In this document: positions 1 through 38,284 of the stretch, piece after piece
Position numbering within the stretch: the stretch's first letter is position 1
Layout of the letters: every line of letters begins with the position of its first letter
Virus record (IMG/VR): IMGVR_UViG_2778261592_000009
Coordinates: 1-38,284 of that record
DNA length: 38,284 nucleotides
Direction: 5' to 3' (one strand)
Source of the DNA: a virus
Lineage: Duplodnaviria; Heunggongvirae; Uroviricota; Caudoviricetes
Notes under the pieces: model-generated
Database searches by the model: none
What the model saw: the letters and a program-made list of their open reading frames with translations, nothing else
What the model was told of the DNA's origin: nothing
Program-made: the position numbers and the translations under genes

Positions 1-69
1 GGCGATCTGCTGGTAGTGACGCGCCCAGCTCTGAGCCTCAAGACGATCCTGAATGTAATAAGCGTTCAT
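1..69 (-). CDS. hypothetical phage early-left-operon protein, 5' end only (23 codons; gene runs off the window start)
   Basis: ATG at 69..67 with AGGAGG 6 nt upstream (revcomp of 76..81); frame [23 protein letters not shown] stays open to position 1. Confidence 0.45.
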
Positions 70-144
70 GGCTGACCTCCTGAAAATGGCTGTGAAAATA
101 TCGCCCGCGAAATGCCAGGCTGATTAGGAAAACAGGAAAGGGGG

Positions 145-522
145 TTAGTGATTCAGGCCGTTACCGCGTCCGTCGAGAAAAACTTCCACGAGCAAATCAC
201 GGGTATAAGTGCGCTCGATGCCGCGATGCAGATAAAGCCGTCCGCGTAAATTAGCTGATGCAGTCCAGGTACCATCTTTGTGTTTGACCAGCATGCCTGG
301 CATGACCGCACCTCGATTAACGGTCTGCGTTCCATAATGTTGATGCACCATAAAAACTCCTGCCCGTAAGCTGGGCTGCTGAACATATAAAGACTTCTGC
401 GCGTATTCAGGCGGTGGATGGCCGCCGGTTGTCATAACTAAGCCGCCTCGTTGAAGCGACTGAGGTATGAGGTGTTGAGTTGATTTCAGCTGGTCACACC
501 GACGTTCACGCGTCCGCTTCAC
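145..522 (-). CDS. putative N-like antitermination protein (Arg-rich N-terminus); maximal ORF 145..555 begins at TTG
   Basis: First gene downstream of the PL-like promoter on the leftward strand; GTG at 522..520 preceded by a G-rich RBS gives N-terminus MKRTRERR, resembling an arginine-rich RNA-binding motif; otherwise unrecognised. Confidence 0.4.
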
Positions 523-621
523 CCCTCGCACTCCCCGGAGCCTGCTGAAATTCAAGCTGCGGATCTAAGCGGTCATCGCAACGGTGAATCAGGTGATTGC
601 CGTATCGTTGTGTTGTTGCGA

Positions 622-680
622 CATGGTGATAATAGCTATTGCTATTGGTTGTATCAATACTTATTGCTATTGATTGATGT
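622..680 (-). promoter_or_regulatory. PL-like leftward early promoter with OL-like operator repeats
   Basis: On minus strand TTGATA (plus 657..652), 17-nt spacer, TATTAT (plus 634..629); overlapped by ATAGCTATTGCTATTGG and TTATTGCTATTGA motifs that recur left of cro. Confidence 0.5.
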
Positions 681-795
681 GTTTTGATATTAACTGTTTG
701 ATAGCAAAAAGAATTAATTTTGTGACTTGCATCGCATAGCGATAACTGAAGGGAGGATGTGGTGGTTTTTCGAACGGTTTGTGTGATGAGGGGAC

Positions 796-822
796 AAAAG
801 AAAACCCGGCACGGTGGCCGGG
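796..822 (-). terminator. rho-independent terminator closing the cI immunity operon
   Basis: CCCGGC(805..810)-ACGGTG-GCCGGG(817..822); on minus strand followed by TTTTCTTTTG; 4 nt after stop of gene 827..1204. Confidence 0.6.
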
Positions 823-826
823 ATTC

Positions 827-1204
827 TTACGCAGGTAGGTAAAGATATGATTGTGGTGGCTTAATATTACTACCTAGAGCAGAGATAGGAATTGGTTCTT
901 TATATCTTTCCACTTCACCAATTTTTATTGCGTAGGCCTTTTCTCTACCTGAATAATATGAGTCATAAAATTGCTTAGAAATACCTGCGTGTTTTTCCGT
1001 CTTTTTCCAAAGAGATTCCGGTTCGTCACTTAGTATTGATTCAATACGGAATTGGCCAACAACTTTACCTAATGGCATCGTGGCATAAATAACAACGGTG
1101 CTAATTTGCGGATTTTTGAATATACCTTTACGAAACTCGAACCGCTTTGTTCCGTTCAATATTTTTTCTGCAAACTCAGGCTTAATGGATAATAAAACTT
1201 TCAT
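827..1204 (-). CDS. ASCH-domain (PUA-like fold) protein, 125 aa
   Basis: ATG at 1204; pattern LLSIKPEFAEKILNGTKRFEFR ... AYAIKIGEV typical of ASCH proteins (by eye); AT-rich; overlaps upstream gene by 23 nt. Confidence 0.65.
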   Translation of the reverse strand: MKVLLSIKPEFAEKILNGTKRFEFRKGIFKNPQISTVVIYATMPLGKVVGQFRIESILSDEPESLWKKTEKHAGISKQFYDSYYSGREKAYAIKIGEVERYKEPIPISALGSNIKPPQSYLYLPA

Positions 1205-2255
1205 TTATCTTGCCTAACTCGATGATCTTTAAGAACTGCTCATTTGTGAGTTTAAAGTGACTCCATCGGAATGCACGCGAACCATTTAGCCCCACATGAT
1301 CTATTAAAATAGCACGATTGGGTCTCTTTGGCAAAGACAGATTGTATGTGAATCTTATAATGAAAGGGTATCGACGTTCTTTATAGATTTTTCTGAGTTC
1401 ATCTTCAGAAAATACGCTAAAACGAATACAATAGTCTACAAAACTATCTTCGCTTAAAAATTCAGAAATATTTTTTACGCTCTCAACTACACATAATGTA
1501 CTGGCTACAGAACGATAGCGAGCTGGCCCTTTTTTGTCTCCGGTTCTATAGATGACAATGATATCTCCTCTTTTCATTCCCATCACAGAACGCATTCCAC
1601 ATATGTAAATTTTATGAATGCTGTTAGCATGGGATATATCTTTGACAATATCTGGTGATTCATTTACAAGTTTTGAATCAGGGAATAGTCTAGTGTGATA
1701 TTCGGGATAAATCGCCAGTAAATATTTGTTGGCCCTTGATGTCATTATTCGAGGGTAATCTAATAAAATATCACCATAAGGCTCATGCAAAGACCTCGCA
1801 TATACAAACTCTTTCCCGTTATGTGTTTCTTTTTCACCATGAATGTAAAATCCGTACGTTTGGAAAAGTTTTATTAGATGGACGTGTTTGTCGAAAACAG
1901 TAACATAAATATCATCAGATTTTGATGAAAATGCATGGTCAAACGCTTTTTTTAGAAATCGTTGTCCGCGAAGGGTGCCTTTAGATTCAAATTTGAATGT
2001 TCCTATCTTTAGATGACGTCCTGGTGGGAGCGCTGGATTAATGTCATTTGCATCATCATTTTCTTTTAGATACATAAAACCTTCGATTTTATGCTTGTCA
2101 TCATAGAGCACATAAGCTGATTCTCCTTCTCTGGCTTTTTTTTCTAACCAAAGAGGAAACTCTTTATAATCTTTTTTTAAAGAGTCAAAAAATGGGTCAT
2201 TGTGATCAAAATCAGAGAATTTCTCATATTTTAAAGTATCCATTAAGTTCTCCAT
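1182..2255 (-). CDS. two-domain protein: N-terminal GNAT-like acetyltransferase region plus unassigned C-terminal domain (357 aa)
   Basis: ORF 1182..2255; alternative ATG at 2243 has GGAG 9 nt upstream; LRGQRFLKKAF and LFQTYGFYIHGE resemble GNAT motifs A/B (by eye only); AT-rich; 68 nt downstream of cI stop on same strand. Confidence 0.55.
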   Translation of the reverse strand: MENLMDTLKYEKFSDFDHNDPFFDSLKKDYKEFPLWLEKKAREGESAYVLYDDKHKIEGFMYLKENDDANDINPALPPGRHLKIGTFKFESKGTLRGQRFLKKAFDHAFSSKSDDIYVTVFDKHVHLIKLFQTYGFYIHGEKETHNGKEFVYARSLHEPYGDILLDYPRIMTSRANKYLLAIYPEYHTRLFPDSKLVNESPDIVKDISHANSIHKIYICGMRSVMGMKRGDIIVIYRTGDKKGPARYRSVASTLCVVESVKNISEFLSEDSFVDYCIRFSVFSEDELRKIYKERRYPFIIRFTYNLSLPKRPNRAILIDHVGLNGSRAFRWSHFKLTNEQFLKIIELGKINESFIIH

Positions 2256-2323
2256 TCTAAAATGAATAATTAAGTTGTTTTACTGAATGAGCACAATGCC
2301 CGGTTGATAATTTTTAATTGGTA

Positions 2324-3016
2324 CTATCCATGCTTCCTATACGTCTGCGGCATGCTCCCAATAACTTTCCCGAAGATAAATACCCGGTTCATCTCATCTT
2401 TCTCGATCGGGTCCCACGGTGAGTAGCTTTTGTTATCAGAGATAACCAGCAGCTTATCCTTCATCATTTGCAAGCGCTTTACATGGGCTGTGTCGTCGTA
2501 CAGAAACGCATAGATACCATCACCGTCGAAAGATTTAACCGTGATATCAACGAATAGAAGATCACCAGGTTCAATCGTTCCTGACATGCTGTCACCGCGT
2601 ACGTTAATGATGCGGATATTTTCTGCCTTCCTACCATCGAACATGTGACGAGCATCGTCAAACGAGTACTCAACCGAGCGTAGAACTTCTACAAACTCAC
2701 GGTTGATGACTCCCGGCCCGGCACTCACTTCTATATCAAGAACGTCAATCTTGAAGTATTTGGGATGGTTGGCAGTAGGCTTCCCTAATTGTTGACCGTC
2801 ATTTCTCATCGGGCCTATGCCTGATGAGAGCCACTCTGTTCGAACACCCAATGCATTAGCTATTTCAACAATTTTTGTTGAGCCGCGCGCGTTGCCGCTT
2901 GTCAGTCTCCAGATTGTGGGTTGAGCTACGCCAGACGCCTTTGCAAGAGCGCCTTGAGACATTCCAGATTGTTCCATCGCTAGGTTTAAGCGATCAGCAA
3001 GAGTTTCTTTTTTCAT
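2324..3016 (-). CDS. cI: CI-like prophage repressor (N-terminal HTH, C-terminal LexA/S24-type autopeptidase domain)
   Basis: HTH SQGALAKASGVAQPTIWRL; S24-like GDSMSGTIEPGDLLFVD and downstream VKRL; ATG at 3016 lies 8 nt from TATAAAT on the minus strand (leaderless, as lambda cI from PRM); maximal ORF to 3052 starts at TTG. Confidence 0.85.
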   Translation of the reverse strand: MKKETLADRLNLAMEQSGMSQGALAKASGVAQPTIWRLTSGNARGSTKIVEIANALGVRTEWLSSGIGPMRNDGQQLGKPTANHPKYFKIDVLDIEVSAGPGVINREFVEVLRSVEYSFDDARHMFDGRKAENIRIINVRGDSMSGTIEPGDLLFVDITVKSFDGDGIYAFLYDDTAHVKRLQMMKDKLLVISDNKSYSPWDPIEKDEMNRVFIFGKVIGSMPQTYRKHG

Positions 3017-3126
3017 AAGTTTTAATTTATACGCTTGCGTATTGATGGTCAAAACACGTTTTGCTATTGTTATAATTAATACGTATTGCTATTATTTATT
3101 CATTGTAATACCAATAGGAATTAATA
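3017..3126. promoter_or_regulatory. OR-like operator region with divergent PRM (leftward) and PR (rightward) promoters
   Basis: 110-bp intergenic region between divergent repressor and cro; TTGCTATTG and TATTGCTATTA motifs shared with 630..676; TATAAT at 3071..3076 (rightward); TATAAAT at 3031..3025 with TTGACC at 3052..3047 (leftward). Confidence 0.55.
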
Positions 3127-3354
3127 ATGACAAATCAAACCATTCAACTCGCAATCAGTATTACAGGTAGTCAAAAACGACTGGCAGATCTATGCGGTGT
3201 AGCCCAGCCCACTGTTTGGCGTTGGCTACACGGTGGCGGAATTGATGCCCGCTATGTAATGAAAATTGTCTCAGCCACTGGTGGAAAGATTAAACCAGCA
3301 GATATTCGTCCCGACCTCGCACCATTGTTTAACGCGAGTAATTCTGCCGCCTAA
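3127..3354 (+). CDS. cro: Cro-like HTH repressor (75 aa)
   Basis: Divergent from repressor gene; AGGA before ATG; HTH segment QKRLADLCGVAQPTVWRWL. Confidence 0.75.
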   Translation: MTNQTIQLAISITGSQKRLADLCGVAQPTVWRWLHGGGIDARYVMKIVSATGGKIKPADIRPDLAPLFNASNSAA

Positions 3355-3378
3355 TCTGCGGCGTTAACTGATAAGGCA

Positions 3379-3924
3379 ATGACTATGCAACCACTTACAT
3401 ACCAACAGACTAGCGGATTTAGCCCGACTGCGGTGATAAATCGTTCTCAAACAAAACAAGCTCCAGGCCACGAAAAAATCCGTGATGCCGTCCGCGCCTG
3501 GTCGGCTGCAGATAATCAGGATGTTGTTGCCGCACTCATTGTGAATGAGTATCGGGAGCAGGGCGGCGGCACCATCGATTTCCCTGATGATGTCAGCCGT
3601 GCACGCCAGAAGCTGTTCCGCTTCCTCGATAACAAATTCGATTCTGAAAAATACCGAAATAACGTGCGTGAACTGACCCCGGCAATTCTGGCGGTACTAC
3701 CGCTGGAATATCGCGGTTACCTGGTTGAGCAGGATAGCTTCATGACTCGGTTGGCTGAAATGGAAAAGGAACTCAGTGAGGCAAAACAGGCTGTCATTCT
3801 CAACGCACCACGCCACCAGAAACTGAAGGAAATGAGTGAAGGTATTGTGTCGATGTTTCGTGTGGACCCGGATCTGGCTGGTCCATTAATGGCGATGGTG
3901 ACCACCATGCTGGGGACAATATGA
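3379..3924 (+). CDS. CII-like / YdaT-family early regulatory protein (181 aa), tentative
   Basis: Sits between cro and the replication gene; AAGG RBS; family assignment positional. Confidence 0.5.
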   Translation: MTMQPLTYQQTSGFSPTAVINRSQTKQAPGHEKIRDAVRAWSAADNQDVVAALIVNEYREQGGGTIDFPDDVSRARQKLFRFLDNKFDSEKYRNNVRELTPAILAVLPLEYRGYLVEQDSFMTRLAEMEKELSEAKQAVILNAPRHQKLKEMSEGIVSMFRVDPDLAGPLMAMVTTMLGTI

Positions 3925-4010
3925 CAGGTTCAGAAATGGCGAAAGTCGGTCTGCGGGAACAGAACCGACTTTCAGGTGCAAATCGTAACACACTCATTGC
4001 GGGAGGAATT

Positions 4011-4940
4011 ATGGCAAACACTGCTGAGATATTCAATTTTCCAGTGCCGGATGCGGCACAAAAGGAGCCGCGCGTGGCAGATCTCGATGATGGTTATACG
4101 CGCATTGCAAATGAGTTGCTGGAAGCTGTGATGCTGGCCGGATTAACACAGCACCAGCTTCTGGTCTTCCTGGCTGTCATGCGCAAAACATATGGCTTTA
4201 ATAAAAGACTGGATTGGGTGAGCAACGAGCAACTTTCCGAATTGACCGGGATATTGCCGCACAAGTGTTCTGCTGCAAAAAGCGTTCTGGTAAAGCGTGG
4301 GATTCTTATTCAGAGCGGGCGAAATATCGGCATTAATAATGTGGTCAGTGAATGGTCAACATTACCCGAATCAGGTAAGAAAAATAAAGTTTACCTGAAA
4401 GAGGTAAATTTACCTGAATCAGGTAAGAAAAGTTTACCCAAATCAGGTAAAGGCGTTTACCCGAATCAGGTAAACACAAAAGACAAACTAACAAAAGACA
4501 ATATAAAACCTTTTTCGTCCGAGAATTCTGGCGAATCCTCTGACCAGCCAGAAAACGACCTTCCTGTGGTGAAACCGGATGCTGCAATTCAGAGTGGCAG
4601 CAAGTGGGGGACAGCAGAAGACCTGACCGCCGCAGAGTGGATGTTTGACATGGTGAAGACCATCGCGCCATCAGCCAGAAAACCGAATTTTGCAGGGTGG
4701 GCTAACGATATCCGCCTGATGCGTGAACGTGACGGACGTAACCACCGCGACATGTGCGTGCTGTTCCGCTGGGCATGCCAGGACAACTTCTGGTCCGGTA
4801 ACGTGCTAAGTCCGGCCAAACTCCGCGACAAGTGGACCCAACTCGAAATCAACCGTAACAAGCAACAGGCTGGCGTGACAGCCGGAAAATCAAAACTCGA
4901 CCTGACAAACACTGACTGGATTTACGGGGTGGATTTATGA
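4011..4940 (+). CDS. O: replication initiator, lambda O-like
   Basis: ADLDDGYTRIANELLEAV ... LAVMRKTYGFNKRLDWVSNEQLSELTG parallels lambda O (recalled); GGGAGGA RBS before ATG 4011 (maximal ORF starts 3921); carries the origin iterons. Confidence 0.85.
   Translation: MANTAEIFNFPVPDAAQKEPRVADLDDGYTRIANELLEAVMLAGLTQHQLLVFLAVMRKTYGFNKRLDWVSNEQLSELTGILPHKCSAAKSVLVKRGILIQSGRNIGINNVVSEWSTLPESGKKNKVYLKEVNLPESGKKSLPKSGKGVYPNQVNTKDKLTKDNIKPFSSENSGESSDQPENDLPVVKPDAAIQSGSKWGTAEDLTAAEWMFDMVKTIAPSARKPNFAGWANDIRLMRERDGRNHRDMCVLFRWACQDNFWSGNVLSPAKLRDKWTQLEINRNKQQAGVTAGKSKLDLTNTDWIYGVDL
4362..4510 (+). repeat. ori-lambda-like origin: five 17-bp iterons TTACCYRAATCAGGTAA plus AT-rich tract
   Basis: Iterons at 4362..4378, 4391..4407 (degenerate), 4410..4426, 4434..4450, 4457..4473, each an inverted repeat TTACC...GGTAA; A-rich tract 4474..4510; inside O as in lambda. 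Confidence 0.7.
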
Positions 4941-5638
4941 AAAACATCGCCGCACAGATGGTTAACTTTGACCGTGAGCAGATGCGCCGGATCGCCAACA
5001 ACATGCCGGAACAGTACGACGAAAAGCCGCAGGTACAACAGGTAGCGCAGATCATCAATGGTGTGTTCAGCCAGTTACTGGCAACTTTCCCGGCGAGCCT
5101 GGCTAACCGGGACCAGAACGAACTGAACGAAATCCGCCGCCAGTGGGTTCTGGCTTTCCGGGAAAACGGGATCACCACGATGGAACAGGTTAACGCAGGA
5201 ATGCGCGTAGCCCGTCGGCAGAATCGACCATTCCTGCCATCACCCGGGCAGTTTGTTGCCTGGTGCCGGGAAGAAGCATCCGTTACCGCCGGGCTGCCAA
5301 ACGCCAGCGAGCTGGTTGATATGGTTTACGAGTATTGCCGGAAACGTGGCCTGTATCCGGATGCAGAGTCTTATCCGTGGAAATCAAACGCGCACTACTG
5401 GCTGGTTACCAACCTGTATCAGAACATGCGGGGCAATGCGCTGACTGATGCGGAATTACGGCGCAAGGCTGCCGATGAACTGGCCTGTATGACAGCGCGA
5501 ATTAACCGTGGTGAGGCGATACCTGAACCAGTAAAACAACTTCCTGTTATGGGCGGGAGACCGCTTAATCGTGTTCAGGCTCTGGCGAAGATCGCAGAAA
5601 TCAAAGCGAAGTTTGGGCTGAAAGGAGCAAGTGTATGA
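4937..5638 (+). CDS. P: replication protein P (DnaB helicase loader), near-identical to lambda P
   Basis: 233 aa beginning MKNIAAQMVNFDREQMRRIANNMPEQYDEKPQVQQ, matching lambda P as recalled; ATGA overlap with O stop. Confidence 0.9.
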   Translation: MKNIAAQMVNFDREQMRRIANNMPEQYDEKPQVQQVAQIINGVFSQLLATFPASLANRDQNELNEIRRQWVLAFRENGITTMEQVNAGMRVARRQNRPFLPSPGQFVAWCREEASVTAGLPNASELVDMVYEYCRKRGLYPDAESYPWKSNAHYWLVTNLYQNMRGNALTDAELRRKAADELACMTARINRGEAIPEPVKQLPVMGGRPLNRVQALAKIAEIKAKFGLKGASV

Positions 5639-5808
5639 CGGGCAAAGAGGCAATTATTCATTATCTGGAGACGCACAAGAGCTTCTGTGCGCCGGACGTT
5701 GCTGTGACAACAGGTGTGACATTAACCAGCATAAATCAGGCTGCGGCAAAAATGGCGCGGGCAGGAATCCTGGTCATTGATGGTAAGGTCTGGCGAACGT
5801 TTGTTTAA
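5635..5808 (+). CDS. ren: Ren-like protein, short form (57 aa)
   Basis: ATG 5635 overlaps P stop; MTGKEAIIHYLETHKSFCAPDVA...AKMARAGILVIDGKVWR resembles the N-terminal part of lambda Ren; absent from ORF track because under 60 aa. Confidence 0.65.
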   Translation: MTGKEAIIHYLETHKSFCAPDVAVTTGVTLTSINQAAAKMARAGILVIDGKVWRTFV

Positions 5809-5954
5809 CGGTTAGCTACTCAGGATGATAGGGCGGGGCAAGTGAGTATGAAGCGGATTTTAAGGAATGCCATCAGAGTTTGGAAATAAAGTGGGTTTTC
5901 TAGTGGCAAGAGACTTGATAATATTTAGTCCTTTGAATCCAAGGAGATAGGGTT

Positions 5955-6449
5955 ATGAGAAAATTTATTTTAGCCTTTGTTATAAGTGCCTCGTTTACAG
6001 CAAATGCTGGTGTAGAGAAGTTAGGGCCGTGGATAACAAAGTCTGAGATAAATAAAATGACTGACCAGACTGACTTTGTGGCTCTTAATTTATCACCAGA
6101 TTCATATAACAAAGCAGGTACTGATCGTGCAACTTCACTGGTGTTGCGTTGTAGTGATAACAAAACAGATGCCTATTTATCATTCAATGATTATATGGGT
6201 TCGGACAACCCAAGAATTACAGTGCGGTTAGATGGCGGAAAGCCGGTCAAGAGTGTTTGGGGAGGTGGGGAAGGCGGTGATTCTGCATTTGCTCCACAAC
6301 CAATACAATTTATAAAGACCTTGGCTAAGCATAAAAAAGCTATTTTTGGGTTTGAACCTTATGGATCAACTATGCAAGTAGTTGAGTTTGACTTGTCTGA
6401 GATTGATAAGGTTGTGGAAAAAATTTCACAGTCTTGCAATTGGAAATGA
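5955..6449 (+). CDS. hypothetical secreted protein (moron), 164 aa with signal peptide
   Basis: AAGGAGA RBS; N-terminus MRKFILAFVISASFTANA; own terminator downstream; AT-rich relative to neighbours. Confidence 0.6.
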   Translation: MRKFILAFVISASFTANAGVEKLGPWITKSEINKMTDQTDFVALNLSPDSYNKAGTDRATSLVLRCSDNKTDAYLSFNDYMGSDNPRITVRLDGGKPVKSVWGGGEGGDSAFAPQPIQFIKTLAKHKKAIFGFEPYGSTMQVVEFDLSEIDKVVEKISQSCNWK

Positions 6450-6465
6450 CAAAAAAATTTCATAT

Positions 6466-6493
6466 GAACCCAGTTGGCGCTGGGTTTTTTATT
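6466..6493 (+). terminator. rho-independent terminator
   Basis: AACCCAG(6467..6473)-TTGGCG-CTGGGTT(6480..6486) followed by TTTTTTATTT. Confidence 0.6.
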
Positions 6494-7086
6494 TCAGTAG
6501 CCAATAATGCATTCAAAATCTCTTACTTGAGAAACGGCCTATTTGAGATTTCAGTCGTGGCAGGATGATCAGTTGATTCGAGTATTGACGCATTTGCGTT
6601 CGGAGCGATTACAGTAGATTGTAAATAATAATGAGAAACACATAGCCACATAGCCACCCCGTGGTATTGAAACCATATAATGTTGGATTTGAAAACAGAT
6701 CTTTTCCCATGTATTAATAACTACATCCCCGCGAGTAATTCAAAAAGGAGGGCCCAATTTTGTCCGAGTTTTTGTATTCCCCCGCATGCCGCTGCGGAGC
6801 ACTACATCTGAGTGTCTGACTAGGGGATAAAATTAGACTGGATAGTGAGAAGAAAGTGGCGCGCTAGGCTGTGCCGAGTGCTACCAGTACACCTTGGGGG
6901 TGTGCAGCTTTCGCCGAGACTGTAGTGGGTATCGGTTAATGCACGAAAAACCGAGAGGTCAGACAACCAATTTGCCGTAGGATTGTTTCCGGTGCGATAC
7001 CGGTCTACTAACTGAAAGCAATGCGAAAAAGCATAAACTCGGTCCTTCAGTCGCCCTACACACTATTTACTAAGAAGGGCTGAAGC

Positions 7087-7287
7087 ATGGATACAATTAT
7101 TACATGGATGGGAGATCGTCTGTTGGGGGGGACACAAAAATCCGATCTGCGGCAGATGGCGATCACTGGATTAACTTCCGCGATTTGTTCAACAATTTTG
7201 TACACTGAAAAATTAAAACATGGTGAGCCTATTAACCCAAACGAAGAAGAAAAACTTTATAGGCTTTGGTATGAAGGAAACGCTTGA
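7087..7287 (+). CDS. hypothetical small protein (66 aa)
   Basis: ORF with GAAGGG RBS about 7 nt upstream of ATG. Confidence 0.45.
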   Translation: MDTIITWMGDRLLGGTQKSDLRQMAITGLTSAICSTILYTEKLKHGEPINPNEEEKLYRLWYEGNA

Positions 7288-7493
7288 AAGAATAAAGCAC
7301 AATTAAAACCTTTGATTTGCGATAATCAACTTGCCATAATTAAGTAATCGGAGCCTGAACAACTCCGGTGACTTCTGCGCTAAACGGGGACGTTTATGCG
7401 CACATACAATCCAAACTATCTTCTCCTTTCACAGATGCAGAAATGCACCTGCAATTCTTTGCATCTAGCGTTTGACCTCTGCGGAGGTGAAGC

Positions 7494-7949
7494 GTGAACC
7501 TCCCACAAGACGGCATCAAATTACATCGCGGCAACTTCACCGCTATCGGCCAGCAGATCCAGCCTTATCTGGAGGAAGGCAAATGCTTTCGCATGGTGCT
7601 TAAACCGTGGCGTGAGAAACGCAGTCTTTCCCAGAATGCACTCAGCCACATGTGGTACAGCGAAATCAGTGAATACCTCATCAGCAAGGGTAAAACGTTC
7701 GCTACTCCAGCTTGGGTAAAAGATGCTCTCAAACACACATATCTCGGTTATGAAACCAAAGACCTGGTTGATGTCGTAACCGGTGATATCACCACTATCC
7801 AGTCGTTACGCCATACCTCCGATCTTGATACCGGAGAGATGTATGTCTTCCTGTGTAAGGTTGAAGCCTGGGCGATGAATATTGGTTGCCACCTGACTAT
7901 TCCACAGAGCTGCGAGTTTCAGCTGCTGCGCGACAAGCAGGAGGCGTAA
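7494..7949 (+). CDS. ninB: NinB-family recombination protein (lambda NinB/Orf-like)
   Basis: GTG start with GGAGGTGA RBS; segment [17 protein letters not shown] comparable to NinB; first gene of a nin-like region. Confidence 0.65.
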
Positions 7950-8119
7950 TGGCTACACCGCTTATTCGTGTCATGAACGGACACATCTACAGAGTACCAA
8001 ATCGTCGTAAGCGTAAACCTGAGCTGAAGCCATCCGAAATACCAACACTGCTCGGATATACCGCCAGCCTGGTTGATAAAAAATGGTTGCGACTGGCAGC
8101 AAGGAGGAGTCATGGCTGA
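7949..8119 (+). CDS. ninE: NinE-like small basic protein (56 aa)
   Basis: ATG 7949 overlaps ninB stop; C-terminus [13 protein letters not shown]; sits before ybcO/rusA as in DLP12-type nin regions; maximal ORF starts 7886. Confidence 0.55.
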   Translation: MATPLIRVMNGHIYRVPNRRKRKPELKPSEIPTLLGYTASLVDKKWLRLAARRSHG

Positions 8120-8402
8120 TTTGAGAAAAGCAGCGCGTGGTCGGGAATGCCAGGTAAGAATCCCTGGCGTATGTAATGGCAACCCTGAAACGTCTGTACT
8201 GGCACATATCCGGCTGACTGGATTGTGCGGCACCGGTACGAAACCGCCAGACCTGATTGCCACCATTGCATGTTCTGCCTGCCACGACGAAATCGACCGC
8301 CGCACGCATTTTGTTGACGCTGGATATGCAAAAGAATGCGCGCTGGAAGGTATGGCGAGAACACAGGTTATGTGGCTGAAAGAGGGGGTTATTAAGGCGT
8401 GA
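8112..8402 (+). CDS. ybcO: YbcO-family protein (DUF1364, putative Zn-binding nuclease), 96 aa
   Basis: AAGGAGGA RBS; [34 protein letters not shown] with Cys/His cluster; matches E. coli prophage YbcO as recalled. Confidence 0.8.
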
Positions 8403-8761
8403 ATACCTACAGCATCACATTACCCTGGCCTCCGAGCAATAATCGCTATTACCGCCATAATCGCGGGCGCACGCACGTCAGCGCAGAGGGGCAGGCATAC
8501 CGCGATAACGTCGCCAGAATCATTAAAAACGCAATGCTGGATATCGGCCTGGCTATTCCTGTGAAAATCCGCATTGAGTGCCACATGCCGGATCGCCGTC
8601 GCCGTGACCTAGATAATCTGCAAAAGGCCGCTTTTGACGCACTCACCAAAGCGGGTTTCTGGCTGGATGATGCTCAGGTCGTTGATTACCGCGTTGTGAA
8701 GATGCCCGTTACCAAAGGTGGAAAGCTGGAGCTGACCATCACTGAACTGGGAGATGAATGA
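8399..8761 (+). CDS. rusA: RusA Holliday-junction resolvase
   Basis: 120 aa [31 protein letters not shown], essentially the E. coli RusA sequence as recalled; GTG start overlapping ybcO stop. Confidence 0.9.
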
Positions 8762-8898
8762 TGTTTGAGTCTTATATGGCAGAACGTCTTCGCCACCGCT
8801 GGATGCGCCTGCGCTTATATCGTTTCCCCGGTTCTGTTTTGACCGATTACCGAATACTGAGGAATTACGCCAAAACACTGAAAGGAGCTGCCGCATGA
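8758..8898 (+). CDS. ylcG: YlcG-like small protein (46 aa)
   Basis: ATGATG at 8758 overlapping rusA stop; [23 protein letters not shown]; follows rusA as in DLP12; under ORF-track size cut-off. Confidence 0.55.
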
Positions 8899-9584
8899 AT
8901 ACCCAATATTTACAGTATGTCCGCGAGCAACTCATGGTGGCTACCGCTGACTTGAGCGGAGCAACGAAAGGCCAGCTTGAAGCCTGGCTGGAGCATGCAC
9001 AATTTGATACTGGTACATACAAACGAAAGAAGCGACGCATTCTGGATGAGGTAACTGGCAAGATTATTATGCTGGATAATCCGCCGATTTCCGGTAAACA
9101 GTCGTACGCAAAAGGTGCATCTGTCGCCCTGATCAGTCCGGTCGAGTTTTCAACCTCTTCATGGCGCCGCGCTGTTCTGTCTCTCGATGAGCATCAGAAA
9201 GCATGGTTGCTGTGGAGTTACAGTGAAAATATTCGCTGGGAGCATCAGGTTGCCATAACGCAGTGGGCATGGAGCGAGTTTAAGACTCTGTTGGGTACCA
9301 GAAAAATTGCAGGTAAGACACTGGAACGCCTGAAGAAATTGATCTGGCTGGCGGCACAGGATGTGAAGAGCGAACTGGCAGGGCGTGAGGCTTATGAATA
9401 CCAGGAACTGGCGTCACTGGTGGGAGTGACATCAAAAAACTGGTCTGAGACATTCACTGAACGCTGGGTTGCAATGAAGCACATTTTTCTACAGCTTGAT
9501 AGCGAAGCTTTATTGCTTCTAACGAGAACACGTTCAAAACAAAAGGCGACATTTTCACAGCAAAATATTGCAAAACTGGATTAA
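8895..9584 (+). CDS. putative late-gene antiterminator (Q-position protein), 229 aa
   Basis: Last gene before the lysis cassette, followed by ~300 bp non-coding DNA with a terminator; assignment positional only. Confidence 0.4.
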   Translation: MNTQYLQYVREQLMVATADLSGATKGQLEAWLEHAQFDTGTYKRKKRRILDEVTGKIIMLDNPPISGKQSYAKGASVALISPVEFSTSSWRRAVLSLDEHQKAWLLWSYSENIRWEHQVAITQWAWSEFKTLLGTRKIAGKTLERLKKLIWLAAQDVKSELAGREAYEYQELASLVGVTSKNWSETFTERWVAMKHIFLQLDSEALLLLTRTRSKQKATFSQQNIAKLD

Positions 9585-9765
9585 AAAGCATATATTTCAT
9601 ATAAATCTGATATTTTGCCAATGTTGTACGCACTGGCAGTAATCCAAATTCAAGCTCGAGGTTTAAAGCCTTGGGCTTTTCTGTTTCTGGGCGGTGAGTA
9701 TCCTTCCAACGTACCCCAGACAGGGTGTCTTCAGCTGTTGAGTTGATATTGCTTAACCCTCTGTT

Positions 9766-9789
9766 GCCAGCTACATGCTGGCTTTTTTA
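9766..9789 (+). terminator. rho-independent terminator (candidate tR')
   Basis: GCCAGC(9766..9771)-TACAT-GCTGGC(9777..9782) then TTTTTT(9783..9788); between Q-position gene and holin. Confidence 0.5.
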
Positions 9790-9905
9790 TTCCAGGCTTG
9801 CGGGGAGCATCAACTCCGTGCTTTGTCATTAAATTACCCCGTGAGCCTGATTTCTGACATTTAACGTCCCGGCCTTTTGTCGGCGGCGAAACATTGGCTA
9901 TTCAT

Positions 9906-10211
9906 ATGCACGAAAAAGAGAGCCTTGCCGGAGCGTTCTGGCTCGTTTTGCTGATCATCGCTGGTTGGGGCGGTCTGGTCCGCTATCTGATAGATGTGAA
10001 GCAGAGTAAAGCAACGTGGAGTTGGATAAATGCTCTGGCTCAGATAGTGGTATCAGGATTCACCGGTGTTATTGGTGGCCTGATCAGCATCGAAAGTGGA
10101 TTCAGTATTTACATGATTCTCGCGACAGCGGGGATTAGTGGTGCGATGGGTTCGGTTGCACTGACGTACTTCTGGGAACGACTGACAGGGGTGAAAAATG
10201 CAAAATCTTAA
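9906..10211 (+). CDS. class I holin (three predicted TM helices) with dual-start motif
   Basis: Hydrophobic segments AFWLVLLIIAGWGGLV, ALAQIVVSGFTGVIGGLISI, IYMILATAGISGAMGSVAL; in-frame TTG(9894) and ATG(9906) give M-A-I-H-M; immediately upstream of endolysin. Confidence 0.75.
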   Translation: MHEKESLAGAFWLVLLIIAGWGGLVRYLIDVKQSKATWSWINALAQIVVSGFTGVIGGLISIESGFSIYMILATAGISGAMGSVALTYFWERLTGVKNAKS

Positions 10212-10674
10212 TCCTCAGCGTAAGGCTTTCCTCGATATGGTGGCATGGTCAGAAGGAACGGATAACGGACGGCAGAAAACCAGAAATCATGGTTATGACG
10301 TCATTGTAGGAGGAGAGCTATTCACTGATTACTCCGATCACCCTCGCAAACTTGTCACGCTAAACCCAAAACTCAAATCAACAGCAGCCGGACGTTACCA
10401 GCTTCTTTCCCGTTGGTGGGATGCATACCGTAAGCAGCTTGGGCTGAAAGACTTCTCTCCGAAAAGCCAGGACGCTGTTGCACTACAGCAGATTAAAGAG
10501 CGTGGCGCTTTACCGATGATTGATCGCGGTGATATTCGTCAGGCTATCGACCGTTGCAGCAATATCTGGGCTTCACTGCCGGGCGCTGGTTATGGTCAGT
10601 TCGAGCATAAGGCTGACAGCCTGATTGCAAAATTCAAAGAAGCAGGCGGAACGGTCAGAGAGATTGAGGTATGA
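10198..10674 (+). CDS. R: endolysin, lambda R-type lytic transglycosylase
   Basis: 158 aa; [47 protein letters not shown] matches lambda R almost residue for residue as recalled. Confidence 0.92.
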
Positions 10675-11108
10675 GAAGAGTCACCGCGATTATCTCCGCT
10701 CTGGTTATTTGCATCATCCTCTGCCTGTCATGGGCTGTTAATCATTACCGTGATAACGCCATCGCCTACAAAGAGCAGCGCGATAAAGCCACATCCATCA
10801 TCGCTGATATGCAGAAGCGTCAACGTGATGTAGCAGAACTCGACGCAAGATATACAAAGGAACTTGCTGATGCTAACGCGACTATCGAAAGTCTCCGTGC
10901 TGATGTTTCTGCTGGTCGTAAGCGCCTGCAAGTCTCCGCCACCTGTGCAAAGTCAACGACCGGAGCCAGCAGCATGGGCGATGGAGAAAGCCCAAGACTT
11001 ACAGCAGATGCTGAACTCAATTATTACCGTCTCCGAAGTGGAATAGACAGGATAACCGCGCAGGTTAACTACCTGCAGGAGTACATCAGGACTCAGTGCC
11101 TGAAATAA
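10671..11108 (+). CDS. Rz: i-spanin Rz
   Basis: 145 aa; N-terminal anchor [29 protein letters not shown] very similar to lambda Rz. Confidence 0.9.
10870..11046 (+). CDS. Rz1: o-spanin Rz1 lipoprotein, embedded in the +1 frame of Rz
   Basis: ATG 10870; lipobox LVVSAC followed by proline-rich [12 protein letters not shown]; lies entirely inside Rz. Confidence 0.8.
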
Positions 11109-11140
11109 TTTTTTTGCAAATCACAAAGTCCATTTAATGA

Positions 11141-11166
11141 GCCTCGCGATGCGGGGCTTTTTTATG
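11141..11166 (+). terminator. candidate rho-independent terminator after the lysis cassette
   Basis: GCCTCGC-GAT-GCGGGGC stem-loop (one G-U pair) followed by TTTTTTA. Confidence 0.45.
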
Positions 11167-11310
11167 TCCGCAGTAAACGCGCTTCACACGCGCGACTTAT
11201 GAACACAGAACCTTTCAGGATGACCCTTGAGGATGCCGGTTTGGTGATCGGTACCTTTCTGTGGGCCGGAATCCTGTGTGACAAGGTTCATCACTAAAAG
11301 GTAATTACTG

Positions 11311-11816
11311 ATGAAGTACCCAACAGTTATTGTCAATGGTGTGTCCGTTCGTGTTGATGAGGATGGACGCTACAACTTAAACGATCTCCATGCAGCAGCA
11401 GTTGCAAATGGAGAGGCTACAGAGCAACAGCGCCCAAGCCAGTTTTTGCGTAGCGCGCAGATAAAACGCTTTATAAAAGCACTTTGGAACAAATTCAGCC
11501 ACTTAAAATAATCAAAGGTGGTGCAGAACCAGGTGTGTGGGGTGTTGAACTTCTGGCAATCAGATATGCAGCATGGATTAAGCCGGAATTTGAAATCGAA
11601 GTTTATGAAGTTTTCAAAACGGTTGTCCGTCTCGGTGTTGGCGCAATGTCCCGTCTGAATAGAATCGATCACATCATCAATACTGAAACCAAAGCGATAA
11701 GCCAGTGCGCAAGCCAAATGGCTAAGTGGGGCGTTGGTGGGCGAAAAAGATTGCTTCATGTTGCACGTGAGAGAGCGGCAAATGAAGTGCAAATGTATTT
11801 GCCCGGAATGGTGTGA
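11311..11816 (+). pseudogene. KilA-N-domain protein interrupted by a frameshift (ORFs 11311..11511 and 11484..11816)
   Basis: First ORF ends FLRSAQIKRFIKAL; second frame continues EQIQPLKIIKGGAEPGVWGVELLAIRYAAWIKPEF; together they read as one KilA-N-like domain; frames differ by 1 nt within 11454..11509. Confidence 0.5.
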
Positions 11817-11922
11817 TTCTGCTGGTTAATCCGGGCAGCCCTTCAGTGAGGGCTGCAATAATGCTTTATTCGTATGAAGACGAAGGGTAATCTGTAGGCT
11901 CTGATTATCTAATGGAGGGTTT

Positions 11923-12129
11923 ATGATGGACAATTATTTTAAATCTGGCGATAACCGAGTATCTGATTCTGAGCACCAGCGTTTAGTGGCTACCAAAGCA
12001 GCTCTTGAAATTATCAAGGCCGCCGTATCTGCCCCTACCGATGCGAAAAACGTGTCTTATGATTTGGAGGAGGCAATAAAATACCTTCCGCGGTTGACTG
12101 ATGCTATTCAGGAAACGATTGGTAAATAG
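11923..12129 (+). CDS. hypothetical small protein (68 aa)
   Basis: GGAGGG RBS 5 nt upstream of ATG; no recognisable family. Confidence 0.5.
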   Translation: MMDNYFKSGDNRVSDSEHQRLVATKAALEIIKAAVSAPTDAKNVSYDLEEAIKYLPRLTDAIQETIGK

Positions 12130-12340
12130 CATTTCGTTTTAGTTTTATTATTTCACCTTAAATATGAGTAAGATTAAGACAAAGCTACCTACGAGTAGCT
12201 TTTTTAATGGCTATAGCATTAGGAACATAATCATGTAAAAACCGGACAAAGAAGCCATCGGACGGCGTCTAGTAAAACAGTAATCAAGATATGCAATACT
12301 GAAACGCCGCCTGGTATTCTCTGAGATAAAGAAGAATTAA

Positions 12341-12919
12341 TTAAGTATTAGTCATTGAATGTTTTATGTGCTCGAATAATGTGAGAGCATCATCAGATAA
12401 TTCACGCCGAGAGATCCAGTCATGCTCATTCAATTGCCATGCAAGGCCTAAAGCTTGATTCAATCCTGGATATGCAATTGGTGAGTCATCAGAGTTACTA
12501 CTTGCGGCTTCCATTTTGGCTAATGGAATTCTTAAACGATTGATCTTACGTTTATAGATCTGTATCTCATTTCGCACATGATTCAATGGAGATCCATCAT
12601 TTTTTGCAAATTGATCTAATGTTCTTACTAGTTCATACATTCCTAAAACCCAGAGATAGGAAGAAGTGATATGATCACTTAAGTCGTGCATTGGGTTTTT
12701 TAGATATCCAGTCTTGATGAGTTCAGCATCATCATTAACTAGGCGAGAATCTAGTGCACCTAGATGTTGAAGTGTTATTGTCGACCATTGATTGTGGGCC
12801 GTAATTGCATGGGAGCAGTCAACCCACCTCTTGTTTCTGTCTGCATCAAATAATCCAGCAATGTAAGCTCTAAGCCTACCATTGTGGGGCTTCTTTAATT
12901 CCTCAGACAAATTATCCAT
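12341..12919 (-). CDS. hypothetical protein (192 aa), antisense orphan between lysis and packaging modules
   Basis: ATG at 12919 with AGGAGA 6 nt upstream (maximal ORF to 12946 starts at GTG and would overlap the terminase start); AT-rich; no recognisable motifs. Confidence 0.6.
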   Translation of the reverse strand: MDNLSEELKKPHNGRLRAYIAGLFDADRNKRWVDCSHAITAHNQWSTITLQHLGALDSRLVNDDAELIKTGYLKNPMHDLSDHITSSYLWVLGMYELVRTLDQFAKNDGSPLNHVRNEIQIYKRKINRLRIPLAKMEAASSNSDDSPIAYPGLNQALGLAWQLNEHDWISRRELSDDALTLFEHIKHSMTNT

Positions 12920-12939
12920 TTGATCTCCTAGGGTACTAT

Positions 12940-13491
12940 ATGGCACTCACCGACAAGCAAGAAATGTTCTGTCGCGAGTACCTCATCGATTTAAACGCCA
13001 CGCAAGCGGCTATTCGGGCGGGGTACAGCGCAAAGACAGCTAACCGTACCGCATCCGAAAACCTGTCAAAACCTGACATCAAGTTAAGAATCGCCGAACT
13101 GAAAGCGCAACGCAATGATCTTGTTGGTATTAATGCAGAATATGTACTTAATCGCCTTATTGAAATCGACCAGATGGATGTGCTTGACATTCTCTTGCAA
13201 AACGGTGAGCTAAAACCCATTAAAGACTGGCCTAAGGTATGGCGCACAACGTTATCAGGAATGGATGTCGTGGAGATGGCATCCGCAGATAGCGCCGCAC
13301 TCCTGAAGAAAATCAAATGGCCTGATAAGGTTAAAAACCTCGAACTTCTTGGTAAGCATGTTTCTGTTCAGGCGTTTAAAGACAACGTCAAAAATGAAGT
13401 GACTGGCGCTGATGGAGGACCAGTCAGAACAGAAATTACCAACTTAACGCCGGAGCAGGCTGCAGAGGCGTATAGAAAAATGATGGGCTAA
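12940..13491 (+). CDS. terminase small subunit
   Basis: 183 aa; N-terminus [34 protein letters not shown] typical of Terminase_2-type small subunits; precedes large subunit. Confidence 0.85.
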
Positions 13492-13493
13492 GT

Positions 13494-15116
13494 ATGCCGT
13501 TACCATTCTCCTTCGATTTTAAACATCCTGATTACCAGATGGTTTTTGAATGGCGGATGGAACGCTTACAGCGCATTCGCCAGAATCCTGAAATATTGCC
13601 TGCACTAAAACAGTTTTACCGAACCAATCCGGCTCAGTTCATCATCGACTGGGGCATGACAACGGACCCGCGTAATATTGATTATGGCCTGCCGGTGACC
13701 ATTCCGTTTTTACTCTTCCCTAAGCAGGAGGAGTGGATCCACTGGATTATGGAACGCTGGGGCAATCGGGAGAATGGTATTACCGAAAAATCCCGTGAAA
13801 TGGGGCTCAGTTGGACCGCGATCGGACTGGCCTGCTCGCTTTGTCTCTTCAACAAAGAAATGGTTATCGGTTTCGGCTCCCGTAAAGAGGAATACGTCGA
13901 CAGCACTGGTGACCCGAAAGCATTGTTCTGGAAGGCACGCAAGTTCGTGGAAACGCTACCTGTAGAGTTTCGCGGTTCGTGGAGCGAGAAGAAGCACGCG
14001 CCATATATGCGTGTTGAGTTTCCTGAAACTGGTGCCGTTATCAAAGGCGAGGCTGGCGATAATATTGGTCGTGGTGACCGTACCACGCTTTATCTGGTTG
14101 ATGAGGCTGCATTCCTTCAGCGTCCTCTGCTGATTGATGCGGCGTTGTCACAAACGACGCGTTGCCGTATCGACCTGAGTTCAGTTAACGGCATGGCTAA
14201 CCCGTTCGCTCAGAAGCGTCATGGCGGGAAGATACCGGTATTCACATTCCACTGGCGGGATGATCCTCGCAAGGATGAAGAGTGGTATCGCAGGGAATGC
14301 GAGAAAATCGATAATCCGGTGGTGGTGGCACAGGAACTTGATCTGAACTACAGCGCATCAGCGGAAGGCGTTCTGATTCCATCCGAATGGGTACAGGCTG
14401 CCGTTGATGCACATATCAAACTGGGTATCCAGCCAACAGGCAAACGACTTGGCGCGATGGATGTCGCTGATGAAGGCAGGGACAAAAATGCCTTTTCCAC
14501 CCGTCATGGCTTCCTCCTGGAAAATGTGCGGGAATGGTCTGGTGTGGGCAGCGACATTTATCAGTCCGTCGAGAAGGTCTTCGGTTTTTGCGAACAGGAC
14601 AACCTCGAAGAGTTTCGCTTTGACGAGGACGGGCTGGGCGCTGGCGTTCGCGGCGATGCACGCGCTATCAACGAACTGCGTAACGCTGCGCGCCGACCGT
14701 CAATACTCGCCACACCGTTTCGAGGTAGTGGTGCGGTATTTGATCCGGATGATGAAGCTGTTCGCGGGGACAACGGGCAAGCCGCACGTCTGAACAAGGA
14801 CTTCTTCGCTAACGCCAAAGCCCAGAGCTGGTGGCGGTTACGTAAACTTTTTCAGAATACCTGGCGCGCCGTGGTTGAAGGTATGGCTTACAACCCGGAC
14901 GAAATCATCTCAATCAGCAGTAGCATGGCACTCAAAGATAAACTCATCATCGAGCTTTCGCAGCCGACCTATTCCATTAATGGTGTGGGAAAAATCGTTA
15001 TTGATAAACAGCCTGATGGAACCCGGTCGCCAAACCTTGCCGACTCGGTGATGATCAACTATGCCCCAATGAATTCAGCCCTGAACATCTGGGAGCTGCT
15101 AGGGAGACAGGCCTGA
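13494..15116 (+). CDS. terminase large subunit
   Basis: 540 aa ORF directly after small subunit; size, position and LYLVDEAAF-type acidic motif consistent with terminase. Confidence 0.8.
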
Positions 15117-16582
15117 TGTCACGAAACAAACAAGCCCTGCGGCGAACTGCGCAGGCCACAGCTGATGGTTATGAGAATTTTATTGCCCGCGTAGGGATGC
15201 ATACACCTAACCAGCACTCTGCATCCACCTACCGGGCTAATTTCACCAGTCGTAACCGCATGCAGGTGGAATGGTCCTATCGTTCGTCCTGGATCATCGG
15301 CGAAGCAGTCGATGCTATCCCGGATGATATGACCCGCAAAGGCATTCGCATTACTTCGGAAATTGATGCAAAAGATCGTGGCATTCTCGAATCACAACTG
15401 GATGAGTTGCAAATCTGGGATGCGCTGAACGACGTGCTGAAATGGTCGCGCCTCTACGGCGGCGCGGTGGGTTTCATCATGATTGAGGGGCAGGCACCAA
15501 TGACCCCGCTGCGACCCGAAACCATCGGTAAGGGCAAGTTTAAGGGGATTCTCCCGCTCGACCGCTGGATGATTGACCCGGTACTGACCCGCCGCATTAA
15601 AGATATGGGGCCGGACCTGGGTAAACCTGAGTTTTACGATGTGGTGACCACAGCAACGGGAATTCCTGCCTGGCGAATTCATCACAGTCGCCTGATTCGC
15701 TTTGATGGCGTCACGCTGCCATTTCAGCAGAAGATGACCGAGAACGAATGGGGAATGTCGGTTGTAGAGCGTATCTGGGATCGTCTTACCGCGTTCGACA
15801 GCGCTACTGTCGGCGCGGCGCAGCTGGTCTACAAGGCGCATTTGCGTACCTACAGCGTGGAGAAGCTACGCGAGCTTATCGCACTTGGTGGTCCTGCGTA
15901 TGAAGCGTTGCTGAAGAATATCGACCTGATTCGACAGTTCCAGAGCAATGAAGGCATGACGCTCATGGACTCGCGGGATAAGTTTGAAACTCATCAGTAC
16001 AGCTTCAGTGGTCTGGATGACATCCTTTCACAGTTTGCAGAACAGATTAGTGGCGCTGTTGGTATCCCACTGGTGCGGCTGTTTGGACAGTCCCCGAAAG
16101 GATTTTCTACCGGTGATGCAGACCTTGCCAACTATTACGACCGCATCAGTTCGTTGCAGGAGAGACGTTTACGTCTTCCGGTGCGGCGGATACTGGACAT
16201 CATGCATCGTTCGGAACTTGGCAAGCCGCTCCCGGATGATTTCACGTTTGAGTTTAACCCGCTCTGGCAAATGTCTGATGTCGATCGTTCAACGGTGGCG
16301 TTAAATACCACCAACGCAATCAGTACAGCGCTGGGTGATGGTCTGATGACACTGAAAGCCGCTATGACTGATTTGCGCGAAAATTCTGACGTAACCGGCA
16401 TCGGGGCATCCATTACCGACGAGGACATAGAGAATGCCGAAGACGAAGCGCCGCCCGGCATCGGCGAACCTGATGACGAACCGCAGGAACCGTCAGGCGG
16501 AAATCCGCTATCGAACCAGCCTACGCAGGATAGCGCGGGCGGTCGGAGACATCGTAAATGGTCGCTACGATGGCTCAAATGA
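15116..16582 (+). CDS. portal protein
   Basis: 488 aa ORF after terminase (ATGA overlap) with acidic C-terminus; assigned by size and position. Confidence 0.7.
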   Translation: MSRNKQALRRTAQATADGYENFIARVGMHTPNQHSASTYRANFTSRNRMQVEWSYRSSWIIGEAVDAIPDDMTRKGIRITSEIDAKDRGILESQLDELQIWDALNDVLKWSRLYGGAVGFIMIEGQAPMTPLRPETIGKGKFKGILPLDRWMIDPVLTRRIKDMGPDLGKPEFYDVVTTATGIPAWRIHHSRLIRFDGVTLPFQQKMTENEWGMSVVERIWDRLTAFDSATVGAAQLVYKAHLRTYSVEKLRELIALGGPAYEALLKNIDLIRQFQSNEGMTLMDSRDKFETHQYSFSGLDDILSQFAEQISGAVGIPLVRLFGQSPKGFSTGDADLANYYDRISSLQERRLRLPVRRILDIMHRSELGKPLPDDFTFEFNPLWQMSDVDRSTVALNTTNAISTALGDGLMTLKAAMTDLRENSDVTGIGASITDEDIENAEDEAPPGIGEPDDEPQEPSGGNPLSNQPTQDSAGGRRHRKWSLRWLK

Positions 16583-17207
16583 CAGTATCACGGAAATTAT
16601 TGAGGCGCTGGAACGCTACAGTGAAATCATCACCCCCTGGGCGACAAAGGTCGCGGAAAACTTTACCGCCGATATTGTGCGCAAGAATGATGAGCAGTGG
16701 CGTAAACACAGCAAAACCATCAGCCGTGAGCTACGCAATCTGGTAAACAGTGCCCCCCCAGGGCAGGTGATGAAATCCATCGTTGCTGAACAGGTTAAGT
16801 ACATCAAATCGCTACCCCTCGAGGCGGCTGACAGGGTGTACGACATCCAGAATCGGGCGATAGAAGCTGTTGTGACCGGTGGGAGAGCGGAACATTTTGC
16901 TAAAGAAATAGCCGCATCGGGTGATATAGCAAAGTCCAGAGCTGACCTGATTGCCCGTACTGAACTTGGACGTGCAACCGGCGCGCTGGATCAGGCGCGT
17001 GCGCTGTCAATTGGTTCGAATGGTTATATCTGGCGTACAGCCGAAGATGGTGACGTCAGGCATTCTCATCGGGAAATGGAAGGTAAATTTGTCGAATGGG
17101 GCAAACCTCCAACGCTTGATGGCATGACCGGTCACGCTGGCGAGCTCCCGAATTGTCGCTGTTATAAAGAAATCGTTTTTCCCACCTCCCAATCTTATCC
17201 CGCCTGA
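16434..17207 (+). CDS. head morphogenesis protein, Mu F-like minor head protein
   Basis: GAGGA RBS; C-terminal DGDVRHSHREMEG ... LPNCRCYK motif characteristic of Mu F / SPP1 gp7 family; 5' end overlaps portal ORF by 149 nt in another frame. Confidence 0.7.
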   Translation: MPKTKRRPASANLMTNRRNRQAEIRYRTSLRRIARAVGDIVNGRYDGSNDSITEIIEALERYSEIITPWATKVAENFTADIVRKNDEQWRKHSKTISRELRNLVNSAPPGQVMKSIVAEQVKYIKSLPLEAADRVYDIQNRAIEAVVTGGRAEHFAKEIAASGDIAKSRADLIARTELGRATGALDQARALSIGSNGYIWRTAEDGDVRHSHREMEGKFVEWGKPPTLDGMTGHAGELPNCRCYKEIVFPTSQSYPA

Positions 17208-17221
17208 ATCGCAGGTAACCC

Positions 17222-18442
17222 ATGAAATATTTTTTCAATACCCGGCTGGGAGAAACCCGCTACCAGCTGGCTGACGGCTCGTTGCTGTGCAAAGACGTGC
17301 CGATAGGACGAACAGGTAAGCAGCTCTATGGTGCTGATGATCTGCCAAAACTGAAACCCGATAAGTTCGGTGAAATAGTCGTCACGCGTTCTCCTGAGCA
17401 GGTATTCCATCCGGCCACGCTTGCCTCATTCGAAGGGATGAGCATCACGATCCTGCATCCTGAAGATGAAAACGGGAATGTGCGGCTGGTAAATCCCGAG
17501 AACTGGAAAGAGCTTGCTGTCGGGCACCTCCAGAATGTCCGGCGCGGGACGGGTGAGCAGTCTGATTTGATGCTGGCTGACCTTATCGTCAAAGACGAAA
17601 ACGCCATTCAGCTTATCGAAGATGGCCTGCGCGAAGTGTCGTGCGGCTATGACGCGGAGTACGAGCAGACCGAGCCAGGTAAAGCCGAGCAGGTCGATAT
17701 TACCGGAAACCATGTGGCTCTTGTCCCTAAAGGCAGAGCCGGAAATCGTTGTGCAATTGGAGACAGAGACACAATGGCAAATCAAAAGAAAAACTGGTGG
17801 AACCGCATGCGTGCAGCCATCAAGACAGGAGATGCCGACACCATGAACGAACTGGTGGAGTCGGCTCCCGCATCGGTTACAGGAGATGAGGGGGATTTGC
17901 CGCAGGGCGTTAATCTCAACATCAACCTGTCCCCGCAGCAACCACTACCGGACAAAGCACCAGAGATGGGTGGAGGTCCAACCGGCGACAGTGATGATGA
18001 CCTCAAAACATTACTGAAAGCCCTGCTGGCTAAGCTGGAAGGAAATGCCACGGGCGATAACGATAATAAGCCTGACGATAATCCGACCGGTGACGGCGAG
18101 GACGATGAAGAGGAAACCACGATTACTGGTGACTCAGCCTGGCGTGCCGAAGTTATCGTTCCGGGTATCGATCTGAGCCGTAAGATGAAACCGACCGAGT
18201 TCAAACGCGAGGTTCTGGCTTCCGCAGATAAAACGCTGGTTCGCCAGATCGTCGGTGATGCGGATATCCGCAAATTGCCGAAACAATCGGTCGACATGGC
18301 GTTTAATGCCGTGTCTGAGATTGCCAAAGGGCGAAACACCCGCGCCACCACCGGCGATGCACAGCGCCCAAACATGGGCATGACCAGTATCGCTTCCCTG
18401 AACAAACAAAACGCTGAATTCTGGGCAAACCGTAAAGGGTAA
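17222..18442 (+). CDS. putative head scaffolding / prohead protease protein
   Basis: 406 aa with long acidic low-complexity segment (GDSDDDLKTLL ... GDGEDDEEETT); lies between portal/Mu F and capsid genes. Confidence 0.5.
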   Translation: MKYFFNTRLGETRYQLADGSLLCKDVPIGRTGKQLYGADDLPKLKPDKFGEIVVTRSPEQVFHPATLASFEGMSITILHPEDENGNVRLVNPENWKELAVGHLQNVRRGTGEQSDLMLADLIVKDENAIQLIEDGLREVSCGYDAEYEQTEPGKAEQVDITGNHVALVPKGRAGNRCAIGDRDTMANQKKNWWNRMRAAIKTGDADTMNELVESAPASVTGDEGDLPQGVNLNINLSPQQPLPDKAPEMGGGPTGDSDDDLKTLLKALLAKLEGNATGDNDNKPDDNPTGDGEDDEEETTITGDSAWRAEVIVPGIDLSRKMKPTEFKREVLASADKTLVRQIVGDADIRKLPKQSVDMAFNAVSEIAKGRNTRATTGDAQRPNMGMTSIASLNKQNAEFWANRKG

Positions 18443-18445
18443 AAA

Positions 18446-18952
18446 ATGAATAATGTATTTCTGTACCGGATGCCTGTTGGCATTGCCGGGGCTGTCTCTC
18501 GCCCGCAGGACTTAACCGTCGAACCGGTGGTCCTTAAATCCGATAACGCCTTCGCTGCCTATGGGCTGGCTGGTAAATACGATGATGACGGTTTTTTCGT
18601 GCCGCTGGCAGATGGTGATACCGCAGACAAGGTGAAGGGGATCTACGTGCGCCCTTATCCGACCACTTCGCAGCCGGACATGGTTCGCCAGGTGGGGAGT
18701 GGCAAGAACTTCCCGGGCGACGCCATGAAGCGTGGCTACGTGACCGTTAATCTCGGTTCTGATTTTGATGCCAGCACCATCAAAAAAGGCGACCCGGTAT
18801 ACGTTGTCGTCTCCACTGATGAATCCATCAAAGTGCCGCTGGGTGGATTCATGTCCACGTCAGTCAGTGGCAAAAATGTGGTGCTGACCAACGCTGAATT
18901 CACAGGTGCCGGTGATGCTGACGGCAATGCAGAAATTTCCTGGAAGATTTAA
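18446..18952 (+). CDS. putative head decoration / structural protein (168 aa)
   Basis: Immediately upstream of major capsid gene; AAAGGG RBS. Confidence 0.45.
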   Translation: MNNVFLYRMPVGIAGAVSRPQDLTVEPVVLKSDNAFAAYGLAGKYDDDGFFVPLADGDTADKVKGIYVRPYPTTSQPDMVRQVGSGKNFPGDAMKRGYVTVNLGSDFDASTIKKGDPVYVVVSTDESIKVPLGGFMSTSVSGKNVVLTNAEFTGAGDADGNAEISWKI

Positions 18953-18963
18953 GGAACAGACGA

Positions 18964-19905
18964 ATGATTACTTTTGATCAGGCAACCGTTGACAGCTCTG
19001 GTGCCTTTCTCATCGGGGAGCTGGAACGACTCGACCAGACACTGAACCTGCCACTGGTGGGGTACACCTGGACCCGCGATATCCAACTGCGTGAAGATGT
19101 CTCCATCGCAGATGACATTTCCAGCTGGACGAATACCAGCTTCGCCGCTGCAGGTACTGGTGCAAATCCGAATGGCAAAAACTGGGTAGGCAAAGACTCA
19201 AGCGCTATTGCTGGCGTGAACGTGGATATCGGCAAATCCGGTAACCCGCTGAACCTGTGGGGGATGGAACTTGGCTGGACGGTCATAGAATTGCAGGCTG
19301 CTCAGCAGGTCGGACGCCCGATCGATACGCAGAAGTATGACGGGATGCAACTGAAATGGCAGATGGATAACGATGAACAGGTATATGTTGGCGATTCCGC
19401 ATTAAACCTGAAAGGCCTTGTTACCCTGGACGGCGTTCCTGTCAACAACGCTGCCAAAACGTGGGCAACCTCAACACCGGACGAAATCCGCGCAAGCATT
19501 AACCAGGCGCTGTCTGATGCGTGGGCCGCTTCCGGTTACTCTGTGGTTCCGCGTGATTTGCTGATCCCGCCTGAGCAGTTTGCTCTGTTGTCCAGCATCA
19601 TCGTTTCATCTGCGGGTAACCAGTCCCTGTTGACGTATCTTCAGACCAACACCATCAGCTATCACCAGAACGGTGTTCCGCTGAATATCCGCGCGGTTAA
19701 ATGGCTGAAAGGCCGTGGTGTGGGGAAAAAGGATCGCATGGTTGCGTACACCAACGATAAAAAATACGTCCGCTACCCGCTGGTTCCGCTTCAGAGCGTG
19801 CCGGTGCAGTATCGCGGTCTGTATCAGATCGTCACTTACTACGGCAAGCTGGGTGCAGTCGAGCCAGTGTACAAAGAAACCATTTCGTACGTTGATGGCA
19901 TTTAA
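18964..19905 (+). CDS. major capsid protein (candidate)
   Basis: 313 aa ORF in head module after scaffold/decoration genes; assigned by synteny. Confidence 0.65.
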   Translation: MITFDQATVDSSGAFLIGELERLDQTLNLPLVGYTWTRDIQLREDVSIADDISSWTNTSFAAAGTGANPNGKNWVGKDSSAIAGVNVDIGKSGNPLNLWGMELGWTVIELQAAQQVGRPIDTQKYDGMQLKWQMDNDEQVYVGDSALNLKGLVTLDGVPVNNAAKTWATSTPDEIRASINQALSDAWAASGYSVVPRDLLIPPEQFALLSSIIVSSAGNQSLLTYLQTNTISYHQNGVPLNIRAVKWLKGRGVGKKDRMVAYTNDKKYVRYPLVPLQSVPVQYRGLYQIVTYYGKLGAVEPVYKETISYVDGI

Positions 19906-19946
19906 CAGCCATATGGCCCCCTGGCGGGGCCATTAAGGATGACCCG

Positions 19947-20168
19947 ATGGCAAAAAATAATGCAGTAATACACGTACATACCCCGTTTGTGCTCACGCTT
20001 CCCGACGGTTCACGGCGCGAGTTTGTTAAAGGCCGTCATGCTGTGGAGGAAGACGTTGCCACGCATTGGTTCACTCGTGCGCACGCGGAAGTATCCGTTG
20101 GCAAAGCCACAGACGCGCGTAACGAGGTAAAAAATGCCAAAGAATCAAAGCCTGCCAGCGGTAAGTGA
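19947..20168 (+). CDS. hypothetical head-module protein (73 aa)
   Basis: AAGGATGA RBS; between capsid and connector genes. Confidence 0.45.
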
Positions 20169-20541
20169 TTTTCGCCGCGACTTCCCGCAGTTTGCTGACC
20201 CTGCCAAATATCCCGAAGCGCAAATCCAGTTTCGTCTGAATCTGGCAGATGAACTGCTGAGCGAAAACGTCACCGGCAAAAAGTTGTTTCCGTACTTTGC
20301 CGGATTGTTCGTTGTGCACTACATGACGCTCTGGGCGGCTGACAGCAGGGCGATGCTGGCTGGTGGCCCTGGCGGCTCAACCAATGGTGTTCAGTCCTCA
20401 AAGTCCGTTGACAAGGTAAGTGTCAGTTATGACATCAGCGCGACGCTGAATCCTGATGCAGGCTTCTGGAATAACACCCGATATGGCGCTGAATTTTATC
20501 AGTTGATCACGATGTTCGGTGCAGGCGGTCGCCAGCTATGA
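20134..20541 (+). CDS. head-tail connector / completion protein candidate (135 aa)
   Basis: GAGGTAA RBS; overlapping arrangement typical of morphogenesis operons. Confidence 0.45.
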
Positions 20542-21092
20542 GTTTCAAAAGCGGTGTAACAACGAGGGTGGATAACGCTAAGGCCATTCTGGATGCGCTC
20601 AGGTCGTTAACCAAAAAAGATGTGCTGGTCGGCATCCCTTCGGAAGACAGCGGGCGGGATGATGTTCCGTTTGGTAATGCGGGCATCGGTTACCTCAACG
20701 AATACGGCTCACCAGAGCAGAACATCCCGCCACGACCTCACCTGGTCCCCGGCGTTAAATCGGCAGAAGAGCAGACGGTGCCGCAGCTCAAAGCCGCGGC
20801 GCAGGCTGCACTTGATGGTAATGCTGCGGGAGCAGAACGCGCACTCAACCGTGCCGGAACGCTGGCCGCTAATGGCGTCAGGCGTTACATGACCATTACC
20901 GGCTTTACGCCGCTTGCTGACAGCACTGTTGAAGCCCGGGCTCGTCGGGGGCGCAAGGGGGCAACACTGGAACTTGCCCGGCGTGCTGCTGGCGAATCTC
21001 CGGGAACCGAACTGGCGAAACCATTAATTGATACCGGGCAATATCGCAGAGCTATTACCCATGTTGTGAGGGATAAAGATGCCGACTCTTGA
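20538..21092 (+). CDS. head-tail joining / structural protein candidate (184 aa)
   Basis: ATGA overlap with upstream gene. Confidence 0.45.
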
Positions 21093-21468
21093 TGTAACAG
21101 ATGTGCTTTTTGACCCCGATTTTTGCGACTTCAATTTGTGGGTAACACGCCGTGTGCAAACGGTGGATGAGGACGGGATCGGCAGCGACAGTGAAGTTAA
21201 AAAGCAGTTTGCCGGAGTCGTAACTGTTGATCGCTCTCTGGAAAACCGCCGTATGCAGGCAGGGCAGGTAATCAGCGGTGCAATTCTGATTGTGACGACT
21301 GAGCGACTGACGCAGGGACAGACTGGCCGTGATGCCGATATCGTGACGTATCAGGGCCGTGATTATCGTGTGACCTTCGTCGACCCGTATACAACTTATG
21401 GGGCCGGATTCGTTCAGGCGCATTGTGAGTTGATGCCGTTTGATGGGGGAACTCCGGTTGAGCAATAA
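21079..21468 (+). CDS. structural protein candidate (129 aa)
   Basis: ORF in late operon, overlapping upstream gene end. Confidence 0.45.
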   Translation: MPTLDVTDVLFDPDFCDFNLWVTRRVQTVDEDGIGSDSEVKKQFAGVVTVDRSLENRRMQAGQVISGAILIVTTERLTQGQTGRDADIVTYQGRDYRVTFVDPYTTYGAGFVQAHCELMPFDGGTPVEQ

Positions 21469-22006
21469 CACCAGTACAGAGCGCGGATGGTTAATACCAA
21501 CCAGTGGCGATCCGGATTATGACGAAGCGCTCGACAGGATGTTAAGCCAGTGGATGCGTAACGTTTCCGGTCTGTCTGCCGGGATGGTTCGCCCGCGCTG
21601 GCAGAAAGAGCAGCCGCCACTGCTACCGGCTGAAACGAACTGGTGTGCGTTTGGGGTTATCGGATGGTCAGGTGATGACAGTCCGGCATTCACCAGACAG
21701 ACCGATGATGGCTCTCAGCTCTGGCGGCATGAAACGATTGAGTGTATGGCTTCGTTTTATGGTCCGGCGGGGATGGTGTATGCGTCCCGGTTTCGTGACG
21801 GTATATCTGTACCGCAGAACAACGCAGCACTGAATGCGCTGGGGCTGTCTCTTGGCGATTACACAGGTCTGACTCCCTTCCCTGAACTTATTAATCAGCA
21901 ATGGGTCCGCCGCTACGATATGACGGTGCGTCTGCGCCGGAAGGTTGTGCGCGAGTACGGTATTAAATCGCTGGTGGAAGCACCAGTCATCTTTTTCGGA
22001 GATTAA
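21443..22006 (+). CDS. structural / tail-completion protein candidate (187 aa)
   Basis: First ATG at 21443 of ORF 21440..22006; start uncertain. Confidence 0.45.
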   Translation: MGELRLSNNTSTERGWLIPTSGDPDYDEALDRMLSQWMRNVSGLSAGMVRPRWQKEQPPLLPAETNWCAFGVIGWSGDDSPAFTRQTDDGSQLWRHETIECMASFYGPAGMVYASRFRDGISVPQNNAALNALGLSLGDYTGLTPFPELINQQWVRRYDMTVRLRRKVVREYGIKSLVEAPVIFFGD

Positions 22007-22009
22007 GCT

Positions 22010-23155
22010 ATGGCACAGGGCTTGCCTGTATCAAACGTTGTTAATGTTGATGTGATCATGTCGCCGCGTGCAGCATCAGGGCGAAATTTTGGTGCATTAC
22101 TCATTCTCGGCCCGTCCACAATCATTCCGGTAAGTGAGCGCATTCGCCGTTATTCTGCCGCGGAAGATATTGGAAAAGATTTTGGCGTGGAATCACCAGA
22201 GTATAAGGCTGCGCAGGTGTTTTTCTCACAATCACCGAAACCTCAGGAGGTTTTTGTTGGTCGTTGGGTGAAAACGAAGGGAGACAGCGAACAGGCCACG
22301 CCTGAGACGCTGGAGCAGGCTGTGAATGCCATGCTTGATTATACTTCATGGTATGGGCTGGGGATTGCAGACGATGCAGATATTCCGGATGCAGACTGGC
22401 TGAAAGTGGCTGCGGCGATCGAATCCTCTTCTGTAAGCCGTATTCTGGCGATTACGACAAGCGATGAGAAATGCCTGCAGACTGCATCCAGCGATGATTT
22501 GGCATCAAAACTGAAAACCGCCGGATATTCACGCAGTTTTATTCAGTATTCATCGGGTAATAAATACGCTGCGTTATCTGCATTTGGCCGGGCATTCACG
22601 GTTAATTTCAATGGCAGTAATACCGCGATTACGCTCAAGTTTAAGCAGGAGCCGGGTGTCGGGTATGAAACACTGACAGTCAGCCAGGCATCGGCACTTG
22701 ATGCAAAAAACTGCAATGTGTTCGTGTACTACCAGAATGATACAGCTATCCTCCAGCAGGGAGTGATGGCTAACGGCGATTTCTTTGATGAACGCCACGG
22801 CCTGGACTGGTTACAGAATTATGTGCAGACCAACCTCTATAACCTGCTTTATACCAGCACCACGAAGGTTCCCCAGACTGAAGCCGGTATTACCCGACTG
22901 TTATCAAATGTTGAAAAATCACTGGATCAGGCCGTTCAGAATGGACTGATTGCTCCGGGCGTATGGAACGGGGGCGACCTTGGCCAGTTGTCATCAGGTG
23001 ACACGCTGCCCAAAGGTTATTACGTATACGCCCAGCCGCTGGATGAACAGGCACAATCAGAACGTGAAGCCCGTAAGGCTCCGGTGATTCAGGCTGCAAT
23101 AAAACTTGCAGGCGCGGTTCATTACGCTGACGTACAGATTAACGTTGTTCGCTAA
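22010..23155 (+). CDS. tail sheath protein candidate (381 aa)
   Basis: Large ORF immediately upstream of a ~146-aa tube-sized gene and the chaperone/tape-measure pair; contractile-tail synteny. Confidence 0.55.
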
Positions 23156-23165
23156 GGGGAAGTGA

Positions 23166-23606
23166 ATGTCTACCTATTCTTTTATGGATGTCACTGCGAC
23201 GCTGACCGGGCCGACCGGTTCGATTGACCTCGGGTACGGTTCTGCAAGTTCTGAAGAGGGGATTGTGGTTGCGATGGGCGGCCCTAAAAACACCATGACC
23301 ATCGGTGCTGATGGCGAAGTGATGCACAGTCTCCATGCAGATAAAAGCGGGACGATTACCGTTAACCTTCTGAAGACATCACCGACAAATAAAAAATTGT
23401 CGCTGGCGTATAACGCACAGAGCCAGTCTTCTGCCACATGGGGGAATAACGTTATTGTGATCCGAAACAAGGTCAGCGGCGACATCATCACGGCACGTAG
23501 TGTTGCGTTCCAGAAACAACCGGATAATGCCAACGCTAAAACCGGTAATACGATGCCGTGGGTGTTTGACTGCGGCAAGATTGACCAGGTTCTCGGGGAG
23601 TTTTAA
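23166..23606 (+). CDS. tail tube protein candidate (146 aa)
   Basis: AAGGGGA RBS; position between sheath candidate and tail chaperone. Confidence 0.55.
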   Translation: MSTYSFMDVTATLTGPTGSIDLGYGSASSEEGIVVAMGGPKNTMTIGADGEVMHSLHADKSGTITVNLLKTSPTNKKLSLAYNAQSQSSATWGNNVIVIRNKVSGDIITARSVAFQKQPDNANAKTGNTMPWVFDCGKIDQVLGEF

Positions 23607-23609
23607 TAC

Positions 23610-24062
23610 ATGGAATTCGAAATCAAAGGCGTGAAATATCGCGCGGCAAAACTCAGCGTTTTTGATCAGCTGAAAGTGACCCGCAAACTTCTGCCTGTGC
23701 TGGCAGGAATGATGTCAGATTTCGGGAGCATTCGCTCCCGTTTGCCTGCTGACGGCAAAATCGACACCGTGAAATTCGAGCAGTTAAAACCGGTGTTTGA
23801 AGCCATGCTCCCGCGTATCGCTGAGGAACTGTCTTCCCTGACTGAAGAAGATACCAACGCGATTATTCATCCTTGCCTGGCCGTAGTGTCACGTAAGCAC
23901 ATGGACGGATGGACACCGGTATTCAACAGCGGTCAGCTGATGTTCGATGATATCGACCTGCTAACCATGCTGCAGCTGGTGGCGCGGGTGGTCGCCGATT
24001 CACTGGGAAATTTTTTGCCTACACCCCTTACCAGCACGACACAGAGCCTGCAACAGGGCTGA
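23610..24062 (+). CDS. tail assembly chaperone (short, in-frame product)
   Basis: 150 aa ORF directly upstream of tape measure gene; contains slippery heptamer near 3' end. Confidence 0.6.
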   Translation: MEFEIKGVKYRAAKLSVFDQLKVTRKLLPVLAGMMSDFGSIRSRLPADGKIDTVKFEQLKPVFEAMLPRIAEELSSLTEEDTNAIIHPCLAVVSRKHMDGWTPVFNSGQLMFDDIDLLTMLQLVARVVADSLGNFLPTPLTSTTQSLQQG

Positions 24063-24250
24063 CGTTTAACAGCCTGCCGGACGGGCTGTCCTACCTTCTC
24101 AATCCGGTTGACGCCGGGTTAATTCCTTATACAGCACTTAAAGATGGCTCTGTCGATTTGTACGACATTGCTCTCTTGAATGACCATCTGGCGGTAAAAG
24201 CGGATAACCAGCGGCGCATTGAGAAATGGAGAGAGGATAATGAACGCTGA
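24011..24250 (+). other. programmed -1 frameshift site (T TTT TTG, 24011..24017) and -1 frame extension of the tail chaperone
   Basis: In zero frame codons AAT TTT TTG; the -1 frame is open from 24011 to the TGA at 24248..24250 (about 79 codons), overlapping the tape measure start. Confidence 0.5.
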
Positions 24251-26228
24251 AACTATTAAAGATTTCCTCGTCTCGCTTGGCTTCAGTGTGGATGATGCAG
24301 GAGCGAAAAAGTTCGGTTCTGTCCTCTCCGGTACAACTGCAAATGTCATCAAAATGGGGCTGGCTGTTGAAGGATCTGCGCTGTCCGTGGTGGCCTTCAC
24401 GGCTAAGATCGCCTCCGGTCTGGATAATCTCTACTGGGCGTCACAGCGCACCGGCGCGACGGTTCAGGGGATTCAGTCTATTGGCTATGCGGTTTCGCAG
24501 GTTGGCGGCAGCGTGGACGCTGCGCGCGGGTCACTGGAGAGCCTTGCCCGTTTTATCCGTAATAACCCCGGGGCTGAGGGATTTCTGAATCGTCTGGGGG
24601 TACAGACACGGGATGCCAGCGGTAACATGCGTGACATGGCCGCTATTTTTACAGGTGTAGGACAGAAGCTCAGCGGCATGCCGTATTACCGGGCTAACCA
24701 GTATGCGCAGATGCTGGGCATTGACGAAAATACCCTTATGGCGATGCGCCGGGGTGTGGGTGGTTTCTCCGGGCAGTACAGCGCAATGGCGAAAGCTATC
24801 GGCTTCAATGCTGACGAGGCGGCCAGAAGCTCCAACAAATTTATGACCTCCCTGCGTGAGTTTGGCGCGATGGCAGGCATGGCCCGTGACAAAATCGGCT
24901 CTAATCTTGCGGGTGGGCTTGCGGGTTCGCTGGACACTCTGCGCCGCCATATCCTGGACAACTTCCCGCGTATCGAGCAGACCCTGACGAAAGCCATAAA
25001 AGGCATTCTGGCGCTCGGGGATATTATCGTGCGGCTGTTCTTCAGACTGATTGAAGGAACATCAGGCCTCATCACCTGGTGGCAATCGCTGGATAAGCAA
25101 ACGCGGGAGCTCATCTCGCTGTTTGGCGCGCTGACGATTGCGCTGCGCATTCTGAACAGTACGTTCTGGATGTCGCCGATTGGCCTCATTACCGCGCTGG
25201 CGGCGGGGATTGCCCTTCTGTGGGAGGACTATCAGACCTGGAAGGAAGGCGGCGACAGCCTGATTGACTGGGGCAAGTGGAAGCCGGAGGTCGATGCCGC
25301 GCTGAAGATGGTTCGTGACCTGAAAGGGTCTGTTAATGAACTGGCGAAAGCGCTGGCGAAACTGCTCAATATTGACCCCAAATCATGGTCCCTGAAGTGG
25401 GATTTCAGCAACTTCATCGACCAGATGGGCGAATTCAGCAAAATGCTGAACATGATCGCCGACCTGCTCAACGCTATCAAAGATGGCTGCTGGGCTGATG
25501 CCGTCAGCATCGGCAAACAGATACTTAATCAGGGCAGCGAAAATCCGTCAGCGATGCCGATGGTTACAGACAGCGCTAACAGTACTGCCGACTGGATTAA
25601 AGAGCACTGGGGATTCGATCCTCGCAGCGTGGGCCGGACGGTACGCGGCTGGTTTGGTGATGATGAGCCGGAACAATATGCACAGGCTACAAAACGAGGA
25701 GAACGGAATAACAATCCGGGAAACCTTAATTTTGCTGGTCAGGCAGGGGCTTCTCTTGAACGCCCGGGCGGGCGATTTGCCAGATTTGAAACTGCTTTTG
25801 ATGGATTACGGGCTCTTGCTCGTCAGTTAATGTTGTACGCCGGACGTGGAATAAACAGCGTGGAGAAAATTATCTCTACCTGGGCACCTGCGTCTGATAA
25901 TAACAACACAACTGCGTATATCAGGGCTGTATCGCAACGACTGGGAGTGGATCCCCGGGCTGCCCTGAATATGAGCGATCCGCAAACCATGTCAGCATTG
26001 ATGAGCAGCATTATCCAGCATGAAAATGGAAGAAATATCTATTCTCGAGAGCTGATTAATAAGGCTGCCGTGGCGGGAATTAGTGGCAAAGTGACAGAGG
26101 TTAACCAGCAAAATACTTACCACATTTACGGTGGCGGAGATCCGCACGCTGTCGGTAATGAGGTTGCACGTCGGCAACAGTCTGCAAATGCTCAGGTCAT
26201 GCGAAGTAATCAGGTGAGGGTGGGTTAG
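24240..26228 (+). CDS. tail tape measure protein
   Basis: 662 aa from ATG 24240 (GAGAGGA RBS; maximal ORF starts at TTG 24219); Ala/Gly-rich helical N-terminal half; follows chaperone frameshift pair. Confidence 0.8.
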   Translation: MNAETIKDFLVSLGFSVDDAGAKKFGSVLSGTTANVIKMGLAVEGSALSVVAFTAKIASGLDNLYWASQRTGATVQGIQSIGYAVSQVGGSVDAARGSLESLARFIRNNPGAEGFLNRLGVQTRDASGNMRDMAAIFTGVGQKLSGMPYYRANQYAQMLGIDENTLMAMRRGVGGFSGQYSAMAKAIGFNADEAARSSNKFMTSLREFGAMAGMARDKIGSNLAGGLAGSLDTLRRHILDNFPRIEQTLTKAIKGILALGDIIVRLFFRLIEGTSGLITWWQSLDKQTRELISLFGALTIALRILNSTFWMSPIGLITALAAGIALLWEDYQTWKEGGDSLIDWGKWKPEVDAALKMVRDLKGSVNELAKALAKLLNIDPKSWSLKWDFSNFIDQMGEFSKMLNMIADLLNAIKDGCWADAVSIGKQILNQGSENPSAMPMVTDSANSTADWIKEHWGFDPRSVGRTVRGWFGDDEPEQYAQATKRGERNNNPGNLNFAGQAGASLERPGGRFARFETAFDGLRALARQLMLYAGRGINSVEKIISTWAPASDNNNTTAYIRAVSQRLGVDPRAALNMSDPQTMSALMSSIIQHENGRNIYSRELINKAAVAGISGKVTEVNQQNTYHIYGGGDPHAVGNEVARRQQSANAQVMRSNQVRVG

Positions 26229-26815
26229 TGGATATTCTCTCTACACTTTTTCATCAGCAGAGCAGAAAAATAGGAATGATTGTTCCCAGTGTTGTTATTT
26301 CAGAGAAGCATACAGATATGCTTGAAATAACAGAGCATCCGGTAGAGGTCGGGGCTGCTGTCGCTGATCATGCCTATAAAAAACCGTCAGAAGTGGTGAT
26401 GGAGGTTGGTTTCGCCGGTGGCGGCGCATTGCTGGATTTTGCCAGTAACCTGACGGCTACCAGCCTGCTCGGCCTGAGTCCTCAGCAGACGTATCAGGAG
26501 CTACTGGATCTGCAGGAAAGCCGTATCCCCTTCGATGTGGTAACCGGTAAACGGCTGTACAGCAACATGTTGATCCGGGCGCTGGAAGTGACGACGGACA
26601 AGACAACCGAAAACGTCCTGTCCGCCGTCCTCACCCTGAGGGAGGTCCTTATCTCCCGGACACAGCAGATCACCGTTGCTGATAAAACCAACATGAAGGA
26701 AGGGGCCAGCACGTCGGCGGTACAGAACAGCGGCAACAAAACCACAAAGCCTCCAGATACTTCACTGCTGAAAAGCATCACGGGTAACGTGGCGTCATTA
26801 CTGGGAGGCGGATAA
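26228..26815 (+). CDS. tail / baseplate-associated protein (195 aa)
   Basis: GTG start with GAGGGTGGG RBS overlapping tape measure stop. Confidence 0.45.
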   Translation: MDILSTLFHQQSRKIGMIVPSVVISEKHTDMLEITEHPVEVGAAVADHAYKKPSEVVMEVGFAGGGALLDFASNLTATSLLGLSPQQTYQELLDLQESRIPFDVVTGKRLYSNMLIRALEVTTDKTTENVLSAVLTLREVLISRTQQITVADKTNMKEGASTSAVQNSGNKTTKPPDTSLLKSITGNVASLLGGG

Positions 26816-27117
26816 TGACAATTCAGGAAATTCCGCTGACAGCGGACAATCAGCAGTTCAGCATCGTCCTGGGGGGGGTCACCTGGCGGATTAGCATCAT
26901 ATGGCGCGATCTTTACTGGATTATGGACCTGCAGAACGACAGAGGGGAGCCGGTAATCTCCGGTATTCCTCTCGTCACTGGTGCTGACTTGCTGGCGCAG
27001 TACGCCTGTATGGGGCTTGGTTTTAAGCTGGTGGTGGTCTGCGATGACAACACACAGGATTATCCCACGAAAACTGATCTGGGCGGCCGCAGTCATTTAC
27101 TGGTATCAACGGAGTAA
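26815..27117 (+). CDS. tail / baseplate-associated protein (100 aa)
   Basis: ATG overlapping upstream stop (TAATG). Confidence 0.45.
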   Translation: MTIQEIPLTADNQQFSIVLGGVTWRISIIWRDLYWIMDLQNDRGEPVISGIPLVTGADLLAQYACMGLGFKLVVVCDDNTQDYPTKTDLGGRSHLLVSTE

Positions 27118-27119
27118 GC

Positions 27120-28181
27120 ATGTCACAGAACTGGATGAGACATTTCGAGCTGCAGCTTGTGGACGGGAACGGTCAGGGAATTGAGCTAAGTGATTTCAAA
27201 GTCACCTTTACGATCGACTGGTTCAACATCAGCAGCGCGTCCCGGGTAGGGACTATCAAAATTTATAACCTCTCGGCAGATACTGTGAACCGAATCACCG
27301 GGCAGGAATTTTCGAAAGTGCGTCTGATTGCCGGTTACGACGGTATCGCGCCGGAGGTGTCAGCAAGCGACGTAGGGACCGTGCGGGAAGTTGACGCGGC
27401 GGACGTGGGCCAGAGAGATGGCCGCAACTACGGACTGATTTTCAGCGGTGAAATTCGCTACTCGGTCACAGGAAAAGACAGTCCGGTTGATACCTACGTC
27501 CTGATTCAGGCAGCAGATACTGATCTGGCTTTTGCCACCAGTATAACCTCACAGACGCTGGCTGCCGGTTACACGGTCGCTGATGTGAACCGTGCGCTGA
27601 TGAAAGACTTCGAAGCCAAAGGCGCGACTGAAGGCCTGACGCCTGAAATGCCTGCTACTGTATTCCCCCGGGGGCGGGTACTCTTTGGCATGACGCGGCA
27701 TCTTATGGATAACGTAGCCGGTCAATGTGGCGCAACATGGCAATTCGTGGACGGTCAACGCCAGATGGTGGCGAATAATGAATATATTCACAAAGCGATT
27801 GTGCTCAACAGCGCTACCGGGCTTATTGGCATGCCGCAGCAGACCATCGGCAACGGCGTAAATGTCCGCGCGCTTATTAATCCGAACATCCGGGTTAACG
27901 GGCTCATTCAACTGGATCAGGCTTCAGTGTATCGTACCGCGTTGTCGAATAACGATATCGCGATGGCCGGTGGGCAGATCACCGACCAGAACACGGACGG
28001 AAATATTACGCTAAGCGGCACCACATCGCAGCCTGCCAGCATCGCAACGGATGGCGTTTATATTGTGCGCGGGATTATGTACACTGGCGACACAAGGGGC
28101 CAGGCGTGGTACATGGATATGATGTGCGAAGCGCGTGGCGCGGCGGATCTGTATACGCAATCGGCTTTGCAAAGGGGATGA
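27120..28181 (+). CDS. baseplate hub protein candidate (P2 gpD / late-control-D-like)
   Basis: 353 aa ORF after tape measure and before spike/gpW/gpJ-like genes; assigned by synteny. Confidence 0.55.
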   Translation: MSQNWMRHFELQLVDGNGQGIELSDFKVTFTIDWFNISSASRVGTIKIYNLSADTVNRITGQEFSKVRLIAGYDGIAPEVSASDVGTVREVDAADVGQRDGRNYGLIFSGEIRYSVTGKDSPVDTYVLIQAADTDLAFATSITSQTLAAGYTVADVNRALMKDFEAKGATEGLTPEMPATVFPRGRVLFGMTRHLMDNVAGQCGATWQFVDGQRQMVANNEYIHKAIVLNSATGLIGMPQQTIGNGVNVRALINPNIRVNGLIQLDQASVYRTALSNNDIAMAGGQITDQNTDGNITLSGTTSQPASIATDGVYIVRGIMYTGDTRGQAWYMDMMCEARGAADLYTQSALQRG

Positions 28182-28184
28182 GCA

Positions 28185-28526
28185 ATGAGGGGTATTATTT
28201 TTCTGTTCGCTGTCTTTTCTGCGTGCAGCGCGTGGGCGGATGGCTTCACGGTTAAATGCGGTGGCTACACTATGGTTGCAAACCAGGGCGAGTTATCGAC
28301 TATCAACGGTGAAAGAGTTACCTCTCAAAAAATCACCGAACTGGGTACCAATGGTTTGAAAGTAGACATGGGGCTTATGCCTGCCAAAGACGGTAACAAC
28401 TACGGCTTTGAATACATTCGTCGCCCTAGTACCGAAACGCGATTCCTGAATGTCCAACTGCTGCAGAACAGCATGGACGCGCCGAAAATCATCGGATCTT
28501 TCCCGTGTAAAAAGGTTGATGGTTGA
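28185..28526 (+). CDS. small secreted protein (113 aa) with signal peptide
   Basis: AGGGGA RBS, ATG 3 nt after hub gene stop; N-terminus MRGIIFLFAVFSACSAWA then mature domain with two Cys. Confidence 0.55.
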   Translation: MRGIIFLFAVFSACSAWADGFTVKCGGYTMVANQGELSTINGERVTSQKITELGTNGLKVDMGLMPAKDGNNYGFEYIRRPSTETRFLNVQLLQNSMDAPKIIGSFPCKKVDG

Positions 28527-28587
28527 AGTCCCATCCTTTTTGCAAGGATGATTTTGTGCGAAACGGCTCAACAGCACGAGCTTCGGA

Positions 28588-28617
28588 TTGACTAAACTGT
28601 ATACGCGAACATAAAAT
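28588..28617 (+). promoter_or_regulatory. candidate sigma70 promoter of the inserted cassette
   Basis: TTGACT (28588..28593), 18-nt spacer, TAAAAT (28612..28617), about 30 nt upstream of GTG 28647. Confidence 0.35.
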
Positions 28618-28646
28618 TCAACCAAAAGATAAGTAGCGAGCGTACT

Positions 28647-29417
28647 GTGGCAAGACCAAAACTGAAAGCGGAAGAGCGTTTTGACCAGTTGGTTAAGATA
28701 ATCAATAGTGGTCAACCTCTTGATATTTGGACCTTTCGAGAGGTGGTCTCGGAGTATGGCTCTAAGCGTACTCCGCCTGCTGACACGCTTGTAGCTTTGG
28801 CTCATATTGCTAAAGGTGATGTGAGTGTCGGGATTGAAATGCTTGAAGCTATCCTCCCACATGCTGATGTTAACTTTGCGCGGATTTTTTGTAAGCTGCT
28901 TGAGCGTTTTTCTCTACTCGAAAAATCGGACTACTACATCTATTCTTTAGCTGATAAGTATCCAACCAAGTGGTTTACTTATAGGGCTGGTGGCGTTGCG
29001 TATTTGGTAGGGAAACTATCAAAATGCGTAGAATATTTTGGACGTCATTGCAAAATGTTATCCCAAGAAGAACATAGGGATGACGCAGAAGCCTTCTTGC
29101 AGGAGGTAATTCACGATATGGATGAAGCATACAAAAAGTCAGGATGCTCTTCAGAACAATACATGCAAGTTGCTCTTGCTGTTCATAGAGTCATGGCTGA
29201 ATTCCCTCCAACTGAATATCGTGCTGACATCAACGGTGCATCTGGTGGGACTTATCTGGTTGAGGTAGTTAATGCATCTCCTGAACAGGTGGTTGCAATG
29301 AATATGCGACTTGCAGATGAAATTTGTTCAATCGATTTACTTGATGATTGCAATCTTATTGCACGTTTTTCCGTTGAAAGAAATAGCTTGAAAGGGTGTA
29401 AATATGCCTATAACTAG
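28647..29417 (+). CDS. hypothetical protein (256 aa), cargo gene inside tail module
   Basis: GTG start; lower GC than flanking baseplate genes; no recognisable motif; 3' end overlaps next gene by 14 nt. Confidence 0.55.
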   Translation: MARPKLKAEERFDQLVKIINSGQPLDIWTFREVVSEYGSKRTPPADTLVALAHIAKGDVSVGIEMLEAILPHADVNFARIFCKLLERFSLLEKSDYYIYSLADKYPTKWFTYRAGGVAYLVGKLSKCVEYFGRHCKMLSQEEHRDDAEAFLQEVIHDMDEAYKKSGCSSEQYMQVALAVHRVMAEFPPTEYRADINGASGGTYLVEVVNASPEQVVAMNMRLADEICSIDLLDDCNLIARFSVERNSLKGCKYAYN

Positions 29418-29799
29418 CTCTGAGTTTTTATCTTCAGCGGAGCGTTGCTTTGCGGAGGATTCTGAAGTTGGTTATCGTAATACTATTTCGCGGGCATATT
29501 ATGCGCTTTACCATGAAATAAAAGAGAATCTGACCAGTCTTCCTGCTTATACGAAGGATCATCATTCCAGTCTTATCTCTTATCTTAAAAATAAGAGTGA
29601 AAACAAACTGGAGCCATATGATCCATTAAGCCTAAAATCCATGGCTTACAAACTTGAGCAACAGAGACTGGCTCGAAATGAAGCAGATTATGACCTCACT
29701 AGCTGTGCAATAGATAAAGCAATGGCACAGCAATCTCTCTTAGAGGTTAAGACTATTTTTTCTCAGTGGGAAAAAATGAAGACTGATGAAGCTGTTTAA
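29404..29799 (+). CDS. HEPN-like small protein (131 aa), tentative
   Basis: ATG 29404; helix-like segment NTISRAYYALYHEIKENL (R-x6-H) and later LARNEADYDL resemble HEPN signatures (by eye); followed by strong terminator. Confidence 0.5.
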   Translation: MPITSSEFLSSAERCFAEDSEVGYRNTISRAYYALYHEIKENLTSLPAYTKDHHSSLISYLKNKSENKLEPYDPLSLKSMAYKLEQQRLARNEADYDLTSCAIDKAMAQQSLLEVKTIFSQWEKMKTDEAV

Positions 29800-29816
29800 A
29801 CTCATTCAGTGAATTA

Positions 29817-29846
29817 ACAAAACCCGCCATTCGGCGGGTTTTTTGC
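29817..29846 (+). terminator. rho-independent terminator closing the cargo cassette
   Basis: CCCGCC(29823..29828)-ATTC-GGCGGG(29833..29838) followed by TTTTTT; preceded by AAAA, so possibly bidirectional. Confidence 0.7.
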
Positions 29847-29863
29847 TTTCTGGAGCCTACCAA

Positions 29864-30616
29864 ATGGCAGTATCTGACCAGACCCGCAGCGGCGACCTTG
29901 CCGAAACATTCAAATCTGAACGGGAAACAACAAAGAATCAGATCCGTGTCGCCTTGCCTGGCATTATTCAGTCATTCGATCCTGATGCGGTGACGGCGGT
30001 TGTGCAGCCTGCTATCCGTTCGGTTGAAAAGGATAATGACGGCAACCGCATTACCAAAAATTACCCATTGCTGGTGGATGTTCCAGTGGTATTCCCACGT
30101 GGCGGAGGATGTACGCTAACGTTTCCGATTAAAGCCGGGGATGAGTGTCTTGTCGTTTTTGCCGATCGTTGTATTGATTTCTGGTGGCAGAGCGGCGGAA
30201 TACAGGAACCGGTCGATGACAGAATGCATGATTTATCGGATGCGTTTTGTATTGTAGGCCCCCAGTCGCAGGCGAGGAAGATTAGCGGTATTAATACCAG
30301 TGCCACACAGTTGCGTAGTGACGATGGCAGCACCTATTTTGAGCTTAATCCTGATACCAGGAAAATTAAAATTGTCGCTCCGGGTGGTCTTGATGTGGTT
30401 GCCCCTCTGGCTGATTTTTCTGAGAAAGTAACCATTCATGGCCTGTTAACCTGGATGGGGGGCATGGTGGGGTCTGTTGTTTCTGGTGTGGCTTCAAAAA
30501 TCACTGGTGTTGTTGAGTTTTTGGGTAGCGTGAAGGCTAACGGCAAGCCAATCGATAATACGCACACTCATGGTGGTGTTCAGCGCGGTGGAAGCAGTAC
30601 CGACGGGGTAAACTGA
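29864..30616 (+). CDS. baseplate central spike protein candidate (gpV / Mu gp45-like)
   Basis: ATG 29864 with GGAG RBS (maximal ORF from 29843); 250 aa; precedes gpW-like and gpJ-like genes. Confidence 0.55.
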   Translation: MAVSDQTRSGDLAETFKSERETTKNQIRVALPGIIQSFDPDAVTAVVQPAIRSVEKDNDGNRITKNYPLLVDVPVVFPRGGGCTLTFPIKAGDECLVVFADRCIDFWWQSGGIQEPVDDRMHDLSDAFCIVGPQSQARKISGINTSATQLRSDDGSTYFELNPDTRKIKIVAPGGLDVVAPLADFSEKVTIHGLLTWMGGMVGSVVSGVASKITGVVEFLGSVKANGKPIDNTHTHGGVQRGGSSTDGVN

Positions 30617-30969
30617 TGCGATACAGACGTGAAGACGCCGATGGCGATTACACCTTTGGCAGCGGTGATGACACCTGGCTGATTAACTCACCGGATGCCG
30701 TGGCACAGGCGGTAAAAACGCGATTCGAATTGTGGTATGGGCAATGGTTTCTCGACACCACCGAGGGGACTCCGTGGATCCAGTCCGTACTCGGTAAGCA
30801 GAAGCCGGAAACCTACAACCTGTCCGTCCGTAAGCGCATCCTCGAAACGCGGGGCGTTAAATCAATCCTCTCTTTCAATACGACGGTGGATACCACGACC
30901 CGACGTGTCATGTTTTCCGCTGAAATCGACACTCTCTATGGAATAACGACTGTTACATCGGAGGCGTAA
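30616..30969 (+). CDS. baseplate protein candidate (gpW / gp25-like size class, 117 aa)
   Basis: ATGA overlap with spike gene; position before J-like gene. Confidence 0.5.
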   Translation: MRYRREDADGDYTFGSGDDTWLINSPDAVAQAVKTRFELWYGQWFLDTTEGTPWIQSVLGKQKPETYNLSVRKRILETRGVKSILSFNTTVDTTTRRVMFSAEIDTLYGITTVTSEA

Positions 30970-32168
30970 TGGCTCTGAACCTTGATTCTCTCGGTTTATC
31001 TGCAAAGGTAACCGCGGAGGGGATCGGTGCGCCTGATTATCAGACGATACTCAGCACCATGATTAGCTATTTTCAGCAGATTTATGGCAGTGATGCCTAC
31101 CTCGAACCGGACAGCAAAGACGGCCAGATGGTGGCTCTGATGGCGCTGGCGATTCATGATGCCAATAATATGGCGATAACTGTCTACAACTGTTTTTCAC
31201 CGGCAACCGGCTATGGGGCTGCACTGACCAGTAACGTGAAAATAAATGGTATTTCACGTAAAGGCGCGACGAACTCTACGGTTGATTTGCTTCTTACAGG
31301 AACTGCCGGAACAACCATCATTAATGGCAGCGTGAAAGACAGTAATAATGTGATATGGCGTTTGCCTGCTTCAGTGGTGGTCGGCGTGGATGGTACAGTG
31401 ATGGCGACCGCAACATGTTCCGTCAGTGGTGCAGTGGCGGCGCTGGCTGGAACTATCACTGAAATTAATACGCCAACCCGTGGCTGGGTTTCGGTAACTA
31501 ATCCTGCTGCGGCTACTGTTGGCTCTCCGGCAGAAACTGATGCTGAGTTACGTATCCGCCAGTCGCAAAGTGTTGCGTTGCCATCAATAACCCCATTTGA
31601 AGCACTGGATGGTGCTGTTTCTAATGTTACCGGTGTAACCCGCCACAAACTCTATGAAAACGATACTGGTTCGGAGGACGGTAACGGGTTACCGCCACAC
31701 TCTGTTGCTGTAATTGTGGATGGCGGTGATGTGACGGATATTGCTCAGGCTATCAGAGGGAATAAAGGCCAGGGGACAGCCACTCACGGTACAACATCCG
31801 TTACGGTTCCGGATAAATACGGCAATCCCCATGTAATCAAATTCTCGCGTTCCAGTGATGTACCTGTTTATGCCCGGATTAAATTAAAAGTTTTTACGGG
31901 TTATACCTCACAGATAGGGCAGCAGATCCAGCAGGCTATTTCCGACTATATCAATAGTCTGATGATTGGTGATTCGGTCCTTTTAAGTCGCATTTACTCA
32001 CCGGCGAATCTTGGCGTGGTGAGTGGCGGGAATGCACGCTATTACGATATTCAGGAACTGACGATTGGGAAATCCCCGGGGGCTTTGTCGTCATCAAACA
32101 TTGATATCAGATACAACGAATCTGCGTCCTGTACACCGGAAAATATCGTTATAACGGTGGAGTCATGA
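30969..32168 (+). CDS. baseplate J-like protein
   Basis: 399 aa; size and position in baseplate cluster upstream of gpI-like and tail-fibre genes. Confidence 0.7.
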   Translation: MALNLDSLGLSAKVTAEGIGAPDYQTILSTMISYFQQIYGSDAYLEPDSKDGQMVALMALAIHDANNMAITVYNCFSPATGYGAALTSNVKINGISRKGATNSTVDLLLTGTAGTTIINGSVKDSNNVIWRLPASVVVGVDGTVMATATCSVSGAVAALAGTITEINTPTRGWVSVTNPAAATVGSPAETDAELRIRQSQSVALPSITPFEALDGAVSNVTGVTRHKLYENDTGSEDGNGLPPHSVAVIVDGGDVTDIAQAIRGNKGQGTATHGTTSVTVPDKYGNPHVIKFSRSSDVPVYARIKLKVFTGYTSQIGQQIQQAISDYINSLMIGDSVLLSRIYSPANLGVVSGGNARYYDIQELTIGKSPGALSSSNIDIRYNESASCTPENIVITVES

Positions 32169-32845
32169 GCAAATACACCGAACTGATCACGAACTACCAC
32201 GCCACCAAACCTAAATTTCTTGCACATGTTGATCTGATGACCCGGCCGCTTATTGATGTTGCGGCTGCCACCAGAGGGCTGATTACTGCATTTGATATTG
32301 ACTCTGCGGTTGGTGTGCAACTTGACATTCTTGGATTGTGGATCGGACGTAGCCGTGTTGTCAGCCAGCCTATCTCAGGTGTCTATTTCAGCTGGGATAC
32401 CGACGGGCTTGGATATGATCAGGGTGTATGGCAGGGGCCATACGATCCTGATTCCGGATACATGTACCTCAGCGATGAAACTTATCGTGTCATCCTTAAA
32501 GCGAAGATTGCGATTAATAACTGGGACGGACGGAATGATTCGCTTCCAGCAATTCTTGACGCGGCGACAGCAGGATCCGGACTGCGAATGCAGATAGTCG
32601 ATAACCAGGACATGACGATATCGGTCTGGCTCTTTCCTGATACTGATATTTCAGATGTATCGCGTGAGTTAATTGCTGCAATTAAACAGGGATATCTCAC
32701 AGTAAAAGCCGCCGGGGTTTGGGCGGGTGGCATTGAAACACCTTCGGTGGAAACTCCATCGGAAGGTTCAAAATTTTTTGGTTTTGATATGGATAACGAA
32801 TTCATCAGTGGTTTTGATGTAGGGGCATGGGGAGTATTACTCTGA
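32165..32845 (+). CDS. baseplate / tail protein (P2 gpI-like position), 226 aa
   Basis: ATGA overlap with J-like gene; immediately upstream of tail fibre gene. Confidence 0.6.
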
Positions 32846-33516
32846 TGGCGAAAAATGACTTTAAAGCGTTTGCAACTGATCGGAATGCCAATGTTATGTC
32901 GCAGGAGGAATGGGAAGCGTTGCCTGCGCTTTTATCCGGATTTACAGCAGGGAAAGCATCCAGTGCGCAAGTCAATAAGGTTATTCGGCAGGCCAGCTTT
33001 ATTGCTGCAGCTCTGGCCCAGTTTGTAAGTGACAAAACGCAACGGGATGTGCTTGATAATGGTGATCTGCCCGGTTTTGTTGAATTGCTGGGATCGGGGT
33101 TTGCTGTTGAATACCTGAGCCGCAAGAATCCGTTTGGTGATATCAAATCGGACGGCACGGTACCAACGGCTCTCGAAAACCTTGGTTTGGGAGAAGCGGC
33201 GAAAAGGAATGTGGGGACTGGGGCGAATCAGATACCAGACATGTCAGCTTATTCATCAGGATCTGGCTGGCAAAAATTGCCTGATGGTTCAATTGAACAG
33301 TGGGGAAGAATTAATTTCCCGACTAACGCCGCGGCGGTATCTACAAATGTGACTTTCCCCATTCCTTTTACGCAGGAGCCAGACGTAGTGATTGTATATG
33401 ACGGCGGTTTTGGTGGTGGGAATATGTGGGGCGCAACTAACTGGACGCGAACAGGATTTGTTGCGCATTGTAACTATGGATTTGAAGGTGGAGCTTTCTT
33501 TGCGAAAGGGCGTTAA
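32845..33516 (+). CDS. tail fibre protein (constant N-terminal part + currently expressed variable C-terminal part)
   Basis: ATG 32845 overlaps upstream stop (maximal ORF from 32827); crossover site at 33170..33196 lies inside the gene; followed by fibre assembly gene. Confidence 0.65.
33170..33196. repeat. left inversion crossover site (hix/gix-like) inside tail fibre gene
   Basis: CTCTCGAAAACCTTGGTTTGGGAGAAG; 15 of its 3' nt (TTGGTTTGGGAGAAG) recur in inverse orientation at 35019..35045; resembles the AAACC..GGTTT core of Hin/Gin/Cin/Pin sites. Confidence 0.6.
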
Positions 33517-33518
33517 TT

Positions 33519-33959
33519 ATGAAATATTTATATATTGATAATCTGGCGTACCCTTACGCCCTACAGTCTGTTTACGCTGCAAAAGGGCAATGGCCAGAAG
33601 GAAAAGGCGTAGACATAGACGAAGCTATTTTCAGGGAATATTTCCATGACACGCCGCCCGAAGGTAAGCGCAGAATTACCGCAGGCGACGGAATGCCAGC
33701 TTGGGCAGATGTTCCTCCACCAACACGTGAAGAACAAATTGCATCAGCCGAAACTAAAAAGCAGCAATTGATTAACCAGGCCAACGAATACATCAACAGT
33801 AAACAATGGCCAGGTAAAGCATCAATTGGTCGTCTGAAAGGTGAGGAACTGGTGCAATATAATTTGTGGCTGGATTATCTGGACGCACTGGAACTGGTCG
33901 ATACTTCCGGTGCGCCAGATATTGAATGGCCTACGCCTCCGGCAGTTCAGGCCAGATGA
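33519..33959 (+). CDS. tail fibre assembly chaperone (Tfa/U-like)
   Basis: 146 aa ending APDIEWPTPP, typical Tfa C-terminus; directly after tail fibre gene. Confidence 0.8.
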   Translation: MKYLYIDNLAYPYALQSVYAAKGQWPEGKGVDIDEAIFREYFHDTPPEGKRRITAGDGMPAWADVPPPTREEQIASAETKKQQLINQANEYINSKQWPGKASIGRLKGEELVQYNLWLDYLDALELVDTSGAPDIEWPTPPAVQAR

Positions 33960-34533
33960 CGTCCGGCGCTGTGCTGGTATCTGTTGCCGTCACCGCGTCA
34001 ATGTAATCCAGCACAGCGTTAAGTCGGGTGTTTTCTGGCTGCGTCAGCTTCCGCCCAGCCTGTAATTTCAGTTGAATCAGACTGATGGAAGCCATTGCAG
34101 CATCAATCAGCGACTGGCGCTGTGCTTCTGCCGCTTCTACTGCGGCGCTATGCTGTGCCTCGGTATCCGTCACCCATTTCTCACCATCCCATTTATCGTA
34201 TGGCGTTAACGGGGCGATAGTGGTTGTATTTTCAGGGTAATCACCCGGAACTGTGATTTCTTTGGTATCTCCCGTTTCGGTACTATAGACAACTTCACCG
34301 CGATGGTCTGGCACATATTCCCATGAATTTAAATCTACAGAGCGACAGATTGCATAACCAGCTTTATGTGTACCTGGTGCATCCAGACAGGAACATGCCG
34401 GGATACCGACTCCGACAGCGAGATATTCAGTTGATGTAGAAATATATTCCCGCGTTTCGCCATCATAGTTATGTACGATGATTTCCCCATCATTTAAAGC
34501 GTAACCGTCTTTTCCCAAAATAGCCTGTTCCAT
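33931..34533 (-). CDS. alternative tail fibre assembly chaperone (Tfa'/U'-like) within invertible segment
   Basis: 200 aa on opposite strand ending APDVIWPELPEA; converges on Tfa with 29-nt 3' overlap. Confidence 0.75.
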   Translation of the reverse strand: MEQAILGKDGYALNDGEIIVHNYDGETREYISTSTEYLAVGVGIPACSCLDAPGTHKAGYAICRSVDLNSWEYVPDHRGEVVYSTETGDTKEITVPGDYPENTTTIAPLTPYDKWDGEKWVTDTEAQHSAAVEAAEAQRQSLIDAAMASISLIQLKLQAGRKLTQPENTRLNAVLDYIDAVTATDTSTAPDVIWPELPEA

Positions 34534-35073
34534 TTATGCAGCCCTCACAATGTAGTTAAATGCAATGTTTCGCGGGCTACCATCACCGGCGCCGGAACTG
34601 ACATGATTTGTTCTATCCATTCGTTTACTGTCATTTGTTGTTCCACTCCCATCCTTCCACGAATACAATAACCCGCCATCGCCAATGCTCAACTGCACCG
34701 CAAATACGGATGATGTACCTAATTCACCAACATCTCTAGCCATGAGTGGGTTCCCTGTCCATCCATGCATTTCATGGTTATGTTCAAGGATAGATGCTGC
34801 CTGACTTGAAAGCAGCAGTCTCGCGGAATCAACACCTCGCCCATCATCCCACCCGCGAATAAACTCACCGCGCAAATCCGGTAATTTTAACTTTGGGTAA
34901 GCCTTTGCCAGTTTTGGGTACTCTTCGGCAGAAAAAGGTGCACCGTTGCATTTCAGCCAGCCTGTTGGTGGTGTGGCTGAAGGCCACGGAACAGGCACAC
35001 CAACGGGTAACGCTGAGCCTTCTCCCAAACCAACGTTTATGAAAATGCAGAAATAACGAGCAAATGGCATCAT
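34534..35073 (-). CDS. alternative tail fibre C-terminal (receptor-binding) segment, Sv'-like
   Basis: Encodes LGEGSALPVGVPVPWPSATPPTGWLKCNGAPFSAEEYPKLAKAYP, the conserved junction of Mu/P1/e14-type invertible fibres; crossover site lies in codons 13-20 in the same codon phase as in the expressed fibre gene. Confidence 0.65.
   Translation of the reverse strand: MMPFARYFCIFINVGLGEGSALPVGVPVPWPSATPPTGWLKCNGAPFSAEEYPKLAKAYPKLKLPDLRGEFIRGWDDGRGVDSARLLLSSQAASILEHNHEMHGWTGNPLMARDVGELGTSSVFAVQLSIGDGGLLYSWKDGSGTTNDSKRMDRTNHVSSGAGDGSPRNIAFNYIVRAA
35019..35045. repeat. right inversion crossover site (inverted copy)
   Basis: CTTCTCCCAAACCAACGTTTATGAAAA; reverse complement shares TTGGTTTGGGAGAAG with site at 33170..33196. 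Confidence 0.6.
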
Positions 35074-35099
35074 TCCTGCTTTTGTCAGGGGGATCTACC

Positions 35100-35654
35100 A
35101 TGCTTATTGGCTATGTACGCGTATCAACAAATGACCAGAACACAGATCTACAACGTAATGCGCTGAACTGTGCAGGATGCGAGCTGATTTTTGAAGACAA
35201 GATAAGCGGTACAAAGTCCGACAGACCAGGACTGAAAAAGCTGCTCAGGACATTATCGGCAGGTGACACGCTGGTAGTCTGGAAACTGGACCGACTGGGG
35301 CGCAGTATGCGGCATCTTGTCGTGCTGGTGGAGGAGTTGCGCGAACGAGGCATCAACTTTCGTAGTCTGACGGATTCAATTGATACCAGTACCCCAATGG
35401 GGCGCTTTTTCTTTCATGTGATGGGTGCCCTGGCTGAAATGGAGCGTGAACTGATTGTTGAACGAACAAAAGCTGGACTGGAAGCAGCTCGCGCACAAGG
35501 ACGAATTGGTGGACGTCGCCCCAAACTTACACCAGAACAATGGGAGCAGGCCGGACGATTAATTGCATCAGGCGTTCCTCGCCAGAAGGTGGCGATCATC
35601 TATGATGTTGGTATATCGACACTGTATAAGAAGTTTCCGGTCGGAGATAAATGA
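35100..35654 (+). CDS. site-specific DNA invertase, Hin/Gin/Cin/Pin serine recombinase family
   Basis: MLIGYVRVSTNDQNTDLQRNAL ... WKLDRLGRSMRHL ... GRIGGRRPKLT closely follows E. coli Pin / Mu Gin as recalled; ATG 35100 (maximal ORF from 35064). Confidence 0.9.
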   Translation: MLIGYVRVSTNDQNTDLQRNALNCAGCELIFEDKISGTKSDRPGLKKLLRTLSAGDTLVVWKLDRLGRSMRHLVVLVEELRERGINFRSLTDSIDTSTPMGRFFFHVMGALAEMERELIVERTKAGLEAARAQGRIGGRRPKLTPEQWEQAGRLIASGVPRQKVAIIYDVGISTLYKKFPVGDK

Positions 35655-35714
35655 AACCGTAGCACGTCGTATGCAAGAAGATCGTGCTGCGGTTTATGCT
35701 TATCACTTAAAGAC

Positions 35715-36584
<870 letters not shown>

Positions 36585-36664
36585 CTAACTCTTTGAATTT
36601 ACATAGTACAAAAAAGATACTTTTCCTCATAATGTGAATTAATTTTATGTTTCGTTTGATGATT

Positions 36665-36729
36665 GGACCGGTCTCGAAAACCGGAGTAGGGGCAACTCTA
36701 CCGGGGTTCAAATCCCCCTCTCTCCGCCA
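36665..36729 (+). other. attR core: 3' 65 nt of a tRNA-Ser-like gene (anticodon stem to CCA end), no 5' half present
   Basis: GGACCGGTCTCGAAAACCGG (anticodon loop CTCGAAA, anticodon CGA), long variable arm GAGTAGGGGCAACTCTACC, T-arm GGGGTTCAAATCCCC, acceptor TCTCTCCGCCA; upstream sequence cannot form D-arm or acceptor 5' strand. Confidence 0.6.
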
Positions 36730-37313
36730 CTTTATCAATGACTTATCTCCCGACTTCCCGCCTTGCTTTTCCTAAACAGAACAATCGTAGAATATTCTTG
36801 AAGGGTTAGATCGTCACTGTTTTCTGTTCGATACTGTGACATTCAGCACTTGATTCGCTATGGATCTGACAGGAAGGTTTTGAGCGAAAATCTGCAGTTA
36901 TTCAGTCGTTTTCTTATCGGTCACCATTATTCTTTTAGACATTGATCCTACAAAGCTGCCGCAAAGTTGGTGGTGGGAACTGAAGTTGCGTAGAGAAGGG
37001 GTCAATACCCGGAGGCAAACATGGGCTGGCAAAAGTGTAGCGGTATTAGGCGCAGCTATTTAGCCTAGTTATGTTTTATGAAAACTTGATATCATATAAG
37101 TGTCTTACTTATTGGCTGTAAATAAGTTTTTCCTAAGGAATTGTTTCTTGAGTATCATTTGTAACTGTAACGTAATTTATAATTCTTTGCTTTATTGTTA
37201 CGGTATTTTTTATCACACCCTATTTTTTATGTGGTTTTTTATACTGAAGTTTGGCAAAGTGAACTTTATATGCATATACTTCATCCTAGTTTCAGTTAAA
37301 TTGGGTGGATGAT

Positions 37314-38057
37314 ATGGCAACTACATGTTCAGTTATATTGATTTTGGAGTCCTTTGATGTTTATTTCGGAAAAGAGAGTGTGTTTCTGGAGAGAGGTTCA
37401 TCTGTACTTGTCGACTCTAGCTCTAGAGATTTCTTCCTGACATATCCTGAAAGAGTGATAGTGGCAGATTTTGGCGCTGAGTTTATTAGTCGCTATTTGA
37501 AAGCTAATAACTTAAGGGATATTTCTGATTATAGGGAATATCCATCTTATTTAAAAATAAACTTTGCTGACTTCAGTTTAATTAAAGGATTAATTAGTTG
37601 GGCTAATCACTGTGCTGAATACATAGAAATTTTTGATGAGTCTATTGCTTTTACATGTCTCTCTGCATTTTCTTCTGAAAAACAATTTGGAGTATTTCTG
37701 TTTGGATGTTTGAAAAGCACAGGGGCTAAAGTTAAAACGATTATTCATACGGATTTATCTGCACCATGGCGTCTTAAGGATATATCATCAAGATTATATC
37801 TCAGCGAAAGTTTACTAAAGAGGAAATTGAAAGAAGAGGGGGTATCATTCAGTAAGATCATACTTGATGAGAGGATGCAAATGGCTGAATATTTACTCAG
37901 CACTCGTTGTTATCCTATTAGTAAAGTAGCTAAGGTCTGTGGTTATGCCAGTATCTCATACTTTACTTATGTATTTAGACGTTATTTTGGTGTTTCTCCA
38001 AGTCAATACTCTCAGAGGAGTTCAGAAAGTAAAATTCTTACTCACCAGGGAATCTGA
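37314..38057 (+). CDS. AraC-family transcriptional regulator (Rns/AggR/PerA-like style), 247 aa
   Basis: C-terminal HTH pattern ISKVAKVCGYASISYFTYVFRRYFGVSPSQY; GGTGGA RBS before ATG 37314 (maximal ORF from GTG 37305); very AT-rich; outside prophage. Confidence 0.7.
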   Translation: MATTCSVILILESFDVYFGKESVFLERGSSVLVDSSSRDFFLTYPERVIVADFGAEFISRYLKANNLRDISDYREYPSYLKINFADFSLIKGLISWANHCAEYIEIFDESIAFTCLSAFSSEKQFGVFLFGCLKSTGAKVKTIIHTDLSAPWRLKDISSRLYLSESLLKRKLKEEGVSFSKIILDERMQMAEYLLSTRCYPISKVAKVCGYASISYFTYVFRRYFGVSPSQYSQRSSESKILTHQGI

Positions 38058-38098
38058 TCATTGTTCTTGCCCCCTTATTTCCAGACAGGGGGTGTATC

Positions 38099-38284
38099 TT
38101 AAGTTAACGTTACCCGCTGACGTCGATATTCTCGCGGAGAGCGATAACCCAACGCACTGTGCGGATGGTTTTCATTGTAATGTTCGATCGCCACTGCAAG
38201 ATTATGCAATGCCGTTCTTACATTCGGTTTCGGCATGAACGCGATGTAGTCTTCCTTCATCGTTTTCACGAACCTTTCTGCCAT
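38099..38284 (-). CDS. transposase (integrase-core type) C-terminal portion, partial at window edge
   Basis: ORF runs into window end; [18 protein letters not shown] resembles the conserved C-terminal end of rve-type IS transposases (recalled pattern). Confidence 0.5.

Follow-up and report, generated by a model that had tools for sequence, protein, structure and literature searches.

Results

Two overlapping genes in the repressor operon

The locus belongs to a lambdoid E. coli prophage, analysed here as a window of 38,284 nucleotides (the whole stretch of DNA, IMG/VR record IMGVR_UViG_2778261592_000009). The original prediction placed two minus-strand open reading frames of 357 aa (1182..2255) and 125 aa (827..1204) downstream of a cI-like repressor, with an overlap of 23 nt, and we recovered both at these coordinates. 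The 68 nt that separate the cI stop (2324) and the first gevT ATG, and the hairpin that follows the gevA stop by 4 nt and precedes a T-run, were likewise as described. The predicted AT-richness was also borne out, with a GC content of 0.34-0.38 over 900-2300 compared with about 0.5 in the flanks. The features are as follows.

1182..2243, minus strand: gevT, 353 aa, with a GNAT N-terminal domain and an EVE/ASCH-type PUA-like C-terminal domain
1182..2255, minus strand: longer gevT reading frame from the in-frame upstream ATG at 2255, 357 aa
827..1204, minus strand: gevA, encoding a 125-aa stand-alone ASCH-domain protein
823..2323, minus strand: cargo cassette, AT-rich and swappable, limits from blastn against sibling lambdoid phages
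805..822, minus strand: intrinsic terminator, CCCGGC-loop-GCCGGG hairpin then T-run, part of the phage backbone
2324..3016, minus strand: cI-like repressor (HTH and S24 peptidase), first gene of the operon
3024..3052, minus strand: PRM-like promoter, TTGACC-17-TAAATT, from a consensus scan
629..657, minus strand: PL-like promoter, TTGATA-17-TATTAT, 10/12 matches, from a consensus scan

The coordinates of the larger reading frame stood but its start did not. Translation of gevT almost certainly begins at the second ATG (2243), which yields 353 aa: this codon has a GGAG 6 nt upstream whereas no Shine-Dalgarno sequence precedes the first ATG, and nearly all of 50 aligned homologs start at the same methionine. 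The repressor is a protein of 230 aa from the ATG at 3016, rather than the product of a 242-aa TTG reading frame. It matches Pfam Peptidase_S24 (E 1.5e-18) and HTH_3, and the same 693-nt gene is annotated as a CI-like repressor in NC_049946.

The terminator hairpin (822..805) has six base pairs, all GC, followed by TTTTCTTTTG. It is the sole terminator-like site within 500-3400, is kept in sibling phages with different cargo and corresponds in function to the terminator of the lambda immunity operon. Beyond it, a consensus scan and direct reading found repeated operator-like TTGCTATTG / CAATACnnTATTG motifs surrounding the PL-like promoter, and this promoter and OL motifs delimit the immunity region on its outer side.

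The PRM-like site is presumed to be the promoter of cI-gevT-gevA in the lysogen; its assignment is by position only, because promoter-like matches in this region are no commoner than chance. It is placed such that transcription would start at or beside the cI ATG and yield a leaderless cI, and the lambda cI mRNA made from PRM is leaderless. The consensus scan detected neither a promoter nor a terminator in the interval from cI to gevT, hence transcription from the repressor promoter should continue into gevT and gevA in lysogens. Furthermore, the 23-nt overlap makes translational coupling of gevT and gevA likely. An internal promoter giving extra gevA expression was considered and dropped, as promoter-like sites within gevT, one of which lies at 1334-1306 ahead of gevA, were no commoner than in shuffled sequence (8 compared with 9.1 expected). 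No Rfam family or tRNA was found when the entire window was scanned.

A swappable cassette in the rexAB position

Homology to the phages PhiR5_1 and Perceval in blastn stops at window position 822 and resumes at 2324/2325. The segment 823-2323 is therefore a self-contained two-gene cargo that fits precisely between the end of cI and the immunity-operon terminator. Sibling lambdoid phages hold other two-gene cargo at this position: PhiR5_1 carries HipA/HipD (PDC-M66), Perceval carries a different cargo, and the alternatives include an unassigned pair of 340 aa and 168 aa.

In lambda, rexA-rexB lie between cI and the terminator and are expressed in the lysogen. The comparison of the gene pair with rexA-rexB held at the level of position, as gevTA occupies the same slot, downstream of cI, upstream of the terminator and inside OL/PL. 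However, there is no sequence relationship between the two pairs, and a PADLOC scan (E <= 1) of the gevTA products returned PDC-M11 models alone. GevA has no match to a membrane-protein family in Pfam or PADLOC, unlike RexB, which is a membrane protein.

Identity of the gene pair

The pair was originally put forward as an undescribed system, and this does not survive comparison with existing catalogues. The PADLOC scan had been suggested as a check in which no match would support novelty. Instead, GevT matched PDLC04419 (PDC-M11A) with E 2.1e-133, residues 6-356 aligning to positions 10-356 of a profile of 357, and GevA, encoded by the adjacent and co-directional gene, matched PDLC04425 (PDC-M11B) with E 6.8e-52. 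The match to this catalogued system refutes the novelty claim. PDC-M11 is a PADLOC phage-defence candidate, and such PDC candidates were nominated from genes embedded in BREX, DISARM and type I RM loci (Payne et al. 2024, bioRxiv 10.1101/2024.01.29.577857), whereas the pair described here lies in a prophage repressor operon.

The phage PhiR47_2 (PV340567.1) encodes proteins named 'GevT toxin' and 'GevA antitoxin' which have 100% identity to ours over 357 and 125 aa (tblastn), so that nothing differs in the two genes. Its DNA is 98.6% identical to the window over the shared part, and its gevTA also lies between cI and the PL-side genes. The N-terminal part of its cI and its operator region diverge beyond window position ~2880, hence one and the same cassette occurs beside differing cI/operator regions. 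The toxin and antitoxin designations are GenBank product names; our literature search found no published experimental account of GevT/GevA, of a target or of a mechanism, and PhiR phages occur in a Laub-lab preprint only as a test panel.

The architecture itself has been described. Bell, Wolf and Koonin (2020, PMC7641849) reported (PIN)-GNAT-EVE + ASCH operons as predicted toxin-antitoxin systems, common in beta- and gamma-proteobacterial prophages, with a PIN-less GNAT-EVE form in prophages of the gamma-proteobacteria. All three features of their operon, the GNAT domain, the C-terminal EVE domain and the adjacent ASCH gene, are found in gevTA. According to the citation in Bell et al., the same architecture was described earlier in Iyer et al. 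2013. The PDC-M11A/B matches, the 100% protein identity to the PV340567.1 coding sequences and the architecture of Bell et al. together identify the pair as GevT/GevA. It is thus already known from comparative genomics of 2013 and 2020, from PADLOC (2023/2024) and from a GenBank annotation of 2025.

GevT has a GNAT domain and a PUA-like domain

The prediction that the N-terminal part of the large protein is GNAT-like was confirmed by profile and structure searches. In 357-aa numbering the GNAT domain covers approximately residues 5-160 and a PUA-like domain of the EVE/ASCH type approximately residues 166-357. The GevT family profile matches PaiA (1TIQ) with E 3.1e-5 over about 143 residues, the top Foldseek matches of the N-terminal domain are the GNATs 8OSP, 1TIQ and Naa50, and the homologs P0124 and P0142 clear the Pfam PF00583 cutoff. 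The C-terminal half, left without assignment in the original prediction, gave no Pfam match and no PDB profile match; structure search alone placed it among PUA-like domains of the EVE/ASCH type, the fold used by readers of modified bases, with ZmASCH as best structural match.

In the PaiA alignment the GNAT motif of GevT reads K-x-x-L-x-G in place of the canonical Q/R-x-x-G-x-G/A. The motif-B tyrosine, a catalytic residue in many GNATs, is replaced at the PaiA position by a conserved phenylalanine (F131), with an invariant tyrosine three residues further on. Because these motifs depart from the canonical ones, we treat the catalytic competence of GevT as an assumption.

The nearest GNATs to GevT are of the PaiA/SpeG type and the N-alpha-acetyltransferases. 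The analogy with TacT and AtaT in the original prediction is weak, as TacT, AtaT, KacT and ItaT are all absent from the PDB profile matches (E <= 1) and from the top 50 Foldseek matches of GevT. The type II systems TacAT, AtaRT, KacAT and ItaRT do share with gevTA a two-gene module with a predicted toxic partner of GNAT fold. However, GevT is a two-domain protein of 353 aa compared with the single domain of TacT/AtaT-type toxins, and its partner is a downstream ASCH protein rather than the RHH/DUF1778 antitoxin encoded upstream in systems of the TacAT/AtaRT type.

GevA resembles the ribonuclease ZmASCH

The assignment of the small protein to the ASCH family was correct (Pfam PF04266, E 2.5e-8). 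Its closest solved relative is ZmASCH (5GUQ/5GUS), matched with E 8e-16, or E 2e-19 with the GevA-family profile. The proposed analogy with the amidohydrolase YqfB is weak, as YqfB was not recovered at E <= 1 and ZmASCH is the only PDB match of the family profile. The relationship between GevA and YqfB is one of superfamily-level fold only.

ZmASCH, from Zymomonas mobilis (PDB 5GUQ), is a Mg-dependent ribonuclease specific for ssRNA, and its binding of ssRNA and ssDNA and its RNA cleavage have been attributed to Y47 and S128 by mutagenesis and to T49 and Q127 by modelling (PMC5615036). These four residues, Tyr47, Thr49, Gln127 and Ser128, are conserved as GevA Y40, T42, Q118 and S119. A further cleft residue of ZmASCH, Lys53, aligns with Gly46 of GevA, where Lys47 is adjacent. 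The invariant residues of GevA are K20/E23/R25, Y40 and P117-Q118-S119. As judged from these alignments, GevA appears to keep some of the residues of the nucleic-acid-binding cleft of ZmASCH.

The C-terminal domain of GevT and GevA align with each other in hhalign with a probability of only 44% (E 2.4e-4), and both are structurally closest to ZmASCH, which is suggestive of the two being paralogs. ZmASCH is an orphan, in contrast to GevA, the operon partner of GevT. An origin of ZmASCH from a GevT-type operon was rejected, as the upstream gene in Z. mobilis (375 aa) is unrelated to GevT; this organism has a GevA-type ASCH protein alone.

Distribution and relatives

Clustered at 50% identity, the family has 1,425 representatives, which come from many phyla of bacteria and from an archaeal virus. 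An ASCH gene was present at 80 of 80 sampled genome loci with a GevT relative, drawn from many phyla, and in 77 of the 80 it follows the gevT relative immediately, co-directional with it and overlapping it slightly. The HMM E-values, the number of cluster representatives and the pairing in 80/80 genomes establish gevT and gevA as real genes far beyond chance. Among phage records, all 16 with GevT also have GevA, and a GevA-type ASCH gene occurs alone in a further 18. This occurrence pattern has a toxin-antitoxin-like asymmetry, and the lack of any GevT without GevA suggests that GevT may be harmful alone.

Upstream of gevT relatives the neighbours are heterogeneous; we found no conserved third gene there, AAA_17 occurring in only 5 of 74 loci. 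Some family loci neighbour RM, SoFic or mad genes, one adjoins a gene of the Mom family, and the family is also found outside prophages beside RM and other defence genes. One relative, P0124, is fused to a ThsB-like TIR domain. Another, P0186, is a natural PDC-M11A-GevA fusion with 36% identity to GevA over the full GevA length, which would point to functional coupling of the two proteins. It is, however, known from one cluster representative only, and a frameshift between overlapping genes could have produced it artificially.

In relatives of ~500 aa, an N-terminal extension of ~150 aa has been assigned as PIN (Bell et al. 2020, PMC7641849). Searches of this extension gave no Pfam or PDB sequence match, and an 'LLDTNIII' motif, read by eye, was the one sign of PIN in these relatives.

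Discussion

The original prediction of a toxin or exclusion module remains a reasonable reading of the locus. We consider that GevT/GevA are probably lysogen-expressed cargo in which a toxin, GevT, is held harmless by GevA, with abortive-infection exclusion, addiction or both as the outcome. GevT would be a growth-arresting toxin whose PUA-like domain docks on a nucleic acid, most plausibly modified tRNA or another RNA, or modified phage DNA, and whose GNAT domain then acetylates this nucleic acid or its cargo. GevA, made from the same mRNA by coupled translation, would keep GevT harmless, either by binding it or through the nucleic acid on which GevT acts, for which it might compete or which it might process. 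The benefit to the lysogen would be abortive-infection-type exclusion of other phages and/or prophage addiction. A defence flavour is suggested by the ThsB-like TIR fusion, the BREX/DISARM/type I RM origin of PDC-M11, the RM, SoFic and mad neighbours and HipA/HipD as a slot-mate. Some observations pull the other way: GevT has no apparent specific similarity to known GNAT toxins, fused forms are unusual for a classical toxin-antitoxin system with a labile antitoxin, and GevA-type ASCH proteins occur on their own, so that GevA, instead of being a dedicated antitoxin, may be an enzyme with a function of its own.

A more specific mechanism can be put forward tentatively, as a possibility well short of probable. 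GevT would be a nucleic-acid-guided acetyltransferase that reads a modified base on host tRNA or hypermodified phage DNA with its EVE/ASCH domain and, by its GNAT domain, acetylates the recognised nucleic acid or its aminoacyl group. GevA, as a paralogous PUA-like protein with its own RNA-binding/RNase cleft, would neutralise GevT through action on that nucleic acid and not through contact with the toxin. If GevT does aim an acetyltransferase by means of a modified-base reader, the reading of RNA or DNA modification would be linked to abortive infection. Neutralisation by GevA via a shared nucleic acid, if true, would be a new toxin-antitoxin and immunity mechanism run from a prophage repressor operon.

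The original prediction raised the pairing of an acetyltransferase with a de-acetylating partner. Neutralisation would then be enzymatic, as with DarT/DarG, with GevT acetylating a nucleobase (for example to N4-acetylcytidine in RNA) and GevA removing the mark as a YqfB-like amidohydrolase. We regard this as unlikely given that the GevA-family profile recovers ZmASCH and not YqfB (E <= 1), that the conserved cleft residues match some of the binding and cleavage residues of ZmASCH and not a deacetylase site, and that the ASCH subgroup of GevA has no known deacetylase. An equally unlikely alternative is that the pair serves addiction only, stabilising the prophage or its cargo slot by post-segregational killing with no anti-phage protection. 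The toxin-antitoxin-like asymmetry, the tight coupling of the genes, a repressor-operon location that ties expression to the lysogenic state and the presence of another toxin-antitoxin-like pair, HipA/HipD, in the same slot would all fit. Against it, the family is also found outside prophages beside RM and defence genes and was found through its embedding in defence loci, and a role in immunity is suggested by the TIR-fused relative. The two functions, addiction and defence, could also coexist.

It has further been proposed, by Iyer in 2013 as reported by Bell et al. 2020 (PMC7641849), that genes of this kind form a modification system. GevT/GevA would then mark DNA or RNA for the benefit of the phage, through anti-restriction or translation reprogramming, with no toxicity. 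EVE and ASCH folds are indeed typical partners of base-modifying enzymes, and the Mom-family neighbour at one locus would agree. Nevertheless, a pair expressed alongside cI in lysogens, and not together with the lytic genes, would be poorly suited to guarding phage DNA during infection, the harm suggested for GevT in the absence of GevA speaks for toxicity, and the GenBank depositors name the pair toxin and antitoxin; we consider this the least likely of the explanations, and improbable.

Under the favoured reading of lysogen-expressed cargo, gevTA is textbook lysogenic-conversion cargo in the lambda rexAB slot. The cassette limits of 823-2323, the common terminator and the alternative cargos define this slot as a precise lambdoid hotspot, which could be mined for more lysogen-expressed defence genes. 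New here are the exact cassette limits, the 80/80 pairing, the asymmetry between GevT and GevA, the TIR- and ASCH-fused relatives and the count in E. coli, where the cassette is carried by 275 of 5,426 complete genomes. A candidate system in PADLOC is thus common, with a frequency of about 5% among complete E. coli genomes. The phage carriers of GevT are all temperate, and among the matches listed the E. coli cassette always adjoins the repressor.

GevT/GevA is a catalogued module

The GNAT-ASCH gene pair in the window is real and already known, having been named and catalogued as the GevT/GevA module. The larger protein, GevT, matched PDC-M11A of PADLOC-DB over its full length (E 2e-133) and the smaller, GevA, matched PDC-M11B (E 7e-52). 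Both proteins are 100% identical to coding sequences annotated as 'GevT toxin' and 'GevA antitoxin' in phage PhiR47_2 (GenBank PV340567.1), and lambdoid phages 4A7, Lambda_4C10, D2, 1W and 3W show 99.8% identity to the region. PDC-M11 is one of 145 PDC candidates, all untested, that were picked out for lying embedded within BREX, DISARM or type I RM loci. Bell, Wolf and Koonin (2020) described a GNAT domain with a C-terminal EVE fusion and an ASCH gene adjoining nearly always, none of these modules being experimentally characterised; they cite an earlier account of the architecture by Iyer et al. 2013. The original prediction had put the module forward as a candidate undescribed system, with absence from PADLOC as a sign of novelty; the PDC-M11A/B matches, the 2020 architecture and the annotation of identical proteins contradict this. 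The name 'Gev' presumably denotes GNAT-EVE. Our literature searches found no paper behind the GevT/GevA names. Their use in GenBank suggests that someone may already be working on the pair.

Gene limits and the cargo slot

Two overlapping minus-strand ORFs had been predicted between a cI-like repressor and a hairpin with a T-run, and both the ORFs and their placement were confirmed:

ATG at 3016: cI, 230-aa form
1182..2255, minus strand: gevT ORF, 357 aa in its first-ATG form
827..1204, minus strand: gevA ORF, 125 aa, 23-nt overlap with gevT
822..805, minus strand: terminator, 6-bp all-GC hairpin followed by a T-run
823-2323: swappable cargo cassette, its ends being the cI stop codon and the backbone terminator

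The repressor comprises HTH and S24 domains (Pfam). Its stop codon lies 68 nt before the first ATG of the pair, and gevA ends 4 nt before the hairpin, which is the sole terminator-like site within 500-3400. The predicted AT-richness is also borne out, with a GC content of 0.34-0.38 over gevT and gevA against about 0.5 on both flanks. Judging from sequence, the second ATG (2243, giving 353 aa) is almost certainly the gevT start, since GGAG lies 6 nt 5' of it and nearly all aligned homologs start there; no Shine-Dalgarno sequence precedes the first ATG (2255).

The match to sibling phages with other cargo breaks off at 822 and restarts at 2324, hence 823-2323 is a swappable unit; the terminator is part of the phage backbone, not of the cargo. 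The same slot holds HipA/HipD in PhiR5_1 (locus L003, 1648-3221), matching PADLOC candidate PDC-M66A/B, and in Perceval (locus L004, 632-2182) two proteins of 340 aa and 168 aa, the latter annotated as transmembrane, which both lack Pfam and PADLOC matches. The interval from cI to the terminator is a precise cargo hotspot.

A signal scan found no promoter-like or terminator-like site between cI and gevT, a PRM-like promoter where a leaderless cI transcript would begin, and a PL-like promoter past the terminator. We infer that the cI transcript reads through into gevT-gevA. Given these signals and the cassette limits, the predicted analogy with the lambda rexAB slot is positionally exact; the relation to RexAB is one of position only.

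Domain composition of GevT and GevA

Full-length GevT has no Pfam match. A profile built from its first 165 residues matched the GNAT PaiA (1TIQ) over nearly the whole domain (E 3.1e-5), and the top Foldseek matches of its AlphaFold2 model (pLDDT 87, pTM 0.85) were the GNATs 8OSP, PaiA, Naa50 and SpeG, consistent with the GNAT-like fold proposed for this part. Its likeness to TacT/AtaT does not go beyond the fold. The C-terminal half had been left unassigned; it indeed lacks a Pfam match, but its predicted structure identifies it as a PUA-like domain of the EVE/ASCH type, a fold that modified-base readers adopt. The GNAT motifs of GevT are atypical. Aligned to PaiA, it carries K-x-x-L-x-G in place of Q/R-x-x-G-x-G/A, and its family has a conserved Phe (F131) at the motif-B tyrosine position with an invariant Tyr three residues further on. 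GevT may plausibly be catalytically active.

GevA is, as predicted, an ASCH protein (Pfam PF04266, E 2.5e-8). Among solved structures its nearest relative is the Zymomonas mobilis protein ZmASCH (5GUQ/5GUS), matched at E 8e-16 by the single sequence and at E 2e-19 by a family profile of 39 members. ZmASCH binds single-stranded nucleic acids and shows Mg-dependent ssRNA cleavage, for which the basic-cleft residues Tyr47, Lys53 and Ser128 are important (PMC5615036). GevA Y40, T42, Q118 and S119, aligned to ZmASCH Tyr47, Thr49, Gln127 and Ser128, are invariant or nearly so in the family, as is a K20/E23/R25 signature.

Distribution and pairing

Clustering at 50% identity gives the GevT family 1,425 representatives. 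A GevA homolog was present at all 80 GevT loci, which span Gammaproteobacteria, Bacteroidota, Firmicutes, Verrucomicrobia, Acidobacteria, Campylobacterota and others, and in 77 of them gevA followed gevT directly in the same orientation, the two genes sharing a short overlap. The upstream neighbours were otherwise mutually unrelated (AAA_17 in 5/74, S24 repressors in 3/74). Among these 74 upstream genes (loci L005-L084), one immediate neighbour is a Mom-family DNA modification gene; several other GevT-locus neighbours are RM, SoFic or mad genes. In E. coli the cassette occurs at 99% identity or more in 275 of 5,426 complete genomes, single-copy and chromosomal, and lies beside the repressor among the matches listed.

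All phage carriers of the pair are temperate, and every phage record with GevT also encodes GevA (16/16). GevA-type ASCH proteins occur without GevT in 18 further temperate-phage records (H42-H57 and H60-H62: Streptococcus Javan phages, 315.4, phiNIH1.1, Oenococcus phages, Funu1 and psiM2), and in Z. mobilis the gene of the crystallised ZmASCH is itself an orphan with no GevT homolog (locus L085, 5001-5447). Such one-sided dependence, with GevT always accompanied and GevA sometimes on its own, is what a toxin and its antidote would be expected to show. The solo members imply an intrinsic activity of GevA-type proteins, and might themselves either mimic antitoxins or be enzymes that act on RNA independently.

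Domain-shuffled relatives of GevT also exist. P0124 fuses a ThsB-like TIR to GNAT-EVE, and P0186, a PDC-M11A protein, carries at its C-terminus a GevA-type ASCH with 36% identity to GevA. About a dozen of the relatives listed are ~615 aa long; the three scanned (P0203, P0204 and P0233) and the 473-aa P0221 have an extra N-terminal ASCH, such forms spanning ~470-620 aa.

A model for GevT/GevA action

Domain composition, operon position, conserved coupling and restriction to temperate phages are established for the pair. We propose that GevT would be a toxin whose PUA-like domain picks a nucleic-acid target, in the form of modified RNA, for instance tRNA, or of modified phage DNA, which the GNAT domain would then acetylate. 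GevA would counteract GevT, and might do so by binding it, by competing with it for one ligand, both having PUA-like domains that would be paralogous, or by acting enzymatically on the substrate. Paralogy between GevA and the GevT C-terminal domain reached an hhalign probability of only 44%. Action of GevA on nucleic acid is favoured because the ZmASCH-type cleft is conserved and orphan GevA-type proteins exist. The original prediction had likened GevA to YqfB and cast the pair as writer and eraser of ac4C; that reading is possible but not favoured, since GevA has no specific relationship to YqfB, which the 39-member profile did not detect at E <= 1. The biochemistry of GevT/GevA and any protection of lysogens by the pair are worth pursuing.

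Other features of the window

The following genes and segments were also noted:

145-555, minus strand: first sizeable PL-side ORF, 136 aa from a TTG start
3379-3924, plus strand: 'cII-like activator' in related phages
5955-6449, plus strand: 164-aa protein with a signal-peptide-like N-terminus
6450-7490: about 1 kb with no ORF of at least 70 aa on either strand and no Rfam match

The 5955-6449 product matched Pfam VasI (type VI secretion; E 5e-6). Its gene sits in an AT-rich stretch (~5850-6530), a ~680-bp segment which, unlike the flanking DNA, had no megablast match in 50,697 phage records; it has the look of a second cargo gene, placed downstream of ren. Partial conservation (94%) of the 6450-7490 segment was seen in phages Turner and IdasGreatGrand, whose annotations place several small hypothetical proteins there. 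The 136-aa ORF has no Pfam match; sibling phages annotate Kil here, with differing lengths. In lambda an N-like antiterminator gene lies between PL and kil; none is annotated there in the sibling phages. The 3379-3924 product matched Pfam YdaT_toxin (PF06254, E 5e-30).

Follow-up and report, generated by a model that had tools for sequence, protein, structure and literature searches.

An exchangeable antisense gene next to the small-terminase start of a tailed-phage genome belongs to a large, unnamed protein family

We analyzed a virus record of the class Caudoviricetes (IMG/VR record IMGVR_UViG_2778261592_000009; the whole stretch of 38,284 nt is hereafter called the window) with respect to a minus-strand gene at 12341-12919. 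This gene is the exchangeable cargo of an antisense slot, hypervariable in content, next to the 5′ end of a small-terminase gene of the Terminase_2 type (terS); phages P22 and BTP1 have pid in the same slot. We have high confidence in the slot and in its moron architecture. The best explanation overall, in which the slot cargo would be expressed leftward, as judged by homology, and would have a stand-alone role in the lysogen, is put forward with moderate confidence.

An exchangeable antisense gene at the small-terminase start

The open frame of the gene spans 12341-12946 on the minus strand in the list of open reading frames (ORFs), with the stop codon at 12341-12343. Because homologues from other genera begin MDNLSEEL, we placed the start at the ATG at 12919, which gives a soluble protein of 192 aa and about 22 kDa; the ORF and its translation, the homologue N-termini, the dN/dS ratio and an AlphaFold2 model underlie this assignment. 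Direct reading of the sequence places a Shine-Dalgarno motif, AGGAGA, 4 nt 5′ of the ATG (12924-12929, minus strand), and GGAG or GGAA occupies the same spot ahead of other cargo genes of the slot. Comparison with the Enterobacter and Klebsiella orthologues gave dN/dS values of 0.13-0.33 (dS 0.24-0.57); the gene is real and under purifying selection, and is not a chance ORF.

At its 3′ end, the gene is convergent with a 68-aa ORF (11923-12129, plus strand) that belongs to PHROG 5901 (function unknown). At its 5′ end, its ATG lies head-to-head with that of terS (12940; Pfam Terminase_2, E = 2.6e-40) at a distance of 20 bp. GC content is 0.36-0.38 over 12050-12800 against about 0.50 in both flanks, and 0.389 in the gene itself. 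A preliminary description, made from the sequence alone, had reported a 192-aa minus-strand gene with an ATG at 12919 and an AGGAGA ribosome-binding site, convergent with the 68-aa gene and head-to-head with the small terminase, in an AT-rich patch. The ORF list and coordinates, the homologue N-termini, the sequence, the Terminase_2 match and the GC values bear out all of these points. Its span of 12130-12939 holds in part: the gene occupies 12341-12919, and 12130-12340 is a non-coding 3′ untranslated region with hairpins. Elsewhere in the window, a KilA-N gene (11311-11816) is broken into ORFs of 66 aa and 110 aa by a 25-bp deletion at about 11474; E. coli T28R and an otherwise identical IMG/VR contig (L085) carry an intact 176-aa KilA-N gene, and the split copy is either a pseudogene or an assembly error.

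In a pairwise alignment, the prophage of E. coli T28R, which is of the same type, matched the window without a difference as far as 12268; identity resumed at the terS ATG (12940). The interval 12269-12939, which differs between these otherwise identical prophages, is thus the exchangeable cassette. Its T28R counterpart holds an unrelated 182-aa antisense gene, and E. coli B, laboratory strains included, has the same alternative (WP_000762846.1; 6178-6726 in the T28R locus L015 and 1933-2481 in the E. coli B locus L082). By eye, this alternative product could be read as an R-S-E ADP-ribosyltransferase (YRG ... FCWTTD ... ENEF), an assignment unsupported by Pfam, PADLOC or the PDB. The same terS is present in 209 of 5426 complete E. 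coli genomes, and four further sampled E. coli prophages carried a 72-aa gene, a 90-aa gene, YodC plus DUF6953, and only an unannotated 62-aa ORF, respectively.

We searched IMG/VR with the exact 35-nt core of the terS 5′ end and obtained at least 120 viral contigs, 76 of them usable. All 76 had an antisense ORF of at least 45 aa starting within 160 nt. All-against-all BLASTP (E <= 1e-5) sorted this cargo into 27 mutually unrelated clusters, 17 of which had at least two members. On the 70 contigs with enough downstream sequence, cargo was longer (median 106 aa) than in shuffled controls (36.5 aa) and lower in GC content (median 0.40) than terS (0.50). Pfam matched 6 of the 27 clusters, mostly as DUFs, and PADLOC gave no match for slot cargo. 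Two cargo products from IMG/VR contigs L130 and L128 drew attention by eye: a 181-aa protein with FRNKRSHQ (Rx4H, HEPN-like), which had no match in Pfam, and a 150-aa protein with D...IQVK (PD-(D/E)xK-like).

Two marks of a moron are found at this locus, namely a deviant base composition (GC 0.36-0.39 against about 0.50 in the flanks) and replacement or absence of the gene among syntenic relatives (T28R, E. coli B, the further E. coli prophages and the 27 clusters). The preliminary description had proposed that this lysis-terminase junction be compared across related prophages and had likened the gene, by position, to the accessory gene bor. The comparison found unrelated antisense genes in the same place, and their presence between identical flanks, together with the homology to the pid moron locus of P22 set out below, supports an accessory gene in a bor-like position. 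In phage lambda, bor and lom are accessory genes in the late region near the lysis genes, with their own expression signals and deviant composition; the product of bor is a small lipoprotein of the outer membrane, made with a signal peptide. The gene in the window resembles bor as a late-region accessory gene of deviant composition near lysis genes, but its product is soluble, with a polar N-terminus, and shows neither a lipoprotein signal nor a sequence match to Bor; we rejected homology to Bor on the last two grounds.

The terS 5′ block, the P22 pid locus and predicted expression

The first 85 nt of terS (nt +1 to +85; 12940-13024) form a conserved block common to every phage with this slot; it was 92-100% identical in seven comparators, non-coding terS relics included, whereas the next 62 nt were about 60% identical in Pantoea and P22. 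The copies compared came from E. coli, Enterobacter, Pantoea, Klebsiella and P22. The block can fold into a long imperfect hairpin that starts right after the terS ATG, and it may serve as a recombination anchor, as an RNA element or in both ways.

Orthologues of the cargo gene in Enterobacter (86% identity) and Pantoea (74%) lie 20-21 bp from terS, in prophages whose lysis cassettes and large terminases differ from those of the window. The Klebsiella orthologue (81%) is separated from the real terS by about 4 kb but adjoins a terS relic truncated to 94 codons, and a 53-codon relic adjoins a homologue in IMG/VR (47%). Such relics accompany cargo in Klebsiella, in the loci L090/L091 and in P22; the cargo moves together with the terS 5′ end. 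In the Klebsiella prophages (L002-L007), the lysis-terminase interval is a multi-gene accessory island that includes Beta_protein (PF14350), a P4 cII-like gene and, at one of the loci, an Acb2/Tad1-type gene. Upstream of the antiterminator, these prophages have a pyocin S/immunity pair.

The first 60 nt after the terS ATG of the window were 96.7% identical to P22-like Salmonella phages, and the match lay beside the antisense gene pid, not at the terminase gene of those phages. Positions 40744-41006 of P22 (BK000583; 3000-3262 of our locus L079) are a pseudogenised N-terminal fragment of a Terminase_2 terS: the window terS matched them by tblastn (E = 2e-13 and 6e-13), the reading frame is broken by two stop codons and a frameshift, and nucleotide identity by blastn was 75% over 250 nt, rising to 92% in the first 85 nt. 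The pid promoter of P22, Ppid, is weak, with a -10 box (AATCCT) 181-186 nt and a transcription start site 174 nt upstream of pid, and no closer promoter is present (PMC8835761). Both the mapped -10 box and the start site fall inside the P22 terS relic, and the alignment shows the "exceptionally long" 5′ untranslated region and weak promoter of P22 pid to be the antisense face of a terS fragment. Neither of two papers on pid (PMC3573128, PMC8835761) mentions terminase; the former had classed pid as a moron whose place is taken in relatives by "no or another insert".

The two loci are alike in having an antisense gene between lysis/Rha-KilA genes and packaging genes, with a 3′ hairpin terminator and homologous upstream DNA; in P22 this DNA carries the mapped weak promoter and the long 5′ untranslated region, and in the window their predicted counterparts. 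They differ in that the window terS is intact and functional-looking, whereas P22 has a pseudogenised remnant here and its true gene 3 at another place. The cargo also differs: the 192-aa protein has no homology to the 86-aa Pid, and it and the Pid of BTP1 fall in separate clusters in all-against-all BLASTP (E <= 1e-5). Pid, the sole characterised cargo of the slot, derepresses the host dgo operon and is a modulator of host metabolism, not a defence protein (PMC3573128). By analogy, the 192-aa protein might bind a host regulator or metabolite and re-tune host expression in the carrier state or in lysogeny, with no direct effect on other phages. We consider this rather unlikely. The slot and the homologous promoter and leader shared with pid speak for it, as does most of the other cargo, which consists of small DUF proteins without a defence signature; so do the synteny with a STAS regulator in Verrucomicrobia and the fusion of one family member to PilZ, both described below. 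The lack of relationship to Pid weighs against it, the PilZ fusion is a single case, and conservation from archaea to enterobacteria makes a lineage-specific regulator an unlikely target.

A candidate promoter for the gene, weak and sigma-70-like, lies at 13087-13115 on the minus strand, within terS codons ~50-59 (-35 TTGCGT, 13110-13115; 17-nt spacer; -10 GATTCT, 13087-13092), and aligns with the mapped Ppid (TTGCTT-17-AATCCT). A consensus promoter scan called nothing at 13087-13115, which fits a weak promoter, and the hexamers persist in the terS relics and, Pantoea apart, in every intact copy. From the alignment with Ppid, we predict a transcription start site near 13080 and a 5′ untranslated leader of about 160 nt (12920-13080, minus strand) that aligns with the P22/BTP1 pid leader and has a folding z-score of -2.3. 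Over its whole length, this leader would be complementary to the start region of terS, from the ribosome-binding site through the start codon to the end of the first ~140 nt.

On the other side, two hairpins lie 3′ of the stop codon. The first (12261-12311, minus strand; RNA fold z-score -3.15) is followed by a U-rich tract, and a minus-strand terminator-like site was called at 12266-12254; the 3′ half of the hairpin lies in the flank shared with the T28R cargo, in which identity ends at 12268. The second (12182-12205) pairs AAGCTAC with GTAGCTT between A and T runs, as judged from sequence and fold; it is 100% identical in T28R and could terminate transcription in both directions. As it lies midway in the late operon, past the 68-aa gene, late transcription must read through it, presumably by Q antitermination. 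With these two hairpins and the terminator-like site, the gene has a terminator of its own, as expected of a moron. Rfam returned nothing credible in 11800-13400. The slot thus offers a fixed, predicted promoter and leader on one side and fixed terminators on the other, and its exchangeable part is 12269-12939.

Transcription of the gene would thus run leftward, against the late operon, from the weak promoter embedded in terS; the transcript would pass through the antisense leader over the terS start and end at the two hairpins. The pid gene is among the five most expressed genes of the BTP1 prophage, at more than 100 TPM (PMC7067206), and because the equivalent promoter is active in BTP1 lysogens, the prophage in the window should make the 192-aa protein. 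Head-on late transcription from pR′ should damp the gene during the phage's own lytic growth. A similar antisense arrangement damped by opposing transcription is the Tha/Ith "noncontiguous operon" of Staphylococcus aureus phages (PMC11087260), which differs in its phages, its position in the lysogeny module and its unrelated proteins; the mutual interference was demonstrated experimentally there, whereas for the terS slot it is inferred.

The position of the leader raises a further alternative, in which RNA matters more than protein: the antisense leader would regulate translation of its own terS or exclude phages that carry the 85-nt block, and the ORF would be exchangeable ballast. The near-identity of that block even in non-coding relics, its occurrence in at least 120 viral contigs and the moderate structure of the predicted leader are in line with such a role, and BTP1 offers a parallel in STnc6030, an antisense RNA against a late gene that mediates exclusion (PMC7067206). 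The conservation of the block may, however, reflect a recombination anchor or recent exchange, and Rfam has no match. Moreover, the ORF is under purifying selection and a wide family exists without a terS context, so the protein has a function of its own. We therefore regard the RNA alternative as improbable.

A large family of single genes in bacteria and archaea

The preliminary description had called the gene an orphan, a label that our searches refute. A word-indexed search returned 95 homologues of 160-240 aa from Enterobacter, Klebsiella, Pantoea, Serratia, Aeromonas, Vibrio, Marinomonas, Acinetobacter and many metagenomes. When 1.84 billion representatives were searched exhaustively with a profile, 905 clusters (50% identity) matched at E <= 0.001, 179 of them at E <= 1e-30, and among the best 150 of the 905 matches, the family domain covered nearly the whole protein. 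A scan of one genome per species placed the family in Cyanobacteria, Proteobacteria, Chloroflexi, Nitrospirae, Acidobacteria, Verrucomicrobia, Bacteroidetes and Saccharibacteria and in two archaea. Identity across phyla is 35-45%, and the GC content of the family gene is 39-43% in every host compared.

These proteins are labelled "hypothetical" in every source. Pfam scans of the query, of 41 members and of 134 members gave nothing significant; NCBIfam and PHROGs had no match to the 192-aa protein; PADLOC v2 returned 0 families at E <= 1 for it; and searches of the PDB by phmmer and with two profiles found no credible match. The sole profile match in the PDB searches, a plant gamma-terpinene synthase, fell from E = 0.0094 with 41 sequences to 0.17 with 134 and left the catalytic DDxxD region uncovered, and we attribute it to chance. 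A second profile search, in a collection of 5.8 billion proteins, added no annotated or multi-domain relatives, and a literature search by protein accession found no match. Among the members seen, only the metagenomic protein P0180 (278 aa) carried a second domain, a PilZ domain (c-di-GMP receptor; E = 9.4e-6) at its C-terminus. That the protein carries no recognizable motif, as first reported, accordingly holds across Pfam, PADLOC, PHROGs, the PDB and NCBIfam. The sensitive profile and structure searches recommended at that stage had a divided outcome: they uncovered a large unnamed family, while the named libraries were empty and the fold matches generic.

The N-terminus of the protein, MDNLSEELKKPHNG, is polar, the GRAVY is -0.57 and the maximum hydropathy over 19 residues is 0.67; from these values we conclude that the protein has no signal peptide or membrane segment, in agreement with the preliminary description on the signal peptide. 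Motifs common to 41 sequences are SYLWVLGxYELVRTL, RLRIPLAKxE, DSPIAYP and RRELSD. In 134 sequences, W32, W90, E96, R99 and W161 are invariant, and at least 90% of the sequences keep R28, D57, R128, R130, K135, D145 and R171; this alignment has no conserved His or Cys. An AlphaFold2 model built with the family alignment (pLDDT 87, pTM 0.83) is helical as far as residue 127; a loop (128-150) leads into three short strands (151-170), and a further helix forms the C-terminus. The loop (RLRIPLAK...DSPIAYP) is conserved in sequence and of low confidence in the model. Structural matches to the model, a helical bundle with a small beta unit, were to generic folds only. The product is a soluble 22-kDa protein with a predicted helical bundle, a flexible conserved loop, a three-strand beta unit and a C-terminal helix. 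The conserved charged and aromatic residues and the flexible loop suggest an enzyme or a binder of a universal ligand.

Membership in the HEPN superfamily of RNases was rejected because a conserved histidine is absent: the Rx4-6H motif is missing, with no His in invariant columns or in those conserved at >=90%, in either 41 or 134 sequences. The nearest pattern in the family is R130-x4-K135, and no Pfam HEPN model matched the query, the 41 members or the 134 members at E <= 1.

A comparison of 65 loci found no conserved neighbour or partner gene; members of the family are invariably solitary. Its settings are diverse. In enterobacteria, the gene lies at the lysis-terminase junction; in Acinetobacter, at a prophage end beside the integrase; in an Aeromonas prophage, among catalase, SOD, TIR, HNH and KAP-NTPase genes; in Serratia, in an island with HicAB and a primase; in Vibrio crassostreae, at the cargo end of a small element with integrase and Phage_GPA; and in Photobacterium, near GmrSD and HEPN genes on a contig encoding ParA/ParB. 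The V. cholerae homologue P0097 is a superintegron cassette (gene at 152-709, VCR/attC repeats at 89-125 and 703-829 of L098), and the array on this contig (1-5266) continues with an acetyltransferase and other cassettes. In soil Verrucomicrobia, the gene is in stable synteny with a STAS protein and ordinary metabolic genes. The homologue in the archaeon Methanohalophilus levihalophilus (L223, 4785-6561) overlaps the end of a 199-aa unknown gene that itself follows a NYN nuclease gene, and the locus looks like a three-gene operon. Small membrane proteins are encoded 3′ of the gene on the same strand in Klebsiella (L002, 8726-8965; 79 aa, two hydrophobic helices) and Aeromonas (L008, 6952-7455; 167 aa, about four); they are mutually unrelated and have no equivalent in the window.

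Integron cassettes offer a likeness for the slot as well: the V. cholerae homologue is a true cassette, and the terS slot likewise offers a fixed, predicted promoter and a fixed terminator to interchangeable single genes. Unlike an integron, the phage slot has no attC sites and no integrase, and exchange presumably proceeds by homologous recombination in the conserved flanks.

Some neighbours belong to toxin-antitoxin systems (HicAB, Gp49, PIN), helical bundles are common among immunity proteins, and one marginal Pfam match was to Rap1a immunity proteins (E = 0.13). These observations would suit an immunity protein or antitoxin orphaned from a former two-gene system. We judge this highly improbable: no partner recurs in the 65 loci, the Rap1a match is far below threshold and concerns 1 of 134 members, and 35-45% identity across phyla is rare for immunity proteins.

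The family is rare in phage genomes, with 10 loci in the 2.9 million viral contigs of IMG/VR, and common in chromosomes, including metagenome-assembled genomes without a phage context. This distribution bears on the idea that the protein serves counter-defence, shielding the phage or prophage from host immunity by, for example, binding a nucleotide signal or inhibiting an effector. A small, soluble, solo protein with three invariant Trp and several invariant Arg, Asp and Glu residues would suit ligand stacking, and an Acb2/Tad1-type gene lies about 600 bp away in one Klebsiella locus (L004). Against this stand the scarcity in phages and abundance in chromosomes, as well as the predicted expression in the prophage state, opposed by late transcription, which would be the wrong timing. 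A counter-defence role is thus quite unlikely.

A tentative anti-phage role and its wider meaning

The functional reading we favour, tentatively, is that of a lysogen-expressed, stand-alone anti-phage protein that would act by exclusion or abortive infection of infecting phages. It is possible rather than probable. The solo mobile lifestyle and the inferred expression in the prophage state fit it, and the protein would then act alone, perhaps as an enzyme or a tight binder of a widely conserved target. Solo defence proteins of prophages have precedents, such as the single-protein abortive-infection system HepS, a solo HEPN protein of prophage Gifsy-1 (PMC13043305), as do antisense genes nested in phage operons (PMC11087260). 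The solo gene also occurs beside TIR, HNH and KAP-NTPase genes in Aeromonas and near GmrSD and HEPN genes in Photobacterium. On the opposite side, PADLOC is empty and the neighbour signal is weak: the commonest Pfam family among 150 neighbour proteins was phage integrase (4), and about 6-8 of the 150 were defence-like, a count made without a matched background. The stable synteny in Verrucomicrobia would fit a cellular role better than mobile defence, identity of 35-45% across phyla is unusual for fast-evolving defence sensors, and the one characterised cargo of the slot, Pid, modulates host metabolism.

The category itself is not new, since loci of this kind (the lambdoid moron, specifically the pid locus) had been recognised before; the novelty lies in the cargo. 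A bolder proposal, which we regard as doubtful, is that the family represents new stand-alone anti-phage, or otherwise phage-directed, enzymes of uncharacterised fold, that the terS 5′ block is an integron-like platform for testing single ORFans, and that the leader may regulate or exclude terminase synthesis. A phenotype under phage challenge would add much to the interest of the locus, as would regulation of terminase by the promoter and leader embedded in terS.

The libraries and literature searched hold no description of this protein family, which is large, unnamed and moves solo by way of prophage slots, integron cassettes and other mobile elements. In living relatives of the P22 pid locus, the candidate promoter lies within an intact terS. 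The sharply bounded 85-nt anchor marks a reservoir of ORFans, with at least 27 families in 76 contigs, and thereby provides a ready list for screens of prophage dark matter.

Follow-up and report, generated by a model that had tools for sequence, protein, structure and literature searches.

A two-gene HEPN cassette exchanged as cargo in the hub-spike slot of Brunovirus-like Escherichia coli prophages: a candidate anti-phage module

We describe a two-gene cassette in a 38,284-nucleotide viral sequence (the window; IMG/VR record IMGVR_UViG_2778261592_000009) that is accessory to its phage, encodes a small HEPN-fold protein of the AF0298-like clade next to a near-obligate partner, occurs only in phages and prophages, and is under strong purifying selection in both genes. 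On balance we favor the view that it is a moron, a piece of mobile prophage cargo, whose two proteins form a conflict module in which a HEPN effector is held by its partner. We infer the defensive function from context only, and the RNase activity, the inhibitory role of the partner, the trigger and an anti-phage phenotype are put forward here as components of a model. Coordinates are collected in Table 1.

Table 1. Features of the cassette and its surroundings (window positions).
Feature	Position	Strand	Basis or remark
Second variable slot of the hotspot, outside the cassette: 113-aa gene	28185..28526	+	phrog_3443, E 7e-47
Replaceable segment of the hub-spike hotspot	28529..29819		Homology breaks, low GC; the two-gene cassette is the allele here
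Candidate sigma-70 promoter, TTGACT-18 nt-TAAAAT	28588..28617	+	10/12 match, best in 6 kb
Partner gene, 256 aa, GTG start	28647..29417	+	ORF; phrog_17809
Overlap of the two reading frames, 14 nt	29404..29417	+	ORFs
HEPN-fold gene, 131 aa, AF0298/UPF0332-like (PF05168 clade)	29404..29799	+	ORF; phrog_5176
Intrinsic terminator, hairpin and T-run	29819..29842	+	22 nt before the spike start codon (29864); conserved right flank

The carrier is a Brunovirus/SEN34-like E. coli prophage in which the cassette lies between a small secreted-protein gene, itself following the baseplate hub gene, and the spike gene. The original prediction of an insert between hub and spike was right about the location, but the 113-aa gene separates the hub from the cassette. 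In relatives this gene is 55–100% identical or is swapped for a 154–176 aa protein with an apparent signal peptide (signal peptides of the 113-aa protein and its substitutes were judged by eye only). The two overlapping cassette genes were called in the same way by PGAP in an identical genome, NZ_AP027899.1 (WP_000113596.1 and WP_001123212.1). Homology to loci with other cargo stops at 28515–28528 on the left and restarts at 29819–29821 on the right, with a break common to all cargo alleles at 29819/29820. As predicted, the insert is lower in GC, at 0.41 compared to 0.53 and 0.49 in the 5-kb flanks; this value is the minimum among 383 windows of that size from 13.6 to 34 kb, and GC3 of the cassette genes is 0.32–0.35 compared to 0.46–0.61 in the adjoining genes. 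Flanking direct repeats, which would indicate transposition, were looked for around the segment and none were found. An Rfam scan of 28100..30000 gave nothing above a gathering score, and its sub-threshold matches came mostly from the terminator hairpin.

The cassette had been expected to run from its own promoter to its own terminator. The hairpin is indeed strong (dG −20.8 kcal/mol, z = −3.9), and its stem (CCCGCC/GGCGGG) is invariant, with a variable loop, in 60 of 79 hotspot loci, but it is also found at loci with other cargo; because the homology break shared by all alleles falls at 29819/29820, the terminator is part of the conserved right flank rather than of the insert. Of the features of a promoter-to-terminator moron, the cassette has the foreign composition and the presence/absence pattern; the terminator is the hotspot's, and the promoter is a candidate. 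The candidate promoter is the best-matching site in its neighborhood, but promoter-like sites in the region (8) are in no excess over chance expectation (7.6 ± 2.6). The promoter block (∼35 nt) is identical in an 85%-identical variant (L002), although the sequence around it differs, but it was not recognizable in more distant relatives and no promoter-like match was found in the L003-type allele. The sequence evidence for a cassette-owned promoter is weak, and outside close relatives no such promoter can be demonstrated; the cassette genes could simply be co-transcribed with the late tail operon.

Comparison of related prophages showed that the insert is accessory and far from ubiquitous. The hub-spike locus is present in 272 of 5,426 complete E. 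coli genomes (about 5%), and only 10 of the 272 have the cassette; elsewhere its place is taken by unrelated cargo or left empty. Slot contents among 75 IMG/VR loci comprise at least 15 different gene combinations, and two of these loci lack any cargo ORF as long as 50 aa. Diverged forms of the pair account for about 40% of alleles at this hotspot, with at least five divergent alleles of the pair at the locus; other occupants include a YafO toxin pair, a weakly PycTM-like membrane protein, other membrane proteins, and lipoproteins. The pair is also spread over several different hotspots: the hub-spike slot houses it in 51 of 80 loci (hub identity 47–99%), and it also occurs where the lysis and terminase genes meet in three different Serratia phages, in tail regions of siphoviruses, and in Yersinia pekkanenii. 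The location between hub and spike genes would suit proteins of baseplate assembly or structure, such as a TPR chaperone with a helical-bundle component, and TPR proteins are frequent chaperones. However, the cassette is absent from most phages with a 96–99% identical hub protein and is 99–100% identical across prophages whose spikes are only about 65% identical; moreover, the same pair occurs at non-tail sites, its GC content is foreign, and the homology to tail or assembly proteins that would have spoken against cargo was not found in Pfam or PHROGs. A baseplate role is therefore highly improbable, and we consider it effectively refuted by the presence/absence data.

The two genes belong together. 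A partner-family gene lies immediately upstream of the HEPN gene in 75 of 77 assessable phage loci, a count composed of 68 loci scored by script with overlapping frames (overlap 1–35 nt), six in which a partner-family ORF ends at the HEPN start (added after allowing for over-long ORF calls), and one identified by hhalign. In the window, the overlap probably reflects translational coupling. The two proteins co-diverge (r = 0.95), with HEPN better conserved than its partner in 76 of 78 comparisons, and both genes are under strong purifying selection (dN/dS relative to L002 of 0.053/1.03 for HEPN and 0.063/0.777 for the partner). In complete E. coli genomes, the 10 copies of the cassette and the 33 L003-type copies are without exception full length. 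The set of close relatives contains an orphan partner and no orphan HEPN, and Yersinia phage YP3 (from waste water, on Y. ruckeri) has a distant partner-family gene without any HEPN.

Such an organization, with two genes in overlapping frames, the presumed neutralizer first, and the pair always intact, would also be expected of a selfish toxin-antitoxin (addiction) pair that stabilizes the prophage or hitch-hikes between phage hotspots with no role in defense. In other prophages the slot is taken by a classical toxin family, YafO, and HEPN-MNT toxin-antitoxin pairs are formed by this very HEPN clade (PMC3710099). Nevertheless, we think simple addiction unlikely: the pair was seen in phage or prophage contexts only, no plasmid copies were found, and chromosomes only very rarely have it outside prophages (a scan of 185,579 species-representative genomes with a narrow alignment gave one match, itself amid phage-like genes). 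Faster divergence of the partner, together with at least five divergent alleles at one locus, looks more like an arms race. Addiction and defense overlap in any case, because many toxin-antitoxin pairs of this kind prove to be anti-phage.

The second protein had been predicted to be HEPN-like, and this was borne out: its family fits the AF0298-like variant, which uses an alternative His. Its 131 residues form a four-helix up-down bundle with HEPN topology, and the family profile is significantly similar to the AF0298/UPF0332-type HEPN structures 9xbd/9xbc (E 2.3e-12) and 2hsb (E 3.8e-7). The window protein itself has no PF05168 match (gathering threshold, 22 bits), but PF05168 matches at E ≤ 0.1 were obtained in 9 of 24 family representatives (best, 3.5e-7), and one homologue has a precomputed PF05168 assignment. 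PADLOC-DB v2 gave only a marginal HEPN_IX match (E 0.0089 over 63 residues), and relatives behaved alike. Of the two segments first taken as HEPN signatures, the R-x6-H helix (R30 to H37) is in helix 2, off the HEPN catalytic position, and is not the catalytic motif; RNEADY does sit at the catalytic position, at the end of helix 3, but lacks the His. No His lies within 4–6 residues of R91 (RNEADYDL), as the canonical Rx4-6H motif would require; the invariant residues there are D95 and Y96. Both R91 and H54 are invariant in the 24 representatives (≤80% identity), with H54, which falls in the helix 2–3 insert, aligned with the His of 2hsb and 9xbd. The polar core as a whole is constant in these representatives down to 25% identity, a pattern that argues for an active site over a decayed domain.

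AF0298-like HEPN-T proteins keep the motif Arg and have, in the helix 2–3 insert, an alternative His under strong conservation (PMC3710099). The 131-aa protein has both, and its residue pattern agrees with the site of this kind that has been proposed for AF0298-like HEPNs and AbiV (PMC3710099). Because the canonical His is absent, catalysis would rest on this alternative site. With the AF0298/UPF0332-type proteins (2hsb, 9xbd/9xbc, PF05168) it shares a signature consisting of an SRAYYA helix, the helix 2–3 His, and R-x-x-[AS]-D-Y where Rx4-6H would be expected. These reference proteins come from archaea or otherwise lack a known context and are functionally uncharacterized, whereas the present pair is phage-borne. 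The clade usually has a minimal nucleotidyltransferase as its partner or as a fused domain, whereas the partner here is TPR-like. A literature search returned no paper for PDB entries 9xbd/9xbc and no described activity for the AF0298/UPF0332 clade.

The 256-aa partner consists of a TPR-like helical array (about residues 8–185) and a small C-terminal alpha/beta domain (about 186–245), and a structure search with the full model matched TPR arrays only. There was no match in Pfam, NCBIfam, or PADLOC, and a BFVD search returned two same-sized uncultured-phage proteins that were uninformative. Neither conserved catalytic residues in the partner family nor a DNA-binding domain (by Pfam) could be recognized. 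We considered whether the C-terminal domain is a cryptic nucleotidyltransferase and rejected this: its GASGG and DLLDD segments are not conserved in the family, its predicted strand-strand-helix-strand topology does not fit, Pfam gave no nucleotidyltransferase match, and no Gly-Ser or acidic dyad is conserved among 50 sequences. A Cys/His metal site (H134, C167, C227, and C235) was likewise dropped, being conserved in 20 closer sequences but not among 50. In other alleles YafO is preceded by a 190-aa protein, which proved unrelated to the partner (hhalign probability, 0.3%).

In the mechanism we propose, the standalone HEPN protein would be the effector, most likely an RNase, with an active site built from R91 and the alternative H54 plus the invariant E21, R25, R30, D95, and Y96. 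The partner, made just upstream and translationally coupled, would be non-enzymatic, combining a protein-binding TPR-like array with the small alpha/beta domain, and would keep HEPN inactive in the lysogen. An infecting phage would disturb the complex, either through a phage protein that binds the repeat array or through loss of the partner, and the freed HEPN would halt translation in the cell before the invader completes its cycle (abortive infection).

The association with a tail-gene slot across hubs only 47% identical could also mean a role in the phage cycle. The pair might thus be expressed late and serve the phage's own lytic cycle or counter-defense without protecting the lysogen, the HEPN-fold protein binding or cleaving host RNA or a host defense component and the TPR-like protein acting as adaptor or chaperone. 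The cassette does lie in a late operon and ahead of a terminator through which late transcripts have to pass in any case; evidence for its promoter is weak, and for other alleles lacking, its HEPN lacks the canonical catalytic His, its tie to the tail-gene slot spans very divergent phages, and YP3 retains a partner-family gene without HEPN. However, because it is present or absent among near-identical phages, the pair must be dispensable for virion production; the other occupants of the slot (YafO toxin pair, membrane proteins, lipoproteins) are typical lysogen-benefit cargo, the invariant HEPN polar core argues for catalysis, and the pair is also found at the lysis-terminase moron site of lambdoid phages. 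We therefore give a purely lytic role little credence and retain the conflict module as the preferred explanation.

Among described systems, the type VII HEPN-MNT pairs (Shewanella SO_3166/SO_3165, 5yep; Aphanizomenon, 7ae2; Legionella, PMC11586414) likewise have a small standalone HEPN in a two-gene operon, and a conserved Tyr beside the motif is common to them and to the cassette HEPN; in those systems a Tyr is the AMPylation site (PMC11586414). However, their HEPN has the canonical Rx4-6H His that ours lacks, and the cassette partner is not a minimal nucleotidyltransferase (pol-beta fold, GS...DxD). Because it has neither that fold nor conserved G-S/DxD-type residues, neutralization by AMPylation is not expected.

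The Tha/Ith system of S. aureus prophages consists of a HEPN RNase and its cognate protein inhibitor, and it responds to a tail (structural) protein of the infecting phage, while the prophage must avoid autoimmunity (PMC11087260). The cassette resembles it in joining a prophage-encoded HEPN, here the presumed effector, to a second protein, here the proposed inhibitor. There is no sequence relationship, though: Tha is about 300 aa with a canonical R265/H270 compared to 131 aa for the cassette HEPN, and Tha/Ith sits in the lysogeny operon with a small, antisense-encoded Ith, whereas the cassette is in the tail operon. RnlA-RnlB and LsoA-LsoB differ as well, with multi-domain toxins, a canonical motif, the toxin gene first, and a small antitoxin. 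Typical type II antitoxins usually have a DNA-binding domain, whereas the partner here has none that is recognizable and is twice the size of the presumed toxin.

HEPN operons with TPR or Sel1 repeat proteins are already a noted theme (Anantharaman et al. 2013), but AbiV of Lactococcus, AbiU2 with a Sel1-repeat protein, and LA2681 with TPR belong to HEPN families other than that of the cassette, and that account does not include the phrog_17809 partner family and its C-terminal alpha/beta domain. In the parts of the DefensePredictor supplements available to us (PMC13092281) there was no accession or sequence motif of the pair or of the L003-type allele; DS-28 from the same source, with a 163-aa HEPN and a 252-aa protein of similar sizes, is unrelated in sequence and opposite in gene order. 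A literature search for WP_000113596, the one accession searched, returned no paper, and no experimental record of the cassette was found. As to the slot, hotspots of P2-like phages and P4-like satellites are fixed positions at which unrelated defense or toxin cassettes interchange (Rousset et al. 2022, PMC9122126). The hub-spike slot resembles these in that cassettes replace one another between conserved flanks, but it belongs to another lineage (Brunovirus/SEN34-like), is at another position, and has a conserved terminator as its right bound.

A bolder and more tentative version of the conflict module, which we hold to be possible rather than probable, is that the partner directly recognizes, as a receptor, some conserved structural protein of rival phages, whose binding would free an RNA-cleaving AF0298-type HEPN with the alternative Arg/His site. 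If so, this would give the large AF0298/UPF0332 HEPN clade its first function other than in HEPN-MNT pairs, the divergent hub-spike alleles (five or more) would represent a specificity repertoire from inter-phage warfare, and orphan partner genes such as that of YP3 could be neutralizing decoys. If the cassette is an anti-phage module of any kind, its TPR-like array with a small alpha/beta domain would be a new partner architecture among HEPN-based immune systems, a clade with solved structures would gain a function, and the hub-spike slot of Brunovirus-like prophages would be a new compact, sharply bounded hotspot that could be mined for more systems. Should it prove not to be defensive, it would still be a clear case of modular cargo exchange within a tail operon. 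The carrier prophage also encodes PD-T4-3 and the PADLOC candidate system PDC-M11, and the EPEC reference strain E2348/69 is among the carriers of the cassette.

The window is a Brunovirus/SEN34-like prophage identical in DNA to a stretch of the E. coli 2018-10-2CC chromosome (NZ_AP027899.1). Because NCBI PGAP calls both genes of the cassette between its baseplate hub and spike genes, and dN/dS against an 85%-identical DNA variant is low (∼0.08 for the 256-aa partner, ∼0.05 for the 131-aa HEPN protein), the two overlapping genes (by 14 nt) are real coding genes, placed as originally predicted. The lower GC described for the insert was also found: 28529..29819 has a GC content of 0.41, the minimum among equal-sized windows of the structural region, and GC3 is 0.32–0.35 in the cassette genes vs 0.46–0.61 in their neighbors.

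Features of the prophage around and beyond the cassette
Feature	Position	Strand	Match or remark
357-aa and 125-aa ASCH-domain genes	827..2255	-	PADLOC candidate PDC-M11A/B, E 2e-133 and 7e-52
cI-like S24 repressor	2324..3052	-	
164-aa ORF, early region	5955..6449	+	Pfam VasI, E 5e-6
Tape measure / lytic transglycosylase	24219..26228		
Baseplate protein	26228..26815		
Baseplate plug	26815..27117		
Baseplate hub	27120..28181		phrog_196, E 3e-89
113-aa protein	28185..28526	+	phrog_3443; apparent signal peptide (by eye)
Promoter-like site	28588..28617		within variable segment
256-aa partner	28647..29417		cassette gene 1
131-aa HEPN	29404..29799		cassette gene 2
Hairpin	29819..29842		right border of slot
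Spike	29864..30616		PF18352 and Apex motif
Additional baseplate genes	from 30616		
Resolvase-family recombinase	35064..35654	+	Pfam Resolvase and HTH_7
274-aa GIY-YIG protein	35715..36539	-	PADLOC PD-T4-3, E 2.7e-140; Pfam LEM-3-like GIY-YIG

The cassette is an accessory phage-borne operon. Compared with relatives that carry different cargo, DNA similarity ends at 28515-28528 and returns at 29819-29821; no repeats flank the variable segment, and no Rfam family scored above threshold for it. Using 75 prophage loci from IMG/VR with hub proteins 96–99% identical to that of the window, we classed what lies between hub and spike. The insert was not ubiquitous: the window's 256 + 131 aa cassette was present in 4 loci, and elsewhere the slot held pairs of 243 + 140–142 aa (20 loci), 257 + 131 aa (3), 266 + 123 aa (3) or 207 + 125 aa (1, without family match), a 79-aa DUF4282 membrane protein (15), a 192-aa protein with a YafO toxin (8), a 100-aa protein with a DUF2335 protein (6), a 176–184 aa membrane protein with weak PycTM similarity (E 9e-4; 5), a 241-aa lipoprotein (4), other single genes of 170, 140 or 52 aa (5), or, besides the 113-aa gene, no ORF of at least 50 aa (2). 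Among 5,426 complete E. coli genomes, 272 have the locus and 10 of these the cassette, 3 at 84% identity and 7 at ≥99%; the latter include the EPEC reference strain E2348/69, which offers a clear experimental path.

Two other occupants of the slot merit description. The usual antitoxin of YafO is the small YafN; the YafO-family toxin (138 aa) of L004, L038 and related slots is instead preceded by a 190–192 aa protein with a weak EAD5 match (E 0.002), which is unrelated to the partner family and was rejected as a member. In locus L054 the single 170-aa ORF contains, by eye, a canonical RNxxxH HEPN-like motif (IRNNLFHGGKY), and Pfam and PADLOC searches gave no match for it. The 113-aa gene beside the slot is itself variable: relatives have it at 55–100% identity or carry in its place an unrelated protein of 154–176 aa, also with an apparent signal peptide. 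It makes up a further cargo slot, which may serve superinfection exclusion.

The promoter and terminator originally ascribed to the cassette fared differently. The hairpin, a strong intrinsic terminator 22 nt ahead of the spike start codon, occupies the same position in L003 (another allele of the pair) and L004 and keeps an invariant stem with a variable loop in 60 of 79 IMG/VR hotspot loci irrespective of cargo; it is thus a slot fixture not brought by the cassette. Late tail transcription has to pass this hairpin before the spike gene, implying either antitermination or leaky termination. The promoter-like site does lie inside the insert and is unchanged in the 85%-identical variant, but it is statistically unremarkable and has no recognizable counterpart in distant relatives. 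A comparable hairpin, AAACCCGCC...GCGGGTTT, lies downstream of the pair in Serratia lambdoid phages (L099, 7152..7172).

The 131-aa protein was rightly called HEPN-like: a family profile of 24 representatives matched 9xbd (E 2.3e-12), 9xbc (1.7e-11) and 2hsb (3.8e-7), PDB entries of AF0298/UPF0332-type HEPN proteins, and 9 of the 24 match PF05168. It carries a conserved polar core; E21, R25, S29, R30, Y32, Y33, P47, H54, R91, D95 and Y96 are invariant. The Rx6H (R30..H37) first likened to an RNase signature is the conserved SRAYYA..H of helix 2. RNEADY does occupy the motif position, but it is not canonical and lacks the catalytic His of Rx4-6H; the family is of the AF0298-like variant. AF0298-like HEPN-T proteins and AbiV retain the motif Arg without that His, and a conserved His in the helix 2-3 insert is their proposed alternative active site (Anantharaman et al. 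2013, PMC3710099); the 131-aa protein fits exactly, with R91 as the Arg and H54 as the alternative His.

The partner has no significant match in Pfam, NCBIfam or PADLOC, its sole family match being phrog_17809. When 1.84 billion representatives were searched exhaustively with a profile, 62 relatives came back, mostly of about 250–260 aa. Among 50 of them conservation is highest at Ala, Gly, Leu and one Asn position, none catalytic-looking, and the stretch conserved most strongly is 209-240, within the C-terminal unit. From this pattern we read the partner as a putative non-enzymatic binding protein.

Pairing of the two genes is near-obligate. Of 80 loci retrieved from IMG/VR by the HEPN family, 77 were assessable; in 68 a script scored a partner-family gene directly upstream in an overlapping frame, 6 more showed this arrangement after allowing for over-extended ORF starts, and in one the upstream gene encodes a distant partner-family member of 259 aa (hhalign probability 89.9%), giving 75 of 77. 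The 243 + 142 aa pair is homologous to the cassette (hhalign probability 85% for partners, 97% for HEPNs). Pairwise identities of partner and HEPN are correlated (r = 0.95, 13 pairs), the partner evolves faster (HEPN more conserved in 76 of 78 comparisons), and the two are probably translationally coupled. In complete E. coli genomes all copies are full-length (10/10 of the cassette, 33/33 of the L003-type allele). In the slot of Yersinia phage YP3 (PV092592) a distant partner-family gene (3097..3897, 266 aa, hhalign probability 90.6%) stands alone, no HEPN gene following it; this orphan may be vestigial or may act as an independent neutralizer.

All contexts found for the pair were phage or prophage, and no plasmid copies were found. 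The hub-spike slot of myoviruses, with hubs 47–99% identical to the window's, accounts for 51 of 80 loci and extends to Klebsiella, Rosenbergiella and additional hosts; other sites are the lysis–terminase junction of Serratia phages with three different backbones, siphovirus tail regions, including that of Klebsiella phage ST405-OXA48phi1.3, and a site amid phage-like genes in Yersinia pekkanenii. Because the cassette is 99–100% identical in prophages whose adjacent spike (65%) and 113-aa gene (60–70%) have diverged, it moves as a module. In ST405-OXA48phi1.3 (MK416008) the 131-aa HEPN ORF is intact (4252..4647) and overlaps the end of the partner gene; the GenBank record splits it into two small hypothetical ORFs (4304..4435 and 4432..4647).

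By analogy with HEPN-MNT, RnlAB/LsoAB, Tha/Ith and AbiV, the HEPN protein would be a latent RNase that the partner holds off, with release tied to infection, most plausibly via the partner's predicted TPR-like repeat array, so that an infected lysogen would arrest growth. The nearest working precedent is Tha/Ith, in which a prophage-encoded HEPN RNase is paired with its own inhibitor protein and is activated by tail proteins from an incoming phage (PMC11087260). The pair could also have a phage-cycle or counter-defense role, as its long association with tail-gene clusters would suggest; the missing canonical His likewise counts as a weakness of the RNase-effector reading. Conflict modules of two genes built on a HEPN protein are a known kind, as are cargo hotspots in prophages (Rousset 2022, PMC9122126), and other HEPN families have been described next to genes for TPR or Sel1 repeat proteins (PMC3710099). 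Pfam, NCBIfam, PADLOC v2 and the searchable DefensePredictor tables contained neither the partner family nor its combination with an AF0298-type HEPN nor the hub-spike hotspot, and we found no publication on them.

The prophage already carries defense cargo, since it encodes PD-T4-3 and candidate PDC-M11 genes. The former lies at the tail-fiber end, adjoining the recombinase gene, and the latter adjoin the repressor gene in a low-GC island (0.34–0.38). The VasI match in the early region is just above the gathering score; VasI is a type VI secretion accessory family, unexpected inside a prophage.

Follow-up and report, generated by a model that had tools for sequence, protein, structure and literature searches.

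Organization of the locus

The analysed stretch of DNA (referred to as the window) comprises 38,284 nucleotides of IMG/VR virus record IMGVR_UViG_2778261592_000009 and contains two kinds of phage genes. A CI-like repressor, an O-like replication protein and a Q-like antiterminator are lambdoid in type, while a tail sheath, a tape measure protein and a baseplate hub are typical of contractile tails. The original prediction had assigned the locus to a lambdoid prophage; this holds for the early genes, but not for the tail module, which is contractile. The morphogenesis module is apparently complete, tightly packed and 97% identical to Escherichia phage vB_EcoM-606R2. The window carries no integrase. 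Its chromosomal flank consists of an AraC-family regulator gene and an IS3 fragment, and the ykgR/pao region lies farther out in matching E. coli genomes. Immediately downstream of the locus described here, in the place where e14 has mcrA, there is a type IV restriction gene, PD-T4-3/CMoRE.

The features of the locus are listed in Table 1. The fibre gene starts at 32845, where its start codon forms an ATGA overlap with the stop of the upstream gene, and therefore the constant part of the fibre spans M1-E117. The last 79 nt of this part (33118-33196) are common to e14-type prophages, which places a mosaic boundary at 33118. Two different C-termini follow in opposite orientations, each with its own Caudo_TAP gene. 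The presence of one assembly chaperone per orientation had been proposed beforehand and is evident from the gene layout. The two chaperone genes are convergent and overlap by 29 nt. The ORF on the silent side, which starts with a short fixed leader, is 179 aa long at present and would be 124 aa long after inversion (the leader followed by the Gp53-like domain). This ORF resembles e14 StfE2.

Table 1. Coordinates of the features at the locus (positions in the window)
Feature	Position	Strand	Basis and remarks
Constant N-terminal part of the tail-fibre gene (M1-E117)	32845..33195	+	ORF/translation; PHROG tail-fibre families match residues 1-121
Left crossover site, pixL-type, 26 bp	33170..33195	.	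CTCTCGAAAACC-TT-GGTTTGGGAGAA; central TT at 33182-33183
Invertible segment	33184..35031	.	Between the two central dinucleotides; 1.85 kb
Fibre C-terminus A, Gp53-like_C domain	33196..33516	+	Pfam PF21882, E = 2.6e-9; joined to the constant part, fibre of 223 aa
Tail-fibre assembly chaperone A, 146 aa	33519..33959	+	Caudo_TAP (Pfam), E = 4.6e-30; PHROG 188; co-oriented with C-terminus A
Tail-fibre assembly chaperone B, 200 aa, TfaE-like	33931..34533	-	Caudo_TAP (Pfam), E = 2.5e-31; 87% identity to e14 TfaE
Fibre C-terminus B, phage tail Collar domain	34534..35019	-	Pfam PF07484, E = 5.5e-15; silent now, fibre of 278 aa after inversion
Right crossover site, pixR-type, 26 bp	35020..35045	.	TTCTCCCAAACC-AA-CGTTTATGAAAA; central AA at 35032-35033
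Short fixed leader MMPFARYFCIFINVGLGE, opens the silent-side ORF	35020..35073	-	Leader also in e14 stfE
Pin-type serine DNA invertase, 184 aa	35100..35654	+	Pfam Resolvase, E = 1.3e-51, and HTH_7, E = 3.9e-13
Candidate recombinational (Fis-dependent) enhancer stretch	35118..35189	.	Homologous to the enhancer annotated inside P1 cin

Crossover sites and reading frames

The variable part of the locus is bounded by an inverted repeat, the 20-nt arms of which (33177-33196 and 35019-35038) are 95% complementary and are separated by a spacer of 1822 nt. The arms share an exact 15-nt core, TTGGTTTGGGAGAAG, located at 33182-33196, and recurring in reverse complement at 35019-35033; the cores enclose a unique part (33197-35018) of 1822 bp. 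Each crossover site consists of two 12-bp half-sites arranged as an imperfect dyad around a 2-bp core, and the two sites are inverted relative to each other. The central TT of the left site is the reverse complement of the AA of the right site, so that the core dinucleotides match. Aligned with gix (Mu), cix (P1) and pix (e14), the window sites reveal the common layout of the family. Moreover, the left site is identical to pixL and the right site to pixR of e14 in E. coli K-12 at all 26 positions each. Thus, the resemblance to hix/gix cores noted in the original prediction extends to alignment with both gix and cix and to full identity with pix. Its two inverted sites with 15 shared nucleotides were likewise confirmed, but the length of 27 bp given for them was not, as the sites comprise 26 bp.

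It might be argued that such a repeat is a chance similarity having no recombination function. By length, an exact inverted repeat of 15 nt is not extreme: upon resampling of the 4.6-kb region, exact inverted repeats of 16 nt were obtained in 5 of 60 cases, although the test is crude and includes palindromes. Repeat length on its own is therefore not overwhelming evidence. However, a search of the 38 kb for AAACSTTGGTTTGGGAGAA, a 19-nt pattern, with no more than three mismatches returned only the two sites, against a shuffle expectation of 0.01. What settles the reality of the crossover sites is their identity to those of the known e14 pix system, and we regard the probability of a chance repeat as negligible. 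Apart from these two, the window has no further crossover sites of the kind that would allow multiple inversion as in p15B Min. Another inverted repeat (35070-35095 and 35949-35974, 22/26 complementary) flanks the invertase gene and was considered as a second invertible unit. We treat it as a chance occurrence, because 8 of 60 Markov resamples scored as high and its arms lack a pix-like core.

The core is read in codon phase 1 both in the fibre gene and in the minus-strand ORF (35073..34534). Translation yields ENLGLGE across the left site and NVGLGE followed by GSALPVGVPVPWPS across the right one. As it stands, the window encodes a fibre of 223 aa, and inversion in silico produces an intact fusion ORF of 278 aa. 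In this respect the original prediction proved accurate: it had positioned the left site at the fibre codons LENLGLGE, proposed the same codon phase for both sites and, consequently, expected the 117-aa N-terminus to be fused in frame to an alternative C-terminus.

Invertase and candidate enhancer

A serine invertase gene had been predicted to abut the segment, and the recombinase found there has both Resolvase and HTH_7 domains. Its identity is 96% with PinE, 82% with P1 Cin and 79% with Mu Gin, and orthologous genes are named pinE in RefSeq. The catalytic Ser9, located within the motif VRVSTNDQ, aligns with that of Gin, Cin and PinE, the residues invariant in the family are kept and the ORF is intact. 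Among PDB structures, the protein matches those of Gin (3UJ3, E = 1.1e-95; 4M6F, about 1e-95), and its C-terminal HTH domain matches structures of the Hin DNA-binding domain. In the public collection, 3,416 blocks list the identical protein.

The 5' part of the invertase gene includes a stretch (35118-35189) that is identical to e14 pinE at 72 of 72 positions, as opposed to 92% identity over the rest of the gene. The same stretch is identical at 57 of 72 positions to the enhancer that AF234173 annotates in P1. A simple Fis-motif scan of the 5' end of the gene detected no convincing pair of sites and was thus uninformative, so the stretch is considered a candidate enhancer on the basis of homology only. 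In a promoter and terminator scan of 32600-36700, the counts did not exceed the shuffle expectation, and no promoter could be named for either the invertase or the silent-side ORF.

Both orientations in public genomes

The original prediction was staked on the segment being observed in more than one orientation, and public genomes contain both. In E. coli assemblies, the exact 223-aa fibre of the window is present on 34 contigs and the exact 278-aa predicted fusion on 29. Assembly GCA_000215285.2 (locus L020), in which the 124-aa silent-side ORF is annotated as a gene, differs from the flipped window by a single mismatch in 9,185 nt, whereas its comparison with the window as it is gives 1385 differing positions, all within 33091-35018. 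Two near-clonal chicken isolates, Z1323CEC0002 and Z1323CEC0004, share flanks that are 100% identical, the difference between them being an exact inversion bounded by the 20-nt repeats. Junction queries run against 5,426 complete E. coli genomes were covered to at least 80% in 10 genomes for the orientation of the window and in 53 for the flipped one. The breakpoints of the natural inversions lie exactly inside the repeat. The flipped 9,185-nt match and the fusion protein on 29 contigs, together with the pix identity, refute the reading of the repeat as a chance similarity. One practical consequence is that assemblies of the same strain may legitimately differ by a 1.85-kb inversion.

From these other assemblies we infer that the lysogen carrying the window itself switches. 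The opposite view would be that in this strain the segment is frozen, that is, the sites and the gene are intact but inversion no longer takes place (for example, because the invertase is silent), and the states seen in databases reflect old and rare events. Such a view could draw on the fact that the evidence for switching comes from other assemblies, as well as on the lack of a recognisable invertase promoter in the 32600-36700 scan. Damaged or locked relatives do exist: the vB_EcoM-606R2 record has an invertase gene truncated to 315 nt, and some loci have IS insertions. However, the nearly 1:1 ratio of the exact proteins, the existence of an otherwise identical 9.2-kb stretch in the flipped state and the near-clonal isolates distinguished by the inversion only all speak against it, as does the intact invertase ORF with its family-invariant residues. 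In addition, other Pin paralogues can act in trans on pix sites (PMC12529663). We therefore consider a frozen segment very improbable.

Proposed mechanism and role of the switch

Based on these observations, we believe, with high confidence, that the locus is a site-specific inversion switch of the Pin/Gin family, of the e14 'P segment' type, situated where the late operon of a contractile-tail E. coli prophage ends. The switch as such is not novel; it represents the already known biology of the e14 P-segment system, and the original prediction rightly described it as well known. That PinE inverts the e14 P segment has been demonstrated by whole-genome sequencing and PCR (PMC4272514) and by qPCR (PMC12529663).

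Judging from the biochemistry of Gin, Hin, Cin and Pin and from the e14 experiments, the inversion would be Fis-dependent and would proceed through an invertasome. Dimers of the 184-aa invertase would bind both 26-bp pix sites and, joined by a Fis-bound enhancer near the start of the invertase gene, would form the invertasome on supercoiled DNA. Both sites would then be cut at the central TT/AA, half of the complex would turn by 180 degrees, and religation would leave the 1.85-kb segment inverted. Transcription and translation, coming from the baseplate genes, would pass the fixed 117-codon N-terminus and proceed into whichever C-terminus the orientation provides: the Gp53-like one along with the 146-aa chaperone in the window state, or the Collar-domain one along with the 200-aa chaperone in the flipped state. 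In this way, a population of lysogens would give rise to virions with two alternative receptor-binding tips. In Mu and P1, the two orientations result in virions with different host ranges, and by analogy the two fibre tips would be expected to change the host range here. Prediction of the prophage host range should weigh both tips. As to annotation, the minus-strand 179-aa ORF labelled 'phage tail protein' is the silent alternative C-terminus rather than an independent gene.

It is tempting to consider whether the switch serves mainly, or also, as a phage-defence toggle of the host, such that in the flipped state the fixed 18-codon leader joined to the Gp53-like domain makes a 124-aa StfE2-like protein blocking adsorption of other phages. 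There is a precedent in e14, where StfE2, in which the StfE start is joined to a gp53-like C-terminus, prevented T2, and reportedly other phages, from adsorbing (PMC12529663). The leader is conserved at the beginning of e14 stfE, the 124-aa ORF does arise upon in-silico inversion and is a called gene in L020, and PD-T4-3 lies directly downstream, so the prophage end carries defence cargo. Nonetheless, unlike e14, the prophage has an apparently complete morphogenesis module, leaving the classical fibre-switch role available. Moreover, the Gp53-like fibre of the window is divergent from e14 StfP (31% identity for the whole proteins), the 32600-36700 scan found no promoter for the silent-side ORF, and the effect in e14 came from a plasmid-expressed protein. 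All in all, the defence role seems unlikely. Slightly less likely still is that the cassette is a two-purpose device, combining the fibre-tip swap with a flipped-state 124-aa ORF akin to e14 StfE2 and forming, with PD-T4-3/CMoRE, a phase-variable defence locus. If that were true, such a locus would mark the end of an otherwise functional prophage.

Comparison with known inversion systems

The interpretation that we favour, a fibre-tip switch, can be compared with several known inversion systems. Hin/hix, responsible for flagellar phase variation in Salmonella, relies on a recombinase of the same family, which acts through an invertasome that includes a Fis-bound enhancer, as proposed above. 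However, Hin flips a promoter without fusing genes, whereas in the window a coding segment is flipped. The P1 C segment (Cin; also Min of plasmid p15B) is similar to the window in its invertase (82% identity) and the central TT, and over the enhancer annotated in the 5' end of cin the window is identical at 57 of 72 positions. Yet the C segment is 4.2 kb long, and cin points toward the segment and has cixL at its 3' end, unlike in the window. Plasmid p15B has multiple crossover sites, while the window has two only. The Mu G segment (Gin) has a similar layout, with constant Sc, variable Sv-U and opposite U'-Sv', and its invertase gene, as in the window, lies just outside one site and reads away. 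The AAACC-NN-GGTTT pattern of the sites and the encoded NLGL motif are also common to both, with Gin being 79% identical. The differences include the segment length (about 3 kb), the central dinucleotide (TC in gix, TT in the window) and the fibre C-termini, which have no sequence relation to those of the window.

The e14 P segment of E. coli K-12 (stfP-tfaP-tfaE-stfE-pinE) is the closest, having the same gene order and orientations. In addition to both identical 26-bp sites, the 96% identical invertase and the fully conserved enhancer-equivalent stretch, it has a TfaE that is 87% identical, a conserved N-terminal portion of the Collar C-terminus and convergent tfa genes with the same 29-nt overlap. 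The unique segment differs in length, 1797 bp in e14 against 1822 bp in the window. The original prediction considered the 117-aa constant part to be unusually short, which is not the case: although Mu has about 170 aa and P1 about 454 aa, e14 StfP has only 101 aa. Of the constant part, however, only the last 26 aa or so are common to e14 and the window; the N-terminal 90 aa or so differ. The baseplate differs too, with DUF2612 (Phage_Wedge1) in the window but YmfQ (Mu gp48-type) in e14. The Gp53-like side has diverged as well, as reflected by the 31% identity of the fibre and the 43% identity of its chaperone. Finally, PD-T4-3 takes the place of the downstream mcrA, and the host element of the window looks complete, whereas e14 is a 15-kb remnant. 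In other words, e14 is integrated at icd and combines a remnant of a Mu-type baseplate with mcrA downstream, while the window differs in the baseplate, constant region, cargo and flank. The cassette of the window is thus the e14 switch on another prophage and not e14 itself. This is an example of modular exchange, in which the same sites and invertase serve two unrelated baseplate modules by means of the shared 79-nt adapter.

Both orientations of the segment occur in public genomes

Four independent lines of evidence say that the tail-fibre segment flips between the orientation of the window (as-is; 223-aa fibre) and its inverse (flipped; 278-aa fibre). Exact look-up of the invertase protein retrieved a locus in GCA_000215285.2 that is like the window in the baseplate, invertase, GIY-YIG gene and AraC-family regulator flank. 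The window flipped in silico shows a single mismatch (at 33091) to this locus in 9,185 nt, whereas the as-is window has 1,385 differences from it, confined to 33091-35018. Exact-sequence look-up gave 34 contigs with the as-is 223-aa fibre and 29 with the predicted 278-aa fusion; 4 further contigs have a one-substitution variant of the fusion. Thus, both orientations, which the original prediction had proposed to seek in sequence data, are present in public assemblies. Junction queries (250 + 250 nt, counted at at least 80% coverage) gave 10 as-is and 53 flipped matches among 5,426 complete E. coli genomes.

Two near-clonal chicken isolates, Z1323CEC0004 and Z1323CEC0002, whose prophage is 92-94% related, have 100% identical flanks and differ by an exact 1,866-bp inversion bounded by 20-nt repeats. 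In both, ISVsa5 has inserted just upstream of the fibre gene, and an IS3-family element separates pinE from the right crossover site. Since the isolates still differ by the inversion despite these common insertions, it seems that flipping either still works when enhancer and invertase gene lie about 1.3 kb further off or is driven by another Pin acting in trans. For e14, the cryptic prophage of E. coli K-12, both orientations have been reported together in clonal cultures by WGS and PCR (PMC4272514), and qPCR has tied inversion to PinE: it amounts to about 30% in the wild type, whereas a pinE mutant has the segment locked (PMC12529663).

The closest deposited phage record, Escherichia phage vB_EcoM-606R2 (ON470579.1), has the same cassette at 3983-6524, with the invertase gene cut to 315 nt and a silent fibre fragment of 168 nt; this copy is probably locked. 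Because there are host genes at its end, the record apparently covers part of a prophage and not packaged DNA.

Cassette organization and in-frame fusion

Features of the cassette and its flanks (window coordinates, as-is orientation)
Feature	Position	Strand	Remarks
Baseplate_J gene	30969-32168		upstream of fibre gene
DUF2612/Phage_Wedge1 baseplate gene	32165-32845		upstream of fibre gene
Fibre gene, 223 aa	32845-33516	+	Gp53-like_C domain
Left crossover site	33170-33195		26 bp
Caudo_TAP chaperone, 146 aa (Tfa-146)	33519-33959	+	
Caudo_TAP chaperone, 200 aa (Tfa-200)	33931-34533	-	convergent with Tfa-146
ORF with phage tail Collar domain	34534-35073	-	
Right crossover site	35020-35045		26 bp
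Fixed 18-codon leader	35020-35073	-	outside the segment
Serine recombinase, 184 aa	35100-35654	+	Resolvase and HTH_7 domains
Enhancer candidate	35118-35189		
PD-T4-3 gene	35715-36488	-	ORF to 36539; directly 3' of invertase
Right flank	36540-38284		AraC-family regulator gene 37305-38057; IS3-family transposase fragment at window end

PHROG assignments (tail fibre, tail-fibre assembly twice, tail collar fibre and DNA invertase) are in accord with this layout. The fibre gene starts at an ATGA overlap with the stop codon of the preceding gene. The 3' ends of the two chaperone genes share 29 nt (33931-33959), and the same overlap is found in tfaP/tfaE of e14 (12518-12546 in our e14 region of E. 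coli K-12 MG1655). A C-terminal motif, ...DTS.APD(I/V)(E/I)WP..P, is common to both chaperones; its two coding stretches are neighbours on opposite strands.

The left site codes for E-N-L-G-L-G-E, ending with codon 117 of the fibre gene, and the right site codes on the minus strand for N-V-G-L-G-E in the same phase. In-silico inversion between the cores produces an uninterrupted 278-aa ORF in which the constant 117 aa lead into GSALPVGVPVPWPS... and the Collar domain. The in-frame fusion of the 117-aa N-terminus to an alternative C-terminus was therefore anticipated correctly, as was a separate chaperone for each orientation, each Caudo_TAP gene being co-oriented with one C-terminus. The constant part had also been described as unusually short, but 117 aa is typical of the Pin type: e14 has 101 aa, and the part is longer in Mu (~170 aa) and P1 (~454 aa).

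Crossover sites, invertase and enhancer candidate

A repeat search identified inverted arms of 20 nt (33177-33196 and 35019-35038; 95% complementary, 1822 nt apart). Their exact common core, TTGGTTTGGGAGAAG, occupies 33182-33196 on the left and, as the reverse complement, 35019-35033 on the right, in agreement with the claimed inverted crossover sites sharing 15 nt. A 19-nt pattern derived from both sites, with up to 3 mismatches, has two matches in the 38-kb window, both being the crossover sites (shuffle expectation 0.01), and the looser family core AAACSNNSGTTT matches only the same two places; hence, there are exactly two crossover sites. In a crude test that also counted palindromes, exact inverted repeats of 16 nt were reached in 5 of 60 resamples. 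Repeat length by itself is not compelling, and the decisive evidence is site identity, reading frames and natural flips. Another inverted repeat (35070-35095 and 35949-35974; 26 nt, 85% complementary), enclosing the invertase gene and some of the GIY-YIG gene, is probably due to chance, its score being equalled in 8 of 60 resamples and a pix-like core being absent from it.

Crossover sites written from outside to inside
Site	Outer arm	Centre	Inner arm
Window left	CTCTCGAAAACC	TT	GGTTTGGGAGAA
Window right	TTTTCATAAACG	TT	GGTTTGGGAGAA
Mu gix, both sites	TTATCCAAAACC	TC	GGTTTACAGGAA
P1 cixL	CAATCCTAAACC	TT	GGTTTAAGAGAA
P1 cixR	TTATCCAATACC	TT	GGTTTAAGAGAA

The proposed likeness to known invertase sites was borne out by alignment with the fetched e14, Mu G-segment and P1 C-segment-end sequences: the window sites are each 26/26 identical to e14 pixL and pixR and have the family layout of gix and cix. 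The repeat TTGGTTTGGGAGAAGG, which according to PMC12529663 borders the 1797-bp P segment of e14, is present in both of them. The serine invertase expected to abut the segment is an intact Pin-type gene beside the right site, its product being 96% identical to PinE of e14, 82% to Cin and 79% to Gin. It matches Gin crystal structures 3UJ3 and 4M6F (E ~1e-95) and retains the catalytic Ser9. P1 cin contains an annotated enhancer; its counterpart in the window (35118-35189) matches e14 at 72/72 positions (the remaining invertase gene, 92%) and P1 at 57/72, which fits a putative conserved cis element.

Proposed mechanism

We observed matching central dinucleotides, an adjoining intact Pin gene, an enhancer-homologous stretch, two in-frame C-termini with chaperones and both natural states. 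By Gin/Hin biochemistry, invertase dimers on both sites and the Fis-bound enhancer would form an invertasome on supercoiled DNA, TT/AA would be cleaved at both sites with 2-nt staggers, and subunit rotation and religation would leave the segment inverted. The late operon would run from the constant 117 codons into either the Gp53-like tip (variable C-terminus) and Tfa-146 or the Collar tip and Tfa-200. As in Mu and P1, tip exchange may alter receptor specificity.

Silent-side ORF and neighbouring defence gene

The fixed leader (MMPFARYFCIFINVGLGE), conserved with the beginning of e14 stfE, starts an ORF that runs on into the C-terminus that is silent at the time. After a flip the ORF has 124 aa (leader and Gp53-like domain) and is called as a gene in the GCA_000215285.2 locus (5600-5974). 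Its e14 analogue, StfE2, has been reported to block T2 adsorption (PMC12529663). By this analogy the silent-side chimera might have a host-defence role, which we consider improbable; the idea is strengthened because PD-T4-3/CMoRE adjoins. The gene in question matches the PADLOC model PD-T4-3 (E = 2.7e-140) and has a LEM-3-like GIY-YIG domain; PD-T4-3 is CMoRE, a type IV endonuclease cutting 5hmC or glucosyl-5hmC DNA (PMC12923530). In e14 the same slot is held by mcrA, another type IV modification-dependent restriction enzyme, and the slot looks like a cargo site where functionally analogous defence genes get swapped.

Host prophage and relation to known systems

The prophage had been considered lambdoid. 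This holds for the early genes (CI-like repressor, O-like replication protein, Q-like antiterminator) but not for the virion module, which is of the contractile-tail type (sheath, tape measure protein, baseplate hub) and is 97% identical to vB_EcoM-606R2 and ~82% to Salmonella phage SEN34. The host is E. coli, many chromosomes of which match the right flank at 99.5% identity. Other strains (L008 and L009) have at this chromosomal site an e14/SfV-like prophage that ends with the same invertase and PD-T4-3.

Homology to e14 and other Mu-type-baseplate prophages starts at 33118, 64 nt before the crossover-site centre. Within the constant fibre part, what is common to them is confined to the final 79 nt (33118-33196), at 92-94% identity. 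This adapter codes for 27 residues: 16, a P/Q position and 10 more. The identical 184-aa invertase adjoins baseplate modules of two unrelated kinds (DUF2612/Wedge1 and Mu gp48/YmfQ), and the expressed position at such loci is taken by the Collar C-terminus in some cases and by the Gp53-like one in others, making the cassette a widely exchanged module. The gene order of e14, stfP-tfaP-tfaE(-)-stfE(-)-pinE, equals that of the window. The element is the e14-type P segment with Pin, already known biology, carried here by a prophage that is apparently complete and different from e14.
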